DNA from: Escherichia phage vB_EcoP_EP32B
Sequence record: OR544955
Length of the DNA: 64,000 bases
Direction: 5' to 3' (one strand)
In this document: positions 1 through 64,000 of the stretch, piece after piece
Position numbering within the stretch: position 1 is the first letter of the stretch
Layout of the letters: each line of letters opens with the position of its first letter
Made by a program: the position numbers and the translations under genes
The notes under the pieces: generated by a model
Told to the model about the DNA's origin: nothing
The model's input: only the letters and a program-made list of their open reading frames with translations
Databases searched by the model: none

Positions 1-774
1 TTTACGACCGTAAAATAATTTATCGTACCCAAGAACATACGTGGTATAATCTGTCTGGTAATACACTGTTCTTGATACAGGGTACCCTACACGGTCATTA
101 AACAATTTAACCGATTTCCAGGTTTGTCCCTTATCATTAGAGACTTTAACCACAGGCTGATACCGTTCAAACAAATAAAGAATTCCTTCGGATTCCATCA
201 AATAAACACGGTTTATATCATGACACACCTGTTGAATCGAACCTTGAATTTCATGATACTCATTTTCGCCAATAATGAAATTTTTAATAGATGAAATATC
301 TGCATAAGCAGGGCTAAATTGGAACGATTCATTCATTAGAGCTGCCATTATAGTGTCGTTATTAAAATCGACATAAGCCATGTTGTTATTTGTAAATTTT
401 TCTCTAATAAAAGTGTTAGCCAATTGCATTTCAATCATATGTTGAAATGTATACGCGTTAGTCTGAAATGATTCAAATATTTCGGTATATACCCAATCAG
501 ATCTCTCGAAGCCTTCGGCGGCAGTTGATACACGAATAATATAAGAAGTTAATGGGTCTAAGCTATTTTCGAACCAGTTGCTATTAGGAGTATATCCTAA
601 ATTTATCCATCTGTAGCTGGCAGGGGGAATTATTCCACCGTCTGCCGTTTTAGTCTCAGCGATTTCTACGAAATAGTAGAAATTAGCACCAACGTCATCC
701 CAGCGTATTTGAACTTGGTTAGCGGACAACTTGGATATTCTGAGACTTGTGACTGCTGGCGCTTTTACTGTCAT
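1..774 (-). CDS. 7: baseplate wedge protein gp7, N-terminal part only (gene continues past the left edge)
   Basis: minus-strand ATG at 772-774 overlapping gp6 stop (ATGA); translation begins MTVKAPAVTSLRISKLSANQVQIRWDD; T4 order 7-6-5.4-5.1-5-53. Confidence 0.7.
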   Translation of the reverse strand, partial: MTVKAPAVTSLRISKLSANQVQIRWDDVGANFYYFVEIAETKTADGGIIPPASYRWINLGYTPNSNWFENSLDPLTSYIIRVSTAAEGFERSDWVYTEIFESFQTNAYTFQHMIEMQLANTFIREKFTNNNMAYVDFNNDTIMAALMNESFQFSPAYADISSIKNFIIGENEYHEIQGSIQQVCHDINRVYLMESEGILYLFERYQPVVKVSNDKGQTWKSVKLFNDRVGYPVSRTVYYQTDYTTYVLGYDKLFYGRK

Positions 775-2744
775 TGTGAAATAGGCTCCAAATCTATAGT
801 TAAGTACTGAGGACGTAAGTCATTTTCGAATACGATTAAAGAACCATCCTTTGTAAAAATAATATCATCTGCAGGGTCGGAATAAAGTTCAATTGTTTGA
901 ACTTCAAAACGGTCTGAAGTGAGGTCAATTTTAGCAATGTTCCAATAAATCGAATCGGCAGGATAATTCACTTCACCAATTGAATAGTATTTGTTTCGTC
1001 CGTCAGTAACAGTAAGTTTATTAAAATCATTACCTGTATAAGGTTGTATATTTTCGTTTTCAACAACATCACCGTCTGCAAATGGACCAATAATAACTTG
1101 ACCTATGCCACGGTCATTACGGTCAGAAGATACTATGCGAACACCGTATTTAATAGTTTCGTTTGCATTTTCTGGATTAGGTCTGTGCGAATCAAACGAG
1201 AATATATTAGATTCCATCGATCTATCTTTAATCTGATTATTGTATTTAATACCGGCCTCAGGCGTTTTATAGAAGTTTTGTACTTCGCGAACCATTTGAA
1301 TAGTAGCTGAAGAACCAATAATAGAAATATCTGCATCATCGACATAAGTTAGCATTTTAGATTTTGCAAACGATGAGTTAAAAATTTCTACATCTTCGAT
1401 ATAATATCGGTCTATTTTATTAATAATCTGCCCTTCAAGATATTGTTCTGATTCTTGGAGTTTATTCAACGCGTATGTAACTTTGATATTCATTTTGATA
1501 AACAAATAATCAGGCGAAATAACAACAGGTGTAATAGTCCCTAAGTTATAATCATTTAAATAGTTTTTGATATCATCGCGTTGGACAGAAGTCAAATACA
1601 ATCCAGATTTAGGCTTAGCAGCAATATATGCGTACCCTGGTTTAGATGAATCTGTGAATGTTTGAACCGCTTGAATAATAGAACCAAACCGCTCAGAGAC
1701 GAATGTGTCATAGTCGGAAGCGGTTACACAACGTTGTTGAGTTTCGCGTTTAATTGTGCCTAATTCGCGGATACGTTCAATATCTTCAGGGTCACCGCCA
1801 CCGTCGGCCCCGACAAAGTCTGGGTTATTGCTAGGGTTCTCGTTAATATCGATTACCGTGATATTAGCTAATGTATCAGCATAAGAAAATCCTACAGCAC
1901 CGTTGGCATCTGCGCCATTAGTAGAAATATACTCAATTACGATTTTAGAACCCTGAACAGGTTTAAGGCCACCAATATAGTTAGATGTTAACGCACCTTC
2001 TGATGTGTTAATAGAGATTTCGCCTTCACCAAAATAAAATTCTGTGTTCCCATCAACTGTTTCACGCATATAATAGATTGTTGACGTAGAACCAGCGTGA
2101 ACCATCGACTTACGAGTCCAGTTAATCCATTCTGCTCCGTCAACATACAACTTAACCAAATTACGGTCAATATTCTTATCACGAATAATGATAGGTTTTA
2201 ATCTATCAAATGTTAATTCAGTGCGAACAATACGTCCTTGAGCTAATCGAAGACGTGGAAAATATTGGTTATTTTTGTCTTTAACTACAATGACATCTTC
2301 GGTAGAAACAAAGTTATATGGGTTAACAGAAGTATCTTTAGCGTATGCTAAGAAACGAGTGCCACGTGGAATGGTGATATAGTTTCTATTTAATGCATCC
2401 GTACATGTGAGCATAATTTCTGTTTGTGCTGCTGATTTAGATGAAGGCAGATATCCGTTATCTTGAGCCGCTTGTACAACAGAACTACGCAAGTTTGCAG
2501 TACGCATAAAACTTTCATACACCGCACTATTACTGAACTGTTGGATGTAAAGAGTGTTATATGCTAAAAGGTCGCACAATACGTTTAAGCGTGAACCTTC
2601 AAAATCATAATCAAGAAATTCATTCTGCCCATTAAGCCATTCGATAATGTTCTGTTTGATTTCGGCAAATGTGCCCCCGATAAAAATCTCGGGAATAGCA
2701 TTCGCTGTTCTGGTTAATTGATAATTTACAGGAGTGTTTGCCAT
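771..2744 (-). CDS. 6: baseplate wedge protein gp6
   Basis: ORF 771..2801; start placed at internal Met MANTPVNYQLTRTANAIPEIF (T4 gp6-like N-terminus) with AGGA upstream; 657 aa. Confidence 0.85.
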   Translation of the reverse strand: MANTPVNYQLTRTANAIPEIFIGGTFAEIKQNIIEWLNGQNEFLDYDFEGSRLNVLCDLLAYNTLYIQQFSNSAVYESFMRTANLRSSVVQAAQDNGYLPSSKSAAQTEIMLTCTDALNRNYITIPRGTRFLAYAKDTSVNPYNFVSTEDVIVVKDKNNQYFPRLRLAQGRIVRTELTFDRLKPIIIRDKNIDRNLVKLYVDGAEWINWTRKSMVHAGSTSTIYYMRETVDGNTEFYFGEGEISINTSEGALTSNYIGGLKPVQGSKIVIEYISTNGADANGAVGFSYADTLANITVIDINENPSNNPDFVGADGGGDPEDIERIRELGTIKRETQQRCVTASDYDTFVSERFGSIIQAVQTFTDSSKPGYAYIAAKPKSGLYLTSVQRDDIKNYLNDYNLGTITPVVISPDYLFIKMNIKVTYALNKLQESEQYLEGQIINKIDRYYIEDVEIFNSSFAKSKMLTYVDDADISIIGSSATIQMVREVQNFYKTPEAGIKYNNQIKDRSMESNIFSFDSHRPNPENANETIKYGVRIVSSDRNDRGIGQVIIGPFADGDVVENENIQPYTGNDFNKLTVTDGRNKYYSIGEVNYPADSIYWNIAKIDLTSDRFEVQTIELYSDPADDIIFTKDGSLIVFENDLRPQYLTIDLEPISQ

Positions 2745-2752
2745 TTTAATTC

Positions 2753-3046
2753 CTATTTTATAAAGACTTTTGACGAGGCCTGAGAAACAGTATCCCCGCA
2801 TGAAATTGGGTCGGCCATTTGAACGGCCTTTTTACCGGTGACGTATACTTTAGATGTACGAGGTTCAGTAACACCTCCATGAGTCTCGTATGGTTTTTTA
2901 ATTTCTGTATGAGGTGTTATTTGGTCTCCTGCCACTAGAACAGGAATACCGCCTGTGAACACTTTAGATTGGGAAGCATTTATTACAGTAGGAGGCCATG
3001 CTTCATGACCTGCTGTAACGCACTTGTCGTAACTTAAGCCAGACAT
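2753..3046 (-). CDS. 5.4: PAAR-repeat baseplate spike tip protein gp5.4
   Basis: 97 aa from Met [21 protein letters not shown]; matches recalled T4 gp5.4 almost along its length; position between 5.1 and 6. Confidence 0.85.
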
Positions 3047-3048
3047 TT

Positions 3049-3564
3049 TCACGGCCTCACATAAACATAGTTTCGTAATTGATGAGCCCATTTGCTCCAA
3101 TTTCCTACTATAGTTTTTGTATAAACCTTAGTAAGAGTTTTTTGTACTGGAGCCGGTGGAGGTTCTGTACCAGAGTCACTTCTAGAACCGCCTGATGAAC
3201 TTTCTTCTTGGTAGTTATAAATCATTTCAACCGTATAACTAAACACTTTACGAAGATTCTGAGGAGCTCTCCACAAATATAACTGTGTGGACTCATCTTT
3301 TGGTAAATCATCCCATGAAGATGCGGTTTCAAAATCATCATTTAATCGATATTTCAATGCGTCCGAAGAAAAGCTAAACACACTTTCATATGTTCCATAT
3401 AAACGATTACCGTCTACCGTAATGCCTTGTGTCGGTTCATAATCTGTTATATTTATTGACACTAAAGTTTCGGTTGTTTCTAACTGTGGAGTAAAAAGGA
3501 CGTCAATAGACGCCCCTTCCATGTCTTCTCCTAAGTCGGTATTTAAAGGAAGTATTTGTGCCAT
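3049..3564 (-). CDS. 5.1: hypothetical protein at gp5.1 position
   Basis: 171 aa ORF immediately downstream of gp5 on minus strand; assigned by synteny only. Confidence 0.55.
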
Positions 3565-3567
3565 ATA

Positions 3568-5301
3568 TTACCCAATATCAATACGAGATCCGTCAACAGT
3601 GTATTGTCCTGAAGCTACTGAGCTCATTGTAGACATTGTTTCGGCCCAATCCCCGGCAACAGTCATATCAACATTACCATTAACAGTCCATTTAACGTTT
3701 CCGTTGACGGTGTAATCATGATTCCCTTCGACCTGAGTTTTAGCATCACCTTTAACAAGAATATCTGCATTTCCGTCAACAACTATTTTGATATTACCCT
3801 TAACGTAAAGAGTTCCATCGCCTTCAACAGTTTTAGATTGGTTACCACGAATAAAGATTGTGTCATTGCCGTCTATTTGATGGAGGCGGTCTGCCATGTT
3901 ATAATATATTTCATTAGCACCAACGTTAACAAGCTTATCGCCAGAAATCAAGAAGTTCCCATCACCATTAGTGATGTCAAAAAGGTCTTCTACAGTTTTA
4001 CGAGTACGACGCCCAGATGGAGAAACTTCCTCATATGACCCTGTTGGATGAACTAAACGATAACGTTCATTACCTGGAGTGTCATCAAATTCTTGGATAT
4101 GACCGCTTTCTGTTTCCATAGCATGAACGTATGGATACTCACCACGATAACTTGATTCCGGTTCTTTAAAAAGGATGCGTGAATCTAATGGAACAGGAGG
4201 ACCAGCCGGGTCTTCTGAATCGGTATTTCTAGTAACTAAATCGGCACCAACTCCTGGTGAAGGCGGTGTTTTAACAGGAACACCGTATGATTCCATGTTA
4301 CCGGTTAAAATAATTGTTGTTACACGTGAAGCGCGTCCTTTAGTCTGTTGGAACCATAATGAATCGCGCCCAGATTTGTATGCAGTTTTCCAATCACCTT
4401 CGGCCATTGCTTTAAGCATAGTATTGAATTTTGCTACACCACCAACGCCCATTTGGAAGCACATGTTTTCTAATGCCATTTGGCGAGATCTGTTCATTTT
4501 AGCATAAACAGGACCTACTTTAGAATTAGAACGAATGTCTTTCTGCATCTTAGCAAGGTCCTTCTCAAATAACGCTGTTGCTTCTTCTAATGTAATAGTT
4601 CCCGGATTTCCTGTTACTTCACGCCCTACTTGATCAGATAACAATTTATTAATTCGAGACATATCTCGGGTCTTTTCCATTACGATAAGGTGTCCAATAC
4701 CTACGGTAGGATATCCGAGATGGTCCCAATACACTTTATCACGAAGACCTTCGTCACGACGTAACATTTCTGTTATTGTAAAATTAGGGTCGTCATCTTC
4801 TGGAATATTTGCTAAATCTGTATCGTCTGGGTTTATACCATAATCTAAGTTGTTATCTTGAATTACGTTAGAGTTCGAATAATAACCAGCTTCACCACCT
4901 TGGTTTAATACGTTCGTATCATTACCTAAACGTCGCGGATACTGACCTGTCGGGTCTGAAAAACCTTCAAGTCTATTAGGCTTTTCACGTACAATTCCGC
5001 CATACGTACCAAGTACAATCCCGTTTGTTTTCCATTTGTCTAAGAAATGACCATATACTCGAGTTCCTTCAACAGGACCTGTAACAGAACCACCAATACC
5101 TGACATTGATGCAGACGTAATAGGTTGAATAACAGTCATCCATGGAAGTTTTTCTGTAGGAATACCTTGTACATCACCTTGTGCTCTCTGTGCCGGATGA
5201 AGTCCAACTACTCGCACTCGAACTCGCCCTTGTTTTAATGGGTCCATTCTGTCCTCGACAACACCCACGAACCAATTAAGGCTACTACTAATCATTTCCA
5301 T
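3568..5301 (-). CDS. 5: baseplate hub subunit and tail lysozyme gp5
   Basis: 577 aa; N-terminus [33 protein letters not shown], central lysozyme-like region, C-terminal VxGxxxxx beta-helix repeats. Confidence 0.95.
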   Translation of the reverse strand: MEMISSSLNWFVGVVEDRMDPLKQGRVRVRVVGLHPAQRAQGDVQGIPTEKLPWMTVIQPITSASMSGIGGSVTGPVEGTRVYGHFLDKWKTNGIVLGTYGGIVREKPNRLEGFSDPTGQYPRRLGNDTNVLNQGGEAGYYSNSNVIQDNNLDYGINPDDTDLANIPEDDDPNFTITEMLRRDEGLRDKVYWDHLGYPTVGIGHLIVMEKTRDMSRINKLLSDQVGREVTGNPGTITLEEATALFEKDLAKMQKDIRSNSKVGPVYAKMNRSRQMALENMCFQMGVGGVAKFNTMLKAMAEGDWKTAYKSGRDSLWFQQTKGRASRVTTIILTGNMESYGVPVKTPPSPGVGADLVTRNTDSEDPAGPPVPLDSRILFKEPESSYRGEYPYVHAMETESGHIQEFDDTPGNERYRLVHPTGSYEEVSPSGRRTRKTVEDLFDITNGDGNFLISGDKLVNVGANEIYYNMADRLHQIDGNDTIFIRGNQSKTVEGDGTLYVKGNIKIVVDGNADILVKGDAKTQVEGNHDYTVNGNVKWTVNGNVDMTVAGDWAETMSTMSSVASGQYTVDGSRIDIG

Positions 5302-5876
5302 TATGCAATCTCCATCTCACGAATCAAATCAGTAATAAACGAGTTTATATCTTCTTTTGCAACAATTTTTATTTTACGAAGTTTTTCATTATCTAATACT
5401 GCCGCTTCGTAAGTATCTACTGCAGCTAAAGGTCCTTTATATTGCGGATACTTACGAGCTTCATCACCTTTATCGTACCACACTAAAGGCTCGTCCGGAT
5501 ATGAAACTAAATTGTAAAATTTCTCACGATTTTCATTGATATGATAAAGAACTTGGTCTCCACCGGCATTAGCATATTTCTGAATAGAAGCTTGATACGC
5601 TGCTTCCTGAGATGTAATCCAACCATAATACGGGTCGTAGTTATCGTTACACATCAAAAGAACCCAGTATAATTGAGGGTTGCCATAAATTATGTTTGCT
5701 AGTTCTTCAGGACGCGGAGAGCCTTTAATATAATAAGAACGTAATCTATAATTGGCAGCAACACGCTTAAAGTACTCTTTATAGTTACGAAATATGTCTG
5801 TCATAGGAATAGTAGGTGCATTCTTATTAACTGTTTTAGCACTATATCCTATTGGGTCGAAGAATGTAAATAACAA
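5301..5876 (-). CDS. 53: baseplate wedge protein gp53
   Basis: 191 aa, [33 protein letters not shown], matches recalled T4 gp53; upstream of gene 5. Confidence 0.9.
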
Positions 5877-5903
5877 GATAGTCTCCTTCCAATATGAAAT
5901 TGG

Positions 5904-5911
5904 TATAAATA
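5904..5911 (+). promoter_or_regulatory. T4-type late promoter TATAAATA upstream of gene 4/2 ORF
   Basis: exact TATAAATA about 27 bp before ATG 5938, followed by AGGAGG. Confidence 0.5.
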
Positions 5912-5918
5912 ATAATAC

Positions 5919-5926
5919 TATTTATA
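5919..5926 (-). promoter_or_regulatory. T4-type late promoter TATAAATA (minus strand) upstream of gene 53
   Basis: plus-strand TATTTATA reads TATAAATA on minus strand, about 43 bp upstream of gp53 start; divergent arrangement with the gene 4 promoter. Confidence 0.45.
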
Positions 5927-5937
5927 AGGAGGACAAC

Positions 5938-7134
5938 ATGGCCTACTCTGGTAAATGGGTCCCAAAAAATTTAAAAAAATACCGTGGAGACCATACCAAA
6001 ATAACGTATCGTTCAAACTGGGAAAAATTCTTTTTCGAATGGTTAGATAAAAATCCAGAAATTATTGCATGGGGTAGTGAAACAGCAGTAATTCCATATT
6101 TTTGTAATGCTGAAGGTAAAAAACGTCGATACTATATGGACATATGGATGAAAGATGCATCAGGTCAAGAGTTCTTTGTAGAAATAAAACCAAAGAAAGA
6201 AACTCAACCACCTATTAAGCCTGCAAATCTTACTACCGCAGCAAAGAAACGTTATATGAATGAAATATATACCTGGTCTGTGAACTGTGACAAATGGAAA
6301 GCTGCCTCAGCTATGAGCATATTCCAAATTATATCTGAAGGCGTACAAGCCCCTAAGATTGCTCAGTCTATGAATGAAAGAAAATGGATTGAGATAGGAT
6401 TAGAATACAAGAAAGCTAAAGAGAAAGGAATCACTGCAAAAGCATTTGCAGAATCAAAAGGAATAAAATACTCGTCGTTTACATCTGCAATGTCTAGATA
6501 TGCATCATCTATTAAGACCGCACAGAAAATTGAAACGCTTGAATCTAAACCTAAAAATAAACTCAATAAGCAAGAACGTCAACTTCTGATGATAAACTCG
6601 TTTCGCAGTTCAATACGAGAAAAGATTAGAAATGAAGGCGCAGCAGTAAACAACAAATCATCTAAGTGGTTTGTTGAAACAATTAAGAAAAGTGTAAAAG
6701 GTCATAAAGTAGTCAAGCCTACGCCAGGCAAAATTTATACTTACGTGTATGATGCTAAACATAAAGATACTCTGCCGTATTGGGACAGATATCCTTTGAT
6801 TATTTATTTAGGATTAGGTAAACATAATTTGATGTATGGATTAAACTTGCACTATATCCCACCTAAAGCACGACAACAGTTTCTTGAAGAATTGCTGAAG
6901 CAATATGCTAGCACAACTACTATTACTAATAACACAAAGTTGAAGATAGACTGGAGCAAGGTGAAAGGATTTCAAGGTGCTGACAAAATGATTAAAGCAT
7001 ACCTGCCTGGCCACATTAGAGGAACAATAACAGAAATAGCTCCTAAAGACTGGGCTAACATAATCATGTTACCTACTCAGCAGTTTATGTCAAAAGGAAA
7101 ACGTTTCTCTGCGAATACTGTTTGGAAATCTTAA
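5938..7134 (+). CDS. single 398-codon ORF combining a head completion (gp4-like) N-terminal region and a DNA end protector (gp2-like) C-terminal region
   Basis: ATG 5938 preceded by AGGAGG; [19 protein letters not shown]...; no in-frame stop until 7134; total length close to T4 gp4 (150 aa) plus gp2 (274 aa); internal Met at codon 126 (MSIFQII) leaves 273 codons. Confidence 0.55.
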
Positions 7135-7236
7135 TTCTATTCTCTTCCGTTCGTCTGATATTCTGTTGAACCGGATTAATGGAAGAGACCTAAAACCATT
7201 ATACTGTATTTTTATTAAAGCGTTTTTGAGGTGCTT

Positions 7237-7821
7237 ATGACTCGTCCAGCGAGACAGATTTTTAACCAAACAAATATAACAAACTTTGTTGTGGATATCC
7301 CAGATAGTACACGAACTTCGGGTTTTGTGCTCAATGCCCAAACGGCTCCATTGCCAGGTGTGAGAATTCCTGTTGTTGAAACCGTGACAGGCACAATGGG
7401 GTTAGGACGTGCAATGCGTGCAGGCACCACATTTGAATATGACCCTTTTATTGTACGATTTATAGTTGATGAAGACATGACGTCCTGGATGAACATGTAT
7501 AAATGGATGCTCAGCACTAATAACTATATAACCGGACATAATACGGCACACTCTGATGGTCCTGAGTTTGTTACTTTGCACATTTTAAACAACAATAAGA
7601 CCGAAGTAGTTTTGACGGCAAATTTCTATAAACCGTGGATTTCCGATCTGAGCGAAATTGAATTTAGTTACACTGAAGACTCTGACCCTGCCGTTACGTG
7701 CGTAGCAACTATTCACTACGCGTATATGACGATAGAAAAAGATGGCGAAGTCATTGTATCTCAACAACCACGTCAATCGGTCGAATCTAAATCCATTTCT
7801 AGACACCCTTCCTTGCGTTAA
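7237..7821 (+). CDS. 3: tail completion / sheath stabilizer protein gp3 (by synteny)
   Basis: 194 aa from MTRPARQIF; sits between 2 and 1 as in T4. Confidence 0.55.
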   Translation: MTRPARQIFNQTNITNFVVDIPDSTRTSGFVLNAQTAPLPGVRIPVVETVTGTMGLGRAMRAGTTFEYDPFIVRFIVDEDMTSWMNMYKWMLSTNNYITGHNTAHSDGPEFVTLHILNNNKTEVVLTANFYKPWISDLSEIEFSYTEDSDPAVTCVATIHYAYMTIEKDGEVIVSQQPRQSVESKSISRHPSLR

Positions 7822-7875
7822 TCGCTTCTAGCTCCGTATGTTATAATCACTCATAAATTATATGAGGAAAAACCT

Positions 7876-8610
7876 ATGGAGCTAATCTTTTTAAGTGGCA
7901 TCAAACGTAGCGGTAAAGACACTACTGCTGATTACATCAATTCAAACTTTAAATCCGTAAAATACCAATTGGCATATCCGATTAAAGACGCTCTAGCAAT
8001 AGCCTGGGGACGTAAACATGCTGAAAATCCTAATGTATTCACAGAGTTGAAATACGAATACTTTGAAGGCATTGGATACGACCGTGAAACACCATTAAAT
8101 CTCAATAAGTTGGATGTTATTGAATTATTGGAAGAAGCGCTAATTTATTTGCAAAGCCAATATTTACCAATTAATAATGTTAAAGTATTATCATCGTTAG
8201 AAGGTGGATATTCATATCTAGATATTAAACCGTATGAAGCCCTGCGTGAAGCTATAAATAATATCAACGACACATGGTCAATCCGCCGTCTTATGCAAGC
8301 CCTCGGTACGGATGTTGTCGTTAATTTATTTGACCGTATGTATTGGGTTAAACTTTTTGCATTAAACTATATGGATTATATTGGAAGTGATTTCGATTAC
8401 TATGTCGTAACCGATACACGCCAAGTCCATGAAATGGAAACCGCTAGAGCGATGGGTGCTACAGTTATTCATGTGGTTCGCTCTGGTACGGAATCCACCG
8501 ATAAACATATTACAGAAGCTGGGTTGCCTATTGAAGAAGGCGATTTAGTTATTACAAACGACGGCTCTTTAGAAGAGCTTTATTCTAAAATTGAAACAAT
8601 CTTAAGGTAA
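7876..8610 (+). CDS. 1: deoxynucleoside monophosphate kinase gp1
   Basis: 244 aa; MELIFLSGIKRSGKDTTADYI P-loop; C-terminal region matches recalled T4 gp1 closely. Confidence 0.9.
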   Translation: MELIFLSGIKRSGKDTTADYINSNFKSVKYQLAYPIKDALAIAWGRKHAENPNVFTELKYEYFEGIGYDRETPLNLNKLDVIELLEEALIYLQSQYLPINNVKVLSSLEGGYSYLDIKPYEALREAINNINDTWSIRRLMQALGTDVVVNLFDRMYWVKLFALNYMDYIGSDFDYYVVTDTRQVHEMETARAMGATVIHVVRSGTESTDKHITEAGLPIEEGDLVITNDGSLEELYSKIETILR

Positions 8611-8614
8611 TAAA

Positions 8615-9300
<686 letters not shown>

Positions 9301-9301
9301 T

Positions 9302-9360
9302 TTTCACAAAACAGTTTACATAAGGATGATGGTGTGATACTATCATCCTATCAAATAAAC
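9302..9360 (+). promoter_or_regulatory. early promoter in inverted repeat (PeSL-like)
   Basis: TTTTCACAAAACAGTTTAC upstream element and -35 GTTTAC at 9314-9319; inverted repeat GGATGATGG...CTATCATCC spanning a -10-like GATACT. Confidence 0.45.
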
Positions 9361-9440
9361 AACCTCAAGGAAATAAAATGAAAACATATCAAGAATTTAT
9401 ATATGTTATAGTAGTCCTATCAAAACAAGAGGATAATAAA

Positions 9441-9626
9441 ATGAAACGCGCTGAACTGATTCGTAATGTTGCTGTAGTAATTGCTTCAATGGCTTTTAGT
9501 TTTTCGATGTTTGTAGGATTCATTTGTGGACTACTGACAACAACTGAAAACTCTATCTCATTGGTAGTAGCATTTCTAATCGGCTTAATCGCTATCGTTA
9601 TGGATAAAATTGCAAAAGGTGAGTAA
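9441..9626 (+). CDS. small hydrophobic membrane protein (61 aa)
   Basis: track ORF 9378..9626 begins MKTYQEFI (internal-protein targeting-sequence-like) but a PeSL-like fragment lies inside; likely start MKRAELIR after GAGGA. Confidence 0.4.
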   Translation: MKRAELIRNVAVVIASMAFSFSMFVGFICGLLTTTENSISLVVAFLIGLIAIVMDKIAKGE

Positions 9627-9989
9627 ATGAAATATCATGTATATGCAGATTTTGAAGCAAATCCTTCTAAAGACCATGATTGTCGTTTGATACGCAGACC
9701 ATTTGATTCAGCAGCTCAAGCCTGGGCTTGGATTAAATCTAAATCGCCTGGTTATATGTTCTTTGAAGTAGTCGATGACAATGGTACACTGCATCCGGCC
9801 CCTACAGAAACTATTAATTTCCTTCTGTTTGCTGGTTATGACTGTTATCCTCTTGGTGGTATTGACGACCTTGTTGCTACAGGAAAAACTGTTGAGGCTC
9901 TTCGCGAAATTTATAAAAACGCAGAAGAAAATTTTGACTGGTATCATATTGTTGATGCTCATACCTTTGAAATAGTGGAACATTCATGA
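9627..9989 (+). CDS. hypothetical protein (120 aa)
   Basis: ORF abutting upstream gene, compact T4-style packing. Confidence 0.6.
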   Translation: MKYHVYADFEANPSKDHDCRLIRRPFDSAAQAWAWIKSKSPGYMFFEVVDDNGTLHPAPTETINFLLFAGYDCYPLGGIDDLVATGKTVEALREIYKNAEENFDWYHIVDAHTFEIVEHS

Positions 9990-10276
9990 TTCTTTATGCT
10001 AAGGTAAAATCCGTTGAGAATGGATATGAAAGCGACCGGGGTGCAGCTAAAGCACTAGTCGATGACTACGGTATTCTGACTAACTTTGAGGTTGAAAAGG
10101 TTTATATCGACCGTTCATCTTCACAGGTTAAATTACTCTGTGAAGACAATAAATTTAACACAGTTAATTTTGATTTCTTTATTGAAACTGAATCAGGTCC
10201 TCTTGAATATGATATTTTCAAGAATCCTTTGAAATTACGTTGCATTGAATATAATTACATTAATATGGTACGGTGA
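9986..10276 (+). CDS. hypothetical protein (96 aa)
   Basis: ATGA overlap with upstream ORF. Confidence 0.55.
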   Translation: MILYAKVKSVENGYESDRGAAKALVDDYGILTNFEVEKVYIDRSSSQVKLLCEDNKFNTVNFDFFIETESGPLEYDIFKNPLKLRCIEYNYINMVR

Positions 10277-10280
10277 GTAA

Positions 10281-10772
10281 ATGAATATTTGTTTAGGCAG
10301 TACAATTCCTAAGGGTTACGTAATTGATGTCACTACTTGGGAAAATGACGGTGACAACTATAAAACCAAAACATTATTTGGTGTAGAAGAGCATGAGCTC
10401 CAACAGTTTAAATATCTCTTGAAGAAATTTAAGAGTCGTCATTCTAGTACTAAAGCTGAACGTTACTGTGGTAATACACTATTCAGTGATTGCTCGCTTT
10501 TAATCTATGAATACTTGGTTGAAGGACTGTTCTCAGACCAGCTTTATCCAGAATTCATTAAAAAGGTCTTTGATATTGAAGTCGACCTTGGTAATAAATC
10601 TGAAGAAGACGAATCACGTGTATTTGACCTGTTCCAAGGTCTCATTGATATTCTTGGCCATGCTTCTGAATATTATGACTATGATTTCTTGCGTGTAGTT
10701 GAACGTGTTGAATTCGCTTATATTGAAGAAGAAATTGTTTTGCCGACTGTTAAAATGATTGATTTGCTTTAA
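10281..10772 (+). CDS. hypothetical protein (163 aa)
   Basis: ORF with upstream GTGAGTAA-ATG context. Confidence 0.6.
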   Translation: MNICLGSTIPKGYVIDVTTWENDGDNYKTKTLFGVEEHELQQFKYLLKKFKSRHSSTKAERYCGNTLFSDCSLLIYEYLVEGLFSDQLYPEFIKKVFDIEVDLGNKSEEDESRVFDLFQGLIDILGHASEYYDYDFLRVVERVEFAYIEEEIVLPTVKMIDLL

Positions 10773-11029
10773 GAATTATGTGTTATTATTAATTCATACC
10801 CTCTATTACCAAAGGTGCTCTAAAGTGCCTTTCATAATAGAAAGTTATTTAGGCCCTGTAGCTCAATGGTGCAGTAGCTGCTCTGGAAAACCTGTTCCAA
10901 ATTGCAACAGAAGAACGCGAAGAAGTTACATTATGGATTGAAGATAACGCAGGTCTGAATCTCCAGGACGCGATCTCATTATCCCACAATAGTATCACTG
11001 TTCAAGGCTGGGTATCATCTAGTTATTCT

Positions 11030-11080
11030 TGCTAAAACAGTTTACAACAAGATAGGGCTATGTTATAGTAGTCCTATCAA
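11030..11080 (+). promoter_or_regulatory. early promoter in inverted repeat (PeSL-like)
   Basis: AAAACAGTTTAC -35, inverted repeat GATAGG...CCTATC around TGTTATAGT, then AAATGGAG Shine-Dalgarno. Confidence 0.45.
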
Positions 11081-11097
11081 AACAAATGGAGTCCACA

Positions 11098-11337
11098 ATG
11101 ATTTATTACGAAAGTATCGGAACCAAAGTGGTTGGTAAAACCATTACTCGTGAAAAGTTTGCAAAGATATTCGATATGCGTTATAAAAAATCTGAACACA
11201 AAGGCATCCGATTCGAAGATGCGCACTGTACAATTTGCCCTTATAATGAAGACATAAACGGTACAATCGTTCCATTGGTAGAGGCTTCACATGATGACCT
11301 CTGGGATGAATATAATATCGCATGTCGTGAAATTTAA
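11098..11337 (+). CDS. hypothetical protein (79 aa)
   Basis: ORF 11086..11337, start taken at MIYYES after GGAG. Confidence 0.5.
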   Translation: MIYYESIGTKVVGKTITREKFAKIFDMRYKKSEHKGIRFEDAHCTICPYNEDINGTIVPLVEASHDDLWDEYNIACREI

Positions 11338-11365
11338 GTTAATGAATTAATCCGAGGAAAATATT

Positions 11366-12322
11366 ATGATGTTAGTTATTGGTTCTCGTGCACTTCACTA
11401 TCACGGTCTTATTGATTCTAGCGCTATTAAAAATAGTGATTGGGACTTTATTGCGGACCAAGGTTCTTGGAATGCATTCAAAAATCAAATGATGGGTGTA
11501 TATGTTCACCAAGATAACCCTGATGTCCAAGTTTTCAAATGCTTCCATAATGGACGCGAAACTCATTTTGAAGCATATATTGTTCCGGCAATCACTAGTG
11601 TCCGTGAATTAGTCGGTGAACTCACTCCTGAAGATTTCACGTCTTCTTATGACCTTTTAAAATACGCCAAGAAAAATTTGACTAAAGACCGTTTGAACGG
11701 GTTTTACTGGGCAACTCCTGAGATATGTCTTGCAATTAAGATGTCTCATCGTTTCAAGAAAAATAATCCATTCTTTTTAAAGACTATGAACCATATTCAG
11801 TATCTTCGTGGTAAAGGTGTTAAACTGAACGATGAACTTACTGAAATTATGCTGAAACGCCAGAAAGAAACCTTGAACTATGCTCACCCTGTTCTTGACA
11901 CTTCTAAAAGTGCGTTCTTTAAAGATGACATCTATACATATGACCATGATACTATTCACGAAGCTATTGCACTAACAGACCGTCCGGCTTATACATTTTA
12001 CATGAAAGATGGTTCTGAAGTCATGACCTCACGCGAGAAGTTTGAATCACTTCCGGAAATGGTCAAATTGGCCGGTGTATATGAAGAAACATGTGTACTA
12101 GCGTTAGAACGTTCTCAGATTCCTAATGGCTTTGAAATCCATCCTCGTGATAGTTTTATGATGGCATTAGAAAAGGTCTGTACTTCAATCACATCAGGCT
12201 GGTTCCGTGAGTTCGCTTGGGAAAATTATAGCAAAGTAGTAAGTATGTACCAAAGCTTAGGACACGACGATTACGTCAAGCGTTTCAAACAAAACTTTCA
12301 TATGGTAAAACCTTTCAAATAA
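11366..12322 (+). CDS. hypothetical protein with possible Pol-beta-type nucleotidyltransferase N-terminal motif
   Basis: 318 aa; LVIGSRALHYHGLIDSSAIKNSDWDFIAD resembles the GS...DxD nucleotidyltransferase signature. Confidence 0.6.
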   Translation: MMLVIGSRALHYHGLIDSSAIKNSDWDFIADQGSWNAFKNQMMGVYVHQDNPDVQVFKCFHNGRETHFEAYIVPAITSVRELVGELTPEDFTSSYDLLKYAKKNLTKDRLNGFYWATPEICLAIKMSHRFKKNNPFFLKTMNHIQYLRGKGVKLNDELTEIMLKRQKETLNYAHPVLDTSKSAFFKDDIYTYDHDTIHEAIALTDRPAYTFYMKDGSEVMTSREKFESLPEMVKLAGVYEETCVLALERSQIPNGFEIHPRDSFMMALEKVCTSITSGWFREFAWENYSKVVSMYQSLGHDDYVKRFKQNFHMVKPFK

Positions 12323-12372
12323 TTTCACAAAACAGTTTACAAGGTCTGTAGTTGTTGATACTATAGACCTAT
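12323..12372 (+). promoter_or_regulatory. early promoter in inverted repeat (PeSL-like)
   Basis: TTTCACAAAACAGTTTAC, inverted repeat AGGTCTGTAG...CTATAGACCT spanning GATACTATAG. Confidence 0.45.
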
Positions 12373-12402
12373 CAAAACAAATGAGTGAATGGAGATATCA
12401 AA

Positions 12403-12603
12403 ATGACTACTTTGAATAAACGTTTCGGTAAAGCTAAACCTGGTTGTGCAGCAGAACGTCGTTATGTTTTCGCTCAGTTAGAAGATGTAGAGTATCAGAT
12501 TAATCAAGTTCACATTACTGGTATCGAGCCTATGTGTGGCCTTGAAGCTCTTCGTGAAGTTCGTGATGGGTATCGTCGTGACATCGAAGAAATGTCAAAA
12601 TAA
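12403..12603 (+). CDS. hypothetical protein (66 aa)
   Basis: ORF 12385..12603, start at MTTLNKRFG. Confidence 0.5.
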   Translation: MTTLNKRFGKAKPGCAAERRYVFAQLEDVEYQINQVHITGIEPMCGLEALREVRDGYRRDIEEMSK

Positions 12604-12650
12604 GTGTACAAACTGATAGGACTATGTTATAGTAGTAGTCCTATTAAAAC
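12604..12650 (+). promoter_or_regulatory. early promoter in inverted repeat (PeSL-like)
   Basis: GTGTAC -35 variant, inverted repeat ATAGGACTATGTTATAGTAGTAGTCCTAT, then GAGGAG. Confidence 0.4.
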
Positions 12651-12664
12651 ATGAGGAGAATATT

Positions 12665-12970
12665 ATGAAATTAACAGAAACCAATCGAATTGGTCTTTTA
12701 ACAATACTTGCATCACCTTTTTACGCAACTCTTTCTGTTGCAGTATTACAAAAGGCTTACGATATGGATGGTGTTCCTGGTTTTGTATTCTTATCGCCGT
12801 TTTTGCTATTCGTTGGAGCATTGTTATTATATGCCACGACTGGTTTCGACCATAATGTCTGGGTCAATTATAAACGTAAATTGTCCGAAGAAGAACACGC
12901 AGAAGCTCGTAAAAAAGCTATTGAATCTACCAATCTAGAAAATTTCATTAAAGAATGTCGAGGAAAATAA
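12665..12970 (+). CDS. membrane protein (101 aa, two hydrophobic segments)
   Basis: hydrophobic stretches ILASPFYATLSVAVL and FVFLSPFLLFVGALLLY. Confidence 0.6.
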   Translation: MKLTETNRIGLLTILASPFYATLSVAVLQKAYDMDGVPGFVFLSPFLLFVGALLLYATTGFDHNVWVNYKRKLSEEEHAEARKKAIESTNLENFIKECRGK

Positions 12971-12971
12971 T

Positions 12972-13566
12972 ATGAATAGTTCTAAAGTGTTTAATAGTCA
13001 AGCTCGTGCAGTAGGTGGTTTTGCTCATGCGATTAAAAATGACCAGATTAAAAACGAGCCTATGTTCTTTTGTATTTGATTCACGAGTCCACATGCTGAT
13101 GCCTGGTTGGTATCCTGCTATCCCAGGTTATCACCATGATGACGTACCACGCCCGGATATTCCGGTTGGTCAACATTTTATTACTGCAGGACAACCTGAC
13201 TATGACAATCCTCGCTATTTGTCTGAACATATTCTTGGTCTTGTTAACGCTGATGTGTGTCCTACTCATTTTGCAACAGGAACTGCGGAGTTCAGTCAGA
13301 TTCCTGATGGCGAACTTATCTATCGCCAGTGGCACAAAGAAGTCCTCGAAAAAATCGAAAAAGGCGAACTAGAGAAATGGGAAGCTCCAGACCGTACTCT
13401 TCTTCAGTTTGATTGGCAAACATGGCACACTGGTTCTCGTGCAATTAGTAATGGATGGCGTTGGTTCGGACGTGTATCTCGTAATACAGACCGAGTTAAA
13501 AAGATTACCAATGAAATTCGCGTCAATGCCCAAGTTTATCTGGAATTCCCTATGGAAGGCTGGTAA
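12972..13566 (+). pseudogene. hypothetical gene apparently split by a frameshift
   Basis: ATG 12972 with GAGGAAAA Shine-Dalgarno opens a 34-codon ORF that stops about 13076; the 183-codon ORF 13015..13566 continues in the +1 frame across A5 runs. Confidence 0.4.
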
Positions 13567-13925
13567 TGATTAACAAAACATATTGGTCTAATATTGACGA
13601 CGGCAATGAAGGTATTTCGTACTATTCAGTGGATTGGACAGGATGTCCATCCTACTTAGTGAAACGTATTTGCCAAGAATTTAAAATCGACAAACCAGCA
13701 GGTATTATCGTGAACAGATACATTAATGGATATCAACCTATCGATGAAGTAATACGAACAACTCAAGCTGATCTTGAAAAGTTTTTCAATAAGTGCCAAT
13801 GGATAACAGGATGGATTATATTTGTACCGTCGGTATGGTTTTTTAGTACTAAGGTGAGTTCTTTCGGTTTTGTTGATATTATTGCTATCTTATTAGCATC
13901 TGCTATCATAAGTCATCATTATTAA
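13566..13925 (+). CDS. hypothetical protein with C-terminal transmembrane segment (119 aa)
   Basis: ATGA overlap with upstream ORF; hydrophobic C-terminus. Confidence 0.55.
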   Translation: MINKTYWSNIDDGNEGISYYSVDWTGCPSYLVKRICQEFKIDKPAGIIVNRYINGYQPIDEVIRTTQADLEKFFNKCQWITGWIIFVPSVWFFSTKVSSFGFVDIIAILLASAIISHHY

Positions 13926-14018
13926 TCTTGTTAAAAGTAGTTTACAGGAACGTAAAGACAAGATAAAGGCCAAGAATAACGAAGTTGAACGTTTTATTAC
14001 TGAATGCAGGAATTTGAG

Positions 14019-14255
14019 ATGAGTATAGCAATTTACATTAAATCAGAATCATGTGATAGTTATCTGTACACATACGATAAAGATGTGTCAGAAGAAAAAA
14101 TCAAAGACGACCTTAATACGGATCTTGATATGTTCTGTCCTATTGCAGATTACAAACTTGCGGTCTCTAATAGTGAAAGTCCATCTAAAGAAACGCGCAT
14201 TGAAGAATTTATGTCCGAATTAATGGCCAAATCATGGGACCGAGATGATGAGTAA
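14019..14255 (+). CDS. hypothetical acidic protein (78 aa)
   Basis: ORF 14004..14255; start MSIAIY preceded by AGGAA. Confidence 0.5.
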   Translation: MSIAIYIKSESCDSYLYTYDKDVSEEKIKDDLNTDLDMFCPIADYKLAVSNSESPSKETRIEEFMSELMAKSWDRDDE

Positions 14256-14703
14256 GAAAAATAAAGTGAAAGAACTATCAGCCGGTATTATTTTCCTTAC
14301 CGAAGATAAAGAATTATTCATGGGGCGTGTAACTGGTTCTCGTCCTAAAGGTTCTTTAGCTCATCGCTGGGATATTCCTAAAGGACGTGTCGAGCCCGGT
14401 GAATCTCCTATTGAAGCCGCTATTCGCGAATGCGAAGAAGAAACTGGGTTTACACAATATGACCCTGCCTTCCTGAAAGACCTAGGTGAACATCATTACT
14501 CAGACAATAAGAATATTCATCTGTTCCTATATACCATCCCTGTAGAGCACGAGCAATTCAGAAACAGTGCTTGTAATTCCTATCATACATTCCCAGACGG
14601 ACGACAGATTCCTGAATTTGATGCGTTCGCTTTAATTAAACCTTCTCAATGGGAATATGTGATGGGCAAATCATTATATAAGGTGCTCACTACTATCCTA
14701 TAA
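14245..14703 (+). CDS. nudE: Nudix hydrolase (NudE / e.1-like)
   Basis: Nudix box GRVEPGESPIEAAIRECEEETG; located just upstream of gene e as in T4. Confidence 0.85.
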   Translation: MMSKKNKVKELSAGIIFLTEDKELFMGRVTGSRPKGSLAHRWDIPKGRVEPGESPIEAAIRECEEETGFTQYDPAFLKDLGEHHYSDNKNIHLFLYTIPVEHEQFRNSACNSYHTFPDGRQIPEFDAFALIKPSQWEYVMGKSLYKVLTTIL

Positions 14704-14737
14704 GTAATAAATATCTCCTATAAACGTGGGAGGTATT

Positions 14738-15226
14738 ATGAATATATTTGAAATGCTTCGTAATGACGAAGGTCTTAGACTGACTTTATACAAAGACACT
14801 GAAGGCTTTTGGACGATTGGCATAGGCCACTTGGTAACAAAGAACCCGTCTTTAGCCGTAGCTAAAGCTGAACTTGACAGAATGATCGGTCGTAAATGCA
14901 ACGGTACAATTACCCTTGATGAGGCTGAAAAGCTATTTAATGAAGACGTCGATAAAGCCGTTCGCGGAATCTTGGGTAATGCTAAACTTAAACCGGTATA
15001 TGATTCTTTAGATGCAGTTCGTCGATGTGCATTGGTCAATATGGTCTTCCAAATGGGTGTAGCAGGCGTTGCTGGTTTTACTAATTCTCTTCGTATGCTT
15101 CAACAGAAGCGTTGGGATGAAGCGGCAGTAAATCTAGCCCAATCTAAATGGTACCGTCAGACACCTAATCGAGCGAAACGCGTAATCTCAACATTTAAAA
15201 CAGGAACTTGGAAAGCGTATATATGA
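14738..15226 (+). CDS. e: lysozyme (endolysin), gene e
   Basis: 162 aa [32 protein letters not shown]; about 80% identical to T4 lysozyme as recalled. Confidence 0.95.
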
Positions 15227-15504
15227 AAACATATAGTGAATTTTTATCAGAATCTATTCTTAACGAAGCTACTGACACATTTGCAACTAAGCTAGGTGCA
15301 GCTTTGGTTGAAGCTGAAAGTCTATTAGCACGTATTTCTGAACTTGCCAGTAAGATAGATACTCGCAAATTTGAGCGCACCAGTGATATCGTTAAGCTTG
15401 AAGCCTTGTTACGTATGTGCGATAAACCGGAAGAAATCGCTAAGAACGGCTCGCTGATGAAACAACGTCTTGAAAAATATATTTCAGGCGCTTCAGAAAA
15501 ATAG
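15223..15504 (+). CDS. internal protein (IP-like) with capsid targeting sequence
   Basis: begins [10 protein letters not shown], resembling the T4 IP targeting sequence MKTYQEFIAE with an LxE protease site; located between e and denV. Confidence 0.6.
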
Positions 15505-15505
15505 T

Positions 15506-15558
15506 GTTTACTTCCTCCAAGGACTTTGATACTATACATTCATCAACTACTTGGAGGA
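15506..15558 (+). promoter_or_regulatory. early promoter in inverted repeat (PeSL-like) upstream of denV
   Basis: GTTTAC -35, inverted repeat TCCTCCAAG...CTTGGAGGA whose 3-prime arm contains the Shine-Dalgarno sequence. Confidence 0.5.
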
Positions 15559-15562
15559 AATT

Positions 15563-15976
15563 ATGACTCGTATCAATTTAACACTTGTTTCTGAACTGAC
15601 TGACCAACATCTTATGGCTGAGTATCGTGAATTACCACGCGTATTTGGTGCAGTCCGTAAACATGTTCAAAACGGTAAACGTGTAAAGGATTTTAAAATC
15701 TCTCCAACATTTATCTTAGGCACAGGTCACGTAACATTCTTTTACGACAAACTTGAATTTTTACGTTTACGACAAATCGAGCTAATCGCCGAATGCTTGA
15801 AACGTGGTTTCAAAATCAAGGACACGACTGTCCAGGATATTTCCGACATCCCTGCAGAATTTCGTAATAATTATGTCCCATCCGAAGCGTCCATTGCGAT
15901 AAGTCAAGCACGCTTAGATGAAAAAATTGCTCAACGTCCGACTTGGTACAAATACTATGGTAAATCAATTTACTAA
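15563..15976 (+). CDS. denV: endonuclease V (pyrimidine dimer DNA glycosylase), denV
   Basis: [35 protein letters not shown], near identical to T4 endo V as recalled. Confidence 0.95.
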
Positions 15977-16068
15977 GGAACAAAATGAAAACTCCAACCT
16001 GTAATAATGTCGAGCCCAAGTGCGGTAATGGGTTGCCACGGAATGGCCCAACATAAAAGAGAAACTAA

Positions 16069-16590
16069 ATGAGAACATTTTTAACTGGACCTTATCTATC
16101 CCTGATGAATGCTTTTACACACCATTCTGATGCTAGAGTAGAAGAAATTTGTAAGAACGGTTATGTCCCACCATTTGAAGACGTACTCAAGCAGTACTGT
16201 ACACTTCGTTTAGACGGTGGCAGACAATCCGGTAAATCAATTGCTGTGACTAACTTTGCTGCTAATTGGCTGTATGATGGCGGAACAGTTATTGTTCTTT
16301 CTAATACTTCAGCTTATGCTAAAATTTCTGCTGGTAACATTGAAAAAGAATTTTCTCGATATTCTAGCGATGATATTCGATTCCGTTTATTTACTGATTC
16401 TGTTCGTAGTTTTATTGGCAATGAAGGTTCTAAATTCCGTGGATTAACGCTTTCTCGTATTCTGTATATAATTGACGAGCCTATTAAAGCTCCTGATATG
16501 GATAAGATTTACAATGTCCATATTAAAACAGTTACTGTTGCAAAAGCAAATATTGCATCGGCGGTAATGCTCGTCCTCAATTTTTTGTGA
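16069..16590 (+). CDS. small P-loop NTPase-like protein (173 aa)
   Basis: Walker A GGRQSGKS and Walker B-like LYIIDEP. Confidence 0.6.
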   Translation: MRTFLTGPYLSLMNAFTHHSDARVEEICKNGYVPPFEDVLKQYCTLRLDGGRQSGKSIAVTNFAANWLYDGGTVIVLSNTSAYAKISAGNIEKEFSRYSSDDIRFRLFTDSVRSFIGNEGSKFRGLTLSRILYIIDEPIKAPDMDKIYNVHIKTVTVAKANIASAVMLVLNFL

Positions 16591-16600
16591 TTGGAATGCA

Positions 16601-16909
16601 ATGATGACCACTATTGAAGTTTTTGAATATTGTTATAACAGTCCAGTATGCAATAAAAGGGCCCTTGTAGAAAATTACGAGATTTACCATTTTAAACCTA
16701 AACGATATCGTTTGACTAAAGGTCCGTTCGCAGGGCAGCAGGTTCTTTGTACTGCTCCTAATGCACGACTGATGACTAGTATTCCACATTTCAAAATGGA
16801 ATTTATTGATGGGCCATTTAAGGGATTAACCACTCAAAGTTTAATGGCGTTTAGTTCTGACCCATTTTTGATTAAAGAAAAAACTTGGATAAATTTATTT
16901 TCTAATTGA
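16601..16909 (+). CDS. hypothetical protein (102 aa)
   Basis: ORF following upstream gene. Confidence 0.5.
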   Translation: MMTTIEVFEYCYNSPVCNKRALVENYEIYHFKPKRYRLTKGPFAGQQVLCTAPNARLMTSIPHFKMEFIDGPFKGLTTQSLMAFSSDPFLIKEKTWINLFSN

Positions 16910-16915
16910 GGTTAT

Positions 16916-17278
16916 ATGAAAGCATATCAAATTCTTGAAGGTGCACATAAAGGCACTATTTATTTTGAAGACGGTACTCAAGCCCGGATTATTGTCTCTA
17001 AGACTTTTAAAGAAGACGCTATTGTAGACCCGGAAATTTTCTACGGTTTGAATGCCCGTGAAATTGAAATTGAACATCAACCTAAAGTTAAAATTGAAGG
17101 TGGTCAACACCTGAACGTTAACGTTCTGCGTCGCGAAACTCTGGAAGATGCAGTTAAGCATCCAGAAAAATATCCGCAGCTGACCATCCGTGTATCCGGT
17201 TATGCAGTTCGCTTTAACTCTCTAACTCCGGAACAGCAGCGCGACGTTATCGCTCGTACCTTTACTGAGAGTCTATAA
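16916..17278 (+). CDS. autonomous glycyl radical cofactor (GrcA/YfiD-like, T4 Y06I-like)
   Basis: C-terminal 60 residues [61 protein letters not shown] contain the RVSGY glycyl radical motif and match E. coli GrcA as recalled; local GC visibly higher. Confidence 0.85.
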
Positions 17279-17502
17279 TGGCTAAATTGATTATAGAAGG
17301 GTCTGAAGATGTTTTAAAATGTTTTGCCGCCTGGTTTAGTTGCTCAGGCGAGCAATCATTCATTGAAGCATTTAGAATGGGTGATATTACTGGAAACTAT
17401 CCGACAACTGATATCACTGTACGTGGATATGGTATTAATGAGCCTATCCAATTGGTCGAATATGACCTTGCCACCGATGAGGAAATTCCTTATGTCGATT
17501 GA
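17278..17502 (+). CDS. hypothetical protein (74 aa)
   Basis: ATAATG overlap with GrcA stop. Confidence 0.5.
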
Positions 17503-17890
17503 AGACATCAAAGGCTATAAGCCGCATACCGACGATAAAATCGGTAAAGTGAACGCTATTAAAGATGCAGAAGTTCGAGGAAAAATACTAATGGCTCAAA
17601 TCCTATCAGGCTTTGGAACTCATTATGAAGCATCTAGACGCATAACTGAAAGCAATCCTTTTGGCCTTGTTCCGAAGCACAAGAAAATTCAAAGCCTTGA
17701 TGACTTTGAGAACCGCCTATGGGCCCTCTTTAATGAGTACAAGGCATATCTGAAAGAAGACGCTGACGATTGTCTTGAAGAAGATGAGATTGCGTATTAC
17801 GAACAACGCCTTGAACAGCTCAAGAACTTCCATCAGGTTCGTGACGAAGTATCTAAAGCAGTTAAAAAGTTAATTCCTTTCAAAGAGTAG
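17492..17890 (+). CDS. hypothetical protein (132 aa)
   Basis: start at [12 protein letters not shown] overlapping upstream stop (ATGTCGATTGA); frame of track ORF 17324..17890. Confidence 0.5.
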
Positions 17891-17939
17891 TTTACTTCTC
17901 CTCTAGTTGTGTTACTATAGACATGTCAACTAGAGGAGA
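17890..17939 (+). promoter_or_regulatory. early promoter in inverted repeat (PeSL-like) upstream of regB
   Basis: GTTTAC, arms TCTCCTCTAGTTG / CAACTAGAGGAGA flanking GTTACTATAG. Confidence 0.5.
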
Positions 17940-17946
17940 AATCAAA

Positions 17947-18405
17947 ATGACTATCAATTCAGACGTTTTTATCCGCCGTAATAAACTCCGTCGAATCTTT
18001 GAAACGGAGTTCCGCAAAATAAATGCCGGTATAAAAGATGCTGCAAAGTCTCTTGGACTACCAGGCTTTCATATCAAGTATTCTCAACATCTCTTAGATC
18101 GTGCCATCCAGAGAGAAATAGATGAGAATTACGTTTTTGAATTATTTCATAAAGTAAAAAATCATGTTAAAGAAGTTGCAGAATTTTTATCAATGCCGGC
18201 ACGTCCAGATGTTGATGAAGATTTTGTCGAAGGTGTCGAGTATCGTCCAGGCCGTTTAGAAATAACTGATGGAAATCTTTGGTTAGGACTTACAGTCTGT
18301 CGCGAAAATCCAGCATTCAAAATGAAGACTCTTCAATGCAGAATGGCTATTATTAACAGTAAACGACTACCAGGAAAAGCTTCTAAAGCAGTGATTAAAA
18401 TCTAG
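17947..18405 (+). CDS. regB: endoribonuclease RegB
   Basis: MTINSDVFIRRNKLRRIFETEF...NSKRLPGKASKAVIKI, matches recalled T4 RegB. Confidence 0.9.
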   Translation: MTINSDVFIRRNKLRRIFETEFRKINAGIKDAAKSLGLPGFHIKYSQHLLDRAIQREIDENYVFELFHKVKNHVKEVAEFLSMPARPDVDEDFVEGVEYRPGRLEITDGNLWLGLTVCRENPAFKMKTLQCRMAIINSKRLPGKASKAVIKI

Positions 18406-18413
18406 AGGTAAAC

Positions 18414-18956
18414 ATGAGAAAAGCACTACTCGCTGGTCTATTTGCTCTTTCATTATCAGCACATAGCTCCGAGCATACTTTTAGTAATGTCCAACTCGAT
18501 AACTTGAATTATGCTTATCAGTTTGGGGAACAGTTTTCTAAGGACGGAAAATTTAAAACGCATGAAAATATGCATAAGAAAGGACTTGGATACATAATGG
18601 CCGCAATACTATGGCAGGAATCATCTGCCGGTATTAATCTTAAAGATAAGAAAGGTCACCATGCGTATGGAATGTTCCAAAATTATCTACCAACAATGAG
18701 GGTAAGAATTAACCAGCTTGGTTATAATATGACTGATGCCCAAATTAAGAAAATGCTATCTAAGCGGTCTAATTCAGCCAGATGGGCTTATATCGAATTT
18801 TCTTATTGGTTAAATATACATAACGGGGATATAAGAAAAGCTATATCCTCATATAATGCGGGATGGAAGACAAGTGCTGGAAGTAAATATGCTTCTGAAG
18901 TCCTAGAAAAGGCTAATTACCTTAAATCAAATAAACTACTGGAAATAAAAGAATGA
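18414..18956 (+). CDS. secreted lytic transglycosylase-like protein
   Basis: signal peptide MRKALLAGLFALSLSAHS; SLT-like motifs WQESSAG, GMFQ, SYNAGW. Confidence 0.6.
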   Translation: MRKALLAGLFALSLSAHSSEHTFSNVQLDNLNYAYQFGEQFSKDGKFKTHENMHKKGLGYIMAAILWQESSAGINLKDKKGHHAYGMFQNYLPTMRVRINQLGYNMTDAQIKKMLSKRSNSARWAYIEFSYWLNIHNGDIRKAISSYNAGWKTSAGSKYASEVLEKANYLKSNKLLEIKE

Positions 18957-19300
18957 CCAAAATGTTGGCTTTAATAGTTGGCTTGGTTTCATTTAGCGCT
19001 CTTGCTAATACTACATATACTGATGTAACGGAGTATACAAACAGAACGGCGTCTGATTATTGTGGTAAAAGTCAAGAGTGTAAAGTAGATTTTTCACAAA
19101 AATTGTTATATGCGTATAAAGACGGAGAAAAAGATGGGGCGTCTAGTAGGTTCAAGGCGTCTACCTTAATTAAAAGATACTATAAAAAATGGCAAATATT
19201 AGAATGCTCGGTGGCGGAACCTAAAGATAAGGCAGCATGCAATTCTATGGTGGACCGTCTAGTTGACTCTTATAATAGAGGACTTGCAGCAAGTGATTAA
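18953..19300 (+). CDS. secreted Cys-containing protein (115 aa)
   Basis: signal peptide MTKMLALIVGLVSFSALA. Confidence 0.55.
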   Translation: MTKMLALIVGLVSFSALANTTYTDVTEYTNRTASDYCGKSQECKVDFSQKLLYAYKDGEKDGASSRFKASTLIKRYYKKWQILECSVAEPKDKAACNSMVDRLVDSYNRGLAASD

Positions 19301-19760
19301 AAACTATATCAAGGGCGATATTGTCGCCCTGTTTTCTAAAGGTAATAATATTGCTCATGGGTGTAATTGTTTTCATACAATGGGCGCTGGTGTGGCAGGA
19401 CAATTAGCAAAGGCTTATCCAAAAATTTTAGAAGCCGATAAACTTCAAACCGAATTCGGAGACGAGTCTAAACTCGGGACTTATTCGGTTTATGAAAAAT
19501 ATTTTAAGACCCATAAAGCTTATTGCTTTAATCTTTATACACAGTTTGAGCCTGGACCTAATTTTGAGTACTATGCTTTAATGAATTGTATAATAGAATT
19601 AAATGAATTCGGAAAGAATAAGATAACAAAGCCTGTAATTTATATGCCAAGAATTGGTGCAGGTATCGGTGGCGGAAACTGGGATGTCATCGAAGAGATT
19701 TTAGACACATATTCCACTAAACTAGAAATTGTGATTGTTGATTGGGAACCATTATTATGA
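19293..19760 (+). CDS. macro domain protein (ADP-ribose binding/processing)
   Basis: NCFHTMGAGVAGQLAKAY and PRIGAGIGGGNWD resemble the two glycine-rich macro-domain motifs; start uncertain (GTG 19293 or TTG 19263). Confidence 0.6.
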   Translation: MIKNYIKGDIVALFSKGNNIAHGCNCFHTMGAGVAGQLAKAYPKILEADKLQTEFGDESKLGTYSVYEKYFKTHKAYCFNLYTQFEPGPNFEYYALMNCIIELNEFGKNKITKPVIYMPRIGAGIGGGNWDVIEEILDTYSTKLEIVIVDWEPLL

Positions 19761-19969
19761 ATATACATTATCCACATCCATATGACCCAAAGAATAAGGC
19801 AGTAATTATTCGTCAATGGGAACGCATTTGCCGTACTAAATGCCCAATTAATAGTCCACATGATGTAGATAAAGACTATATTGGAACATTCGTTGAATAT
19901 ACCTTTATTGATAAGAAAGGTCGTAAACAACATGTAGAAGAATATTGCTTAAAGGTTACATGGTTATGA
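19757..19969 (+). CDS. hypothetical protein (70 aa)
   Basis: ORF 19742..19969, start at MNIHYPHPYD. Confidence 0.45.
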   Translation: MNIHYPHPYDPKNKAVIIRQWERICRTKCPINSPHDVDKDYIGTFVEYTFIDKKGRKQHVEEYCLKVTWL

Positions 19970-20496
19970 GTCTTACTGCCGCCCATAACTATAAAGAACG
20001 TGGCATGGGTGTATTAGTTCTTAAACCGGCTATTGATACTCGCGATTCAAAAGGTGAAATAGTCTCTCGTATTGGTATTCGTCAGGACGCCAATATAATT
20101 ACAAAAGACATGGATATCTTTGAATTCTATAAATGGGCTGCAGCACAAAAGGATATTCATTGTGTATTTGTTGACGAAGCTCAGTTCTTAACTACTGAAA
20201 AGGTGTATCAACTTAGTCGTATTGTTGACGTATACAATGTGCCGGTAATGGCATATGGACTACGAACAGATTTTAAAGGTAATCTATTTGAAGGTTCTCA
20301 AGCATTAATGGCTATTGCCGATAAGCTTGTTGAACTTAAAGGTGTCTGTCATTGCGGTAAAAAGGCCACAATGGTAGCTAGAGTCACGGAAGACGGACTT
20401 CCAATTACAGATGGCAGTCAAATTGAAATTGGTGATACTGATAGATATGTGTCATTATGCCGGAAGCATTGGAATGATTTGACAGGGTTGTTATAA
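19960..20496 (+). CDS. tk: thymidine kinase homolog lacking the N-terminal P-loop (probable remnant)
   Basis: MVMSLTAAHNYKERGMGVLVLKPAIDTRD... aligns with TK1-family Tk from just after the GKS Walker A; in-frame stop 19924-19926 upstream. Confidence 0.7.
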   Translation: MVMSLTAAHNYKERGMGVLVLKPAIDTRDSKGEIVSRIGIRQDANIITKDMDIFEFYKWAAAQKDIHCVFVDEAQFLTTEKVYQLSRIVDVYNVPVMAYGLRTDFKGNLFEGSQALMAIADKLVELKGVCHCGKKATMVARVTEDGLPITDGSQIEIGDTDRYVSLCRKHWNDLTGLL

Positions 20497-20523
20497 ATAC
20501 TAATATCTAACCAAGAGGTATAT

Positions 20524-20736
20524 ATGCAGCAATTAAACGAAAGACAACTTCGTAATCTTACTGTAACCCAATTGGATGAAATCCGAAGAGAATTAGGACA
20601 TTCTATTTCTCATTTAAACGAGGATATCCGTCAAACTGGTTCTAAAGCTGATTATACACGCAAGCGCAAGCTGGAAAAATACCTCACAGATGTTAAGGCC
20701 GTCCAAAGGCGAAAAATAAATACTGGCCAAAATTAA
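20524..20736 (+). CDS. hypothetical basic protein (70 aa)
   Basis: ORF with Shine-Dalgarno GAGG. Confidence 0.5.
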
Positions 20737-20748
20737 CAGGAGGCCTAT

Positions 20749-21051
20749 ATGGCCTTAAGAGCGATAGCTGTCATGGCGATGCTGGGGTTTTTTGCAGCAA
20801 CAACTCCTATCGTTGGTACTGCATATACCGACCCATATTTTGACAACTTTATGGAATCAGGGATTAAAAACGTATATACTTTGTTTGAAATTCAAAATGT
20901 CGAGAATTCTGAAAAATTCTATAAGTATATGGCAAAGCATTACAAAAATAGCCCCTGTGATGATGCATTTGAATGTCATGAACAAGGCATAAAAACTGCC
21001 AGACAATTTGCCGAGTTCATGAAAATAAAATTAGAGCCTACATCTATCTAA
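20749..21051 (+). CDS. rI: lysis inhibition regulator rI
   Basis: MALRAIAVMAMLGFFAATTPIVGTAYTDPYFDNFMESGI...KIKLE matches recalled T4 RI; N-terminal signal-anchor. Confidence 0.85.
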   Translation: MALRAIAVMAMLGFFAATTPIVGTAYTDPYFDNFMESGIKNVYTLFEIQNVENSEKFYKYMAKHYKNSPCDDAFECHEQGIKTARQFAEFMKIKLEPTSI

Positions 21052-21058
21052 TTTACTA

Positions 21059-21085
21059 GCCCCTTCCTTACGGTTGGGGCTTTTT
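21059..21085 (+). terminator. rho-independent terminator after rI
   Basis: GCCCC-TTCCTTACGGTT-GGGGC stem-loop followed by TTTTT. Confidence 0.6.
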
Positions 21086-21096
21086 GGCATCTATCA

Positions 21097-21146
21097 GTTT
21101 ACTTCTCCTCAGGTTGTGTTATAGTAGACCTTACTTACTAGAGGAG
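21097..21146 (+). promoter_or_regulatory. early promoter in inverted repeat (PeSL-like)
   Basis: GTTTAC, arms CTCCTC / GAGGAG around GTTATAGTAG. Confidence 0.45.
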
Positions 21147-21152
21147 AACGTT

Positions 21153-21332
21153 ATGTCACGTAAAGAAAAAATTTCTAAGTTGATGTTTTTGATTGAAGAG
21201 TATGCTAATGCGGTGTCTGATTGGGAAAATGCTCATGGGTGCGAAGATGGAGACATCGACATTAACAGAGCTATGAAAAAGATGGCTGATACTCACACCG
21301 AATTGCAAATGTATGTTAACGAGATTATGTGA
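21153..21332 (+). CDS. hypothetical protein (59 aa)
   Basis: ORF 21084..21332, start MSRKEKISKL after the promoter hairpin. Confidence 0.5.
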   Translation: MSRKEKISKLMFLIEEYANAVSDWENAHGCEDGDIDINRAMKKMADTHTELQMYVNEIM

Positions 21333-21339
21333 GGACATT

Positions 21340-21546
21340 ATGCTTTACGATTATACTGGAAAATCTGAAGACGGTGTACTTGAACTTTTACCTGAAAGCG
21401 CTGAAGACGATGATATGGTGGTGATGTTTTGTAAAAATGGCCCTGGGGATAAGGGATGGATTTATCTTCGCCAAGAAAATGACTTAATTGTTTTGGACCC
21501 TAAACAAGTTGAAGAACTTTATCAACATTTAAAACACAATCGGTAG
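21340..21546 (+). CDS. hypothetical acidic protein (68 aa)
   Basis: ATG preceded by GAGGAC. Confidence 0.5.
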   Translation: MLYDYTGKSEDGVLELLPESAEDDDMVVMFCKNGPGDKGWIYLRQENDLIVLDPKQVEELYQHLKHNR

Positions 21547-21590
21547 TTTACGTCTTGGTAGGACTATGATATAGTAATCCTACCAAAACA
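21546..21590 (+). promoter_or_regulatory. early promoter in inverted repeat (PeSL-like)
   Basis: GTTTAC, inverted repeat TTGGTAGGA...TCCTACCAA around TGATATAGT, then AAATGGAG. Confidence 0.45.
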
Positions 21591-21603
21591 AATGGAGAAC
21601 AAA

Positions 21604-21714
21604 ATGAAACTTTTGCTTATCGCTTATGTTGTAGTACAATACAATTATCCGATGTTTACTTATAACATGGTAAACGGCATAGTGAATCTTATTGAAACGA
21701 GTATGGTAAAATGA
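21604..21714 (+). CDS. small hydrophobic peptide (36 aa)
   Basis: ATG right after the PeSL with GGAGA Shine-Dalgarno; below track length cutoff. Confidence 0.35.
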   Translation: MKLLLIAYVVVQYNYPMFTYNMVNGIVNLIETSMVK

Positions 21715-21891
21715 CCCGTGAACAAGCTAATAAATTGATGGACCTTATCCGTGACTTACGTGAAGCCGATTCAGATTTGAGTGATGTAGCTTATCATGCG
21801 GTAAATGATAACGGAGACTTTTATGAAAATCAGGTTGATGCTTGCCAGAATGCTTTGGTGAATTTTGTTGAAACTTTAATTGGTGAATAAT
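21712..21891 (+). CDS. hypothetical protein (59 aa)
   Basis: MTREQANKLMDLIRDLREADSDL...; ATGA overlap with previous small ORF. Confidence 0.4.
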
Positions 21892-22422
21892 ATGAAAACT
21901 GTAATTGAAACAACCGAGTTGTTTGGTGATTTATGTATCGAAAAACGTGGTTATGTGTATGTTCTGACACAAGAAGATGATGCTGCTACTATTCTTCCTA
22001 TGGAACTGGACAAGATTTTGAAACTCAATCCGCCAGGCCATGCATCTGTAATTAACATCGATGAAGACCTTCAAGTTCGTTTTTATCACGGTCTTTATAG
22101 TGGGGTTAATATCGAAACTGAAGACGAATGTTTTTCTATCAATAATTGGAAAACATTCGTCACTAAGGTGAAAGAATTAATGGAATCTGAAACAGCCAAA
22201 AAGGCCAAACTTCAATGGGCTAAATGCCGTAATGCTTTTATTACAAATCAGGACCGCCCTGACTATACAACGGTCCTAGGCGTTAATCCTTCTTATGAAG
22301 ATGGTGATGTCGTAGTTATTCGTCAAATTGATGACCTTCGTCAACATATCGTTACATTAGACAAAGATGAAGCAGTTGCTCTTAAAGCTTATCTTGATTC
22401 TATTATACCGACTTTGAAATAA
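21892..22422 (+). CDS. hypothetical protein (176 aa)
   Basis: ORF 21880..22422, start MKTVIETTELFG. Confidence 0.6.
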   Translation: MKTVIETTELFGDLCIEKRGYVYVLTQEDDAATILPMELDKILKLNPPGHASVINIDEDLQVRFYHGLYSGVNIETEDECFSINNWKTFVTKVKELMESETAKKAKLQWAKCRNAFITNQDRPDYTTVLGVNPSYEDGDVVVIRQIDDLRQHIVTLDKDEAVALKAYLDSIIPTLK

Positions 22423-22431
22423 GGAATTATT

Positions 22432-22905
22432 ATGATTATCAATGAAAACTCTTGGCACTTTAAAATTTATGCCGCGTTTAATAGTACATGGAATCGCCCG
22501 AAAACGTTGTGTGCTTATTTTTGGAAAACGTTAATCCCGGTATTGGCTGTTTCAATTATTGGATTTGCGATTTTAGCAGCAGTCGTAATCATTGGCCAGG
22601 AAATTTTAACTAAATTCTTTGTTTTTAGTAGTCTATGGACATTAGTTCCGGCCTCAATTGGCGTAGGCATTTTAATGGTAGCAGTCATGGCTTTTATTGC
22701 TACCGGGTTGGTAATTGGTCCGTCTTGGTTGTTAGACAAATATAACGACAGAAAATATTATAAAGAAATCGAGCTCATTGCACAAAACCAAGAACGAATT
22801 AAAAATGGACTTGAACCTATTGAACGTAAGAAATCATTAATAGGTGAATACCTTAAAGCTCGTAAAGAAAAAATCTGTCCTACTCTTGAATATAAGGCTA
22901 AATGA
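22432..22905 (+). CDS. membrane protein (157 aa)
   Basis: three hydrophobic segments followed by a basic C-terminal tail. Confidence 0.6.
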   Translation: MIINENSWHFKIYAAFNSTWNRPKTLCAYFWKTLIPVLAVSIIGFAILAAVVIIGQEILTKFFVFSSLWTLVPASIGVGILMVAVMAFIATGLVIGPSWLLDKYNDRKYYKEIELIAQNQERIKNGLEPIERKKSLIGEYLKARKEKICPTLEYKAK

Positions 22906-23891
22906 TGAAAACAATTATGAAAGGCTACTTTGGTAGCCACCTTTATGGAACGTCTACTCCTGAATCTGACGTCGATTTTAAAGAAATTTATGTCCCTCAT
23001 GCTCGTGATATCTTGACCGGTAACGTTAAAGAACACATGAGCAAGAACACGAATAACACATCTTCTAAGAACACAAAAGACGACGTGGACCATGAGTTGT
23101 ATAGTCTCAAATATTTCTTTAAACTAGCTGCGGATGGTGAAACCGTCGCATTAGATATGCTTCACACTCCACCAAGTTTAGTAGTTAAATCTGATTTGCC
23201 TGATGTATGGAAGTATATTCAAGATAACAGGTCTCGTTTCTATACCACTAACATGAAATCTTATTTAGGGTATGTCCGTAAGCAAGCTTCTAAATATGGT
23301 GTCAAGGGTTCTCGACTGGCTGTTCTTCGTCAAGCCCTTAAACGTTCTAATGAATGGGGACAATACTTTGATAATGGTGCAGTAATTCGTTTATCACATA
23401 TGAAGAATGTTCTGCCTGTAGGTGAATTTGCTTCGTGGGTTGAAACTGAAAACGAGAAAACAGGTAAGCAAACATTCTATAATCTGTTAGACCGTAAATT
23501 CCAAGACACATTAACTAATAAAGAGTTCAATGCCATCCTGGTTAAACTGGAAGAGAACTATGGTGAACGTGCTCGTAAGGCAGAAGCTAACGAAGGTATT
23601 GACTGGAAAGCATTGAGTCATGCATGTCGTGGTGGACTTCAATTATTAGAAATTTACAAAACAGGCGATCTGGTTTACCCACTTCAGGATGCTCCATTTA
23701 TTCTCGATGTTAAGCTTGGTAAACATACGTTTAAAACTGTACAAGAATTCCTAGAAGATATCGTTGACCAAGTTGAACATGCGTCAGAACAAGCTGCCAA
23801 GAACGGTATGCAACAAAAAGTAGATATGAGTTTCTGGGATGACTTCCTTGAACAAGTCTATCTCGAAAATCATAATTCTTACTATAAATAA
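22902..23891 (+). CDS. putative Pol-beta-type nucleotidyltransferase-fold protein
   Basis: N-terminus MKGYFGSHLYGTSTPESDVDFKEIYV fits the GS-x(n)-DxD minimal nucleotidyltransferase signature; 329 aa. Confidence 0.6.
   Translation: MMKTIMKGYFGSHLYGTSTPESDVDFKEIYVPHARDILTGNVKEHMSKNTNNTSSKNTKDDVDHELYSLKYFFKLAADGETVALDMLHTPPSLVVKSDLPDVWKYIQDNRSRFYTTNMKSYLGYVRKQASKYGVKGSRLAVLRQALKRSNEWGQYFDNGAVIRLSHMKNVLPVGEFASWVETENEKTGKQTFYNLLDRKFQDTLTNKEFNAILVKLEENYGERARKAEANEGIDWKALSHACRGGLQLLEIYKTGDLVYPLQDAPFILDVKLGKHTFKTVQEFLEDIVDQVEHASEQAAKNGMQQKVDMSFWDDFLEQVYLENHNSYYK
23884..23891 (+). promoter_or_regulatory. late promoter TATAAATA
   Basis: exact TATAAATA about 32 bp before ATG 23923. Confidence 0.4.
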
Positions 23892-23922
23892 GTAGATAAA
23901 TAACCATTAACTTGAGGTAAAT

Positions 23923-24204
23923 ATGAAAAAATTAGTAATTGGTTTATTCGCAGTAATGATGGCATTCTCTGTTGGTGCTACCACGGGTGCTGCTGGCGGT
24001 AGTGCAGGAGCTGGTGGTAACCAGTCTTCTGGGCCTTCTAATGGTTCGGTAAATGCATCACATTCTCAGGGTATTGAGAACATTAGATCAAGCTATATTA
24101 ATAGCACGGCCGGACAAGCAACTGAAGCATGGTCAAAGGGCCGAGTAGTTACTCGCTCCGTATTCTGTGATATGCCTAATTATGTTGCTAAGTGCGATAA
24201 GTAA
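23923..24204 (+). CDS. secreted Gly/Ser-rich protein (93 aa)
   Basis: signal peptide MKKLVIGLFAVMMAFSVGA, low-complexity Gly-rich region, two Cys near C-terminus. Confidence 0.6.
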   Translation: MKKLVIGLFAVMMAFSVGATTGAAGGSAGAGGNQSSGPSNGSVNASHSQGIENIRSSYINSTAGQATEAWSKGRVVTRSVFCDMPNYVAKCDK

Positions 24205-24207
24205 ATG

Positions 24208-24232
24208 TGGGGACCTTCGGGTCCCTTTAGGG
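24208..24232 (+). terminator. UUCG-tetraloop hairpin terminator
   Basis: GGGGACC-TTCG-GGTCCC followed by TTT. Confidence 0.55.
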
Positions 24233-24256
24233 GGTCAAAATATTTTTAAAAAGTAG

Positions 24257-24296
24257 TGTACATGCTTTTAGGATATGTTATTATAGACCTATCGAA
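24257..24296 (+). promoter_or_regulatory. early promoter (PeSL-like)
   Basis: GTGTAC -35 variant, -10-like TTATTATAGACCTATC. Confidence 0.4.
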
Positions 24297-24322
24297 ACGA
24301 AATGAGTAAATTGGAGAATAAA

Positions 24323-25303
24323 ATGTTCAACGTTCAAATCAAAAAAGGTATCTATCGTAATAACGAAATCTCTGGTTCTTATGTTGCCACAAAGACCTGG
24401 TTCCCGGCAAAGCTTAATCCTGAATGTTCCCACTTAGGTGATGGTAAAATTTTCGTTATGATTGATGGTTCTGAACGTGGAGTATGGGTCTTCAAATCAG
24501 ACATCGTAATGGAAGGAGTTGAGACATCACCGGTTGCAGTTGTTGAAAGCACTGAAGATATGAAAACTCGTATCAACAAACGCTTTAAAGTAATGAACAT
24601 GATGACGAATGGCATTATCGATGGTAAAATTCGTTCACTCATTATTTCAGGTGCAGCTGGTATTGGTAAGACGTATTCTCTGGATAAAGCACTTAATAAC
24701 GCTAATGATAATGGTTTCATCAAATACAAAAGCATTAATGGTAAAATCTCCGGTATTGGCCTTTACGAACAACTTTGGCTCAACCGTGATGCAGACAGCG
24801 TTCTCTTAATCGACGACGTTTACGTATTCTCGGATATGGACATCTTGAACCTTCTTAAAGCAGCATTAGATACTGGAGATAAACGCAAAGTTTGCTGGAG
24901 CACGGCGTCATCTTATCTCGATGATAAGGGTATTGATAAAGAATTTGAGTTTGAAGGTACTATCGTTTTCATTACAAACGTTGATATCGATAAAGAGTTA
25001 GAACGCGGTTCGAAACTTGCTCCGCACCTTCAAGCTTTAGTATCTCGTTCAGTGTATCTCGACCTTGGAGTACACTCTAATGAAGAGATTATGGTTCGAG
25101 TTGAAGATGTAATATTATCTACTGACATGATGCAGAAACGTGGTCTGACGGATGCAGAAACGTATAAAGCATTGTCCTGGATGAAGGCTAACGTATCTCG
25201 TCTTCGCAATGTATCATTACGTACGGCTCTTTATGTAGCAGATTTTATTTCAACTGATAAAGATGGTTGGGAGGAAATCTCCGAAGTAACTTTACTGAAA
25301 TAA
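24323..25303 (+). CDS. P-loop ATPase with N-terminal extra domain
   Basis: Walker A GAAGIGKT, Walker B VLLIDDV; ORF 24302..25303 with start MFNVQ after GGAGAATAAA. Confidence 0.65.
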   Translation: MFNVQIKKGIYRNNEISGSYVATKTWFPAKLNPECSHLGDGKIFVMIDGSERGVWVFKSDIVMEGVETSPVAVVESTEDMKTRINKRFKVMNMMTNGIIDGKIRSLIISGAAGIGKTYSLDKALNNANDNGFIKYKSINGKISGIGLYEQLWLNRDADSVLLIDDVYVFSDMDILNLLKAALDTGDKRKVCWSTASSYLDDKGIDKEFEFEGTIVFITNVDIDKELERGSKLAPHLQALVSRSVYLDLGVHSNEEIMVRVEDVILSTDMMQKRGLTDAETYKALSWMKANVSRLRNVSLRTALYVADFISTDKDGWEEISEVTLLK

Positions 25304-25441
25304 GCTTATAGGAAGTTCTGAGGTAACAAAAGCCATAAAGATGAATAATCATATGGCTTACCTCAAAGAAGGACACCAGGAACCTACTGAGGGCATAGAA
25401 ATATTTAAAAATAATGTTGTACAAATCAAAGAGGCTATGTT

Positions 25442-25729
25442 ATGGATTTTATGCAAAAAATTAAAGCCGCAGTCGAACTGTATGCTCATCGTATGGTTAG
25501 TTCTACAATGCAATATAGCGAGGAGGTTCGCCAGGACTCTTCCTTGAAAGGAAAAACTAAAGCCTTAATTACCTTAGACCGTTTGCAAAAGAATGTCATA
25601 GAGATGCTCCAGTACGACAAGGGTGTATATAAGAAAGAACAGGAAGAGAAACTTAAATCTGAAAAATTACAAAAAATCCCGAAGTCGGTTTGGTTCAGTG
25701 GAAAAAATACCGAAAAAAGTTTCTTTTAG
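25442..25729 (+). CDS. hypothetical protein (95 aa)
   Basis: ATG preceded by AAAGAGG; overlapping ORF 25341..25547 judged less likely. Confidence 0.45.
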   Translation: MDFMQKIKAAVELYAHRMVSSTMQYSEEVRQDSSLKGKTKALITLDRLQKNVIEMLQYDKGVYKKEQEEKLKSEKLQKIPKSVWFSGKNTEKSFF

Positions 25730-25731
25730 TT

Positions 25732-25780
25732 GTTTACAAGGTCTATGTTTATGTTATTATAGACCTATCAACTACTGGAG
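25732..25780 (+). promoter_or_regulatory. early promoter in inverted repeat (PeSL-like)
   Basis: GTTTAC, inverted repeat AGGTCTAT...ATAGACCT around GTTATTATAG, then ACTGGAGG. Confidence 0.45.
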
Positions 25781-25787
25781 GTAAAAC

Positions 25788-26315
25788 ATGAACGCTAAAG
25801 ATATTTTCAACCTGGTAAATTATAACGACGGTAAATTTAAATCCGAAGCACAAAGCAAGTTCTTTAATGACGTTGCTTATGGTAACGAGATTACTGTGGA
25901 CGGAGGTCAGATTTTCAAATCTCGCTGGAATTGGATTGTTATCATCGATTCAGTTGGAATTGTGGAAGTCTACAAAAACACTAACAAAAAACGTACATTA
26001 TTCTGGTCTCGTGAAACTAACGAGCAGTACAAAAAGGATAAAGCATCTCGTTTATCCAAAGTAACCCAGGAAGATATCGAGTTTATCAAGAAAGATATCG
26101 AGATGTACGAAAATTTAATCGCTGAAGACCAGGCAGTACTCGATAAGTTTGATGAAATTAAAGCTTCTCGTGAAATCCCTGACTTCATGAAAGAAACAGT
26201 AAACGAACGATACGCTCTCACTTCAGAACGTATTGCAAACTATACAAAACAGAAATCAGAACGTATTAGTACTCTTCGGAAATTTGAAGAACGTTTAAAG
26301 ACGGTTCACGCATAA
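25788..26315 (+). CDS. hypothetical protein (175 aa)
   Basis: ORF after promoter hairpin. Confidence 0.6.
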   Translation: MNAKDIFNLVNYNDGKFKSEAQSKFFNDVAYGNEITVDGGQIFKSRWNWIVIIDSVGIVEVYKNTNKKRTLFWSRETNEQYKKDKASRLSKVTQEDIEFIKKDIEMYENLIAEDQAVLDKFDEIKASREIPDFMKETVNERYALTSERIANYTKQKSERISTLRKFEERLKTVHA

Positions 26316-26377
26316 ACGCTTTACCCAAGGACGGGTTATAATGGTTTTGAGTTCCAATTCAATCTGAGGAAATAGTT

Positions 26378-27373
26378 ATGAGCATTACATCTGATGCTGT
26401 AAAACATGAAATTAACGGTTTATGTGCTTCACAGATTAAAGTGTGGTTTAAAGACCATAACGATCGCAGAGCACTTAATTATGAGCAAATTGCTATCCAA
26501 GTTCATCAATTACTGACTAGTAAATTTGATTTTCATATGCCGTCTGAAATCTATACTAATCTACCGCGAGCGCTTATTAAAGCGTGTAAAGGTTACGGAA
26601 AATCAATGGCTGATGGAATCTTCAGCGCGCTGAATAAACTTAACGTTCTGTCGATGATTAACTCTAACAACATCCTGCGTAATCTAGGACGTACTGATTT
26701 GTTCGGTCGTGAACAGTGTAAAATGCCTTTGAAATGGATTGTTGCTCATCTTAACGAGAACCAAACACGTTTTATGGCCGTATCAGCACGCTTACAAATG
26801 GGCCTAGATCGTCAGATGAACTTTAAAACTCATCCACGTTATTCAGGTTCAACAGACTTTTATAAATGTGAGCTTCAAAAGGTCGGTGGCAAAACCGTCT
26901 TAGTAGTTCGTGTAACGTTTGAAGGACGACGTCAAGGATATTTTGACCTAATCGGCTCTGGTCTTAAACATTGTGGATTTATTGACGAAGTTGATATCAA
27001 GCGAGACGGCATTGGATACCGTATTGGATATGTTTGTACTCTTAAAGAAGAGATTTCAGGACCAGCACCAGGACTAAAAGACGTTAGATATAAAGACGAG
27101 CTCATTGAAGAAATAAAAGAAGTTGAATATGATATCAACCAAGAAGATGCTCTTAAAGACCTTATTGATGAACTAAACCAAGACGTTATTCCGGTTCAGA
27201 AATTTGAATCAAAACACGCTGAGCAAATCAAATACTTTGAAGCTTTGATTAACGAACTTAATGTAACTATTCAACAAACTGATGATGAAATCTCACGATT
27301 AGCAGGCTTAAACGGTAAAAATAAAACAGAACGAGCTAATCTTATTCAGGTAGTAAAACTTCTTAAGGAATGA
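26378..27373 (+). CDS. hypothetical protein with C-terminal coiled coil (331 aa)
   Basis: preceded by GCTTTAC / GTTATAATG promoter-like pair and GAGG. Confidence 0.6.
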   Translation: MSITSDAVKHEINGLCASQIKVWFKDHNDRRALNYEQIAIQVHQLLTSKFDFHMPSEIYTNLPRALIKACKGYGKSMADGIFSALNKLNVLSMINSNNILRNLGRTDLFGREQCKMPLKWIVAHLNENQTRFMAVSARLQMGLDRQMNFKTHPRYSGSTDFYKCELQKVGGKTVLVVRVTFEGRRQGYFDLIGSGLKHCGFIDEVDIKRDGIGYRIGYVCTLKEEISGPAPGLKDVRYKDELIEEIKEVEYDINQEDALKDLIDELNQDVIPVQKFESKHAEQIKYFEALINELNVTIQQTDDEISRLAGLNGKNKTERANLIQVVKLLKE

Positions 27374-27402
27374 TGTACAACCAAGGATGGTTGGAGTATA
27401 AT
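27371..27402 (+). promoter_or_regulatory. early promoter; first copy of a 27-bp direct repeat
   Basis: TACAACCAAGGATGGTTGGAGTATAAT at 27376-27402, -10 TATAAT. Confidence 0.45.
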
Positions 27403-27428
27403 AAATTTTTCAACATGAGGAATATAAA

Positions 27429-28250
27429 ATGGCTTTTATTACACGTAGAGAACTTATCAAAGAATTTACCTCGAACGCATATACTCCAGGACCTAATCCT
27501 ATCCGTATGCCTGTAAAGACTCCTGAAGAGATTGAGGAAATCTGTTCATATTATGGGATTACTTCTCGTAAGTTTACTCAATTTGAATGCGTTACTAACA
27601 CACCCGTTAAAGAGTTCATTAAAAATGGTGAGTTCAGCCGTTTATTAGCCAAACAGAAACTTCGTAATTTTTGTATTGGCGGTGAAGGACAATATTTCGC
27701 TAAGCAGTTTCGGAATAACCTTAACAATCTGATGGCCATTGCTTCTCGTATTCGTCCTCAAGCAATTAATATGAAACATTTGAAATATACTTACGATAAG
27801 TTGGAAATCATGGTTATCAGTGAGAATGAGTTCACTCTCACGTATAAACCTAAGAATGATAACGTTGCTCGTGTATTCCACCAAGCGTTGGAAGTGTTAG
27901 GTGATAATATTCACCAGATTAAAGCAATTTATTCTCGTGAGCTTAATATTATCAACCCTATCAAGAATAAGGGCCATATCGCTATCCAGGCTCGTGTATC
28001 TATTGGTAAAAAGGTTCCTGCGCCATGGTGGCACAAAGACTCCGAATATTATCAAAATCTTAAAAAGGAAAATGCACTAATGACCTTCTTCCGGCCGAAG
28101 ATTACCATTACAATCAAATCAAGGCCACTATGGACCAACTGTCTGTTGAACTTGACAAAGCACAAGCTAAGCTTCGTGATGCTCAAAGTGTTGTAACGAA
28201 TCTCCAGTTGCAGTACTCTAAACTTTTTAACGCAATGAATGCATTAAAAT
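27429..28250 (+). CDS. hypothetical protein, apparently frameshifted near its 3-prime end
   Basis: 255-codon ORF 27429..28196 ends in an implausible hydrophobic tail while the +2 frame encodes a coiled-coil C-terminus MDQLSVELDKAQAKLRDAQSVV...NALKS ending about 28250. Confidence 0.5.
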
Positions 28251-28257
28251 CATAAAT

Positions 28258-28289
28258 CAGTTTACAACCAAGGATGGTTGGAGTATAAT
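28258..28289 (+). promoter_or_regulatory. early promoter; second copy of the 27-bp direct repeat
   Basis: GTTTAC plus identical TACAACCAAGGATGGTTGGAGTATAAT at 28263-28289. Confidence 0.45.
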
Positions 28290-28318
28290 GAAATCTATCT
28301 TAACGAGAGGAAAATATT

Positions 28319-29263
28319 ATGACACGTTCACATTACGTTGATTATTTTGCAGGTCTTATCGCTAACGTTCATGCCCAACGTGCTTCTGGTGCACTAGGAT
28401 TTGATGTTCCACACCGAGATGTAGTAAGTGGCATTCTTCGAGATTTTGGTACATACACAGGTCAAGAAAATCATATCTGTAAAGATACTCAGAATGCGTA
28501 TTCTCATTCATTAGGGACGCTGCTTCAATGGTTTAAACGTTCTCGTTTATTATCTTCTACTGTGGCTCGTGATAACATTAAAAACTTTATGAAGCCGAGC
28601 TTTATTAAATCTGTGACATCTAAAACCGATTTGGTTGAATTCACTATTGTTAATGATGTTAAAAAGGCTCATTTGGCTGATTGGTTCTCTACCATTCCTG
28701 AAACTAAATTTGCTGATAAATTTGCTTGTGAATTCAATAACCAAGTGAATATGCTTTTTAAACATTCACGTAAATTATTCACTGGCGGCGATGGCCGTAC
28801 AAATAAAGTTCATGTTAAAGATTGGGTTACTGCAGTATTCAAACCAACTGGTAATGGTAACGCATCGTTATCAATTGATATCCAGGTTCCTTATTATTAC
28901 TCACGTAATCTCGGTACCATGAAAGCCGAAGAAATTAATAAGCGCAACAAAACCATTCGTTCTCTGTCTTATAAACTTCGCATGATGTTACAGACTATGG
29001 ATGTTGTTGAAATGTTCGACGAAACCGAAGATAACGGTTCAATGTTATTCAGTTCTCGAATTAAAATTAAACTGAAGAACCCTAATGTGTTTAAGCCTAT
29101 TAAAGAACCTAAAGCAGAAAAGGTCGATATCATGGCCGAAGAACGCGAATATCTCAAATCTCGTCTGAAAGAAGTCGAAGCCCAGATTGCAGAACAAACT
29201 AAATCGTTAAAAGCTCTGAATGCGAAAGCGGACGGTTTACGAAATGCCATTGAGGTGTTATAA
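28319..29263 (+). CDS. hypothetical protein with C-terminal coiled coil (314 aa)
   Basis: ORF with GAGAGG Shine-Dalgarno. Confidence 0.6.
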   Translation: MTRSHYVDYFAGLIANVHAQRASGALGFDVPHRDVVSGILRDFGTYTGQENHICKDTQNAYSHSLGTLLQWFKRSRLLSSTVARDNIKNFMKPSFIKSVTSKTDLVEFTIVNDVKKAHLADWFSTIPETKFADKFACEFNNQVNMLFKHSRKLFTGGDGRTNKVHVKDWVTAVFKPTGNGNASLSIDIQVPYYYSRNLGTMKAEEINKRNKTIRSLSYKLRMMLQTMDVVEMFDETEDNGSMLFSSRIKIKLKNPNVFKPIKEPKAEKVDIMAEEREYLKSRLKEVEAQIAEQTKSLKALNAKADGLRNAIEVL

Positions 29264-29568
29264 TGAACCTACGTCTTCTAGAGGATATTGATATGAGCAC
29301 TAATCATGGCTTGGTTAAGTTTATTGACGATAGTTCAAAGATTGAATTTGTTCAGCGAGATAAAATCCACGGTGAAGAAGAGTTCGTTCCTCCGGCATGG
29401 AACGAAATAATGAAAATGGTTGAACGACGTGAAAATGCTGCCAAATCGGCAGCAAAACATCCATGTCCGGAATGTGGAACTATCCAAGTCCAACTGGTTA
29501 ACTGGACCACTGATAACTTGAAATTGAAATGCCGTAAATGCTTCCACAAATTTGAGAGAACATTATAA
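29263..29568 (+). CDS. zinc-ribbon protein (101 aa)
   Basis: CPECG...CRKC four-cysteine motif. Confidence 0.55.
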   Translation: MNLRLLEDIDMSTNHGLVKFIDDSSKIEFVQRDKIHGEEEFVPPAWNEIMKMVERRENAAKSAAKHPCPECGTIQVQLVNWTTDNLKLKCRKCFHKFERTL

Positions 29569-29981
29569 TGAGATATAGCCTTCGTTGTTTTATCGCAGCT
29601 TTAGTTTTTGCCATCATTCCATTCATTTGGAACAGCCAGAATACTTACATGGAAACTAAAGTAATTCCTGTGGAGGTAGTGGAATTAATTTCAGGTCAAT
29701 CTACAGGAAAATATTCTAAATTGGAATTTATTGCAGTTTATAAAGATGAACAAGGTCGAGTTTTTGACAGGCATGTATCACCATCGTTTTATACGCTTCT
29801 TAATAAAGGTGATACGATAGCTATAGAAATTCGTGAGATGGATATCAAACAAACTACTAAAGATAACCTGATTTGGTTCTTTGGTACAGTGTTGATGTTC
29901 TCTATCGGTATCACAGGTTTTATTACATGCATTGTATTTGGTGTTGCATATTTAATCGATGAAAGGAAAAATAATGTTTAA
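29568..29981 (+). CDS. membrane protein (137 aa)
   Basis: N- and C-terminal hydrophobic segments. Confidence 0.55.
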   Translation: MRYSLRCFIAALVFAIIPFIWNSQNTYMETKVIPVEVVELISGQSTGKYSKLEFIAVYKDEQGRVFDRHVSPSFYTLLNKGDTIAIEIREMDIKQTTKDNLIWFFGTVLMFSIGITGFITCIVFGVAYLIDERKNNV

Positions 29982-30237
29982 AGTGTACGGGTATGACTCT
30001 ACTATTCATAAATGCATTTATTGCGATAATGCGAAACGATTGCTGACTGTTAAGAAACAGCCATTCGAATTCATTAATGTTATGCCAGAAAAAGGTGTGT
30101 TCGATGATGAGAAAATTGCTGAGCTTCTGGTTAAGCTTGGCCGTGAATCACAAGTCGGATTGACTATGCCTCAAGTGTTTGCTCCTGATGGAACTTCGAT
30201 CGGTGGCTTTGACCAACTACGAGAATATTTTAAATGA
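29974..30237 (+). CDS. nrdC: thioredoxin/glutaredoxin NrdC
   Basis: MFKVYGYDSTIHKCIYCDNAKRLL...GGFDQLREYFK, CxxC motif, matches recalled T4 NrdC. Confidence 0.9.
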   Translation: MFKVYGYDSTIHKCIYCDNAKRLLTVKKQPFEFINVMPEKGVFDDEKIAELLVKLGRESQVGLTMPQVFAPDGTSIGGFDQLREYFK

Positions 30238-30377
30238 CAATGGTTACCATTACCGTTGAAGAATATAATCGCCTGCAAGCCATTGAAGAGCTTCTTTGGG
30301 AAATTGAATCTGATTTGCCATCTGGGCTAGAATCCTGGGTTGATTATGAAGAGATCAATAAGCTCCGCGGTTAAACC
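30237..30377 (+). CDS. small acidic protein (46 aa)
   Basis: ATGA overlap with nrdC stop; below track cutoff. Confidence 0.35.
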
Positions 30378-30502
30378 GTGGTATTCGGCTCGATGGGAGA
30401 CAGTCGAGCCAGACGTCGAAACGGTTTACAACTACGAAGAACCATGTTATGATGAACCTTCAATAAATGAATTAATTGATATGGAAATGGGAAGAGATTA
30501 TT

Positions 30503-30673
30503 ATGCAAGTTAAATTATTATACCGTTTATTAAAAAATGGCAAGCATGATTGGTATTTGCTTATTAAAACCGATCCGAATTTTTTCTCTGGACAACCATT
30601 TACAGTTCGTCCTACTAAACGTCAGCTTCGCAAAGCTAAACGTTCTCATCGTAACTTTTATAGAGAATATTGA
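30503..30673 (+). CDS. small basic protein (56 aa)
   Basis: frame of track ORF 30476..30673, start MQVKLLYRLL. Confidence 0.35.
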   Translation: MQVKLLYRLLKNGKHDWYLLIKTDPNFFSGQPFTVRPTKRQLRKAKRSHRNFYREY

Positions 30674-30674
30674 T

Positions 30675-31088
30675 ATGAATATTTCTGAAACTCGCGGTAA
30701 ATGGTTCAAGATTGTTAAAGAAGACGAAGAACTCCAAGATAAGTTTCCTGAATTAAAGAAAGATACGATCATCAAGGTAATTGGTACTACTACCGAAGAT
30801 GGTTATGGCGACCATGGCATTATCGAAGTGATGTTGAACACAGGTGAGAAACTTTGCATCTATGACCGTGATACTTCTCTTTGGTGCTTCTGGGAATCCC
30901 ATTCAATAGATGAACTCGAAGAAATTGACCAAGTAGTTTGTGATGGTGGTCTTGGCGAATTCGAAGGTGAACGTATTTCTTATGCTTTAGCTAAATTAGC
31001 CGGTCAAGAAAATAACGACGGTTATGAAGGTAATCTGATGCAAGCAGCCGCAGAATACATTGAATATTTAGAAAGACGTTTAAGTTAA
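30675..31088 (+). CDS. hypothetical acidic protein (137 aa)
   Basis: start MNISETRGKWF overlapping upstream stop (TGATATG). Confidence 0.55.
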   Translation: MNISETRGKWFKIVKEDEELQDKFPELKKDTIIKVIGTTTEDGYGDHGIIEVMLNTGEKLCIYDRDTSLWCFWESHSIDELEEIDQVVCDGGLGEFEGERISYALAKLAGQENNDGYEGNLMQAAAEYIEYLERRLS

Positions 31089-31127
31089 GTAATAAATACC
31101 CTTATCTATTTAAGGTAAGGGTTTATC

Positions 31128-31601
31128 ATGTTATTATCAGGCGCAAAATATAAAGAAGAAAAACAAAAATTTTATGATGCACAGAATGGTAAGTGTCCTA
31201 TTTGCCACCGTGAATTAGACCCTGATGTTCAAGGTAACCATCTTGACCACGACCATGAATTAAACGGGCCAAAAGCCGGTAGAGTTCGTGGGTTACTATG
31301 TAACCTGTGCAATGCAGCAGAAGGTCAAATGAAGCATAAGTTCAACCGTTCTGGTCTTAAAGGTCAAAACGTTGACTACCTCGAATGGCTTGAAGCTCTT
31401 CTTGCTTATTTGAAACAAGATTATTCTGATAATAATATCCATCCTAATTTTGTTCCAGACAAAACTAAAGAGTTCTCAAGACTAGGTAAAGAGGAAATGA
31501 TGGCCGAGATGCTTCAAAGAGGATTTGAATATAATGAATCTGATACTAAAACACAATTAATAGCTTCATTCAAAAAGCAGCTTAGAAAGAGTTTAAAATG
31601 A
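31128..31601 (+). CDS. 49: endonuclease VII (Holliday junction resolvase) gp49
   Basis: MLLSGAKYKEEKQKFYDAQNGKCPICHRELDPDVQGNHLDHDHELNGP..., matches recalled T4 endo VII. Confidence 0.95.
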   Translation: MLLSGAKYKEEKQKFYDAQNGKCPICHRELDPDVQGNHLDHDHELNGPKAGRVRGLLCNLCNAAEGQMKHKFNRSGLKGQNVDYLEWLEALLAYLKQDYSDNNIHPNFVPDKTKEFSRLGKEEMMAEMLQRGFEYNESDTKTQLIASFKKQLRKSLK

Positions 31602-33415
31602 AAATTGAAAAAGAAATTGAAGGATTAATTCGTAAAACTAATAAAGATCTTTTAAACGAGAATGCTAATAAAGATTCTCGTGTTTTTCCAACTCAACGGG
31701 ACCTTATGGCTGGTATTGTGTCTAAGCACATTGCCAAAAATATGGTCCCGTCTTTTATTATGAAAGCGCATGAAAGTGGAATTATCCACATGCATGATAT
31801 TGATTATTCTCCTGCTCTTCCGTTTACTAATTGTTGTTTAGTCGATTTAAAGGGGATGCTTGAGAACGGATTTAAATTAGGCAATGCTCAAATTGAAACG
31901 CCTAAATCGATTGGTGTTGCTACTGCAATTATGGCACAAATTACTGCACAAGTTGCTTCACATCAGTATGGCGGAACTACATTTGCAAATGTCGATAAAG
32001 TTCTTTCTCCTTATGTTAAACGCACATACGCTAAACATGTTGAAGATGCGGAAAAATGGCAAATCGCTGATGCGTTGAATTATGCTCAATCCAAAACAGA
32101 AAAAGATGTCTATGACGCGTTCCAAGCTTATGAATATGAAGTAAATACTCTCTTTAGTTCAAATGGGCAAACGCCTTTTGTAACAATTACATTTGGTACG
32201 GGAACCGACTGGACTGAACGAATGATTCAGAAGGCAATTCTTAAAAACCGCATTAAAGGTCTTGGTCGTGATGGAATAACTCCTATTTTCCCTAAGCTTG
32301 TTATGTTTGTTGAAGAAGGTGTTAATCTTTATAAAGATGATCCGAACTATGATATTAAGCAGCTTGCTCTAGAGTGTGCAAGTAAAAGGATGTATCCTGA
32401 CATTATTTCGGTTAAGAATAATAAAGCTATTACCGGTTCTTCAATTCCAGTTTCTCCAATGGGTTGCCGTAGTTTCTTGGGCGTATGGAAAGATTCGACT
32501 GGTAATGAAATTCTTGATGGACGTAATAATCTCGGTGTTGTAACGCTGAATCTTCCTCGAATTGCGTTAGATTCTTATATTGGAACACAATTTAACGAAC
32601 AGAAATTTGTTGAATTATTCAATGAACGAATGGATTTGTGTTTTGAAGCATTGATGTGTAGAATTAGTTCCTTAAAAGGAGTTAAAGCGACTGTTGCTCC
32701 TATTCTTTACCAAGAAGGTGCATTCGGGGTTCGTCTTAAACCCGATGACGATATAATTGAGTTATTTAAAAACGGTAGAAGTTCAGTGTCCTTAGGATAC
32801 ATTGGTATTCACGAATTGAATATTCTTGTTGGTCGTGATATTGGACAAGAAATTTTAACTAAAATGAATGCTCTTCTTAAACAATGGACTGAAAGAACTG
32901 GGTTTGCTTTTAGCTTGTATTCTACACCTGCTGAAAACCTTTGTTATCGTTTCTGTAAACTAGACACAGAAAAATATGGAAGTGTAAAGGATGTTACTGA
33001 TAAAGGATGGTATACTAACAGTTTCCACGTTTCAGTAGAAGAAAATATTACTCCGTTTGAAAAGATTTCTCGTGAAGCACCATATCATTTCATTGCGACA
33101 GGTGGTCACATTTCTTATGTTGAACTTCCTGATATGAAAAACAACCTAAAAGGACTTGAGGCTGTATGGGATTATGCTGCACAGCATTTAGATTATTTTG
33201 GTGTTAATATGCCAGTAGATAAATGTTTTACATGTGGAAGTACCCATGAAATGACTCCGACTGAAAATGGATTTGTTTGTTCTATTTGTGGAGAAACTGA
33301 TCCTAAAAAGATGAACACAATAAGAAGAACATGCGGCTATTTGGGGAATCCGAACGAACGAGGATTTAATCTCGGCAAAAATAAAGAAATCATGCATAGG
33401 GTTAAACACCAATGA
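31598..33415 (+). CDS. nrdD: anaerobic ribonucleoside-triphosphate reductase NrdD
   Basis: 605 aa contiguous ORF; C-terminal Cys cluster CFTCGSTHE...CSICG and glycine-radical region. Confidence 0.95.
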   Translation: MKIEKEIEGLIRKTNKDLLNENANKDSRVFPTQRDLMAGIVSKHIAKNMVPSFIMKAHESGIIHMHDIDYSPALPFTNCCLVDLKGMLENGFKLGNAQIETPKSIGVATAIMAQITAQVASHQYGGTTFANVDKVLSPYVKRTYAKHVEDAEKWQIADALNYAQSKTEKDVYDAFQAYEYEVNTLFSSNGQTPFVTITFGTGTDWTERMIQKAILKNRIKGLGRDGITPIFPKLVMFVEEGVNLYKDDPNYDIKQLALECASKRMYPDIISVKNNKAITGSSIPVSPMGCRSFLGVWKDSTGNEILDGRNNLGVVTLNLPRIALDSYIGTQFNEQKFVELFNERMDLCFEALMCRISSLKGVKATVAPILYQEGAFGVRLKPDDDIIELFKNGRSSVSLGYIGIHELNILVGRDIGQEILTKMNALLKQWTERTGFAFSLYSTPAENLCYRFCKLDTEKYGSVKDVTDKGWYTNSFHVSVEENITPFEKISREAPYHFIATGGHISYVELPDMKNNLKGLEAVWDYAAQHLDYFGVNMPVDKCFTCGSTHEMTPTENGFVCSICGETDPKKMNTIRRTCGYLGNPNERGFNLGKNKEIMHRVKHQ

Positions 33416-33882
33416 ATTATGATAGATTTTATCCTTGCGATTTTGTGAATGGCCCTGGTTGCAGGGTCGTTCTTTTCGTTACGGGTTGTTTGCATAAATG
33501 CGAAGGGTGTTATAATAAATCAACATGGAATGCTAGAAATGGTACTCCATTCACTGGAGAGACACTAGAACAATTAATTGAATGTTTGAATAATGATTAT
33601 ATAGAAGGATTGACTATAACCGGAGGAGACCCTCTCTATCCTGATAACCGAGATGTTATTCATCGCATTGCTCAAACAGTAAAAAATCTTTATCCTAATA
33701 AAAGCATTTGGTTGTGGACAGGATACAAGTTTGAAGATATTAAACAACTAGAAATGCTTAAATATGTTGATGTTATTATTGATGGGAAGTATGAGAAAAA
33801 TCTTCCGACTAAAAAGCTGTGGCGAGGATCAGATAATCAGCGACTTTGGTCAAATACCGATGGGGTGTGGAAACATGATTAA
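33412..33882 (+). CDS. nrdG: anaerobic RNR activating enzyme NrdG (radical SAM)
   Basis: CLHKCEGCYN radical-SAM cysteine motif. Confidence 0.9.
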   Translation: MNYDRFYPCDFVNGPGCRVVLFVTGCLHKCEGCYNKSTWNARNGTPFTGETLEQLIECLNNDYIEGLTITGGDPLYPDNRDVIHRIAQTVKNLYPNKSIWLWTGYKFEDIKQLEMLKYVDVIIDGKYEKNLPTKKLWRGSDNQRLWSNTDGVWKHD

Positions 33883-33992
33883 ATTGAATTACATTATGGA
33901 TACTATAAATGATATGATTTTTCGTTTTGGTCCAGAATTTTATTCGCAATATAGTTTAATGATTATCAATGCTTAGTTAATTAAGGGTAAAT

Positions 33993-34208
33993 ATGTACAA
34001 ATTTCGTAAAGGTTTAGCTGATTTTCTTACAACTGTAACGTTCTTTTTGTTTATGGCAGTTGGAGCTATTTTTCTTATTCCTTTTACTGCTGTATTTTTC
34101 GTGATTAGTTTAATTTCTCCGGAAAAGGGTTTATCCTCCAGCGAATTCAATGAACGTTTGGACAAAATTACTAATAAACTGAATTCTGTTCTTGATAAAA
34201 AGGCTTAA
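33993..34208 (+). CDS. membrane protein (71 aa)
   Basis: two hydrophobic helices. Confidence 0.5.
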   Translation: MYKFRKGLADFLTTVTFFLFMAVGAIFLIPFTAVFFVISLISPEKGLSSSEFNERLDKITNKLNSVLDKKA

Positions 34209-34210
34209 TT

Positions 34211-34519
34211 ATGATTAGTTTTGAGATTGAAATTTATGGCATCCCTGAAGAAGTAGGACGTTGTCCAGGATGTTATACTGTTACAAAACTTTTAAAGGAA
34301 CTCAATGCTCCTTATACATTTTATAAAGTCCTCACTAATAATGGTAAGATTGAATATGACCGTCCTTTAATCGTATCTCTTGCTAAACGTGCAGGATTCA
34401 CTTCACTTAATATTCGTTATCCTGTCATATTTTTAAATGGTAAGAAACAAAAGAATATTGCAGAGTTTAAAAAGTCCTTGATTTCATTAGGATACGACTC
34501 TGATATCATAGAAGATTGA
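34211..34519 (+). CDS. glutaredoxin-like protein (NrdH-like?)
   Basis: CPGC redox motif near N-terminus, about 100 aa, adjacent to nrdG. Confidence 0.5.
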   Translation: MISFEIEIYGIPEEVGRCPGCYTVTKLLKELNAPYTFYKVLTNNGKIEYDRPLIVSLAKRAGFTSLNIRYPVIFLNGKKQKNIAEFKKSLISLGYDSDIIED

Positions 34520-34545
34520 CCAGGTGCTGCCTGGTCTTCTTTATC
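34519..34545 (+). terminator. possible terminator hairpin
   Basis: ACCAGG-TGCTG-CCTGGT followed by a T-rich tract. Confidence 0.4.
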
Positions 34546-34685
34546 CCATTTCTAATATAATCCATTGGAATCTTCACTTCACTATCTCCTTGTGCCCCTC
34601 TCAAATCAAAAATATTTTCATAAAACAGTTTACATCCTCAATAGATATGTTAAGATTAACACCATCTACCACAGAGGAAAATAAA

Positions 34686-34868
34686 ATGACAATTGAAGAT
34701 AAAGAAATTAAGGCTGACCAGTACTATTCTGTCAACGGTAATGCAGTACAGATAACCAGAGTTTCAAGCCTGGATGTTTGGTACCGTTCAATCAAATATC
34801 CAGAAATTGGTGAAATGCTTTGTGACCGTGGTATCTTCTGTTCAATTGCGAAGGAAATTAAGCCATGA
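34686..34868 (+). CDS. hypothetical protein (60 aa)
   Basis: start MTIEDKEIK after GAGGAAAATAAA; upstream CAGTTTAC promoter. Confidence 0.5.
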   Translation: MTIEDKEIKADQYYSVNGNAVQITRVSSLDVWYRSIKYPEIGEMLCDRGIFCSIAKEIKP

Positions 34869-35092
34869 TTAGTTTAGATTCAAAGAAAGTTGTTCTAACC
34901 CTTAAAGTTAATGCGATTTGCATGTTGAAATTGCTAATGGCGTTCGTACTTATCAAGCAAATAAAACTCATTGGGATTATATCCCGATGTTGACGCTTAC
35001 TCAGCGTTTAGAATCAATCGGTCTTAAAGACCTTTCAGTAAGTGAAGTGAATTTTATCAAACGCGTTGTATCAATCAACCTCTGAGGTACTT

Positions 35093-35254
35093 ATGGGTAA
35101 AACGTATCGTCGTAAAGATTTGAAAGTTCGCGATTATGACTATTTTGGTAAACGTAAAGCTCCTGACGGTGTTAGCCACAAAGACATGGTTGAAAACATA
35201 TTCCGCTCTGATAAATGGAAGCGTATGAAAGGCGTTGATTCTGAAGTCAAATGA
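35093..35254 (+). CDS. hypothetical basic protein (53 aa)
   Basis: start MGKTYRRKDL after GAGGTA. Confidence 0.45.
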   Translation: MGKTYRRKDLKVRDYDYFGKRKAPDGVSHKDMVENIFRSDKWKRMKGVDSEVK

Positions 35255-35255
35255 A

Positions 35256-35384
35256 ATGAATCGACAACTCCGCAAAGAAGTTCGTAAGTTGAAAAAAGAT
35301 GTTTACAGTAAAGAAGAGTATGATTATAATACTTCTCATACTGAAGCCAAACGTAAAGCTAACGAATGTTATCGTTACAGTTGA
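35256..35384 (+). CDS. small basic protein (42 aa)
   Basis: MNRQLRKEVRKLKKD...; below track cutoff. Confidence 0.3.
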   Translation: MNRQLRKEVRKLKKDVYSKEEYDYNTSHTEAKRKANECYRYS

Positions 35385-35391
35385 GGAAATT

Positions 35392-35526
35392 ATGAATATC
35401 AAACGAATGCTTTTTAAGCAGGGATTATATACTTTAAATGTTAATCCAAAGGGTGATACAACTAAATGGTCTGTAAATGACTGGATTAAGTTCATCGATG
35501 AAAATGGGGCGTGGAACACAAAATGA
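35392..35526 (+). CDS. small protein (44 aa)
   Basis: MNIKRMLFKQG after GAGGAAATT. Confidence 0.35.
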   Translation: MNIKRMLFKQGLYTLNVNPKGDTTKWSVNDWIKFIDENGAWNTK

Positions 35527-35723
35527 ATCCTGAAAATATTGTGTCATGGCAACTTCGTGAAGAACGTGCCGAATTCTTTGCCAATATGAAACTCAACGGT
35601 GTTGAGGATGAAGACTTTTTACGTTGGTTCTGGATTTACAAATACAAAGAATGCCAACATGCTGTGCTATTGACTTGCGCAGTTATGTACGAAGGCTGGA
35701 AAGGCGCTAAAAAGTTCGGTTAA
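35523..35723 (+). CDS. hypothetical protein (66 aa)
   Basis: ATGA overlap; MNPENIVSWQL. Confidence 0.45.
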   Translation: MNPENIVSWQLREERAEFFANMKLNGVEDEDFLRWFWIYKYKECQHAVLLTCAVMYEGWKGAKKFG

Positions 35724-35786
35724 TAATATACAACGATAGGAAGATAATAACATGACTTCCTATCGTCTTAAAATGAGGAAAATATC

Positions 35787-36026
35787 ATGGCCCAAGAATT
35801 AGATTTTATCAAATTCAAAAAACACCTCGACGTTAAAATTGGGGATTCAATTGTTAGGATTGAGTATGACATTTTAACAGATGCTATTACTGTTAGTTGT
35901 GATGGAAATAGTTTCAGCTTCGATACAACCGAAAACAAATACCCAATATATAAAGGTATCTTTGATATGGGTGTCGATATCAGCCCACGCGATACAAATT
36001 ACTTGCTTTTCATGCTTAAAAAATAG
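35787..36026 (+). CDS. hypothetical protein (79 aa)
   Basis: ORF with GAGGAAAAT Shine-Dalgarno. Confidence 0.5.
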   Translation: MAQELDFIKFKKHLDVKIGDSIVRIEYDILTDAITVSCDGNSFSFDTTENKYPIYKGIFDMGVDISPRDTNYLLFMLKK

Positions 36027-36055
36027 TGTACAGACTCTTGAGAGCAGAGTATAAT
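36027..36055 (+). promoter_or_regulatory. early promoter
   Basis: GTGTAC -35 variant and GAGTATAATG -10. Confidence 0.4.
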
Positions 36056-36092
36056 GCCCTCGTTGGATAATAAAATAACCGAGGAAAATAAT

Positions 36093-36425
36093 ATGTCTAC
36101 TAAAATCAAAAACGTAGTTAATTCTTTCGCTTTCGATAAAGTTGTTGCTCTTCTGGAATCCGGCAATATTGTTACTCCTCAAGTTCTTGACGCGTGGGAA
36201 TTCCGTCTTTATGAAATCATGCAAAAACACGACCAGAAAATTGGACGTAATTCTATTCGTGAAATTCTAGTACAATATATTCTTTCTGAATTTGACGTTG
36301 CTGCATTTGGTGTTGAATCTAAAGCTTATCAGAAACATGAAATCTCTGAAAAGACTATCCGTCGTATGAAAAATCAACGTAAGAAAAAATTCGCTGACTT
36401 GAAAATTGTTAAGGCGGTAAAATGA
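36093..36425 (+). CDS. hypothetical protein (110 aa)
   Basis: start MSTKIKNVV after GAGGAAAATAAT. Confidence 0.55.
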   Translation: MSTKIKNVVNSFAFDKVVALLESGNIVTPQVLDAWEFRLYEIMQKHDQKIGRNSIREILVQYILSEFDVAAFGVESKAYQKHEISEKTIRRMKNQRKKKFADLKIVKAVK

Positions 36426-36649
36426 GCGTATTAACAGAAACTTTGATTAATGACCTGCGTCTAGCTGGTTACGAAGTTGGTACAAATAGCCTAGGTCTTC
36501 CTCAGATTGAAGGTCCTGGATTTATTTTGGAATATGAATTCAAACAATGGTGGTTATATGCTACGGTTGACGATGCGTTGAATATTGATTTCGTTGACCA
36601 ATTTGATTCGCTGGATGCTGCTCTTGAAGCAGCAAAGGAACTAGAATGA
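36422..36649 (+). CDS. hypothetical acidic protein (75 aa)
   Basis: ATGA overlap. Confidence 0.5.
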   Translation: MSVLTETLINDLRLAGYEVGTNSLGLPQIEGPGFILEYEFKQWWLYATVDDALNIDFVDQFDSLDAALEAAKELE

Positions 36650-36915
36650 AATTAACTCGAATCAGTATAACTGAAGAAAAGCTGGGCGAATTTTATGTTG
36701 ACGAATACATGAAAGTTACGTATTTTCCATTCGTTAAAGGTGTTGGTTTTTGGGAAACTCATGTATCTCAATTAAACGAAGGCGACTATAACGAAACACA
36801 TGAGAACTTTTTAGATTTTCTTTATAATGCCGGTCTTACTGAGCTTTATATCGATATCCATGAGTTCAAACGTTTAATGGAAAAAGTGTTTCAGGCTTAT
36901 TGTTTGCTCCGATAG
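36646..36915 (+). CDS. hypothetical protein (89 aa)
   Basis: ATGA overlap. Confidence 0.5.
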   Translation: MKLTRISITEEKLGEFYVDEYMKVTYFPFVKGVGFWETHVSQLNEGDYNETHENFLDFLYNAGLTELYIDIHEFKRLMEKVFQAYCLLR

Positions 36916-36922
36916 TATCTCG

Positions 36923-36958
36923 TGCTTTAAGATAGGTCTCTAAATATTATGATATAAT
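36923..36958 (+). promoter_or_regulatory. possible MotA-dependent middle promoter for gene 55
   Basis: TGCTTTA MotA-box-like element about 20 bp upstream of GATATAAT; inverted repeat AGGTCT...AGACCT. Confidence 0.4.
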
Positions 36959-36987
36959 AGACCTATGAATTGAGCCAAGAGGTACTT

Positions 36988-37545
36988 ATGACTGAACAAA
37001 AACCTAAAAATAACTATGTGAATAATAAAGAGCTTCTCGCCGCTATAATCGAGTGGAAAAAGGAGCTCTTAAATAATAAAGACCCAAACAAAATTATTCG
37101 TCAGAATGATACCATCGGTTTAGCAATTATGCTTATCGCCGAAGGCCTGTCCAAACGTTTCAACTTTTCAGGATATACCCAGTCTTGGAAGCAGGAGATG
37201 ATTGCAGATGGGATTGAAGCCTCTATTAAGGGACTTCATAATTTCGACGAAACTAAGTACAATAACCCACATGCATACATAACTCGAGCTTGTTTTAATG
37301 CTTTTGTCCAACGTATCAAAAAAGAACGTAAGGAAGTTGCAAAGAAATATAGTTACTTCGTTCATAATGTCTACGACAGTCATGACGATGATATGGTAGC
37401 GTTGGTAGATGAAACGTTTATTCAAGACATCTACGATAAAATGACGCATTATGAAGAATCCGCTTATAAAGCTCCTGGGGCTGAAAAGAAGGAAGTTGTT
37501 AGCGATTCGCCTAGTTTGGATTTTTTATATGAGGATGACAATTGA
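36988..37545 (+). CDS. 55: late transcription sigma factor gp55
   Basis: [63 protein letters not shown]..., matches recalled T4 gp55. Confidence 0.9.
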
Positions 37546-37744
37546 CATCTCTAACTACTTAGAAGAACCTTTTGACGAAGCAATCCCTTATTTGGTAAAA
37601 CTGTTGGGTCGTGAATTTAAAATTAATTTTGACATCGACCCTTTGAACCCACACGACGTGTCATTTTCGATAAATGGGACTCCAGTTGAGTACGAGTTCT
37701 GTATTGAAGAGGATGGACGTTTTTATTTTAATTTAATGAGATAA
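37529..37744 (+). CDS. hypothetical protein (71 aa)
   Basis: frame of ORF 37451..37744; start [10 protein letters not shown] overlapping gp55 end. Confidence 0.4.
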
Positions 37745-37745
37745 T

Positions 37746-38069
37746 ATGACTACCGAGATTATTGAAAATAAAGAAGCAGAAGATGCAGTAGCTAAAATGC
37801 TACAAGAAATCCAAAAGAAAAATGAAGCTGAAGCACGTAAAAAATCCGAAAAGATTCTTAAAAAGAATCGTTTTGAACTAAACCGTCTTTATGCTCACGC
37901 TCAAGAAGCAGCAATTCAAAACAACTTCGAAGCTTACGAATATGCTATTAAGAAATCTCGGGATATTCTACGACAACCATATAATGACAAGTTAATTAAA
38001 ATCCAGTGGGTTACTACTCGTCAGGCTATTGAGGACATTATTAATGGCGCTAGTTCAAACAAAGTTTAA
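37746..38069 (+). CDS. hypothetical protein (107 aa)
   Basis: charged helical ORF. Confidence 0.5.
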   Translation: MTTEIIENKEAEDAVAKMLQEIQKKNEAEARKKSEKILKKNRFELNRLYAHAQEAAIQNNFEAYEYAIKKSRDILRQPYNDKLIKIQWVTTRQAIEDIINGASSNKV

Positions 38070-38250
38070 ACGTCTGAAACTGAACGCAGGGTTCACCCTT
38101 AAATTGGGAGGTCCTCTTTGTGTTAAAATTTCTGAAAAGGAATATCACGACGGTTCTATTACAGAAATTTGTCCGCCTATTGTAAAGGCAGACCCAAAAC
38201 AACTCGTATGGGTCGATTCATTTCAAGTTAAGAAATGGTGGAAACGATGA
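38044..38250 (+). CDS. hypothetical protein (68 aa)
   Basis: frame of ORF 38029..38250, start MALVQTKFKRL. Confidence 0.4.
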   Translation: MALVQTKFKRLKLNAGFTLKLGGPLCVKISEKEYHDGSITEICPPIVKADPKQLVWVDSFQVKKWWKR

Positions 38251-38289
38251 GAGAAATTGATTTAGGCATTTTCTGAGAGGTGCTTATGC

Positions 38290-38463
38290 ATGACGAACAT
38301 CCCGACTTCTGAAAATTTCGATAAAATCCGTAAAGGCAAAGCAGAAAGAATGAGACGTTTTAAAGAGTCTTATGATAAAGCTAAAGCCGAAGGAACTATT
38401 ACATACAAGCCCATTCGATTTAAAAGTTCAAATGAGCCTCTGTACGGCGTACTATGTGGATAG
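38290..38463 (+). CDS. small basic protein (57 aa)
   Basis: MTNIPTSENFDKIRKGKAE...; GAGGTG upstream; ends at terminator. Confidence 0.35.
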   Translation: MTNIPTSENFDKIRKGKAERMRRFKESYDKAKAEGTITYKPIRFKSSNEPLYGVLCG

Positions 38464-38487
38464 GAACTCTTCGGAGTTCCTTTTTTT
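38463..38487 (+). terminator. UUCG-tetraloop hairpin terminator
   Basis: GGAACTC-TTCG-GAGTTCC followed by TTTTTTT. Confidence 0.6.
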
Positions 38488-38533
38488 GCTTTATAAACGG
38501 ATGATAGAATGAATTAATTAATGAGGAAATAAT

Positions 38534-39553
38534 ATGAAAATTTTGCACTTAGGCGACTTCCATATCGGAGTCAAACAAGACGACCCATGGGTTCAAGATA
38601 TTCAACGTGATGGTATTCGTCAAGCAATTGAATACTCTAAGAAACACGGGATTAAAACTTGGATTCAGTACGGTGATTGGTTTGACGTCCGTAAAGCAAT
38701 AACGCATCGTACAATGGAATTCAATCGTGAAATCGTTGATATGATTTCTAAAGCAGGCATTCACGTTCATGTCACGATAGGAAACCATGACATGGCGTTT
38801 AAGAATACAATAACACCTAACACTGTTTCTGAATTGTTAACTCAATTTGAAAACTTTACTATTTACGAACATCCAACTACTGTAGATTTTGACGGATGTC
38901 TGATTGATATCGTTCCATGGATGTGTGAAGAAAATACAGGTGAAATCTTAGAGCACATCAAGACTTCTTCTGCGGCGTATTGTGTTGGTCACTGGGAACT
39001 GAACGGCTTCTATTTCTATAAAGGAATGAAGTCTCATGGGCTTGAACCTGATTTCTTAAAGACCTATAAACAAGTTTGGTCCGGCCACTTCCACACAATC
39101 TCTGAAGCTGCTAACGTCAAATATATTGGAACACCGTGGACCCTTACTGCAGGCGATGAGAACGATCCTCGCGGATTCTGGGTATTTGACACTGATGTTG
39201 AACGTATGGAATTTATTCCTAATGAAACAACATGGCATCGACGAATCACTTATCCATTTAAAGGCAAAATCAATTATTCTGATTATACTAATCTAGCCGT
39301 ACGTGTTATAGTATCAGAAATTGATTCAGAGTTGACTAAGTTTGAATCTGAACTTGAAAAAGTAGTTCACTCTCTTCGTATGGTTTCTAAAGTTGATAAC
39401 AGTGTTGAATCTGATGACGACCAGGAAATCGAGATTAAATCACTTCAAGATATCATTAAAGAATATATTGACGCGATTCCGGATATCTCAGACGAAGACA
39501 GAGAAGCGCTGGTCAAATATTCAAACGAACTTTATATTGAGGCAACACAATGA
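38534..39553 (+). CDS. 47: recombination nuclease subunit gp47 (Mre11/SbcD-like)
   Basis: 339 aa; phosphoesterase motifs LGDFHIG, GDWFD, GNHDM. Confidence 0.9.
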   Translation: MKILHLGDFHIGVKQDDPWVQDIQRDGIRQAIEYSKKHGIKTWIQYGDWFDVRKAITHRTMEFNREIVDMISKAGIHVHVTIGNHDMAFKNTITPNTVSELLTQFENFTIYEHPTTVDFDGCLIDIVPWMCEENTGEILEHIKTSSAAYCVGHWELNGFYFYKGMKSHGLEPDFLKTYKQVWSGHFHTISEAANVKYIGTPWTLTAGDENDPRGFWVFDTDVERMEFIPNETTWHRRITYPFKGKINYSDYTNLAVRVIVSEIDSELTKFESELEKVVHSLRMVSKVDNSVESDDDQEIEIKSLQDIIKEYIDAIPDISDEDREALVKYSNELYIEATQ

Positions 39554-39807
39554 CTTTAGATGAATTTAACAATGCCGGGCTTGGGCTTGAAGTTGAAATA
39601 GACGTTAAAGATGATGATGGATTCGAGAACACTATTAAGTATTGGATTGAGCCATTACGCGTTGAAGGCAATGAAGTTAAAGCCGTTCATGTCTGTACCG
39701 ACTGGGCTATTGAATTTAGCTTTAATATAATGGACACTGATACTCCTGGCTCTATTCTTAAAATGGCTGAAGCGTGTATTGAGGATGCGTATAATGACGA
39801 AGACTGA
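39550..39807 (+). CDS. hypothetical acidic protein (85 aa)
   Basis: ATGA overlap with gp47. Confidence 0.5.
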   Translation: MTLDEFNNAGLGLEVEIDVKDDDGFENTIKYWIEPLRVEGNEVKAVHVCTDWAIEFSFNIMDTDTPGSILKMAEACIEDAYNDED

Positions 39808-40015
39808 TTATGAAATCCATCGTCATGAATTTAGTATTGGTGACGGTTATATTGGTATAGTTTTATGAGGAGACAACTCCTCGTTTCTTTGGAACCATGT
39901 ATGTTACTTGTGAGTACGCACCAGGTGTTGTTATGTATGCAGAACTAGATGAATATTTTGCTGATAGAGATGACATGTTAAAATATGTAGAGGACTTCAT
40001 TCGAAGAGAATACAT

Positions 40016-41578
40016 ATGAAATCATTTAAATTAAATCGTGTTCGTTATCAAAACATCATGTCAGTAGGTGGGAATCCTATTGATATCCAATTAGATAAAG
40101 TCCAAAAGACATTAATCACTGGTAAAAATGGCGGTGGTAAATCTACGATGTTAGAAGCCATTACTTTCGGACTTTTCGGTAAACCATTTCGTGATGTTAA
40201 GAAAGGACAAATCATTAATAGCATGAACAAGAAAGAGCTCTTAGTTGAGCTTTGGATGGAATTCGATGATAAAAAATACTTCATTAAACGTGGCCAAAAG
40301 CCCAATATTTTCGAAATCTCCGTTGACGGTGTTCGTCTCGATGAATCTGCCAGCAGTCGTGACTTCCAAGAAGAATTTGAACGTAGCATCGGAATGTCAT
40401 ACGCGTCTTTTAAACAAATCGTTGTGCTTGGGACGGCAGGGTATACCCCTTTCATGGCTCTTAGCACCCCTGCTCGTAGAAAGCTTGTTGAAGACTTATT
40501 AGAAGTTGGCACACTCGCTGAAATGGATAAAATCAATAAGTCTCAAGTTCGCGAACTTAATTCTCAGGGACAAGTTCTTGATGCCAAGAAAGATGGTATT
40601 ATCCAACAAATTAAGATTTATAACGAGAATATCGAACGTCAAAAGAAATTATCTGGTGATAATGTAGCGCGTCTACAGAATATGTATGACGACCTAGCCA
40701 AAGAAGCTCGGTCATTAAAAGCAGAAATCGAAGAAGCTAATGAGCGACTACTTAATATCGTTCTTGATGAAGACCCTACTGAGGCATTCAACAAGATAGG
40801 ACAAGAAGCATTCTTGATTAAATCTAAAATTGACTCATATAACAAAGTTATTAAGATGTATCATGATGGCGGTACATGTCCTACTTGTGCATCACAGTTG
40901 CACCAGGGTGACCCTATTGTCTCTAAGATTACCGATAAGCTTCATGAATGTAATCACTCATTCGAGCAACTTACATGTCACAGAGATAATCTGAGTGTCC
41001 TAGTGGACGAATATAGAGCTAATGTCAAGACTAAACAGGACCTTGCATCTGATATTCGTACCAAGAAACAAGCAATGATTGCCACTATTGATAAAGCTAA
41101 GAAAGTTAAAGCTGCAATAGAACAAGCCTCAGCAGAATTTATCGACCATGCCGATGAGATAGCTTTGCTTCAAAAAGAACTTGATAAAATCATTAAAACA
41201 AAATCGGATATCGTTCTTGAAAAATACCATCGTGGTATTATCACAGATATGTTAAAAGATTCTGGTATTAAAGGTGCTATCATTAAAAAATATGTGCCTC
41301 TGTTCAACAAGCAGATTAACCATTATCTTAAAATCATGGAAGCTGATTACGTGTTTTCTATTGACGAAGAATTCAATGAATCTATAAAATCACGTGGCCG
41401 TGAAGAGTTCAGTTATGCTTCATTTAGTCAAGGCGAAAAAGCGCGTATCGATATCGCATTGTTGTTTACATGGCGAGATATTGCTGAAAAGGTCTCTGGT
41501 GTTAAAATCAACACAACGTGTTCATTATTTCTCACAGAGACCATGACCCACAAGCTTATGGACAACATCTTCAAATGA
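40016..41578 (+). CDS. 46: recombination ATPase subunit gp46 (Rad50/SbcC-like)
   Basis: 520 aa; Walker A GKNGGGKST, long coiled-coil, CPTC zinc hook. Confidence 0.9.
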   Translation: MKSFKLNRVRYQNIMSVGGNPIDIQLDKVQKTLITGKNGGGKSTMLEAITFGLFGKPFRDVKKGQIINSMNKKELLVELWMEFDDKKYFIKRGQKPNIFEISVDGVRLDESASSRDFQEEFERSIGMSYASFKQIVVLGTAGYTPFMALSTPARRKLVEDLLEVGTLAEMDKINKSQVRELNSQGQVLDAKKDGIIQQIKIYNENIERQKKLSGDNVARLQNMYDDLAKEARSLKAEIEEANERLLNIVLDEDPTEAFNKIGQEAFLIKSKIDSYNKVIKMYHDGGTCPTCASQLHQGDPIVSKITDKLHECNHSFEQLTCHRDNLSVLVDEYRANVKTKQDLASDIRTKKQAMIATIDKAKKVKAAIEQASAEFIDHADEIALLQKELDKIIKTKSDIVLEKYHRGIITDMLKDSGIKGAIIKKYVPLFNKQINHYLKIMEADYVFSIDEEFNESIKSRGREEFSYASFSQGEKARIDIALLFTWRDIAEKVSGVKINTTCSLFLTETMTHKLMDNIFK

Positions 41579-41617
41579 GCAAAGTTGGACGATTTACGGT
41601 AATGACTGTTTCATAAA

Positions 41618-41651
41618 CGCTTTAACACGATGTGGTTATAATGACCACATC
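41618..41651 (+). promoter_or_regulatory. promoter in inverted repeat
   Basis: GCTTTAAC, inverted repeat GATGTGG-TTATAAT-GACCACATC with TATAAT in the loop. Confidence 0.4.
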
Positions 41652-41670
41652 AAATTAAATGGAGAACAAC

Positions 41671-41859
41671 ATGGAGTATTCAACCGGTCAACATCTTCTT
41701 GTTGTCCCTGAAATTAAAAAATATGTTTTGACCAATACGTTTTCAGGTGAAGAACATATTGTTACTGAACAAATGCTCAAATCTGCTTTTAAAGATGAGT
41801 ATAATAAAATAATGTCTAATCGCAATTCCGCATGGACAGTTACCGACTTCTACGAATAA
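41671..41859 (+). CDS. hypothetical protein (62 aa)
   Basis: start MEYSTGQHL after GGAGAACAAC. Confidence 0.45.
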   Translation: MEYSTGQHLLVVPEIKKYVLTNTFSGEEHIVTEQMLKSAFKDEYNKIMSNRNSAWTVTDFYE

Positions 41860-41871
41860 GAGAGAAATAAT

Positions 41872-42288
41872 ATGTTTACTACTGCTAAAGGTTTTACCGC
41901 TGCTGATCTGAAAGTTACTTCTATCCGTACTGACGCTAACCCGCATAACCATAATCGTGTTCGTAAAGCATGGGTCCTGCATTGTGATGACGCAAGTGCT
42001 AAAAAGCTTCAATCTTTGCCACAAGAAACTCGTTTTATGATTTATGGTTTTATTGATAACGATGTATCTGATATGTGGATTCATTTGATGCGTAAGCACT
42101 ATAAAGATTCTATCGAAGCAGGTGCTAAAATCGTTCTTGATAAAGATGGTTCTGAGCGTCTGGAAGATTTCTACTGTGTTGATGCCGATGAACAATTAAT
42201 TGCAGCTGGCGAAATTGTTGCTTCTAAAATTCCAGAATATATTGAATCACTGCCTGAAGCTATTAAAAAGCAGATGGTTGCTGCATAA
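41872..42288 (+). CDS. rpbA: RNA polymerase binding protein RpbA (by synteny)
   Basis: 138 aa between gene 46 and gene 45 as in T4. Confidence 0.6.
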   Translation: MFTTAKGFTAADLKVTSIRTDANPHNHNRVRKAWVLHCDDASAKKLQSLPQETRFMIYGFIDNDVSDMWIHLMRKHYKDSIEAGAKIVLDKDGSERLEDFYCVDADEQLIAAGEIVASKIPEYIESLPEAIKKQMVAA

Positions 42289-42330
42289 TAAATTTGTTAT
42301 AAACTTTGAATTGTCTTGAAAGGAAATAAA

Positions 42331-43017
42331 ATGAAACTGTCTAAAGATACTATCGCTATTCTGAAAAACTTTGCCTCTATTAACTCAGGCATTCTGCTGA
42401 GTCAAGGTAAATTTATTATGACTCGTGCAGTTAATGGCACCACTTATGCGGAAGCAAATATCTCTGATGAAATTGATTTTGACGTAGCACTTTATGATTT
42501 GAATAGCTTCTTAAGCATTTTGAGTCTAGTGTCTGATGATGCTGAAATTTCAATGCACACCGATGGCAATATTAAAATTGCAGACACACGTTCCACAGTT
42601 TATTGGCCTGCCGCTGACAAGAGCACCATTGTTTTTCCTAATAAGCCAATTCAATTCCCAGTGGCTTCTGTGATTACTGAAATTAAAGCTGAAGACCTTC
42701 AACAATTGCTTCGAGTTTCACGTGGTCTTCAGATTGATACAATTGCTATTACAAATAAAGATGGTAAAATTGTTATCAACGGCTATAATAAAGTTGAAGA
42801 TTCCGGACTAACTCGTCCTAAGTATTCTTTGACTCTTACCGATTATGATGGCTCTAATAACTTTAACTTTGTAATCAATATGGCTAATATGAAAATCCAG
42901 CCAGGTAACTATAAAGTAATGTTGTGGGGAGCTGGTGATAAAGTTGCAGCTAAGTTTGAAAGCTCTCAAGTAAGTTATGTTATTGCAATGGAAGCCGATT
43001 CTACTCACGACTTCTAA
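42331..43017 (+). CDS. 45: sliding clamp gp45
   Basis: 228 aa from MKLSKDTIAILKNFASINSGILL. Confidence 0.9.
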   Translation: MKLSKDTIAILKNFASINSGILLSQGKFIMTRAVNGTTYAEANISDEIDFDVALYDLNSFLSILSLVSDDAEISMHTDGNIKIADTRSTVYWPAADKSTIVFPNKPIQFPVASVITEIKAEDLQQLLRVSRGLQIDTIAITNKDGKIVINGYNKVEDSGLTRPKYSLTLTDYDGSNNFNFVINMANMKIQPGNYKVMLWGAGDKVAAKFESSQVSYVIAMEADSTHDF

Positions 43018-43092
43018 GACAAAGATTTACGTTTAATGTGATACGATTATGGAGGAGAAATCCTCCAGTTTAATGATAATGAGGAAAATTAC

Positions 43093-44055
43093 ATGATTAC
43101 TATCAATTCCAAAGAACACATTCTAGAACAGAAATATCGTCCTTCTTCCATTGACGAATGTATTCTGCCTGCGTATGACCATGAAACATTCAAGTCTTTA
43201 GTATCTAAAGGAAAACTTCCTCATATTATTTTACACTCTCCATCTCCTGGTACCGGTAAAACCACCGTGGCAAAAGCATTATGTAATGATATCAACGCTG
43301 AAATGATGTTTGTCAACGGTTCTGATTGTAAAATTGATTTTGTACGCGGTCCGTTAACTGCATTTGCTCGTTCAGTCTCAATGGAAGGCAAGCCTAAAGT
43401 TATTGTTATTGATGAATTTGACCGTAGTGGCCTCGCCGAATCACAACGTCACCTTCGTACGTTTATGGAAGAATTCTCTAGTAACTGCTCTATTGTTATT
43501 ACTGCTAACAACATTGATGGAATTATTGAACCATTACGTAGCCGTTGTCGAGTTATAGAATTCGGTCGTCCGACTGAAGAAGATAAAATCTCGATGATGA
43601 AGAAAATGATTCATCGTATGGTTGAAATCTGTAAGAATGAAAATATCGAAATCGCTGATATGAAAGTTGTTGCAGCTCTGGTTAAAAAGAACTTCCCGGA
43701 CTTTCGTCGTACAATTGGTCAATTAGACCAGTACTCGTCTAAAGGTGTTCTTGATGCAGGTATTTTGTCTATCGTAACTAATGACCGTGGCACAGTCTCT
43801 GATGTTATCGAAGCAATGAAGAACAAAGATATCAAACAACTTCGTGCATTAGCTCCAAAATATGCTGCAGATTATTCATGGTTCATCGATAAATTAGTTT
43901 CAGAATGTTATGACCAAGTTGCACCTGGTAAAAGTATTATTTCGCTTTATGAAATTGCAGGCGAAAATAATAAGTTTCATGGATTAGCAAGTAATATTGA
44001 ATTACATGTTATGTATATGCTTCTTCAACTGACCTGCGAACTGACTTGGAAATAA
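43093..44055 (+). CDS. 44: clamp loader large subunit gp44
   Basis: [22 protein letters not shown], Walker [11 protein letters not shown], motif VIVIDEFDR. Confidence 0.95.
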
Positions 44056-44056
44056 T

Positions 44057-44620
44057 ATGAACTTATTTGATGATGACGTCCGGCTTAACGAGCACCAAAT
44101 TGCATGGAAGTCTAATGACGCTGATGCGATTCAAAAATGTGCTGACATGTTTAAAGAAAAACCTGAGAATGAATTCTTTAAAATCATTAATGCTATTAAT
44201 GAAAAGAAATCTATGTCAATTGCTCAGGTCGACTACTCAAAATTTATGGTTGAGAACTCATTATCACAGTTCCCGGAATGTATGCCAGCTGTTTACATGA
44301 TGAACTTAGTCGGTTCTGAATTAAGTGATGAAGCGCACTTCAACTATATGATGGCGGCAATTCCGCATGGTCGTCGATTCTCTAAATGGGCTAAACTAGT
44401 CGAAGACACTTCAGAGTTACTAGTTATCAAACTGTTGATGAAACGTTACACAATCAACATGAATGATGCTACCGAGTATAAGCGGCTCCTTGAAAAAAAT
44501 AACAAGCTGCCAATAGTCCTTAAAGAACTGAAGGCCATGGTCACTGATGAGTTTCTCAAAGAAGTTACAAAAAATGTGAAAGAACAAAAACAATTTAAAA
44601 AATTAGCATTGGAATGGTAA
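44057..44620 (+). CDS. 62: clamp loader small subunit gp62
   Basis: 187 aa directly downstream of gene 44. Confidence 0.85.
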
Positions 44621-44622
44621 AA

Positions 44623-44991
44623 ATGATCGAAATTAAATTGAAGAACCCCGAAGATTTTCTTAAAGTCAAAGAGACTCTGACCCGTATGGGCATCGCTAAT
44701 AACAAGGATAAAGTTCTTTATCAGTCCTGTCATATCCTCCAAAAGCAAGGTAAATATTACATCGTCCACTTTAAAGAAATGTTGCGTATGGACGGGCGTC
44801 AAGTTGATATTGATGGTGAAGACTACCAACGACGTGATTCGATTGCCCAGTTGCTTGAAGACTGGGGATTGATTGCTATTGAAGACTCTGCTCGTGAAGA
44901 TCTGTTTGGCCTAACTAATAACTTCCGTGTTATCTCTTTTAAACAGAAAGATGACTGGACTTTGAAAGCAAAATATACAATTGGTAATTAA
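44623..44991 (+). CDS. regA: translational repressor RegA
   Basis: MIEIKLKNPEDFLKVKETLTRMGIANNKDKVLYQSCHILQKQGKYYIVHFKEM, matches recalled T4 RegA. Confidence 0.9.
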   Translation: MIEIKLKNPEDFLKVKETLTRMGIANNKDKVLYQSCHILQKQGKYYIVHFKEMLRMDGRQVDIDGEDYQRRDSIAQLLEDWGLIAIEDSAREDLFGLTNNFRVISFKQKDDWTLKAKYTIGN

Positions 44992-44997
44992 AGCAAT

Positions 44998-45011
44998 GGG
45001 ACTTCGGTCCC
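44998..45011 (+). other. UUCG-tetraloop RNA hairpin between regA and gene 43
   Basis: GGGAC-TTCG-GTCCC with no following T-run; possible gene 43 operator or RNA stability element. Confidence 0.4.
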
Positions 45012-45072
45012 ATTTGGAGTATAATAAGTTCATCAACAAACAAAAGACAATAACTCGTCTAAAGGAAATTAA

Positions 45073-47757
45073 ATGAAAGAATTTTACTTAACGGTTGAAC
45101 AGATTGGTGATTCAATTTTTGAACGTTACATCGATTCTAATGGCCGTGAACGTACTCGTGAAGTAGAATATAAACCATCACTGTTTGCTCATTGTCCAGA
45201 AAGTCAGGCTACGAAATATTTCGATATCTACGGTAAGCCGTGTACTCGTAAGTTGTTCGCTAATATGCGTGATGCCTCCCAATGGATTAAACGTATGGAA
45301 GATATCGGACTTGAAGCACTTGGCATGGACGATTTCAAATTGGCGTATTTGTCTGACACTTATAACTATGAAATCAAATACGACCATACAAAAATTCGTG
45401 TGGCTAACTTCGACATCGAAGTAACATCTCCGGACGGGTTCCCTGAGCCGTCACAAGCAAAACATCCGATTGATGCTATCACCCATTATGACTCAATTGA
45501 CGACAGGTTCTACGTATTTGATCTATTGAATTCTCCATATGGTAATGTAGAAGAATGGTCTATCGAAATTGCAGCTAAGCTTCAAGAACAAGGTGGTGAT
45601 GAAGTTCCATCCGAAATTATCGATAAAATCATTTATATGCCGTTCGATAACGAAAAAGAATTGTTGATGGAATATCTCAACTTCTGGCAACAGAAAACTC
45701 CTGTCATTTTGACTGGATGGAACGTTGAGTCATTTGATATTCCATATGTGTATAACCGAATCAAGAATATTTTTGGCGAATCTACTGCGAAACGTTTATC
45801 ACCACATCGTAAAACTCGTGTTAAAGTTATCGAAAACATGTATGGTTCTCGTGAAATCATTACATTGTTCGGTATCTCTGTTCTTGATTATATTGACCTT
45901 TACAAAAAATTCTCTTTTACCAATCAACCGTCGTATTCTCTGGATTACATTTCAGAATTTGAATTGAACGTTGGTAAACTGAAATACGACGGTCCTATTT
46001 CTAAACTTCGTTATAACATCATCGACGTATATCGTGTATTGCAAATTGATGCTAAACGCCAGTTCATTAACTTGAGTTTGGACATGGGTTATTATGCTAA
46101 GATACAGATTCAATCTGTGTTTAGCCCAATTAAAACATGGGATGCTATTATTTTTAATAGCCTTAAAGAACAAAACAAGGTGATTCCACAAGGTCGTTCG
46201 CATCCAGTTCAACCTTACCCGGGTGCTTTTGTTAAGGAACCTATTCCAAATCGATACAAATATGTAATGAGTTTCGACCTTACATCTCTGTATCCAAGTA
46301 TTATTCGCCAAGTGAATATTAGCCCGGAAACAATAGCAGGAACGTTTAAAGTAGCTCCACTGCATGATTATATTAACGCAATCGCTGAACGTCCTTCAGA
46401 TGTGTACAGTTGCTCTCCTAACGGCATGATGTATTATAAAGACCGTGACGGTGTTGTTCCAACTGAAATCACTAAGGTCTTTAATCAACGTAAAGAACAT
46501 AAAGGTTATATGCTTGCAGCTCAACGTAATGGTGAAATAATTAAAGAGGCATTGCATAATCCTAATCTTTCTGTTGACGAACCATTAGATGTTGATTATC
46601 GTTTCGACTTCAGCGATGAGATTAAAGAAAAGATTAAAAAGTTGTCTGCTAAATCTCTTAATGAAATGTTGTTTAGAGCTCAACGTACTGAAGTTGCAGG
46701 TATGACTGCACAGATTAACCGTAAATTGCTTATCAACTCACTTTATGGTGCACTTGGAAACGTTTGGTTCCGTTATTATGATTTGCGTAATGCTACTGCA
46801 ATCACAACATTCGGACAAATGGCTTTACAGTGGATTGAACGTAAAGTTAATGAATATCTGAATGAAGTTTGCGGTACAGAAGGTGAAGCTTTCGTTCTTT
46901 ATGGTGATACAGACTCTATTTACGTATCTGCTGATAAAATTATCGATAAGGTTGGTGAATCTAAATTCCGTGATACCAACCATTGGGTAGACTTCTTAGA
47001 TAAGTTCGCTCGTGAACGTATGGAACCTGCTATTGATAGAGGTTTCCGTGAAATGTGCGAATACATGAATAATAAGCAACATTTGATGTTCATGGACCGA
47101 GAAGCTATCGCTGGTCCTCCGCTCGGTTCTAAAGGTATTGGTGGATTTTGGACTGGTAAGAAACGTTATGCATTAAACGTGTGGGATATGGAAGGTACTC
47201 GTTACGCTGAGCCTAAACTCAAAATCATGGGTCTAGAGACTCAGAAATCTTCGACACCTAAAGCAGTACAGAAAGCTCTTAAAGAATGTATTCGTCGTAT
47301 GCTTCAAGAAGGTGAAGAATCATTACAAGAATATTTTAAAGAGTTTGAAAAAGAATTCCGTCAATTGAATTATATTAGCATCGCGTCGGTATCTTCTGCG
47401 AATAACATTGCTAAATATGATGTCGGTGGATTCCCTGGCCCCAAATGTCCGTTCCATATTCGTGGAATTCTGACATATAACCGAGCTATCAAAGGTAATA
47501 TCGATGCACCGCAAGTTGTAGAAGGTGAAAAAGTATATGTTCTGCCTTTACGTGAAGGAAACCCATTCGGTGATAAATGTATCGCATGGCCTTCTGGTAC
47601 GGAAATCACTGATTTAATCAAAGATGATGTACTTCATTGGATGGACTACACGGTTCTCCTTGAGAAGACATTTATTAAACCACTTGAAGGATTCACATCA
47701 GCAGCTAAACTCGATTACGAGAAGAAAGCATCTCTGTTCGATATGTTTGATTTTTGA
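45073..47757 (+). CDS. 43: DNA polymerase gp43 (family B)
   Basis: 894 aa; exonuclease motif FDIEV, polymerase motifs DxxSLYPS and YGDTDS. Confidence 0.95.
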   Translation: MKEFYLTVEQIGDSIFERYIDSNGRERTREVEYKPSLFAHCPESQATKYFDIYGKPCTRKLFANMRDASQWIKRMEDIGLEALGMDDFKLAYLSDTYNYEIKYDHTKIRVANFDIEVTSPDGFPEPSQAKHPIDAITHYDSIDDRFYVFDLLNSPYGNVEEWSIEIAAKLQEQGGDEVPSEIIDKIIYMPFDNEKELLMEYLNFWQQKTPVILTGWNVESFDIPYVYNRIKNIFGESTAKRLSPHRKTRVKVIENMYGSREIITLFGISVLDYIDLYKKFSFTNQPSYSLDYISEFELNVGKLKYDGPISKLRYNIIDVYRVLQIDAKRQFINLSLDMGYYAKIQIQSVFSPIKTWDAIIFNSLKEQNKVIPQGRSHPVQPYPGAFVKEPIPNRYKYVMSFDLTSLYPSIIRQVNISPETIAGTFKVAPLHDYINAIAERPSDVYSCSPNGMMYYKDRDGVVPTEITKVFNQRKEHKGYMLAAQRNGEIIKEALHNPNLSVDEPLDVDYRFDFSDEIKEKIKKLSAKSLNEMLFRAQRTEVAGMTAQINRKLLINSLYGALGNVWFRYYDLRNATAITTFGQMALQWIERKVNEYLNEVCGTEGEAFVLYGDTDSIYVSADKIIDKVGESKFRDTNHWVDFLDKFARERMEPAIDRGFREMCEYMNNKQHLMFMDREAIAGPPLGSKGIGGFWTGKKRYALNVWDMEGTRYAEPKLKIMGLETQKSSTPKAVQKALKECIRRMLQEGEESLQEYFKEFEKEFRQLNYISIASVSSANNIAKYDVGGFPGPKCPFHIRGILTYNRAIKGNIDAPQVVEGEKVYVLPLREGNPFGDKCIAWPSGTEITDLIKDDVLHWMDYTVLLEKTFIKPLEGFTSAAKLDYEKKASLFDMFDF

Positions 47758-47797
47758 TATAATGCCAAGGACGGCCAACTAATTAAATGAGAGAAAT

Positions 47798-48273
47798 ATG
47801 AAAACTACTCCTATTACTATCGCTATTGACGCAATCATAAAACAAGCTTCTTCTTTGGCCGCTATGGCCAAAGTAATTAGTCAAAACCCTGCTCGTTATA
47901 ATGCTATTCTAGAAACTCTTCGACGCCCTGGACTGAGTAATTATGAAAGTCGTGTAATTATTACAGGTGTTGGTAAGAACGCTAATATCGCAACTAAAGC
48001 TTCCGAGACATTTGCTTCACTCGGTATCCCGAGTATGTACTTGAACACTGGGCATTATTCTCACGGTGATGCAGGATTCATTGCGCCTAATGAGGCATCG
48101 CGGTAGAGGTTGATGAGAATTCTCTGGCTCCGACAATGTCTACTACATTGTTGTTAGCGCTTATCGATACGTTCGCTATCAACCTTTCGTCTGAACGTGG
48201 ATTTACCTCTAATGATTTCCTTAAGTTCCATCCAGGCGGTGCACTAGGTGCCATGTTACGAGGCGAACAATGA
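47798..48273 (+). pseudogene. SIS-domain sugar-phosphate isomerase (arabinose-5-phosphate isomerase KdsD/GutQ-like), disrupted
   Basis: N-terminal fragment RVIITGVGKNANIATKASETFASLGIPSMYLNTGHYSHGDAGFI stops at 48106; a different frame encodes the SIS C-terminus LAPTMSTTLLLALIDTFAINL...FHPGGALGAMLRG; central segment missing. Confidence 0.6.
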
Positions 48274-48413
48274 AAGCAATAACAATAGGACTTTTACTAT
48301 TGATGCTTGTCATGACTATCTACTGGAGCTTAACGGCTCCGGTAATGATTCCAACACTTGTAATTGGATGGATTATGATTGGACTACAAGCAAAGTATGA
48401 ATGCTTTAACTAG
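48270..48413 (+). CDS. small hydrophobic membrane peptide (47 aa)
   Basis: MKAITIGLLLLMLVMTIYWSLTAPVMIPTLVIGWIMIGL; ATGA overlap; below track cutoff. Confidence 0.35.
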   Translation: MKAITIGLLLLMLVMTIYWSLTAPVMIPTLVIGWIMIGLQAKYECFN

Positions 48414-48454
48414 AATAGTGTACAATACACCTACTTACCAATGAGGACTTCAAC

Positions 48455-50140
48455 ATGAAAAAAGCTGTTATTCTTGGTGCTGGACTGGCAACTCGTTTGT
48501 ATCCAATAACGCATCATATTCCAAAAGTTCTTGTGAACTATAAACAAGACACTATTCTGAGCAATTTGTATACAATTTATTCTGACCTTGGCGCAGATGA
48601 AATTATTGTAGTAGTTCATTCAAAATTTGCTGAAACTGTTCGAGCTTATTGTGAGCAAGAAGGGTTCAATGTGACTATTCGTACAGTTGATGAAGCGTAT
48701 GGTTCTGCTTATGCTCTTGCTAAATTACACAAAGATTTAGATGGCCATAACGTAATTGTTAACTGGTGTGATATTATTCCTGATTTTGGTTCATGGTCTT
48801 GGAATGTTAATGCAATCTATGTTAAGGGTGACGAATGTCGATATAATTTTGACGGTGAAAATATCACTAACGTAGGTTCAACAGGTGGTAATGTTGTAGG
48901 AATTTATCAGTTCAAAGACTGGGAATTCTACATGGGTTCTACTGATGAGGAAATTCACGAATACTGCAAAGGTCGTGATTTCGTAGAATTCCTTTACGGC
49001 AGCGCATTCAATAAATCAGAGCTTATGAATCTAATTGATTTAGGTGATATGCCTAAACTTGAAAAAGCTCATGAAGTTCGTGAACTTAATCGTAGTTTTA
49101 ATGCAGTTGAAATTGGTGAAGAAACTGTAACTAAATTCGCATTAACCGAACAAGGTCGAGCTCTTCAAAAAGATGAGATTTCATGGTATTTGAAAGTGAA
49201 ATCAGATTCAGTTCCTCAGTTAGTTTCGGTAAATGAAAATAATTTTGAAATGGAACGCATTAAAGGTAAGCCGGCATTTGAATATATTAAATCCAAATCA
49301 AGTCTTGCTCGTCCACAAATTGTTGATGCAATTTTAGATGCACTGAAATTCAGCACAGACACTTATTTTGTAAGTCCTGAAACTGTTCGTCGTGATTTCA
49401 CTAAAGAATTCTATACGAAAGTTATTGATCGTTGTGAAAGCATTCAGCCATTGATTGATTCATTTGGTAAAATCACACACGTGAACTACACTAAGATTGG
49501 ACGTCTGAAGCCAATGCTGAAGCAAGCTTTAGAACATCTTATTCGTTATCATACCCGTTCTCAGGGACAGTACTCTGTTATTCATGGTGACCCGAACTTC
49601 AGTAATACTATGATTACTGATAATGGCGAAGTCAAGTTTATCGACCCTCGTGGATATTTTGGCGAAACCAAGATTTACGGGCCAAAATTGTACGATGAAG
49701 CTAAAGTGCTTTATGCTGTTTCAGGTTATGATGAATTCAACGCTAATCCGACCTGGGGACAGTTTACTATTGACGAAACAACTTGTAATGTGACTATTAA
49801 CATCAATCCATTAGTTTACAAATATGGAAAGATGAGTTCGTTTAACGAGTATCATCATTTGGCTGTAGCAATTATCTGGATTGCATTAGGTGGTTATTTC
49901 AAGAATAATCCACTTAAAGCGGTAGCCGCATATTATAAAGGTATGGAACTTCTGACTAAGCAATTACGTAACATGGGCCGTGTACTTCAAGACGGCTCTA
50001 TTAGTTATGACGTAGCAGAACCTGTAACGGCTACTCTGATTACAAAAAATCCTGGTAAATGGGTACTAACTGATAAAGAAACTGGTGTTTCTTATCGTCC
50101 AATCGGTGGCGATATCACTCATCAATGGGAACGAATCTAA
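48455..50140 (+). CDS. bifunctional sugar-phosphate nucleotidyltransferase / sugar kinase
   Basis: N-terminus VILGAGLATRLYP (NTP-transferase G-x-G-x-R signature); C-terminal kinase motifs HGDPNFSNTMI and FIDPRGYFG (aminoglycoside/choline kinase-like fold); 561 aa. Confidence 0.75.
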   Translation: MKKAVILGAGLATRLYPITHHIPKVLVNYKQDTILSNLYTIYSDLGADEIIVVVHSKFAETVRAYCEQEGFNVTIRTVDEAYGSAYALAKLHKDLDGHNVIVNWCDIIPDFGSWSWNVNAIYVKGDECRYNFDGENITNVGSTGGNVVGIYQFKDWEFYMGSTDEEIHEYCKGRDFVEFLYGSAFNKSELMNLIDLGDMPKLEKAHEVRELNRSFNAVEIGEETVTKFALTEQGRALQKDEISWYLKVKSDSVPQLVSVNENNFEMERIKGKPAFEYIKSKSSLARPQIVDAILDALKFSTDTYFVSPETVRRDFTKEFYTKVIDRCESIQPLIDSFGKITHVNYTKIGRLKPMLKQALEHLIRYHTRSQGQYSVIHGDPNFSNTMITDNGEVKFIDPRGYFGETKIYGPKLYDEAKVLYAVSGYDEFNANPTWGQFTIDETTCNVTININPLVYKYGKMSSFNEYHHLAVAIIWIALGGYFKNNPLKAVAAYYKGMELLTKQLRNMGRVLQDGSISYDVAEPVTATLITKNPGKWVLTDKETGVSYRPIGGDITHQWERI

Positions 50141-50526
50141 TGCACCGTGTAGAAAACATGCTTAATCTTTGTTTTGATGTCGATGATTGTATAACAGAGT
50201 GGAATAACAATCGTGATTACGTGAACTTCAAACCAGACGTCGAAATGGTGACTGCTATTAATGCCCTGTATGATGCAGGGCATACCATAACGCTTTACAC
50301 TGCTCGTGGTATGAAGTCAGTAGGTCCTGGTCGTATAGCAATTGACATTCTCCCAAGTCTGATTCAGAACTTGGAAAACATTGGTTTGAAGTACCATAAT
50401 TTGCTAACACATAAACCAGTATATGATTGGATTATCGACGACAAAGCTATGCGTCCCGACGAATTCAAAGCTCTTATGAATAAAGGCGAATTCGAAACAT
50501 TTAAATCATATAAACCGAATCTATAA
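50140..50526 (+). CDS. HAD-superfamily phosphatase
   Basis: motif I FDVDDCIT, later DWIIDDK; start MHRVEN overlapping upstream stop. Confidence 0.6.
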   Translation: MHRVENMLNLCFDVDDCITEWNNNRDYVNFKPDVEMVTAINALYDAGHTITLYTARGMKSVGPGRIAIDILPSLIQNLENIGLKYHNLLTHKPVYDWIIDDKAMRPDEFKALMNKGEFETFKSYKPNL

Positions 50527-50582
50527 TAATTTAAGTAAGACCTGCAAAAACCATCGCATAAATTAACGTGAGATGCAAAAAA

Positions 50583-51743
50583 ATGAATACTTTTAAAATT
50601 GGAACGAATTTTGATTTAGCTCTTCTTGATAAAATCGTAGAGCTCAATAAAACTTATCCTAATAGCTTGATAAACGAAGTATACGGCTCTACAAGAGAAA
50701 TGGCTTTTGTAGCAGCCAGACCTGATTTTAGGCTTCCTGACGTTGACAAAAAGATGTTAGAAGATTACGTTAAACGTTGTAACGAATTAGGTATTTGCTT
50801 TAACTATACACTCAACACGATAAATCCTGGTTCAAAAAGAGAACTAGTCGAGTGGAAGAAGAAAGCTATTCAGGATTATGTTCAGTATCTTTGGTCAATA
50901 GGCGTATGGCGTATTACTATCGCTAACCCTGTTGTTATGGAAATTGTTCGTGAAGTCAATAAAGACATTGAGATTGAAGTTTCAACAATTCTACATGTCG
51001 ATGCTGTAACTCAAATAAAATACTTGCATGACCAATATAATATCAAAAAGGTCTGCTGTGGAATTCATAAGAACCGTTCAGTTTCTTTCCTGAAGCGTGC
51101 AGCAGAGTTTTGCAATAAGAACAATATAATATTTGAAGTTCTTGTAAATGAGTTCTGTTCTAATGCTGGTAAAGGGTATACAACACATTGTAGCTATCGT
51201 GACTCTTGCTATATTTTCCATAGTACTGATGTTACAGCCGATGATGCTAAATCCTTAAACGGGTATCCTATGCAGCACTGTATTAAAGCTCGTGATACAG
51301 ACCCATTTAACTGGTTGAGAACTCGTTTTGTTCGTCCTCAAGATTTGAAACTTTATAATGATATTGGTATCACTCAATTCAAAGTTTCAGGACGTACAGG
51401 TAGCACAGACTACATTTTGAAAGTTCTTGAAGCATACGCTTCTGAAAAGTTTGAAGGTAATTTGTTAGAACTGTGGAAGCCTTTAGAGACTATTTTCACT
51501 CTTGAAAATGAAACTGAGTTTTCACATACAGTAAATATTGAAACCTCTTTGTTAGATGGCTTTTTAGAAAAAAGGTGGTTCAGACATCCAGATTTTGATT
51601 GTGCTAATGAAATCTGTGGATCAACGTGTACATATTGTGAAAGATATTATAAACGTCAATTATCTAAAAACGGGTTAGCAGAAAACTCTATATCTATTAT
51701 TGATATAACTAACTCTGATGACGCTTTGAGGTACCCGGAATGA
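50583..51743 (+). CDS. Cys-rich enzyme-like protein of unknown function (386 aa)
   Basis: large ORF inside the modification cluster; cysteine clusters CCGIHKN, EFCSNAGKGYTTHCSYRDSC and CANEICGSTCTYCE. Confidence 0.6.
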   Translation: MNTFKIGTNFDLALLDKIVELNKTYPNSLINEVYGSTREMAFVAARPDFRLPDVDKKMLEDYVKRCNELGICFNYTLNTINPGSKRELVEWKKKAIQDYVQYLWSIGVWRITIANPVVMEIVREVNKDIEIEVSTILHVDAVTQIKYLHDQYNIKKVCCGIHKNRSVSFLKRAAEFCNKNNIIFEVLVNEFCSNAGKGYTTHCSYRDSCYIFHSTDVTADDAKSLNGYPMQHCIKARDTDPFNWLRTRFVRPQDLKLYNDIGITQFKVSGRTGSTDYILKVLEAYASEKFEGNLLELWKPLETIFTLENETEFSHTVNIETSLLDGFLEKRWFRHPDFDCANEICGSTCTYCERYYKRQLSKNGLAENSISIIDITNSDDALRYPE

Positions 51744-51979
51744 TTTCTAGAAAAACTTTTAATCACCAACTTAATGAAGAGATTTTGACTATTAAAATTA
51801 ACACTAACGAACAAATTCTTAAAAAGGCCCTTATGGGCCTGTTTGAAACTAAAGCGGCTAAAGTGATTAAAGAACCTGTTCAATTGGAATACTACGCTGA
51901 TGCATTTCTTCATAGTGTTCTTGGAAGTATCGATGCTGAAGCTTTACGTTATATCAACATTGTCAAGAAATTCAAATAA
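51740..51979 (+). CDS. hypothetical protein (79 aa)
   Basis: ATGA overlap. Confidence 0.5.
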   Translation: MISRKTFNHQLNEEILTIKINTNEQILKKALMGLFETKAAKVIKEPVQLEYYADAFLHSVLGSIDAEALRYINIVKKFK

Positions 51980-52003
51980 GCTTTACGAATTGAGTATATA
52001 ATA
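51980..52003 (+). promoter_or_regulatory. promoter upstream of the hydroxymethylase-like gene
   Basis: GCTTTAC then GTATATAAT at about 17 bp spacing. Confidence 0.4.
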
Positions 52004-52021
52004 AATTGTATTGAGGTAAAC

Positions 52022-52738
52022 ATGGGAAAACATAACACAATGAAATATATCAAAGCCGCAGATTTTCAAACCGCATTTAAAGCAGTCAATCGTGAAATTT
52101 TAGAAAACCCGGAATTCGTAACTGATTCTCGTATTGGACGTTGTAATGAAATTGGGTCTATGACAGTAGTTGTTGACACTCCATCATCATTCAAAATGAC
52201 CGACCCGCGTATTAACCGCATCTCTTATGAATATGCCGAAGACTTCTGGAAGTTTATGATTTCTGGTGGTACTGACGCAGAAGAAGCGTTTAAGGCATAT
52301 CCTAATGTCGCTAAATTTATTTCTAAACCAAAATCAGATGCTTTGCCTGCAAACTTCAACACTTTCTATGGTCCTCGCATTGCGGCCCAATTACCAGCTC
52401 TTCTAAAAGAACTTAAAGAGAAGCCTAACTCCAGAAGAGTTGTGTTCCAAATTCTAGAAAGTTCTGATCAGGCTTTGCTTGATTCGGACGAAACGCTTGA
52501 ATATCCATGTACTGACTCAGTGACTTATTATATTCGTGACGGTAAGCTTTATACCCACTGTCATATGCGTTCCCAGAACTGTGCTGTTGTTATGCAGTTG
52601 GATTTTTATCTCCAAGGAAAATTACTTCATTATATCGCTAACGAATGCGGTGTAGAAGTTGGTGATTATACTCATACCATGGTAAGTGCCCATGTGTTTG
52701 AACGTGATTTTGATTATGTTAAAGGATTCCTTGACTAA
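52022..52738 (+). CDS. thymidylate synthase-fold enzyme, divergent deoxypyrimidine nucleotide hydroxymethylase (gene 42 position)
   Basis: YPCTDSVTYYIRDGKLYTHCHMRSQNCAVVMQLDFYLQ aligns with the catalytic Cys and MRSxD region of TS / dCMP hydroxymethylase; rest of protein unlike T4 gp42 as recalled. Confidence 0.7.
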   Translation: MGKHNTMKYIKAADFQTAFKAVNREILENPEFVTDSRIGRCNEIGSMTVVVDTPSSFKMTDPRINRISYEYAEDFWKFMISGGTDAEEAFKAYPNVAKFISKPKSDALPANFNTFYGPRIAAQLPALLKELKEKPNSRRVVFQILESSDQALLDSDETLEYPCTDSVTYYIRDGKLYTHCHMRSQNCAVVMQLDFYLQGKLLHYIANECGVEVGDYTHTMVSAHVFERDFDYVKGFLD

Positions 52739-53637
52739 TGGCTATTTTCCGCGTACCAATCTTGAGTATGCGGTCTTATGAAACTGGTCAGTATGCTATC
52801 CTTAAGGATGGCAACTTCCAACTTCATTTGCACCGTGCTAATCCGGGTGATGTGATTACATATCCACGTAATGCATCTGATATTAAAGAATGCGAACGTC
52901 TTTTTCCGGAATTTAAGTTTGTTCCATTATGGTATAAAGATAACGCGTATAACACTCGTAAATATTTCTGGTCTGAAAATGAATTTGTGGTTGATTCATT
53001 AATTGCTTATTATGATTGTGATTTTCTAATCACAGATATCACTGGTTATGATGGCGCTTTTGACGTAGAATTCAATTTCAATATCACTGCAGACCCTAAT
53101 AAACCACGTTTTTATATTGATGAATTCTTAAAAACTGATATGTTGTCGGTTAATCGTTCACTTCAAACTACTGTGTTGAATGAACGTCAAAAAGAAGTGC
53201 TGGTTAACGCAGGTGCAGATGGTAATAAGATTATCGTAACGCAGAAAGTTATACGTCCTTCCGTCATGCAGCGTCTTGTAGGTGATTTGGCTCCTATTCA
53301 TCTAGATGGTATTTTTCATCCATTTCGAATTAGTGACCCATGCTATCGTTTTGAACAAGTGGTTGAATGCGCAATTCAATTAGGTCAACCGCTTTATATA
53401 ACTGATCCAAATAATAGTTTCGACAGAAATAAGTATCCTGAAGAAGCGCTGATTCGAATTTTTAATCCAACTAAAACTGAGTACTATCAAATTCTTAAAG
53501 GACGTCCGAAGATTCAATATTTCGAAAATCCTGAAGAAGTATTCCATCCAGGTCTTGGTGAGTTCATCTACTTTAATGCTTTAATTTCTTCACCGTATAA
53601 TATACCTAAATACGAAGATGTCGTAATCGAGGAATAA
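52738..53637 (+). CDS. hypothetical protein (299 aa), candidate DNA sugar transferase by position
   Basis: occupies the slot after the hydroxymethylase where T4 carries beta-glucosyltransferase; no recognised motif. Confidence 0.5.
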   Translation: MAIFRVPILSMRSYETGQYAILKDGNFQLHLHRANPGDVITYPRNASDIKECERLFPEFKFVPLWYKDNAYNTRKYFWSENEFVVDSLIAYYDCDFLITDITGYDGAFDVEFNFNITADPNKPRFYIDEFLKTDMLSVNRSLQTTVLNERQKEVLVNAGADGNKIIVTQKVIRPSVMQRLVGDLAPIHLDGIFHPFRISDPCYRFEQVVECAIQLGQPLYITDPNNSFDRNKYPEEALIRIFNPTKTEYYQILKGRPKIQYFENPEEVFHPGLGEFIYFNALISSPYNIPKYEDVVIEE

Positions 53638-53638
53638 A

Positions 53639-54187
53639 ATGGCTAAAATTATTTTAGTAGACGGGCCGGATAATGCTGGTAAAACAACTTTCATTAATGA
53701 CATAATGGAAATTAGTGAAAGATATGTAAAGATTGATTTCCCTAAACGAACAGTTGATGGGCGTTTCGATGTTAAGTCTCGAAATGAAGTCGGCTGTTTC
53801 GAAACGATGTTGAATTATTTGGACCCTACTAAGATTTATCTGTTAGACCGTGGATATATTAGTAACTGGGTTTATGGACGTATTCGACAAGATGTGGACT
53901 CGGTTCTTGACGTTTATGAACAGGATTATGTTCGTCTTTGCCAAAACCATGATGTGTTCACAATTATTTTAACACGTAACGAAATGACTGAAAGTTTTGA
54001 AGACGACCTTATTACTTTGTCTTCATTCGGTTTTAATACAGTCATTTCATATTTTGAAGAGTTTGCAATTCATAACAAAATCCAAACGTATCAATTACTT
54101 AATCATGATGGTGCTAATAAAGTTATAGGATTTAACGCAAGCGAACGTAATAATTTGATTACAGAAATCATCAAATGGGCTCGTTAA
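53639..54187 (+). CDS. P-loop nucleoside/nucleotide kinase-like protein
   Basis: Walker A GPDNAGKTT at N-terminus, LLDRGY region; 182 aa. Confidence 0.65.
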   Translation: MAKIILVDGPDNAGKTTFINDIMEISERYVKIDFPKRTVDGRFDVKSRNEVGCFETMLNYLDPTKIYLLDRGYISNWVYGRIRQDVDSVLDVYEQDYVRLCQNHDVFTIILTRNEMTESFEDDLITLSSFGFNTVISYFEEFAIHNKIQTYQLLNHDGANKVIGFNASERNNLITEIIKWAR

Positions 54188-54204
54188 GAGCCATTTAAAG
54201 TTTT

Positions 54205-54232
54205 AAATGCTGTATAACCCTTAGTATATAAT
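54205..54232 (+). promoter_or_regulatory. possible MotA-dependent middle promoter for uvsX
   Basis: AAATGCTGTA element about 20 bp upstream of GTATATAAT. Confidence 0.3.
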
Positions 54233-54285
54233 CATCTTATCTTTTAAACATGAGTAAAATATAATGATGCCTATGGAAAAATACA

Positions 54286-55458
54286 ATGTCTGATTTAAAA
54301 TCTCGTCTGATTAAAGCTTCTACTTCTAAAATGACTGCAGACTTGACTAAGTCTAAGCTGTTTAATAATCGTGATGAAGTCCCTACTCGTATTCCGATGT
54401 TGAATATTGCATTAGGTGGTGCACTGAATGCCGGGTTGCAATCAGGCTTAACTATTTTTGCTGCTCCTTCTAAACACTTTAAAACGTTGTTTGGACTAAC
54501 TATGGTTGCAGCGTATATGAAGAAATATAAAGATGCAATCTGTTTGTTTTATGACTCAGAATTCGGTGCTTCGGAATCTTATTTTCGTTCAATGGGTGTT
54601 GATTTAGACCGTGTAGTTCATACTCCGATTCAATCTGTCGAACAACTTAAGGTTGATATGACTAATCAGCTTGACGCGATTGAACGCGGTGATAAAGTTA
54701 TTATCTTTATCGATTCAATCGGTAATACTGCATCTAAGAAAGAAACCGAAGATGCGTTGAACGAGAAAGTTGTAGGTGATATGTCTCGTGCTAAGGCACT
54801 TAAATCTCTGTTCCGCATTGTGACTCCTTATCTGACTATTAAAGATATTCCGTGTGTTGCAATTAACCATACTGCAATGGAAATTGGCGGACTATATCCT
54901 AAAGAGATTATGGGCGGTGGTACAGGTATTCTTTATTCTGCCAACACGGTATTTTTTATCTCTAAACGTCAGGTTAAAGAAGGTACAGAATTGACCGGTT
55001 ATGACTTTACGTTGAAAGCGGAAAAATCTCGTACAGTTAAAGAGAAATCTACTTTCCCGATCACGGTTAATTTTGATGGCGGTATTGACCCATTCAGTGG
55101 CTTGTTAGAAATGGCAACTGAAATTGGATTTGTTGTTAAGCCTAAAGCCGGGTGGTATGCTCGTGAATTCCTTGACGAAGAAACAGGTGAAATGATTCGT
55201 GAAGAAAAATCATGGCGTGCTAAAGCTACTGATTGTGTAGAATTCTGGGGACCTTTGTTTAAACACAAACCTTTCCGAGATGCAATTGAAACTAAATATA
55301 AACTAGGTGCTATCTCTTCTATTAAAGAAGTTGATGACGCTGTTAACGACCTTATTAATTGCAAAGCAACAACTAAAGTTCCGGTTAAAACTTCTGATGC
55401 TCCGTCTGCAGCAGATATAGAAAACGACCTTGACGAAATGGAAGATTTCGATGAATAA
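54286..55458 (+). CDS. uvsX: RecA-like recombinase UvsX
   Basis: 390 aa; MSDLKSRLIKASTSKMTADLTKSKLF, RecA-fold ATPase with acidic C-terminus. Confidence 0.95.
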   Translation: MSDLKSRLIKASTSKMTADLTKSKLFNNRDEVPTRIPMLNIALGGALNAGLQSGLTIFAAPSKHFKTLFGLTMVAAYMKKYKDAICLFYDSEFGASESYFRSMGVDLDRVVHTPIQSVEQLKVDMTNQLDAIERGDKVIIFIDSIGNTASKKETEDALNEKVVGDMSRAKALKSLFRIVTPYLTIKDIPCVAINHTAMEIGGLYPKEIMGGGTGILYSANTVFFISKRQVKEGTELTGYDFTLKAEKSRTVKEKSTFPITVNFDGGIDPFSGLLEMATEIGFVVKPKAGWYAREFLDEETGEMIREEKSWRAKATDCVEFWGPLFKHKPFRDAIETKYKLGAISSIKEVDDAVNDLINCKATTKVPVKTSDAPSAADIENDLDEMEDFDE

Positions 55459-55792
55459 TCTCGATGATTTAAATCTAGAAATCGTTGATGAATCCCCTTC
55501 TTTGGAAGGGGAGGACATTCGCAAAGAACGAGTGTTTAATGAATCTCTTAAAATTGTCCGTTCAGCAATGGAAAATGTCATTCAAGAGATTCTGATTACA
55601 CTTGAAGACGGTTCCCATCATATAGTCTATATTACAAAACTAGACTGGGTTGATGGTAAAATCGTAATGGACTTTGCAGTTCTTGACCAGGACAGAAAAG
55701 CAGAACTTGCGCCACATGTTGAAAAATGTGTTACAATGCAAGTACAACAAGCTTTTAATGAACGGACCAAGAAAAAATTTAAATTCTTTTAA
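55451..55792 (+). CDS. 40: gp40-like protein (by synteny between uvsX and 41)
   Basis: start MNNLDDLN overlapping uvsX stop. Confidence 0.55.
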   Translation: MNNLDDLNLEIVDESPSLEGEDIRKERVFNESLKIVRSAMENVIQEILITLEDGSHHIVYITKLDWVDGKIVMDFAVLDQDRKAELAPHVEKCVTMQVQQAFNERTKKKFKFF

Positions 55793-55801
55793 GGAGTTAT
55801 C

Positions 55802-57244
55802 GTGGTAGAAATTATTTTGTCTCATCTCGTATATGACCAGGCTTATTTTTCTAAGGTCTGGCCTTATATGGATTCTGAGTATTTTGAGCGTGGACCGGCA
55901 AAAAACGTCTTTAAAATTATAAAGAGCCACGTTAACGAATATAATGCAATGCCATCTATCAATGCATTAAAGGTGGCTTTAGATAACAGTTCTTTAACTG
56001 AAGCCGAATATAAAGGAACTTCAGACCTAATTGAAAAATTGGCTGATACTCCTGAAGACCATGAATGGTTGGTTAAAGAAACTGAGAAATATGTCCAGCA
56101 AAAAGCGATGTATAATGCTACATCCAAAATTATTGAGATTCAGTCTAATGCTGAACTACCTCCAGAACAACGTAACAAGAAAATGCCTGATGTAGGAGCT
56201 ATTCCTGATATTATGCGTCAAGCACTTTCAATTTCGTTCGATAGTTATGTTGGGCATGACTGGATGGAAGACTATGAAGCACGTTGGCTTTCTTATCTAA
56301 ATAAAGCACGTAAGGTCCCGTTCAAATTAAACATTTTGAATAAAATCACCAAAGGCGGCGCAGAAACAGGTACACTAAACGTTTTAATGGCTGGTGTTAA
56401 CGTCGGTAAATCTTTAGGCCTTTGTTCACTTGCTGCAGATTATCTTCAAACAGGTCATAATGTTCTTTATATTTCCATGGAAATGGCTGAAGAAGTTTGT
56501 GCTAAGCGTATAGATGCAAACATGCTTGACGTATCACTTGATGATATTGATGATGGTAACGTATCTTATGCTGAATATAAAGCCAAGATGGAAAAATGGC
56601 GTTCAAAAACAACATTAGGACGTTTAGTAGTTAAACAGTATCCTACTGGTGGAGCTAATGCTAATACATTTCGTGCATTGCTTAATGAGTTAAAACTTAA
56701 GAAGAACTTTGTGCCATCTGTAATCATGGTTGATTACTTAGGTATTTGTGGGTCTTGTCGTATCAGAGTTTACACTGAAAATAGCTACACATTAGTTAAA
56801 GCTATCGCAGAAGAACTTCGTGCATTAGCAGTAGAATCTGAAACAGTTCTATGGACTGCAGCTCAAGTAGGACGTGCAGCATGGGATGCTTCGGATATGA
56901 ACATGAGCGATATTGCAGAATCAGCAGGTTTACCAGCAACGGCAGATTTCATGTTGGCCGTAATTGAAACCGAAGAACTTGCACAAGCTGAACAACAACT
57001 TATCAAACAAATCAAATCACGATACGGTGATAAGAATAAGTGGAACAAGTTCTTGATGGGTGTACGTAAAGGCAACCAGAAATGGATTGAGATTGAGCAA
57101 GAAGGCATGAACACACCTAACACAGTAAATGAAAACGCAGGTGCTCAGATGCGTCAGGCAGAGGTGAATCGTACGGAACGCGTAGGTAAAGCCAAAGCAA
57201 CACGTGCTGACCTAGATAGCTTAGCCAATGAGTTAAAATTTTAA
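55802..57244 (+). CDS. 41: replicative DNA helicase gp41
   Basis: 480 aa; GTG start; MVEIILSHLVYDQAYFSKVWPYMDSEYFE, Walker A MAGVNVGKSLG. Confidence 0.95.
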   Translation: MVEIILSHLVYDQAYFSKVWPYMDSEYFERGPAKNVFKIIKSHVNEYNAMPSINALKVALDNSSLTEAEYKGTSDLIEKLADTPEDHEWLVKETEKYVQQKAMYNATSKIIEIQSNAELPPEQRNKKMPDVGAIPDIMRQALSISFDSYVGHDWMEDYEARWLSYLNKARKVPFKLNILNKITKGGAETGTLNVLMAGVNVGKSLGLCSLAADYLQTGHNVLYISMEMAEEVCAKRIDANMLDVSLDDIDDGNVSYAEYKAKMEKWRSKTTLGRLVVKQYPTGGANANTFRALLNELKLKKNFVPSVIMVDYLGICGSCRIRVYTENSYTLVKAIAEELRALAVESETVLWTAAQVGRAAWDASDMNMSDIAESAGLPATADFMLAVIETEELAQAEQQLIKQIKSRYGDKNKWNKFLMGVRKGNQKWIEIEQEGMNTPNTVNENAGAQMRQAEVNRTERVGKAKATRADLDSLANELKF

Positions 57245-57250
57245 TAAAAA

Positions 57251-57270
57251 GGAGACTTCGGTCTCCTTTC
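57251..57270 (+). terminator. UUCG-tetraloop hairpin terminator after gene 41
   Basis: GGAGAC-TTCG-GTCTCC followed by TTTC. Confidence 0.5.
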
Positions 57271-57273
57271 GGG

Positions 57274-57305
57274 GTTTACATCTTCCTCTAGGCATGATAT
57301 GATGT
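57274..57305 (+). promoter_or_regulatory. early promoter
   Basis: GTTTAC then GATATGATG -10-like. Confidence 0.4.
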
Positions 57306-57332
57306 ACTTACACAAACCAAGAGGAAAACATT

Positions 57333-57707
57333 ATGAATATGTCTCAAGCAATTTTTACTGCAATCACCGAAAACACAACTGTTGAAGTAGTTTCTCCGCT
57401 GGCAACCTACGTTATTCTTGCTCCTAAAACTATTGTATCTCGTATGGAAAACATGGGCAAACGTATCGTACAAATAGTTGGAGCTGGAAATCAAAAACTT
57501 GATTATCTACGAACCATCAAAGCTTATGAACATTTCCAACTCGAAAAAGGTTCTCCTATCCAGGTAGAACTCGTAAATGGTGATATCGTTCGAGCAATGT
57601 TCCATCATTTCTATGCATTGAATGACCCATCTAAAGCGGTTCGTTTAATTGCATACGACGCAAACCAAAACGAAATCAACGCAGACATATCTAAATTACG
57701 TTTTTAA
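57333..57707 (+). CDS. hypothetical protein (124 aa)
   Basis: ORF with GAGGAAAAC Shine-Dalgarno. Confidence 0.6.
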   Translation: MNMSQAIFTAITENTTVEVVSPLATYVILAPKTIVSRMENMGKRIVQIVGAGNQKLDYLRTIKAYEHFQLEKGSPIQVELVNGDIVRAMFHHFYALNDPSKAVRLIAYDANQNEINADISKLRF

Positions 57708-57756
57708 GTTTACTTCTCCAGTAGTTGTGTTATTATAGACCTATCAACTACTGGAG
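57708..57756 (+). promoter_or_regulatory. early promoter in inverted repeat (PeSL-like)
   Basis: GTTTAC, arms CTCCAGTAGTTG / CAACTACTGGAG around GTTATTATAGACC. Confidence 0.5.
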
Positions 57757-57762
57757 AACAAA

Positions 57763-58080
57763 ATGAAAACCATCGATTGTAAAGCAGAATTTAAGATTTT
57801 TTATCACGGTTCAAGTAGTTCAGCTAACATCGAAAACATGCTTTGTCCTCCTGAGGAAACAGGAGTTCTGTCTGAAACTGGACGTAAGAAAAACTTGGAT
57901 CGTGTATTCTTTACTGAAGATATCGGTTTAGCAAAGATTTATGCAGGACGAGCAGCACGCTCTTATGGAGGTGAACCACGTCTCTATCGAGTAATTTCTC
58001 CGGTAGATGTAGTTCAAATGAATGATACTAAAGGTGCTACAGTTTATCACGCTGAATGGGCATTTTGCGAGGAAATATGA
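57763..58080 (+). CDS. hypothetical protein (105 aa)
   Basis: ORF after PeSL. Confidence 0.55.
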   Translation: MKTIDCKAEFKIFYHGSSSSANIENMLCPPEETGVLSETGRKKNLDRVFFTEDIGLAKIYAGRAARSYGGEPRLYRVISPVDVVQMNDTKGATVYHAEWAFCEEI

Positions 58081-58331
58081 GCAAATTAACTAAGGTTACT
58101 TTTATCGGTTGGTTTAAAAGCGGTGAGATGTTCACTAAAGATATCATGTTATCAGGTGATCGCGAAGAAATCGAGTGGGTTACGGTACAACTTGCTGAAG
58201 TGAACAAAGCATTAGTTAAAGCGTTTGTTAATGACGAGAAAGTTTTTGAAGCTGATTTCAAGTTTAAAATAGCTGTTTACAAGCCCCACATATTGTGTTA
58301 CTATCTTTCTATCAACTACAGAGGAAATTGA
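58077..58331 (+). CDS. hypothetical protein (84 aa)
   Basis: start MSKLTKVTFIGW after GAGGAAAT; ATGA overlap. Confidence 0.45.
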   Translation: MSKLTKVTFIGWFKSGEMFTKDIMLSGDREEIEWVTVQLAEVNKALVKAFVNDEKVFEADFKFKIAVYKPHILCYYLSINYRGN

Positions 58332-58332
58332 A

Positions 58333-58701
58333 ATGAAAAAATTAATCGCTTTAGCAATGGTATTTGGATTAACCGGATGTGGTGCCCATGGCTTTATCCC
58401 TAATAACGTTGGCCAATTGATTTACAATCCGAATGTTAAACAGTATGACCAACCTAAAGTTGAAGTGGAAGACCCGGTTACTGTAGGTAATCGAATGATT
58501 CAAGCTGATGCCCATGCTCAACGTTATCGTGACTCTGATACTGTAGCATTGTCAAAAGAACAACGCGTTAAAGAACATTGTCTACAGGCTACTGAAATCG
58601 CATTCATTCGCTATGTTGAAACAACTGGTAAAGAGCCTACCCAGAAACAAATAGCGAATAACTACGTCCAGTGTATTGAACGTTTAAACAAATTTAATTA
58701 A
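58333..58701 (+). CDS. lipoprotein (122 aa)
   Basis: signal peptide with lipobox LTGC. Confidence 0.6.
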   Translation: MKKLIALAMVFGLTGCGAHGFIPNNVGQLIYNPNVKQYDQPKVEVEDPVTVGNRMIQADAHAQRYRDSDTVALSKEQRVKEHCLQATEIAFIRYVETTGKEPTQKQIANNYVQCIERLNKFN

Positions 58702-58762
58702 TTGGTTTACACCAAAGTTAAAACAAGATACTATAAACATAACAAATCAAGAGGAAATTAAC

Positions 58763-59011
58763 ATGGAATTATTCGTGGCTAGTTCAGTAGCAGTTTTAAT
58801 CGCAGGTATTGGTTCAATCATCATTTACATGTTGCCTTGGGTAATCGCACTTATTCGTGGCACAAAAAGCACAACAGCAATCTTCTTTGTATCTTTACTC
58901 TTTAACTGGACGATGGTTGGTTGGATTGGAACTTTAATTTGGTCTATCGTTGCCGAAAAGAAATCTGCTCAGCAGCCTCAACAAGTAATTATTATTCGCG
59001 AAAAAGAATAA
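58763..59011 (+). CDS. membrane protein (82 aa)
   Basis: two hydrophobic helices. Confidence 0.55.
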   Translation: MELFVASSVAVLIAGIGSIIIYMLPWVIALIRGTKSTTAIFFVSLLFNWTMVGWIGTLIWSIVAEKKSAQQPQQVIIIREKE

Positions 59012-59015
59012 ACTT

Positions 59016-59055
59016 GTTTACATTATAGATGGACTATAGTATAGTAGTCCTATCA
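59016..59055 (+). promoter_or_regulatory. early promoter in inverted repeat (PeSL-like)
   Basis: GTTTAC, inverted repeat GGACTATAGTATAGTAGTCC, then AAGGAG. Confidence 0.45.
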
Positions 59056-59074
59056 AATCAACTAAGGAGTTAAA

Positions 59075-59368
59075 ATGAAAAAGTTATCATTGGCAGCAAT
59101 CTTACTTGCAGTATCATGTGCACCGGCTCCAGTTACGGCAGGTTATGATAAAGACCTCTGTGAGTGGTCAATGACTGCAAATCAAGAAGATGTTGAACAA
59201 CAAATCTTCTCTGATATCATGAACATCACTAAACGAGACCGTCCTAATATGGTTAATAAAGTTGTTGAACAACTTAAGTCTGGCGGTATCATGCAGTACA
59301 ACTATGTTTTGTATTGTGACCCTAATTTCGATAACAAAGATATCGTAACCGAAATCACAGGTGAATAA
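59075..59368 (+). CDS. sp: Spackle (sp) periplasmic protein
   Basis: signal peptide then AGYDKDLCEWSMTANQ...LKSGGIMQYNYVLYCDPNF, matches recalled T4 Sp. Confidence 0.8.
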   Translation: MKKLSLAAILLAVSCAPAPVTAGYDKDLCEWSMTANQEDVEQQIFSDIMNITKRDRPNMVNKVVEQLKSGGIMQYNYVLYCDPNFDNKDIVTEITGE

Positions 59369-59369
59369 T

Positions 59370-59786
59370 ATGATTTATTATATGCACAAAAATGCGCCAT
59401 TTAAATATGGTAAATTTCCTAATGCACAATGTTATAATATAACGCCTAATGAAAATAATAACGGATACCATCTCGGTGTAATTTTTGTAATTGTTAAAGA
59501 TAACGAAATCGTTGCCTGGGCAGATTTTAAAGGTACAACATATGATGTTAATCCTGTGCCTTTCACATATTATAATTTAATGGATTTGGCATATGATTAT
59601 AATTGGTTTAATCATGAAGGATTTGACATCTCTTATTCTAGCTATTCATTATGTCCTATGAGCCGAGCTCACGGTAAAGATGTATCATATCTTTCAATTC
59701 GGAAACGTGTAAACTTCAAACGTAGTACAGAGTATGTTGGTGGACTCTTTGTTAAAGATAATAAAATAACATTAGTTATCCTCTAA
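59370..59786 (+). CDS. hypothetical protein (138 aa)
   Basis: ORF 59361..59786, start MIYYMHKN. Confidence 0.5.
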   Translation: MIYYMHKNAPFKYGKFPNAQCYNITPNENNNGYHLGVIFVIVKDNEIVAWADFKGTTYDVNPVPFTYYNLMDLAYDYNWFNHEGFDISYSSYSLCPMSRAHGKDVSYLSIRKRVNFKRSTEYVGGLFVKDNKITLVIL

Positions 59787-59993
59787 GTGTAGGCCAAAAA
59801 GATGTTGATGTTGATTTGGACTTAACTGAAAATAACATTAATCGTATTGCTTCTGTATATTTTGATATCGATGAAAAAATTGTAGTGTGTGGATACGAAT
59901 TACCACCTGAAGAAAAGGCCGAAACAATTGAAGTCGAATTAGAAATTTCTGTTGATGACCAAATATTTAATGCATTTATGAATCGAGGTTAAA

Positions 59994-60179
59994 ATGACTA
60001 CTGCAATTTGCACTGGTTCTAAAATTAGTGTTTTTACAAGTTTTGAAGATTATGAAGTTGTTTCAAAACACCAATGCCATATTAGCGTAAAAGCTAATGA
60101 CGGTGTAATTTGGAATATTCCACAGTATGAAGGCACTACATATGAAGTCACAGATAAAGCAATCTTTGTAATTGATTAA
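59994..60179 (+). CDS. hypothetical protein (61 aa)
   Basis: short ORF. Confidence 0.45.
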   Translation: MTTAICTGSKISVFTSFEDYEVVSKHQCHISVKANDGVIWNIPQYEGTTYEVTDKAIFVID

Positions 60180-60198
60180 ATATACTCAGGAGGTACCT

Positions 60199-60666
60199 AT
60201 GGGTATTATTAACACTGCAATAGATTCTGTTTACGCATATAAGTTTATTCGACTAATGCAAAAACCTTTTACCGAATGGAAAGCGTACGAAGCCAAAATA
60301 ATCGATGAACGTGGAAGTGTTCTTAAACGTCCTTCTACTCCTGAAGAGAAAGCGGCTTATACACCTTTTCATGCTTCAGTTCGTTCAATGAAGCGAATGA
60401 TGAGTACTGTTCCAGGTCTTAATGGAATGGCCTCAATGATGTCTGCCTGGAGTGCTGTAGCTTCACGCTATAACATTACTGAAGAACAACAGAAAGAAAT
60501 ATTTAAAGAACTCCCTTTATTTGAGGATATGGTTGCTGGTGATTCAGGCGGCAGTCCTCAAGCTATTGCATCAGGAACAACTACAGGTGCAGTCGTAAAT
60601 AAAGGTCCAGAACAAATTCCTTCCAAGAAAAGAAAGCGAATTAAAGTAAATATTAATAAGTTGTGA
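60199..60666 (+). CDS. hypothetical protein (155 aa)
   Basis: start MGIINTAIDS after AGGAGGTACCT. Confidence 0.55.
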   Translation: MGIINTAIDSVYAYKFIRLMQKPFTEWKAYEAKIIDERGSVLKRPSTPEEKAAYTPFHASVRSMKRMMSTVPGLNGMASMMSAWSAVASRYNITEEQQKEIFKELPLFEDMVAGDSGGSPQAIASGTTTGAVVNKGPEQIPSKKRKRIKVNINKL

Positions 60667-60705
60667 TAAGATGGCCTTATTAATTTAAGGCCTCTGGAGA
60701 ATACT

Positions 60706-61728
60706 ATGGCTGAATGGATAGATAATGAATTTGCTTATCGTGCGTTTTCTCACCTACCTCGTTTTAGACAAATCAATAATTCAAGTACATTTAAATTAAC
60801 ATTTCGATGTCCAGTTTGTGGCGACTCCCAGACAGATGCAATGAAAGCTCGCGGATGGTATTATGGCGGTACTCCTGGTAATGTACATTGCTATAACTGT
60901 CAATACCACAATACAATTTCAGGATACTTAAAAGAGTATGATGAAGAGCTTTATCGCGAATATCTAATGGAAGTTCGTAAAGAAAAAGCTAGAATGGAAC
61001 CAAAGATTGAAAAGGTTCCTGAACATAAACCAGAACCGGAGAAAAAGACTATAAATTCTTTGCCGTCTTGTTCTCGTCTAGACAAGTTGCCTGAAGAGCA
61101 TCCTATTGTGAAATATGTTAAGTCTCGGTGTATTCCTAAAGAATCGTGGAATAGATTATGGTTCACATTAGAATGGCCTAAATTGGTCAACAAGATTCAA
61201 CCTGGTACGTATAAGAAAGAGATTCCCGAGCCACGTTTAGTGATTCCTATTTTTAATAAAGACGGGAAGGCCGAGTCATTCCAAGGACGTGCACTTCGTA
61301 AAGATGCTCCTCAGAAATATATCACTATTAAAGCGTTTGAGTCTGCAACAAAAATTTATGGCGTTGAACGTGTTAAGGAAGGAGACGTCTGGGTAATGGA
61401 AGGCCCTATTGATAGTTTATTCATACCCAATGCAATCGCTATTACAGGCGGCTCGATAGATTTAGATGTGGTACCATTTAAAGAACGACGGGTATGGGTA
61501 ATGGATAATGAACCTAGGCATCCGGATACTATAGCTCGCATGAAGCGATTAGTTGATGCAGGCGAACGTGTCATGTTCTGGGATAGAGCTCCATGGAGTT
61601 CAAAGGATGTGAATGATATGGTAATGAAAGAAAATGCAACACCACAAGAAATTTTAGAATATATGAAACAGAATATTTCAAGTGGGTTGCATGCTAAAAT
61701 GAGATTATCTCGTTATTCGAAGATTTAA
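60706..61728 (+). CDS. 61: DNA primase gp61
   Basis: zinc ribbon CPVCGDS...CYNCQ and TOPRIM region VWVMEGPIDS / VMDNEPRH. Confidence 0.9.
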   Translation: MAEWIDNEFAYRAFSHLPRFRQINNSSTFKLTFRCPVCGDSQTDAMKARGWYYGGTPGNVHCYNCQYHNTISGYLKEYDEELYREYLMEVRKEKARMEPKIEKVPEHKPEPEKKTINSLPSCSRLDKLPEEHPIVKYVKSRCIPKESWNRLWFTLEWPKLVNKIQPGTYKKEIPEPRLVIPIFNKDGKAESFQGRALRKDAPQKYITIKAFESATKIYGVERVKEGDVWVMEGPIDSLFIPNAIAITGGSIDLDVVPFKERRVWVMDNEPRHPDTIARMKRLVDAGERVMFWDRAPWSSKDVNDMVMKENATPQEILEYMKQNISSGLHAKMRLSRYSKI

Positions 61729-61922
61729 ACAAGCCCTATAATAGCAAAGGCCAAATCAACTACAGTATCCAATGGAACAGAAGGAACTATAATACCATGG
61801 GCAACTAACAATGGTGCAATCCCGAAGTTCCATGAAATAATGCCACCTACAACTATTGCAGCGATAGCATTTTTCTTTTTATTGCCTTTAATAGCGTTGA
61901 TTAACGATGGAAGTTTAAACAT
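61725..61922 (-). CDS. small membrane protein (65 aa)
   Basis: only ORF in the 61729-61996 gap; minus-strand AAGGAG Shine-Dalgarno about 6 nt before ATG; two hydrophobic segments. Confidence 0.5.
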   Translation of the reverse strand: MFKLPSLINAIKGNKKKNAIAAIVVGGIISWNFGIAPLLVAHGIIVPSVPLDTVVDLAFAIIGLV

Positions 61923-62011
61923 AATATCTCCTTAGTTACCTATTATTTATTACGCTTTATAAAATTAATGTTAGAATTAACTCACTTATTACTGAATTGA
62001 AAGGAAAAATA

Positions 62012-62326
62012 ATGGCGCACTTTAATGAATGTTCACAACTTATTTCTGGTGTTGATAAAGCAGAAGAAGCTTATTTTAATGCTCTGATTCACGAAGATAA
62101 AGACCCACTTCAGGTAATGCTTGATATGCAGAAATCTTTACAGGTTCGTCTGGCAAATGACAAGCCTGAACATAACAAACATCCTGATGAATTGGCTACT
62201 GCCGGTGATGTTGTTGATTGGCTGCGTAATCAGAAAGATTATATTGATGATGAATTCCGTGAACTGTTGACTTCACTTGGTGGTATGATTATAAATACAC
62301 CTGTAATTAAACAACAAAGGAGTTAA
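62012..62326 (+). CDS. 56: dCTP pyrophosphatase gp56-like (MazG-type), short form
   Basis: MAHFNECSQLISGVDKAEEAYF...ATAGDVVDWLRNQKDYIDDEFRELLTSLG; 104 aa, shorter than T4 gp56 as recalled. Confidence 0.65.
   Translation: MAHFNECSQLISGVDKAEEAYFNALIHEDKDPLQVMLDMQKSLQVRLANDKPEHNKHPDELATAGDVVDWLRNQKDYIDDEFRELLTSLGGMIINTPVIKQQRS
62290..62297 (+). promoter_or_regulatory. late promoter TATAAATA upstream of soc
   Basis: exact TATAAATA about 32 bp before soc ATG, within the 3-prime end of gene 56. Confidence 0.5.
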
Positions 62327-62328
62327 TT

Positions 62329-62472
62329 ATGGGTGGTTATGTAAACATCAAAACCTTTACGCATCCTGCTGGTGAAGGCAAAGAAGTTAAAGGTATGGAA
62401 GTTTCTGTACCGTTTGAGATTTATTCAAACGAACATCGGATTGCTGATTCTCATTACCAAGTAAGTGGTTAA
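62329..62472 (+). CDS. soc: Soc-like small outer capsid protein, shortened (47 aa)
   Basis: GYVNIKTF...HYQVSG resembles Soc N-terminus and extreme C-terminus; AAGGAG Shine-Dalgarno; terminator immediately downstream. Confidence 0.55.
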   Translation: MGGYVNIKTFTHPAGEGKEVKGMEVSVPFEIYSNEHRIADSHYQVSG

Positions 62473-62481
62473 ATAATTTAA

Positions 62482-62506
62482 GGAATCCTTCGGGATTCCT
62501 TTTTTT
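62482..62506 (+). terminator. UUCG-tetraloop hairpin terminator after soc
   Basis: GGAATCC-TTCG-GGATTCC followed by TTTTTTT. Confidence 0.65.
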
Positions 62507-62573
62507 GTTTCTACAGTTTACAACCACTAAAAACTGTGTTAAGATATTTTTACTTACTCAAGAGGAGAACAAT

Positions 62574-62801
62574 ATGTTAAATCGTTGGATTAAACCTAAT
62601 AACACATTAGGTGCTTTGATTGCTCAAGAAGTTTCATTAAAGTACGGTCTTGGATATTACGATGATGTAGTCGTACACTCATTCATGATGGATGGTGAAG
62701 ACGTCAAATTTAATGCCGAAATCCGCTGGGATGACGGTGGTGTTCGTTTTGTTCGAGGAACAATTAATGCTTACGATACTGAAGAAGTTGTTTGCTGTTA
62801 A
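62574..62801 (+). CDS. hypothetical protein (75 aa)
   Basis: start MLNRWIKPNN after GAGGAGAAC; upstream CAGTTTAC promoter. Confidence 0.5.
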   Translation: MLNRWIKPNNTLGALIAQEVSLKYGLGYYDDVVVHSFMMDGEDVKFNAEIRWDDGGVRFVRGTINAYDTEEVVCC

Positions 62802-62814
62802 ACCAGGCGAAGGT

Positions 62815-63015
62815 ATGATGCCTATTCCTGATACACACGAAAAAAGTTGGGAATATATCGGTGACGGCATGATGGAAGAAGTTGTTCGTCCAAAAACAAA
62901 ACAGGTTAATGCTTCAAGCTCTTCAAGTTATAATCATTCATACGTATCGTCTTGGCCTGGTGATTCTGGGTCAAGTTATTCTGATTGTGGTTCAAACTCA
63001 GGGAGCTGCGAATGA
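62815..63015 (+). CDS. Ser-rich hypothetical protein (66 aa)
   Basis: frame of ORF 62692..63015, start MMPIPDTHEK. Confidence 0.4.
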   Translation: MMPIPDTHEKSWEYIGDGMMEEVVRPKTKQVNASSSSSYNHSYVSSWPGDSGSSYSDCGSNSGSCE

Positions 63016-63191
63016 ACAAGATAGTTAAATGGTTTAAAAGCTGGGACGATGGTGTCGGTCCAGAAGATTGGCTGGATGTTCTTGAAGAGAATATGGCTAA
63101 AGAATTCCAAAAACATGAAGAGAAGCTCGTCGAAGATGAAGGCGAACGTATTGTAAAACTTTATATGGGTGAACCATCGAGGAAATTATAA
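63012..63191 (+). CDS. hypothetical protein (59 aa)
   Basis: ATGA overlap; MNKIVKWFKSW. Confidence 0.45.
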   Translation: MNKIVKWFKSWDDGVGPEDWLDVLEENMAKEFQKHEEKLVEDEGERIVKLYMGEPSRKL

Positions 63192-63655
63192 TGGATGCTA
63201 TGTTATTTAAAATGTATTTGCTTGAAGCCAAGTCGTTTAAACATATACCAGTAGAAGATAAGACTCCACTAGAAATAGCTATTCTCATTAACAAAAGTCT
63301 AAATAATCCGCAATATATCGTAGAAGAATTCTGCAAATTGCAGATTCCTAAAGGTTACAAAATTCGTGTAGAGCGAGTTGGAGCTATTACTCGTTCTAAA
63401 AATTCTCCGTTTAGTCTTGAAGAAGGCATAAAGGACTTAGGTTATGAATCTACGGAAAATGCCGTTTATGCGAATCCTGAAAAGCGTTTAGACTTGTTTG
63501 AAAAGCGAGACCACAAATATTTTGCCAAAAAATACTTTATTACATCATTAGCAGATTTAATCCATTTGCAACGAGCTATTTGGAAATTTTTTAAGACAAA
63601 AGGTGTAGCGCTAGAAACATTTTCTGAACCGGCTAGTTTTTATCTCGGTGAATAA
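63191..63655 (+). CDS. hypothetical protein (154 aa)
   Basis: ATAATG overlap with upstream stop. Confidence 0.55.
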   Translation: MDAMLFKMYLLEAKSFKHIPVEDKTPLEIAILINKSLNNPQYIVEEFCKLQIPKGYKIRVERVGAITRSKNSPFSLEEGIKDLGYESTENAVYANPEKRLDLFEKRDHKYFAKKYFITSLADLIHLQRAIWKFFKTKGVALETFSEPASFYLGE

Positions 63656-63656
63656 T

Positions 63657-63836
63657 ATGGACTTGATGAGTATGTTTGATGAGCCTGAAGTTGAGGCTCC
63701 TAAAGTTCATCGTAGTGAACTTGTCGATGAACTAGATAGTATTATACAACGTCACGGCTTTAGTTTACCATTAGAAGTCCTGAAAGACCTTGCCTCTTAT
63801 TATGATGACCCTCCACCATGGAGTCCTTGGAAATGA
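63657..63836 (+). CDS. hypothetical acidic protein (59 aa)
   Basis: frame of ORF 63648..63836, start MDLMSMF. Confidence 0.45.
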   Translation: MDLMSMFDEPEVEAPKVHRSELVDELDSIIQRHGFSLPLEVLKDLASYYDDPPPWSPWK

Positions 63837-63997
63837 AAGAGAAATTGAAAGAGAAATTCTTACTAGAAATCAAGGAAAAAGACTTTGAGACATGGTATCG
63901 AATGGTGAAAGGGTTGACATTGCTTTTTAAAGCATCGTTATTCATGTTAGAACAACCTGGTCCTGATGGTCCTTTAGTAGGAAAGCTTAAAAAGTAG
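63833..63997 (+). CDS. hypothetical protein (54 aa)
   Basis: ATGA overlap; MKEKLKEKFLLEIKEKDFETWY; below track cutoff. Confidence 0.3.
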   Translation: MKEKLKEKFLLEIKEKDFETWYRMVKGLTLLFKASLFMLEQPGPDGPLVGKLKK

Positions 63998-64000
63998 TTT

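Follow-up and report, generated by a model that had tools for sequence, protein, structure and literature searches.

A predicted flavin-dependent 5-hydroxy-dCMP synthase with a thymidylate synthase fold in the gene 42 position of a Mosigvirus genome

The open reading frame (ORF) at positions 52022–52738 of the DNA of Escherichia phage vB_EcoP_EP32B (sequence record OR544955) almost certainly encodes the Mosigvirus 5-hydroxy-dCMP synthase, in which flavin/O2 monooxygenase chemistry on a thymidylate synthase (TS) fold replaces folate chemistry. We base this assignment on complete identity to the experimentally assayed RB69 gp48, on a set of invariant active-site residues, and on the gene cluster in which the ORF is found. 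The window, by which we mean the whole 64-kb stretch of DNA that was analysed, is a segment of a Mosigvirus (RB69-like) genome. Its region 50000–55500 shares 98.6% DNA identity with E. coli O157 typing phage 3, and many other relatives are ~97–98% identical. The ORF is the only TS-fold gene within the window. It lies on the plus strand, starts with ATG, ends with TAA, and encodes 238 amino acids. A GAGG motif upstream could serve as its Shine-Dalgarno sequence (Table 1).

The 238-aa product shares 100% identity with RB69ORF048c (gp48) and 99% with AfhB of phage HY126. The two HY126 AfhB entries, PDB 9IQC and 9IQU, are its best two PDB matches, and three substitutions (T17S, E30Q, and E87K) separate it from the HY126 crystal construct. 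Both entries were released on 2025-07-16, under the titles "Monooxygenase dependent on riboflavin with dCMP and FAD" (9IQC) and "phage HY126 dCMP hydroxylase-AfhB with substrate dCMP" (9IQU). The Pfam TS model PF00303 matches the product at 56.9 bits against a cut-off of 24.3 bits, and the two motifs quoted in the initial annotation, PCT and HMRSQN, are both present, the former within YPCTD, which contains Cys163, and the latter at residues 181–186. In most database records, proteins of this family are named "thymidylate synthase", "dCMP hydroxymethylase", or "hypothetical".

The identical protein, RB69 gp48, has been studied by Lee et al. (Nucleic Acids Res 2026, PMC13326640; bioRxiv June 2025). 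Its production in E. coli gave rise to 5-hydroxy-deoxycytidine in DNA whether or not the phage dNMP kinase was present, and labelling with 18O2 shifted the product by +2 Da, which places the origin of the oxygen in O2 (PMC13326640). Purified gp48 is yellow, and FMN co-purifies with it and can be released (PMC13326640). A flavin-containing crystal structure and in vitro reconstitution have also been reported (He et al., Nat Chem Biol 2026, as cited in PMC13326640). The flavin species differs by source, being FMN in PMC13326640 and FAD or riboflavin in the PDB titles. In RB69 virion DNA, cytidine is completely replaced, and the base found is mono- and poly-arabinosylated 5-hydroxycytosine, joined through an ether oxygen, and not arabinosyl-hydroxymethylcytosine (PMC13326640). 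This work overturned the assignment made in 2018, when RB69 DNA was taken to contain arabinosyl-hydroxymethylcytosine (PMC6024577). The name "hydroxymethylase" used in the initial annotation is thus incorrect, as the identical RB69 protein makes 5-hydroxy-dCMP with O2 and flavin and without methylene-tetrahydrofolate (PMC13326640). Its suggestion that the modified base may be unusual is borne out by the arabinosyl-5-hydroxycytosine that accompanies the identical enzyme in RB69. Since the enzyme has been published (NAR 2026, Nat Chem Biol 2026, Cell Host Microbe 2025; PDB July 2025), our finding adds nothing new about the gene; gp48 is already characterised, crystal structures included.

Table 1. 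Features of the ORF at 52022–52738, of its gene cluster, and of the gp56 gene.
Feature	Coordinates	Strand	Evidence or remark
Arabinose-5-phosphate isomerase, RB69 gp55, broken	47798..48273	+	160-nt internal deletion
Bifunctional sugar-1-P nucleotidyltransferase/kinase, RB69 gp52:53, AfhE-like, intact 561 aa	48455..50140	+	NCBIfam nucleotidyltransferase; 99% to ORF053c and ORF052c; PMC13326640
HAD-type sugar phosphatase, RB69 gp51/AfhF-like	50125..50526	+	PHROG 1238, TIGR01689; PMC13326640
U32-family protein, putative Fe-S protein, RB69 gp50	50568..51743	+	PF01136, E=7e-11; translation may actually begin at the ATG of codon 6
79-aa ORF, RB69 gp49	51740..51979	+	PHROG 8601; 95% to ORF049c; 4-nt overlap with the U32 stop
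GAGG, putative Shine-Dalgarno-like motif	52013..52016	+	6 nt 5′ of the ATG; read off the sequence
Predicted dCMP 5-hydroxylase/5-hydroxy-dCMP synthase, RB69 gp48 = HY126 AfhB family, TS fold	52022..52738	+	
Glu160 codon (ThyA L143 position)	52499..52501	+	Glu in 121/121 homologues
Cys163 codon, catalytic nucleophile (ThyA C146/T4 gp42 C148)	52508..52510	+	Invariant in all alignments
Asn186 codon (ThyA D169N), diagnostic of 5-hydroxy-dCMP synthases	52577..52579	+	Asn in 121/121 homologues
Asp194 codon (ThyA N177D/T4 gp42 D179), cytosine specificity	52601..52603	+	Invariant, 121/121
DNA arabinosyltransferase 1 candidate, RB69 gp46:47, intact 299-aa ORF	52738..53637	+	98–99% to ORF047c and ORF046c; PHROG 3891
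Thymidylate-kinase-like nucleotide kinase, RB69 gp45	53639..54187	+	PHROG 761; 97.8% to ORF045c; PMC13326640 table 1
gp56 dCTPase gene, C-terminal half lost	61997..62326	+	Ends after residue 92; 437-nt deletion relative to RB69

Active-site residues and predicted fold

Residues were compared with T4 gp42 and E. coli ThyA in a three-way alignment and with further references in an 11-sequence alignment, while conservation within the family was read from an alignment of 121 homologues that are 54–100% identical (Table 1). The position equivalent to ThyA residue 169, which is Asn186 in the 238-aa product, is also Asn in gp216 of Rhizobium phage RL38J1; it is Asp in T4 gp42, Aeromonas gp42, Bacteroides phage BF486P3, Bacillus phage BCP78, and E. 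coli ThyA. The D169N exchange is a diagnostic signature of 5-hydroxy-dCMP synthases that has been validated on nine diverse homologues, L143D/E correlates with non-methyl products, and the role of N177 has likewise been described (PMC13326640). Several ThyA residues are retained, namely the Arg183-Ser184 dipeptide (R166-S167), the Arg138-Arg139 pair, and His224 (H207). Glu73, the equivalent of ThyA Glu58, is Glu in 91 and Ser in 14 of the 121 homologues and is replaced by other residues in the rest, a variability that fits the loss of folate chemistry. A segment of the form LPxNF(N/S)xFYGPRI is common to the gp48 family and RL38J1 gp216 and is absent from T4 gp42.

According to the initial annotation, neither substrate nor product could be inferred from sequence, and a comparison of the residues that discriminate cytosine from uracil was proposed. 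That comparison with ThyA and T4 gp42 points to Asp194, which occupies the position of gp42 Asp179 and marks cytosine (N177D), and Asn186 carries the D169N exchange published as diagnostic for 5-hydroxy-dCMP synthases; both substrate and product can therefore be predicted from these residues. The Asn186 signature also permits a clean re-annotation of misnamed records.

The Pfam TS model matches residues 122–235 only, which accounts for the impression in the initial annotation that the N-terminal half of the protein is unrelated to TS. Other comparisons extend over nearly the full length: PHROG 160 covers residues 2–237, TIGR03283 covers residues 9–233, and a sequence alignment with MilA, at 23% identity, covers residues 14–237. 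An AlphaFold2 model of the product, built with 44 homologues (pLDDT 87.5, pTM 0.86), superposes on 9IQC/9IQU with a TM score of 0.93, on MilA with 0.82 over ~240 columns, on E. coli ThyA with ~0.74, and on classical thymidylate synthases with 0.64–0.75. A Foldseek search with the model returned many TS structures at a probability of 1.00 (TM 0.64–0.82). The N-terminal half has thus diverged rather than arisen elsewhere, as judged from the PHROG, TIGR03283, and MilA alignments and the superposition of the model, and the protein is predicted to be a diverged TS fold over its whole length. A foreign N-terminal domain fused to a TS core was also considered and was ruled out by the full-length fold and profile matches. 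Residues ~78–120 are almost invariant in the family, yet they are modelled with low confidence (pLDDT 55–69). This combination of invariance and low pLDDT suggests a cofactor-gated loop in place of the folate-binding loop.

A reaction path could be proposed from the conserved residues. Cys163 would, like the nucleophile of thymidylate synthase, add to C6 of dCMP, and Asp194, like its counterpart Asp179 in T4 gp42, would read and protonate the N3/N4 face of the cytosine. Once activated, C5 would attack a flavin hydroperoxide instead of methylene-tetrahydrofolate, and beta-elimination of the cysteine would then free 5-hydroxy-dCMP and regenerate the enzyme. Asn186 may stand in for the folate-contacting Asp of thymidylate synthase, the flexible segment at residues ~78–120 may do the same for the folate-binding loop, and a reductant for the flavin would presumably be required. 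In the RB69/HY126 literature, a gp1-type dNMP kinase phosphorylates 5-hydroxy-dCMP, the modified base replaces cytosine at replication, and arabinose is subsequently joined to the 5-OH on DNA.

The gene 42 position and alternative readings

The locus of the ORF, between uvsX and gene 43, is the slot occupied by gene 42 in T4. Pairwise BLASTP gave 24.8% identity between the product and T4 gp42 over 218 aa (E=7e-13), whereas the T4 orthologues elsewhere in the window are 85% (gp41), 82% (gp40), 67% (UvsX), 64% (Imm), and 61% (gp43) identical. The initial annotation had correctly seen a divergent protein, out of keeping with its T4-like surroundings and no ordinary gp42 orthologue, although the 80–95% identity to T4 that it gave for the neighbours was an overstatement against the measured 61–85%. 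Searching 50,697 phage genomes with T4 gp42 (tblastn) recovered true orthologues at 55–98% identity in Tequatrovirus, Klebsiella, Citrobacter, and Aeromonas phages, beneath which there is a gap down to 30% or less. In RB69 and the other Mosigviruses, T4 gp42 matches one place per genome in this search, at 24.8%, and that place is the ORF at 52022–52738. A second, canonical gp42 located elsewhere in the genome was rejected on these grounds, as the ORF is the sole match to T4 gp42 in RB69. Given the shared synteny from uvsX to gene 43, the gp48-type gene in the gene 42 slot is probably a divergent or displaced homologue.

Its position, together with the Cys, the Asp at ThyA-177, and the acidic residue at ThyA-143 that it has in common with gp42, would also suit a fast-evolving T4 gp42 orthologue that acts as a folate-dependent dCMP hydroxymethylase. 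Such an activity was assumed from 2003 to 2018, the RB69 record carries the note "similar to dCMP hydroxymethylase", the 2018 paper made the same assumption (PMC6024577), and the name persists in many GenBank records. We nevertheless consider this reading very improbable. The identity to gp42 is 25%, whereas true gp42 orthologues of other genera reach 55–98%; the Asp at ThyA-169 has become Asn in 121/121 homologues, and the equivalent of ThyA Glu58 is not conserved. For the identical RB69 protein, moreover, hydroxymethylation has already been refuted by LC-MS and 18O2 labelling, which revealed a 5-hydroxy product (PMC13326640).

Two further readings take dUMP as the substrate, and we regard both as extremely unlikely. 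A true thymidylate synthase that converts dUMP to dTMP is what most database records imply; the Pfam and NCBIfam TS models do match, and many phage records carry the name "thymidylate synthase" or "thyA". The scores for all NCBIfam TS equivalogs, however, fall far under their cut-offs (e.g., 68.5 vs 174.6 bits), the residues at ThyA N177 and L143 are Asp and Glu, which select cytosine and non-methyl products, and the experimentally determined product is 5hodCMP (PMC13326640). A dUMP hydroxylase or hydroxymethylase of the SPO1 type, whose modified base would replace thymine, was raised as a possibility in the initial annotation, and dUMP hydroxymethylases do occur in the TS superfamily. Against it stand the invariant Asp194 at the pyrimidine-discriminating position, the dCMP in the PDB complex, and the fact that it is cytidine that is fully replaced in RB69 DNA (PMC13326640).

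The surrounding gene cluster and the U32-family protein

Positions 47798–54187 reproduce the RB69 gp45–gp55 cluster, with its kinase, DNA glycosyltransferase, and NDP-sugar (UDP-arabinose) genes (Table 1). In RB69, gp46:47 is listed as a predicted glycosyltransferase (PMC13326640 table 1). A scan of 47700–54400 for sigma-70 promoters and terminators was uninformative, as 20 promoter-like sites were found vs 25.1 in shuffled sequences.

The window lacks several stretches of sequence that are present in RB69 and in every close database relative, while the ORF at 52022–52738 is untouched. Besides the internal gap in the arabinose-5-phosphate isomerase gene and the loss from the gp56 dCTPase gene (Table 1), 27 nt are missing from gene 43, which correspond to the nine residues ESNHQRYIS, and 87 nt from gene 46. 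Gene 61.4, part of soc, and three small ORFs are also missing relative to RB69. These deletions may be assembly artefacts. As the isomerase and gp56 dCTPase genes look truncated, this exact genome may or may not yield fully modified DNA, unless the deletions are artefactual.

The U32-family, putative Fe-S protein (gp50) encoded two genes upstream of the ORF may be the only potentially new lead to come from this region. Its U32 domain scores 42.2 bits with Pfam against a cut-off of 22.4 bits, and NCBIfam UbiU matches weakly. Plain MAFFT alignment with UbiU, UbiV, RlhA, and TrhP was too noisy for the Cys ligands, which were therefore placed by profile–profile comparison. In hhalign against a profile of E. 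coli TrhP/RlhA/UbiU/UbiV, gp50 matched with a probability of 96%, and the CX6C pair fell on the invariant Cys208/Cys214; the other two canonical U32 Cys ligands did not align in gp50. The protein has ten invariant Cys residues, including a C-terminal CX4CX3CX2C motif from C345 to C357. A structural model of gp50 has a U32-type barrel, for which Foldseek returned mostly generic TIM barrels and one specific match, PDB 5D88 (the U32 protein Mk0906). Against the PDB sequences, phmmer found no significant match to gp50.

The U32 enzymes whose function is known hydroxylate independently of O2: RlhA forms ho5C in 23S rRNA, TrhP forms ho5U in tRNA, and UbiU/V take part in making ubiquinone anaerobically, with the oxygen supplied by prephenate (PMC5727448, PMC6599085, PMC6747719, PMC10990095). 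Lee et al. pointed out that the known pathways of pyrimidine hydroxylation (RlhA; TrhP/TrhO) do not employ homologues of the TS-fold enzyme, and described gp50 only as a "sugar or heterocycle reductase", without noting it as a U32 protein like RlhA or TrhP (PMC13326640). The U32 gene is not discussed in the Thanatos paper either.

Homologues of gp50 in phages comprise 221 records, which belong to Straboviridae of Enterobacterales/Shewanella-type hosts, none of them with less than 80% identity. Acinetobacter and Rhizobium phages are missing among the matches listed and their host genera, although both groups have the TS-fold enzyme (65 Acinetobacter and 22 Rhizobium phage records). Acinetobacter phage DLP3 makes arabinosyl-5hoC without a U32 gene (PMC13326640), and the U32 protein is thus dispensable for the sugar. 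More distant homologues of gp50, at 50–55% identity, can be found in metagenomic sequences. All eight lie in replication or dNMP-metabolism modules, with neighbours that include dCMP deaminase, thymidylate kinase, dNK, NT5C, dUTPase, UDG, and PolIII alpha, and none of the eight has a TS homologue within 7–8 kb. One of these contexts contains DNA glycosyltransferase-like genes and a UDP-galactopyranose mutase gene. The TS-fold hydroxylase requires O2, yet the hosts of RB69-like phages are facultative anaerobes, and the window also encodes nrdD/nrdG, the anaerobic ribonucleotide reductase.

It is conceivable, though we would place it on the doubtful side, that gp50, together with the translationally coupled gp49, hydroxylates C5 of cytosine in nucleotides or DNA independently of O2, by analogy with RlhA, TrhP, and UbiU/V, and so provides a second, anaerobic route to 5-hydroxycytosine. 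E. coli phage JS10 (Dhakavirus) argues against such a role, as it has the TS-fold enzyme and lacks the U32/gp49 module. If true, this role would explain how gut phages achieve an O2-derived base modification under anoxia.

Comparison with known systems

The closest counterparts of the predicted enzyme are RB69 gp48, HY126 AfhB, and Acinetobacter phage DLP3 gp80 (PDB 9IQC, 9IR2, and 9IQU), which have the same length, the same gene neighbourhood, and the same Cys163/Glu160/Asn186/Asp194 signature. Rhizobium phage RL38J1 gp216, a 5hodCMP synthase from the Pootjesviridae, belongs to a distant clade. At 30% identity it has D169N, N177D, L143E, and the LPSNF..FYGPRI segment in common with the gp48 family, and its formation of 5hodC has been demonstrated experimentally (PMC13326640). 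The 5-OH in RL38J1, however, carries galactose/glucose and not arabinose.

Outside the family, the nearest solved structure is that of MilA, the CMP 5-hydroxymethylase of mildiomycin biosynthesis (PDB 5JNH/5B6D). MilA likewise takes a cytosine nucleotide as its substrate, but it prefers the ribonucleotide, is folate-dependent, and forms a hydroxymethyl product. With E. coli ThyA, the archetype of PF00303, the gp48-type enzyme has in common the fold, the Cys nucleophile, the Arg-Ser phosphate/pyrimidine motif, and the Arg138-Arg139 pair. The two nevertheless share only 18–22% identity, with BLAST aligning just the C-terminal 115 residues, and the gp48-type enzyme differs by N177D, L143E, and D169N and by not carrying out a reductive methylation. 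The gp48-type enzyme illustrates that a TS scaffold can give up folate-dependent one-carbon transfer and take on a hydroxylation that depends on flavin and O2.

T4 gp42 and the gp48-type enzyme both act on dCMP with a TS fold, and they have in common the catalytic Cys, an Asp at ThyA-177, an acidic residue at ThyA-143, and the chromosomal slot. The same logic applies to both systems, in that dCMP is modified ahead of replication and the modified base is glycosylated later on DNA. The two enzymes part in their chemistry: T4 gp42 keeps Asp at ThyA-169, has no LPxNFNTFYGPRI segment as found in the gp48 family, and adds CH2OH by means of methylene-tetrahydrofolate and water, whereas the gp48-type enzyme has Asn at ThyA-169, binds a flavin, and inserts an oxygen atom from O2.

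Folate-site region and naming of the hydroxylase family

Across hundreds of phage records, members of the 5-hydroxy-dCMP (5hodCMP) synthase family are deposited under differing names, including 'thymidylate synthase', 'thyA', 'dCMP hydroxymethylase', 'deoxycytidylate 5-hydroxymethyltransferase' and 'hypothetical protein'. Among the listed public records matching the window protein, none carries the experimentally established function as its annotation. Residue 73, the equivalent of Glu58 in E. coli thymidylate synthase (ThyA), is not conserved in this family, with Glu present in 91 of the 121 aligned members. A segment at residues 102-119 (KPKSDxLPANFNTFYGPRI) is almost invariant and falls within a region modelled with low confidence (residues 78-120). 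The combination of a variable residue 73 and this near-invariant segment is consistent with a flavin site in place of the folate site.

The U32 module and oxygen

A gene for a U32-family protein, a putative Fe-S protein, and a 79-aa ORF translationally coupled to it lie close upstream of the dCMP hydroxylase gene. The U32 protein (391 aa) contains 10 Cys residues that are invariant across the family, and a CX4CX3CX2C motif at its C-terminal end. Those U32 enzymes whose function has been established are hydroxylases that do not need O2; RlhA, for example, produces ho5C (PMC5727448, PMC6599085, PMC6747719, PMC10990095). In the phage collection, the two-gene module was found only in phages of facultative anaerobes, with no Acinetobacter or Rhizobium phage among the matching records and host genera listed; Dhakavirus JS10 is also without it. 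The window carries nrdD and nrdG, which encode an anaerobic ribonucleotide reductase, and the phage is therefore equipped for O2-free replication, yet its cytosine hydroxylase requires O2.

Metagenomic contigs (L008, L009/L010, L011, L012, L013, L019, L020, L021) also carry homologues of this protein, 50-55% identical to the phage version, and these lie within replication or deoxynucleotide-metabolism modules. A PolIII-alpha gene is often immediately downstream, and an unannotated ORF of ~300-340 aa is often immediately upstream. Three loci have a radical-SAM/SPASM gene close by. At L013 the U32 homologue is accompanied by glycosyltransferase-like genes, dUTPase/DCD and UDP-galactopyranose mutase. 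No thymidylate synthase homologue was found within 7-8 kb in any of these loci.

Deletions and intact reading frames relative to RB69

Several stretches present in RB69 and in every close relative in the databases are missing from the window, and megablast against close relatives needed two to three pieces every time. These deletions are either real defects or artefacts of assembly or editing.

Features of the window and their positions
Position	Feature	Remark
30239	Deletion	
31090	Deletion	
31598-33879	nrdD, nrdG	98.5-98.7% identity to RB69
34225	Deletion	
41515	Deletion, gene 46	
~46012	Deletion, gene 43 (DNA polymerase)	9 residues lost, in-frame
48093	Deletion, arabinose-5-P isomerase gene	160 nt lost internally, frameshifting
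48455-50140	Bifunctional nucleotidyltransferase/kinase	561 aa
50568-51979	U32 gene and 79-aa ORF	
52022-52738	dCMP hydroxylase	
52738-53637	Glycosyltransferase	299 aa
58260	Deletion, 61.4	
~62287	Deletion, gene 56 (gp56 dCTPase)	C-terminal half lost
~62458	Deletion, soc	

The glycosyltransferase and the nucleotidyltransferase/kinase are each encoded by one intact ORF in the window, where the RB69 reference record has two (046c/047c and 052c/053c, respectively). Published statements attribute both RB69 splits to sequencing errors, and the intact ORFs of the window agree with that reading.

Follow-up and report, generated by a model that had tools for sequence, protein, structure and literature searches.

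Why does Escherichia phage vB_EcoP_EP32B carry a second nucleotide kinase, and what does that kinase phosphorylate? The window analysed here (64,000 nucleotides, record OR544955) comes from an RB69-like Mosigvirus. It encodes a kinase of the T4 gp1 type and, far from it, a 182-aa P-loop protein in a cluster of cytosine modification genes. A preliminary description of the window had read the latter as a second kinase next to a 'hydroxymethylase', which may phosphorylate the modified nucleotide so that it can enter DNA synthesis. The features that bear on the question are:

7876..8610, plus strand: canonical T4 gp1-type dNMP kinase, orthologue of RB69 gp159 (PHROG 139, E 1.2e-59)
48455..50140, plus strand: bifunctional sugar kinase/nucleotidyltransferase, AfhE-like, RB69 gp52:53 (Pfam NTP_transferase and a weak APH-like kinase match; PHROG 4098)
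50125..50526, plus strand: HAD-type phosphatase, AfhF-like, RB69 gp51 (PHROG 1238; role from PMC13326640)
52022..52738, plus strand: 5-hydroxy-dCMP synthase, a ThyA homologue, 100% identical to RB69 gp48, with the MRSQN...D signature; first gene of the triad discussed below
52738..53637, plus strand: putative first DNA/nucleotide arabinosyltransferase (GT1), RB69 gp46:47, about 300 aa (PHROG 3891, E 1e-155)
53629..53633, plus strand: Shine-Dalgarno sequence GAGGA, 5 nt 5' of the kinase ATG, read from the sequence
53639..54187, plus strand: 182-aa kinase of the thymidylate kinase (TMPK) superfamily, ATG start, orthologue of RB69 ORF045c/RB69p045

The reading frame at 53639..54187 is a real, conserved gene and not a chance ORF, because homologues occur in 343 phage records (tblastn; each of the 343 matches spans 80% or more of the query), the protein matches the family HMM PHROG 761 over its full length (residues 1–180, E 7e-45), and P-loop residues and the DR motif are invariant across 49 homologues. 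It shares 98% amino acid identity with RB69 ORF045c/RB69p045 (NP_861735.1). The gp1 gene is equally real, which makes 53639..54187 a second kinase besides gp1, as had been proposed. The TAA stop codon of the upstream gene (53635–53637) leaves one base before the kinase ATG, a spacing that couples the kinase gene tightly to 52738..53637 and to the ThyA homologue at 52022..52738. The synthase and GT1 genes have one base, 52738, in common. This shared base and the 1-nt gap suggest that the synthase, GT1 and the kinase are co-expressed. A promoter and terminator scan of positions 47500–54400 found fewer promoter-like sites than in shuffled sequence and no terminator 3' of the kinase gene, so the operon structure is read from gene spacing only.

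Published work has already predicted that the gene encodes a nucleotide kinase: Table 1 of Lee et al. (Nucleic Acids Res 2026; PMC13326640) labels RB69p045 and DLP3_078 'Nucleotide kinase'. These are the same gene as the one studied here; the paper gives it a fold-based label only, neither discusses nor assays the protein, and takes gp1 (gp159) for the kinase of the pathway. Many records carry it as 'thymidylate kinase', which is also the name of PHROG 761, and the GenBank record of phage HY126 has the orthologue as 'hypothetical protein' and contains no Afh gene names. A search of the accessible literature, whose coverage stopped short of the work on the HY126 Afh genes, found no substrate or activity assay of the kinase. 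The Thanatos paper does not mention it.

The neighbouring genes needed renaming. RB69 gp48, with which the ThyA homologue is identical, has been shown to be a flavin-dependent 5-hydroxy-dCMP synthase (PMC13326640), and the 'hydroxymethylase' of the preliminary description is thus a misassignment. The kinase does belong with the modification genes, in that the linkage recurs across loci, but its direct neighbour in the window is the putative arabinosyltransferase and not the ThyA homologue. The GT1 assignment comes from Table 1 of the same paper, which also places the AfhE-like gp52:53 in the UDP-arabinofuranose branch and reports that the 5-O is retained in the final product, where it links base and sugar as an ether (PMC13326640).

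The protein has the TMPK-type P-loop NMP-kinase fold. Its AF2 model reached a pLDDT of 87.4 and a pTM of 0.85, with low pLDDT in the LID-equivalent stretch, and Foldseek searches of the model against PDB and BFVD returned mostly TMPKs. The predicted GPDNAGKTT P-loop is confirmed, and the other catalytic motifs are likewise intact:

53663..53689, plus strand: P-loop/Walker A GPDNAGKTT, residues 9–17, in register with GLDRTGKTT of yeast TMPK; the acidic D11 is typical of TMPKs
53738..53749, plus strand: FPKR, residues 34–37, corresponding to the FPER/FPQR of type I TMPKs (FPER in yeast TMPK, FPQR in vaccinia TMPK)
53846..53875, plus strand: DRGYISNWVY, residues 70–79, corresponding to the TMPK motif DRY..S..Y (DRYVYSGVAY in yeast TMPK, DRFVLSTIAY in Aquifex TMPK)
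53975..54013, plus strand: R113 and the FEDDLI block, residues 113–125, a short segment equivalent to the LID, in which an Arg and an acidic pair are conserved; its role is a prediction

Residues G9, D11, G14, K15, D70, R71 and D122 are invariant among the 49 homologues, and K36, S75, N76, Y79, R113, D123 and N133 are conserved in at least 90% of them; F34, P35 and K36 are invariant in a further alignment (A1). The third residue of the DR motif is Gly, not the aromatic of DR(Y/H/F). TMPKs take their catalytic Arg from the P-loop (type I) or from the LID (type II); here N12 stands at the position of the type I P-loop Arg, and R113 directly follows strand 4. A family-specific SRNEVxxFETML block occupies the part of the protein expected to lie against the base. 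In TMPKs, the DRY..S..Y motif binds the phosphate and sugar of the NMP, and the acidic P-loop residue hydrogen-bonds the free 3'-OH of dTMP. Invariance of D11 therefore favours a mononucleotide over DNA as the substrate, if the 3'-OH contact can be transferred from TMPK structures.

By its sequence, the kinase is a divergent member of the TMPK superfamily. A 49-sequence profile matched YorR best (E 1.3e-9, positions 3–149), then the TMPKs of yeast (1tmk, 1.2e-8), Aquifex (2pbr, 3e-8), vaccinia (2v54, 3.7e-7), S. aureus (2ccj, 6e-7, positions 3–178) and human (3e-6); those of Candida and M. tuberculosis were also matched, all within E 1e-8 to 1e-5. GxDxxGKTT, FPxR and DRxxxSxxxY are all in register with TMPKs in these alignments. 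Alignment with thymidylate kinases was a check that the preliminary description had itself suggested, and together with the AF2 model and the Foldseek matches it bears out a nucleotide-kinase fold. Clear homology came from the 49-sequence profile only: single-sequence searches of Pfam, NCBIfam and PDB sequences gave matches at the level of the P-loop, and an 18-sequence profile gave marginal TMPK matches and an artefact from repetitive RecA fusion chains. The curated dTMP-kinase models scored the protein below threshold, with 12.3 bits for Pfam PF02223 (cut-off 27; residues 7–26 only) and 16.8 bits for NCBIfam TIGR00041 (cut-off 83.25; residues 3–28 only).

The likeness to TMPKs such as yeast 1tmk, vaccinia 2v54 and Thermus 5x7j thus lies in the acidic P-loop, FPxR and DRxxxSxxxY. 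The kinase differs from them in its overall sequence (12–20% identity), the short LID-equivalent with the FEDD block, the Asn in place of the type I P-loop Arg, and the cytosine-modification cluster that surrounds its gene. It also lacks 16–18 residues that yeast, Candida and Aquifex TMPKs have between FPxR and the base-binding helix, a stretch that appears to close over thymine. YorR (BSU20280; PDB 2axp, 3kb2), from the B. subtilis prophage SPbeta, has the same short architecture without this stretch. It is labelled hypothetical or uncharacterized in the PDB. We know of no function assigned to it, nor is SPbeta, to our knowledge, known for 5-hydroxycytosine (5hoC) DNA, and so YorR yields no functional transfer.

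Gene linkage ties the kinase to the 5hoC module. It lies within the modification cluster, in shuffled gene order, in RB69, JS98, a Klebsiella phage, Proteus phage Pm5461, Pseudomonas phage PspYZU05 and Shewanella phage Thanatos-2, and the triad of synthase, GT1 and kinase is kept in six sampled Straboviridae lineages and three metagenomic phage contigs. Record counts by tblastn are close (343 for the kinase, 348 for GT1, 373 for the AfhE-like gene) and near-identical per host genus (176 of each in Escherichia, 57 of each in Acinetobacter). In the window, JS98, Thanatos-2 and loci L017, L019 and L021, the kinase has beside it a PHROG 3891 glycosyltransferase and a ThyA homologue that bears the published D169N signature; the Klebsiella, Proteus and PspYZU05 loci have the same neighbours as judged from annotation only. 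The same two genes again stand beside metagenomic homologues with 25–34% identity. The kinase adjoins GT1, or is one small ORF away, in RB69, PspYZU05, Thanatos-2, RL38J1, L017, L019 and L021, and likewise in DLP3 (PMC13326640, Table 1).

An analogous triad occurs in Pootjesviridae. In RL38J1, whose first sugar is galactose, the order is synthase, GT1 and a TMPK-fold kinase, and the arabinose branch is missing; because the gene order persists with galactose first, the kinase goes with the base and the first glycosylation and not with the synthesis of arabinose. The RL38J1 kinase is related only remotely (BLASTP not significant; hhalign 71%; PR in place of DR), so this phage speaks for a triad of analogous make-up and not for strict orthology. 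When RB69-like phages are compared with RL38J1, divergence is far greater in the kinase than in the synthase or GT1.

Metagenomes also contain distant PHROG 761 members of a different architecture, in which an HhH-GPD-like or UDG-superfamily domain is fused to the kinase. The UDG fusion P0140 lies on a contig too short to show much of its surroundings. No loci related to fusion proteins P0058 and P0065 were found in viral contigs.

We think that the kinase probably is a divergent TMPK-superfamily enzyme that acts on a free 2'-deoxynucleoside monophosphate and forms part of the core of the module that replaces cytosine with glycosylated 5-hydroxycytosine. In addition to the fold, motif conservation, TMPK homology and genetic linkage established above, we infer the substrate and the residue roles: on balance we favour a mononucleotide kinase for a substrate of the 5-hydroxy-dCMP type, and we assign 5-hydroxy-dCMP (5hodCMP) proper only tentatively. 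The ThyA-like synthase (52022..52738) would make 5-hydroxy-dCMP, and the kinase would use ATP to convert it to the diphosphate, with K15 and T16 of the Walker A motif serving ATP and D70 of the DR motif serving Mg2+. R71 and K36/R37, perhaps with R113, would bind the phosphate of the substrate, and D11 would contact its free 3'-OH. Host NDP kinase and then the phage polymerase would bring the 5-hydroxy nucleotide into DNA, and the kinase would work alongside gp1 as a pathway-dedicated enzyme. Phosphorylation of a modified nucleotide, as first proposed, remains the best reading; the nucleotide is 5-hydroxy-dCMP and not hm-dCMP or hm-dUMP, as seen from the MRSQN...D signature and the activity of RB69 gp48 (PMC13326640).

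The proposal that the modified nucleotide needs this kinase to enter DNA synthesis is weakened. RB69 gp159, the gp1 homologue, converts 5hodCMP to 5hodCDP, and the synthase genes are reported to be sufficient for 5hodC formation in E. coli (PMC13326640). A plain 5hodCMP kinase would therefore be superfluous beside gp1, and the strict conservation of the gene then counts against the explanation that we favour. So do the PF02223 and TIGR00041 scores far under threshold, the missing 16–18-residue stretch, the Asn for the type I Arg, the remoteness of the RL38J1 kinase, and the HhH-GPD/UDG fusions of distant PHROG 761 members, which hint at work on DNA.

Redundancy would disappear if GT1 added the sugar before replication. 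The kinase would then convert arabinosyl-5-hydroxy-dCMP, which gp1 may refuse, to the diphosphate, and the polymerase would incorporate a glycosylated dCTP analogue. We consider this unlikely, although it would account for several observations. With an arabinosyl-nucleotide kinase, it would make sense that a second kinase persists although gp1 handles 5hodCMP, and that it is conserved with the synthase and GT1 across phage families. The conserved unit is the synthase, GT1 and the kinase, the last adjoining GT1 or one small ORF away, and it is the kinase that diverged most between RB69-like phages and RL38J1, which differ in the first sugar. From the alignment rather than from coordinates, the missing base-side stretch could leave space for a bulky C5 substituent. 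MshA and sucrose-phosphate synthase use small phosphorylated acceptors. These two enzymes are the best structural matches of GT1, and no activity of the individual glycosyltransferases on 5hoC-DNA was reported (PMC13326640), but that negative result is given as 'data not shown' and an inactive enzyme is possible. A pre-replicative sugar would also explain that no unglycosylated 5hoC has been reported in virion DNA. However, no arabinosylated nucleotide has been reported in nucleotide pools, the later arabinose additions have been shown to happen on DNA, and well-studied phage DNA glycosylation, namely T-even glucosylation, is all post-replicative.

The annotation as an ordinary dTMP kinase, raising dTTP supply and unrelated to cytosine modification, as in RefSeq and Pharokka-type records, is improbable. 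It agrees with the name used in many records and in PHROG 761 and with TMPKs being the closest folds and profile matches. However, the protein scores under every curated dTMP-kinase cut-off, its base-contact region differs in the 16–18-residue deletion and its own SRNEVxxFETML block, and gp1 of T-even phages already phosphorylates dTMP. The reading also leaves unexplained the matching host-genus counts and the cluster location in every inspected locus. A gp1-type dNMP kinase (PHROG 139, Pfam PF21448) was rejected, since no sequence or profile similarity to gp1 was found, although T4 gp1 (PDB 1dek/1del) is likewise a P-loop NMP kinase serving a modified-cytosine pathway.

A post-replicative DNA-base kinase like the 5-hmdU DNA kinases (5-HMUDKs) is very improbable; such an enzyme would transfer phosphate, within DNA, to a sugar hydroxyl or to the 5-OH of 5hoC, either as part of glycosylation or to regulate it. 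Some observations do fit it. The fusions in PHROG 761 mirror SP10 gp186, a kinase fused to a glycosylase-fold enzyme; one fusion of the HhH-GPD/UDG type is clustered with a ThyA-like gene, an FMN reductase, a SIS isomerase and an AfhE-like gene; and the first glycosylation could not be reconstituted on plain 5hoC-DNA. The 5-HMUDKs (M6 gp54, SP10 gp186N, ViI gp67) are also P-loop kinases beside a ThyA-superfamily enzyme in a base-hypermodification cluster. Membership of their family (PF18748, HMUDK_HMUD1 model) was nevertheless rejected: the kinase gave no match at E<=1, whereas the positive controls M6 gp54 and SP10 gp186 scored 65 and 83 bits. The 5-HMUDKs fall in PHROG 800 and not 761, have the P-loop RGCNGxGK in place of GPDNAGK and lack the DR motif, and hhalign finds their similarity to the kinase mainly around the P-loop (83% for M6 gp54, 5% for SP10 gp186). 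The invariant D11 and DR..S..Y are TMPK features that hold a free deoxynucleotide. A partner or fused glycosylase-fold domain (aGPT-PPlase or HMUDK helical) was absent from the seven other scanned cluster proteins of the window. The 5-HMUDKs act on DNA to create a leaving group; the 5hoC product appears not to need one, and a phosphate leaving group would have no obvious chemical role because the product keeps the 5-O ether bridge (PMC13326640). We give hardly any credence to a kinase for a non-nucleotide small molecule (arabinose phosphate, or flavin or nicotinamide riboside) or to an accessory protein that is catalytically silent. The synthase depends on flavin and two related clusters contain flavin reductase or flavodoxin genes, but the sugar-phosphate steps already belong to AfhE and AfhF, RL38J1 keeps the triad kinase without the arabinose branch, the TMPK-specific nucleotide-site motifs are conserved, and both the Walker A Lys and the DR Asp are invariant, which speaks against a protein that has lost catalysis.

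Wherever phages make glycosylated 5-hydroxycytosine DNA, only three genes keep together, namely those for the synthase, the first glycosyltransferase and the kinase, and the kinase is the only one of them without an assigned step in the accessible literature. Knowing what it phosphorylates would settle whether the first sugar is added before or after replication, a point left open by Lee et al. (PMC13326640). Should the kinase do no more with 5hodCMP than gp1 does, it is an ordinary enzyme dedicated to the pathway, and the practical result is the correction of the widespread 'thymidylate kinase' annotation. If instead its substrate is the glycosylated nucleotide, this would be, as far as we know, the first case of a sugar hypermodification of phage DNA that precedes replication, and would offer a route to the enzymatic synthesis of sugar-bearing dNTPs.

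The preliminary description had placed a 182-aa P-loop protein at 53639..54187, and this ORF is confirmed by its start codon, its ribosome-binding site and its conservation in 343 phage records:

53639..54187 (+), kinase ORF (gp45), ATG start, 182 aa, N-terminus MAKIILVDGPDNAGKTT
53629-53633, ribosome-binding site of the kinase ORF, GAGGA

In the sequence, one base separates the kinase ATG from the stop codon of the preceding gene (52738..53637), which overlaps the ThyA homologue (52022..52738) by one base. Given this spacing and shared base, the three genes look like one tightly coupled unit. A promoter and terminator consensus scan of the region added nothing on the gene unit. Between the kinase and uvsX (54286..55458), a TGCTGTA motif with TATAAT 12 nt further on (54208..54232, +) has the look of a MotA-dependent middle promoter of the T4 type that would serve uvsX; the site is absent from the sigma-70 scan listing. 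A 5-bp hairpin (GGCTC/GAGCC) can be read across the kinase stop codon. If real, promoter and hairpin would make the kinase gene the last in its transcription unit.

The region's DNA is 98% identical to many RB69-like phages (Mosigvirus), and the kinase shares 178 of 182 residues with its orthologue, RB69 ORF045c. At 100% identity, the ThyA homologue corresponds to RB69 gp48, a flavin-dependent 5-hydroxy-dCMP synthase and not a hydroxymethylase (PMC13326640, NAR 2026). The earlier label ‘hydroxymethylase’ is therefore out of date, and what directly adjoins the kinase is instead a glycosyltransferase gene. In RB69 DNA, arabinose is ether-bonded to 5-hydroxycytosine; RB69 gp46:47 (299 aa, between synthase and kinase) is the putative first arabinosyltransferase (GT1), and the UDP-arabinofuranose branch is assigned to AfhE-like (48455..50140) and AfhF-like (50125..50526) genes (PMC13326640). 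The GT1 (299 aa) and AfhE-like (561 aa) genes are single unbroken ORFs in the window. The RB69 record AY303349 (L001) splits them into ORF047c+046c (7739..8639) and ORF053c+052c (3456..5142); these splits are sequencing errors (PMC13326640), with which our intact ORFs agree.

In single-sequence searches, the kinase scored 12.3 bits against Pfam Thymidylate_kin (cut-off 27) and 16.8 against TIGR00041 (cut-off 83.25), both at the P-loop only, and a PDB sequence search gave nothing meaningful. The kinase falls in PHROG 761 (E 7e-45), a group labelled ‘thymidylate kinase’. An AlphaFold2 model from 18 homologues was confident (pLDDT 87.4, pTM 0.85); its structure matches were led by thymidylate kinases (TMPKs), followed by SPbeta prophage BSU20280/YorR (12.3), NadR, PPK2 and deoxynucleoside kinases, and Foldseek against PDB and viral models agreed with a TMPK-type fold. 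A profile of 49 diverse homologues aligned to YorR over nearly the full length (E 1.3e-9) and to yeast, Candida, Aquifex, vaccinia, S. aureus, human and M. tuberculosis TMPKs (E 1e-8 to 1e-5), with three motifs in register (GpDnaGKtT/GLDRTGKTT, FPKR/FPER and DRsylSNlvY/DRYVYSGVAY). G9, D11, G14, K15, D70, R71 and D122 are invariant in all 49 sequences, and conservation is 90% or higher at K36, S75, N76, Y79, R113, D123 and N133. In the profile alignments, gp45 and YorR lack 16-18 residues that TMPKs have between FPxR and the next helix, a stretch that we take to close over the base. From the profile homology, motifs and shortened region we infer that the kinase belongs to the TMPK superfamily, as a member both divergent and shortened. 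The preliminary description named a nucleotide-kinase fold and an alignment with thymidylate kinases as checks, and the profile E values, the model and the motifs bear them out. A canonical dTMP kinase was rejected on the sub-threshold scores and the missing stretch, and we consider an ordinary dTMP kinase improbable. A gp1-type kinase was also rejected (hhalign probability 0.7% against the window's own gp1).

In an exhaustive profile search the family proved small: of 1.84 billion representatives searched, 309 clusters matched at E<=1e-3. Several distant relatives of about 310-360 aa, in the same PHROG 761, have a C-terminal HhH-GPD-like or UDG-superfamily domain, and two others end in a stretch without a Pfam match:

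P0058, 8001..9074 of metagenomic contig L007, PHROG 761 with C-terminal HhH-GPD-like domain
P0060, PHROG 761 with C-terminal HhH-GPD-like domain
P0140, 200..1129 of metagenomic contig L016, PHROG 761 with UDG-superfamily domain
P0065 and P0067, PHROG 761 with about 150 C-terminal residues that Pfam does not recognize

These fusions recall SP10 gp186, a 5-hmdU DNA kinase fused to a glycosylase-fold enzyme (PMC5889632), and because of this likeness authentic 5-hmdU DNA kinases were brought in as a comparison. Pfam PF18748 matches M6 gp54 (65 bits) and SP10 gp186 (83 bits), both in PHROG 800, and gp186 also matches the PF18723 helical-domain model. For gp45 there was no PF18748 match even at E<=1; its alignment to either protein is essentially P-loop only, with GPDNAGK in place of their RGCNGxGK. 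Membership of that family was rejected on these differences. TMPKs hold the free 3'-OH of their nucleotide with the acidic P-loop residue, so by analogy the invariance of D11 favours a mononucleotide substrate; action at the DNA level seems very unlikely.

The two experimentally defined DNA kinases (M6 gp54, L006 11686..12249; SP10 gp186, L011 17383..19296) fall in a PHROG labelled ‘terminase small subunit’, a name gp54 also has in RefSeq; this looks like a propagated mis-annotation. The P0058 cluster includes a dCMP deaminase, a dUTPase, a 394-aa ThyA homologue (MRSNN signature), an FMN reductase, a SIS isomerase and an AfhE-like gene, with no PHROG 3891 glycosyltransferase visible there, and may represent a base-hypermodification pathway of another, undescribed kind.

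In six Straboviridae lineages, among which gene order is shuffled, the cluster contains the kinase: RB69, JS98 (Dhakavirus), a Klebsiella phage, Proteus Pm5461 (Bragavirus), Pseudomonas PspYZU05 (Jiangsuvirus) and Shewanella Thanatos-2. GT1 and AfhE-like genes occur in 348 and 373 phage records, with host-genus counts nearly identical to those of the kinase (176 each in Escherichia, 57 in Acinetobacter, 15 in Shigella). Metagenomic homologues with only 25-34% identity likewise have two such neighbours: a ThyA homologue of about 235 aa and a glycosyltransferase of PHROG 3891 (E 1e-52 to 1e-91). All eight aligned ThyA homologues from kinase-containing loci have MRS(Q/E/N)N...D; Asn at the E. coli D169 position with Asp at N177 is the published diagnostic signature of 5-hydroxy-dCMP (5hodCMP) synthases. 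A genuine thymidylate synthase sharing a contig with a D169N-type homologue has QRSCD...N. One uncultured phage (metagenomic contigs L017/L018, 1193..8870) combines such a thymidylate synthase and a D169N paralogue with DHFR, MazG-like PRA-PH, SIS, AfhE-like, kinase, GT1 and Acb1 anti-CBASS nuclease genes, a compact module within about 8 kb outside cultured Straboviridae. FMN reductase or flavodoxin-type genes lie beside D169N-type homologues in two metagenomic phage clusters (L007 9068..9613; L019 3507..4016), which fits the reported flavin dependence of these synthases and points to some phages supplying a flavin reductase of their own.

Rhizobium phage RL38J1 (Pootjesviridae), whose first sugar is galactose and not arabinose, has the same transcription order of synthase, GT1 and kinase, and also a separate gp1-type kinase. 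Divergence from the window is uneven: the synthases share 30% identity (E 2e-32) and the GT1s 27% (E 2e-8, same PHROG), whereas the kinases are only remote relatives (BLASTP not significant, hhalign 71%), with PR in RL38J1 where the window has DR. The shared order in a galactose-first phage implies that the kinase tracks the 5-hydroxycytosine base and its first glycosylation and not arabinose synthesis.

The earlier proposal that the protein phosphorylates a modified nucleotide for DNA synthesis holds in part. On the best-supported reading it would be a dedicated mononucleotide kinase of the 5-hydroxy-dCMP branch, with 5hodCMP as its tentatively predicted substrate. RB69's gp1 homologue already converts 5hodCMP to 5hodCDP, and expressing the synthase genes in E. 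coli is reported to suffice for 5hodC formation (PMC13326640). This redundancy is a difficulty for a dedicated kinase, yet two phage families with a gp1 of their own retain the second kinase. The redundancy would be resolved if the first sugar were attached before replication and the kinase acted on the glycosylated monophosphate. Adjacency to GT1, the shortened base-side region and faster kinase divergence where the first sugar differs all fit this alternative, and individual glycosyltransferases are reported to be inactive on 5hoC-DNA (PMC13326640); we nevertheless regard it as rather unlikely. Other substrates, or a silent protein, seem the least likely of all.

The cluster also includes a gene of the RlhA, TrhP and UbiU/UbiV family, labelled only ‘sugar or heterocycle reductase’ in PMC13326640:

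50568..51743 (+), ‘peptidase U32’ gene, Pfam U32 E 7e-11, PHROG 5757, weak UbiU match
51740..51979, small ORF beside it

RlhA is needed for ho5C2501 in 23S rRNA and TrhP for ho5U34 in tRNA, while UbiU/UbiV are O2-independent hydroxylation factors with prephenate as oxygen donor (PMC5727448, PMC6599085, PMC10990095). By analogy, the U32 gene could allow C5 to be hydroxylated by a second route that needs no oxygen, for anaerobic hosts, beside the O2-dependent flavin synthase. It is present in RB69, the Klebsiella phage, Pm5461 and Thanatos-2; at the JS98 and PspYZU05 loci no copy was seen.

PMC13326640 lists the RB69 kinase as a nucleotide kinase. The present analysis adds sequence-level proof of its TMPK-superfamily homology, a motif inventory, exclusion of the gp1 and 5-hmdU DNA kinase families, the deletion beside the base-binding region and the breadth of the synthase-GT1-kinase triad.

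Follow-up and report, generated by a model that had tools for sequence, protein, structure and literature searches.

Short gene 56 and soc reading frames in the genome record of Escherichia phage vB_EcoP_EP32B are probably products of record building rather than phage biology

The window analysed here is a 64,000-nucleotide stretch of the genome record of Escherichia phage vB_EcoP_EP32B (OR544955), whose close relatives are Mosigvirus (RB69-like) genomes with 97-98% identity. The genes of interest are found in a locus with the T-even type of order, namely gene 61, a small minus-strand ORF, gene 56, soc and a terminator. The relatives aligned with this region are JK36, NicPhage, tp3 (O157 typing phage 3) and EP32a, and the features of the locus are the following.

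60706-61728: primase, gene 61
61725-61922, minus strand: conserved 65-aa small ORF between gene 61 and gene 56, intact
62012-62326, plus strand: gene 56 ORF, 104 aa, ATG start (WPK29095.1 by exact look-up)
62012-62287, plus strand: retained codons 1-92 of gene 56 (dCTPase/dUTPase), ending in EFRELLTSLGGM, recognised by identity to orthologues
62287-62288: deletion junction 1 (gene 56), which follows GGTGGTATG (codon 92) and ends just before TTATAAATA, with 0-1 nt of microhomology
62288-62326, plus strand: tail of the 104-aa ORF, 12 foreign codons (IINTPVIKQQRS) and a TAA stop, in the soc promoter/ribosome-binding site region
62290-62297, plus strand: TATAAATA, T4-type late promoter motif for soc, at a conserved position
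62317-62322, plus strand: AAGGAG, soc ribosome-binding site, ending 6 nt before the ATG and kept in relatives
62329-62472, plus strand: soc allele of 47 aa, ATG start, Soc residues 1-44 followed by VSG (residues 76-78 of 78) (WPK29096.1 by exact look-up)
62459-62461: deletion junction 2 (soc), 93 nt in frame after CATTACCA, covering Soc codons 45-75, its position being ambiguous by 1 nt
62480-62507, plus strand: intrinsic-terminator-like hairpin (AAGGAATCCTTCGGGATTCCTT) and T-run after soc, intact and kept in relatives

JK36, NicPhage, tp3 and EP32a all have the 65-aa ORF annotated in this location, and it has no Pfam match. The 104-aa ORF next to it encodes the N-terminal part of gp56. Its residues 1-92 are 100% identical to residues 1-92 of two 173-aa gp56 proteins, P0019 and that of tp3, and in the alignments the family sequence ends at residue 92, with residues 93-173 missing. 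A first-pass annotation made from the sequence alone had suggested that this dCTPase-like ORF may lack the C-terminal region of gp56, and the alignments bear this out. It had also named orthologues of the same short length as evidence that would speak against a truncation; these were looked for, and the orthologues are full length. The ORF has 171 homologues at E <= 1e-5, each of which covers only 88% of the query, and gp56 orthologues are 171-173 aa long in nearly all of the 120 homologue clusters listed (166 aa in one). Among these clusters, homologues of about 100 aa come solely from tiny metagenome contigs or have no contig record: P0040, P0106, P0002 and P0003 are encoded on contigs of 1-3.6 kb, and P0043 is without one. 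These five proteins (~94-114 aa) were considered as a natural short form of gp56; they end differently from the window protein and hence do not represent the same allele.

The missing part of gp56 contains the invariant elements DQLEIKFE, D135, H138-F139, N162, N165-F166, R168-Q169 and Y173, and alignment with orthologues confirms that the C-terminal blocks DQLEIKFE.ID..HF and NF.RQ..GY are absent from the window protein. The 104-aa ORF matches no Pfam family at E <= 1; the full-length gp56 of JK36 matches PF08761 (dUTPase_2) via residues 141-173 (29.6 bits, cut-off 22.9). In an AlphaFold model of an orthologue (pLDDT 84), the full-length protein is made up of seven helices, and the window fragment corresponds to helices 1-4, without helices 5-7. 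A Foldseek search gives weak but consistent matches (E 0.2-0.4, probability ~0.9) to DCTPP1/RS21-C6 and MazG-like pyrophosphohydrolases; these alignments extend over about 130 columns and exceed the length of the fragment. A PDB sequence search with gp56 yields only a marginal dUTPase match (E 0.28). If the record is taken literally, the fragment is very unlikely to be an enzyme and should be inactive because helices 5-7 of the seven-helix MazG-like fold would be lost. The window ORF resembles the gp56 of T4 and RB69 (dCTPase-dUTPase, an all-alpha MazG-like NTP pyrophosphohydrolase of PF08761) in that it occupies the same locus between the gene 61 primase and soc but differs in lacking residues 93-173, including the DQLEIKFE-D--HF and NF-RQ--Y blocks. 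The 12-residue tail (IINTPVIKQQRS) is identical to the last 12 residues of a 74-aa DUF7422 ORF that precedes soc in tp3, and the DNA that encodes it is intergenic in JK36 and EP32a. The tail was also considered as proof of a tp3-type parent and rejected as such, since this DNA is common to both types of locus.

The soc allele is shortened internally. The 47-aa ORF matches the Soc family PF16855 with an E-value of 1.4e-10 (41.9 bits versus a cut-off of 27) at positions 1-43 of the 74 in the profile only, and the full-length Soc of JK36 matches positions 1-65. Among the aligned proteins of the same 90% cluster, Soc is 78 aa long in eleven and 82 aa in one, and residues 45-75 (FPSEKAAY...AAMFTPTP), which are nearly invariant in the orthologues, are absent from the 47-aa product whereas the terminal VSG is retained. 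The first-pass annotation had suggested that Soc retains its N-terminus and last residues and has lost an internal segment in frame, and this is precisely what the alignment reveals. The AlphaFold model of Soc is unusable (pLDDT 46), and the placement of the deletion on the fold follows the published description, according to which the beta-tadpole attaches to the capsid through its head (a three-stranded sheet and two helices) and trimerises through the hairpin tail, which is made of strands 1 and 2 (PMC7602432). On this basis, the 93-nt deletion would remove both Soc helices and the third strand, so that the product, taken literally, would keep the beta-hairpin tail and lose most of the capsid-binding head. 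The complete beta-tadpole fold, with hairpin tail and a head that includes two helices and a third strand, is accordingly not represented in the 47-aa protein. Compared with RB69-type Soc (PF16855; 3IG9/3IGE), for which the crystal structure 3IG9 contains the full-length 78-aa protein, the window allele agrees in residues 1-44, in the terminal VSG and in the conservation of the expression signals but lacks residues 45-75.

All late-gene signals of soc, that is, TATAAATA, the ribosome-binding site and the terminator, are present in the window and conserved in the relatives compared. Within the 3' tail of the 104-aa ORF, the motif TATAAATA precedes the soc ATG by 31 nt. It is not enriched in the window (6 occurrences versus 8.2 expected), and its significance derives from the conserved position upstream of soc, which is invariant in JK36, NicPhage, tp3 and EP32a. 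By analogy with T4, this motif probably acts as the soc promoter. The first-pass annotation was correct in placing the motif within the end of the gene 56 ORF; the promoter itself, however, is in its normal place, and it appears inside gene 56 because the first deletion makes the ORF read through the soc promoter/ribosome-binding site region.

The first deletion amounts to 594 nt relative to the arrangement of tp3 and NicPhage and to 250 nt relative to that of JK36 and EP32a. Against the latter type, it removes gp56 codons 93-173 and the spacer; against the former, additionally two small ORFs. It covers precisely the stretch in which the two locus types, as represented by tp3 and JK36, differ, and either of them could have given rise to the junction sequence, so that the parental type is ambiguous. 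The soc deletion is located 172 nt from this site. Both ORFs stay open after the two deletions, an outcome with a joint chance of about 1 in 9; this is mildly suggestive of selection, contrary to a technical origin.

Neither junction has a counterpart elsewhere. The 1.2-kb region is matched in three pieces by each of the 40 relatives listed. Junction-spanning 70-mers, searched with an E-value limit that only a spanning match can pass, find nothing for either junction in 50,697 phage records, a collection that does not include OR544955 itself. The exact patterns of both junctions have no match in IMG/VR, metagenome contigs or GTDB genome contigs; the wild-type control pattern used in these scans matched one IMG/VR contig. 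By exact look-up, each of the two proteins occurs on a single contig, that of vB_EcoP_EP32B, and no Logan or ENA contig is recorded as encoding the 104-aa protein. Both junctions are therefore absent from every independent sequence searched. The direct repeats at the deletion ends measure 0 nt for gene 56 and 1 nt for soc and do not account for the deletions by slippage between repeats.

These two deletions are only a small part of those present in the window. Against tp3, the nearest relative, there are 17 deletions (77, 614, 4925, 93, 35, 390, 29, 146, 446, 133, 216, 190, 298, 88, 160, 594 and 93 nt) that range from 29 to 4925 nt, mostly 29-614 nt, and sum to about 8.5 kb of missing sequence. 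Alignment with each of three references (tp3, JK36 and EP32a) places the breaks at identical window positions, and together with small private deletions, the record contains about twenty. The two Mosigvirus species represented by tp3 and JK36 have 126 full-length ORFs in common; the window lacks 32 of these or encodes them only in part, and the corresponding number for EP32a is 9. The entire EP32B record is 156,698 bp long, about 12 kb below the 167-170 kb that is typical of its Mosigvirus relatives. The 17 junctions do not have the direct repeats typical of slippage in vivo: microhomology is 0-2 nt at 15 of them as scored by script, and at 16 once the value for soc is corrected from 4 nt, which resulted from a 94-nt mis-registration, to the 1 nt given by the alignment, where the deletion is 93 nt. 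The mean microhomology by script is 1.3 nt versus 0.7 nt in the null. Several of the deletions affect essential genes; those noted individually are the following.

6312: gp4/gp2, 77-nt deletion, residues 1-125 of gp4 fused in frame to the ATG of gp2
10870/10871: tRNA region, 4.9-kb deletion from 19 nt into tRNA-Met to inside a 65-aa ORF
19972: tk, 446-nt deletion, thymidine kinase without codons 1-19, two small ORFs lost
34225: nrdH, 298-nt deletion, glutaredoxin gene without its start, 105-aa ORF lost
41514/41515: gene 46, 88-nt deletion, reading frame shifted beyond residue 500 and Walker B region LILDEVFDG... lost
about 46019-46030: gene 43, private 27-nt in-frame deletion, DNA polymerase without the nine residues ESNHQRYIS before YNIID
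48093: kpsF-like arabinose-5-phosphate isomerase-like gene of the cytosine-arabinosylation cluster, 160-nt deletion
9428, 16533, 35250, 59618, 59771 and 60156: small deletions of 2, 4, 2, 24, 4 and 12 nt, respectively, private to the window against the three references

The gp4/gp2 deletion, which is not found in tp3, JK36 or EP32a, takes the C-terminus of gp4 (head completion) and the ribosome-binding site of gp2 (DNA end protector). The 4.9-kb deletion eliminates tRNA genes and about ten ORFs and accounts for the published statement that EP32b has no tRNA; the same study gives a burst size of 200 (PMC11657129). In gene 46, the deletion removes the Walker B motif (LILDE) of a Rad50-like protein, and in gene 43, it immediately precedes YNIID, which we take to be the exonuclease Exo III motif of gp43. 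Some of the small private deletions cause frameshifts, e.g., in a regB-like 179-aa ORF and a 216-aa AdfA-like ORF. The record thus combines many private deletions, including those in essential genes, with a phage that is reported to be viable. A gp46 defect in T4 arrests DNA replication, and a phage with the combined lesions should not yield a burst of 200.

The record of the sister phage EP32a (OR544954; regions L003, L006 and L007 here), which is 163.9 kb long and starts exactly at the primase ATG, seems to share this problem, though less severely. Some of its deletions are private (e.g., 219 nt at tp3 positions 108824-109043), and others are found at the same places as in the window, namely in gp46, a 228-aa ORF, a 319-aa ORF and others, with boundaries shifted by 1-11 nt. 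Given these differences between the boundaries, which are seen at gp46, gp254, gp218 and other sites, the events in the two records are independent and do not reflect inheritance. Half of the EP32a breakpoints (11 of 22) fall within 11 nt of a window breakpoint (p ~1e-16), one of these 11 being the natural absence of the gene 56-soc cassette rather than a deletion. At gp46, EP32a lacks 89 nt at the same spot where the window lacks 88 nt; the segment is present in 59 of the best 60 phage records, and EP32a alone shares the deletion. Because EP32a is intact at both focal sites, this argument does not apply directly to the gene 56 and soc deletions.

The boundaries of the deletions are also not random with respect to natural variation. 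In the comparison of two independent genomes, tp3 and JK36, 11 of 34 boundaries differ by at most 1 nt from the position of the first or the last variable site, versus 7.4% expected (p = 2e-5). Five or six deletions are hypervariable patches cut out at their edges, with 29-67% of the positions differing between tp3 and JK36 against an average of 4.9%; the gene 56 deletion belongs to this group. The soc deletion and several others do not correspond to such patches. Excision at patch edges fits the loss of allelic patches, either from mixed related templates or through a guide carrying the other allele, and does not fit spontaneous deletion in vivo.

Taken together, these observations make it quite likely that the short gp56 and the 47-aa Soc are deletions that arose in the building of OR544955 and are not part of phage biology; we infer a technical origin for them. 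Under this explanation, dropouts at the stage of assembly, scaffolding or consensus would have been joined without gaps, and stretches with two coexisting alleles in the data, or in which reads misfit a guide sequence, may have been the ones dropped. Such loss by allele or guide misfit appears to be the most plausible mechanism. EP32b was sequenced with 2x150 Illumina reads after enzymatic fragmentation and assembled with SPAdes 3.13, and the report gives no finishing or coverage information (PMC11657129). The record resembles gappy drafts deposited as complete genomes, in which gaps between scaffolds or stretches without coverage are simply joined up, in being about 12 kb short, in its many private deletions and broken essential genes, and in that a sister record from the same pipeline is hit at shared sites, but is unlike them in the lack of Ns and ragged ends and in that the methods text claims plain de novo assembly. 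The clean, N-free junctions count against an artefact.

Several specific causes of dropout were considered and set aside. Ragged, error-rich contig ends are not indicated: window-private substitutions show no excess within 10 nt of the junctions (0 of 276), in a test that is biased by the trimming of BLAST alignment ends. Base composition does not set the deleted segments apart, given that their GC content is 0.34-0.47 (0.66 in one 35-nt segment) compared with 0.37 overall. A simple two-haplotype bubble, with EP32a as the second haplotype, is rejected as a general rule because the boundaries of the gp4/gp2 and soc deletions miss the SNPs between EP32a and tp3; excision at patch edges still holds for a subset of the deletions.

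The main alternative is that the 93-nt soc deletion is genuine and results in a Soc-deficient capsid, the lesions in gene 56 and in essential genes being artefacts. A real deletion of this kind would be viable because soc is non-essential, as indicated by the normal growth of T4 Soc null mutants (PMC3012670). It is in frame, leaves the promoter, ribosome-binding site, stop codon and terminator intact, and lies off the patches that are hypervariable between tp3 and JK36, so that patch dropout is not an obvious cause. The junction is nevertheless unique in all the collections searched and has just 1 nt of microhomology, and another of the approximately 20 record-specific deletions is found 172 nt away. 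Moreover, EP32b remains viable for 24 h at pH 11 in the same way as the Soc-intact EP32a (PMC11657129), whereas Soc-minus T4 is alkali-sensitive (PMC3012670). The pH data are crude, and they agree with an artefact of the record. A genuine soc deletion is therefore unlikely.

It is also conceivable, and quite improbable, that the deleted molecules are real but represent a minority in a mixed lysate, namely defective genomes, rearranged ones or library chimeras, which the assembler picked in place of the wild-type path. An assembler given reads that genuinely cross a junction yields a clean join without Ns, and mixed templates are plausible considering that EP32a and EP32b share the host strain and the study. 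This scenario, however, requires that about 20 independent minority junctions each beat the wild-type path, offers no microhomology at these junctions and is in practice a sub-case of the record artefact.

Finally, all the deletions could be real, in which case EP32b would be a heavily deleted Mosigvirus with a vestigial Soc and no functional dCTPase, perhaps with DNA that partly contains cytosine. The record was deposited as the complete genome of a plaque-purified phage (PMC11657129), and a precedent for a gene 56 defect in a cytosine-modifying T-even phage is provided by the T4 'dC' strains (gene 56-, denB-, alc-, with or without gene 42-), in which the lack of gp56 is compatible with plaque formation only when denB and alc are mutated as well (PMC1635256). 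Both of these genes are outside the window. The 160-nt deletion in the arabinose-5-phosphate isomerase-like gene, which belongs to the DNA-modification cluster, points in the same direction. The relatives carry the arabinosyl-hydroxymethylcytosine gene set including gene 42 (dCMP hydroxymethylase), and gene 42 is intact in the window, which argues against a coherent switch to cytosine DNA; unlike in the 'dC' strains, the gene 56 lesion is accompanied by many unrelated deletions. This possibility is highly improbable because it needs the joint survival of the gp4/gp2, gp46 (no Walker B), gp43, gp56 and other lesions, is inconsistent with a burst of 200 in view of the gp46 defect, and provides no biological rationale for the independent deletions at the same places in EP32a or for excision at the edges of allele patches. 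That EP32b is a viable T-even phage of the hydroxymethylcytosine type without the catalytic half of dCTPase and with only the hairpin half of Soc is thus hardly credible. A real lesion in gene 56 would call into question the long-held view that phages which replace cytosine with hydroxymethylcytosine cannot do without dCTPase, and viability without this half of the enzyme would imply an unknown way to exclude dCTP from DNA or to tolerate cytosine.

With an artefact of the record as the preferred explanation, the biology implied by the first-pass annotation, namely that the phage has a short dCTPase together with a mini-Soc, is probably not real because the deletions are unique to the record and part of a pattern that disables essential genes. 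The two records, OR544955 and to a lesser extent OR544954, are labelled as complete genomes and have many internal dropouts, which calls for caution with regard to database quality. Truncated entries for a 'dCTP pyrophosphatase', a 'head decoration protein', gp46 and other proteins are already present in nr and in clustered protein databases. Such entries can mislead gene-content comparisons, pan-genome counts (e.g., 'no tRNAs') and safety assessments for phage therapy.

Independent of the origin of these deletions, the interval between gene 56 and soc is a variable locus in Mosigvirus, with at least three arrangements. In JK36 and EP32a, it contains no ORF; in tp3, NicPhage and moha, it encodes a 57-aa ORF and the 74-aa DUF7422 ORF; and in a phage contig within an E. 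coli assembly (ABRBDB010000009.1), it contains a single 93-aa ORF. In the loci compared, the interval spans positions 2334-2378 (L001), 2333-2722 (L002) and 10522-10844 (L012). The soc late promoter is located at the right-hand edge of the interval in every arrangement.
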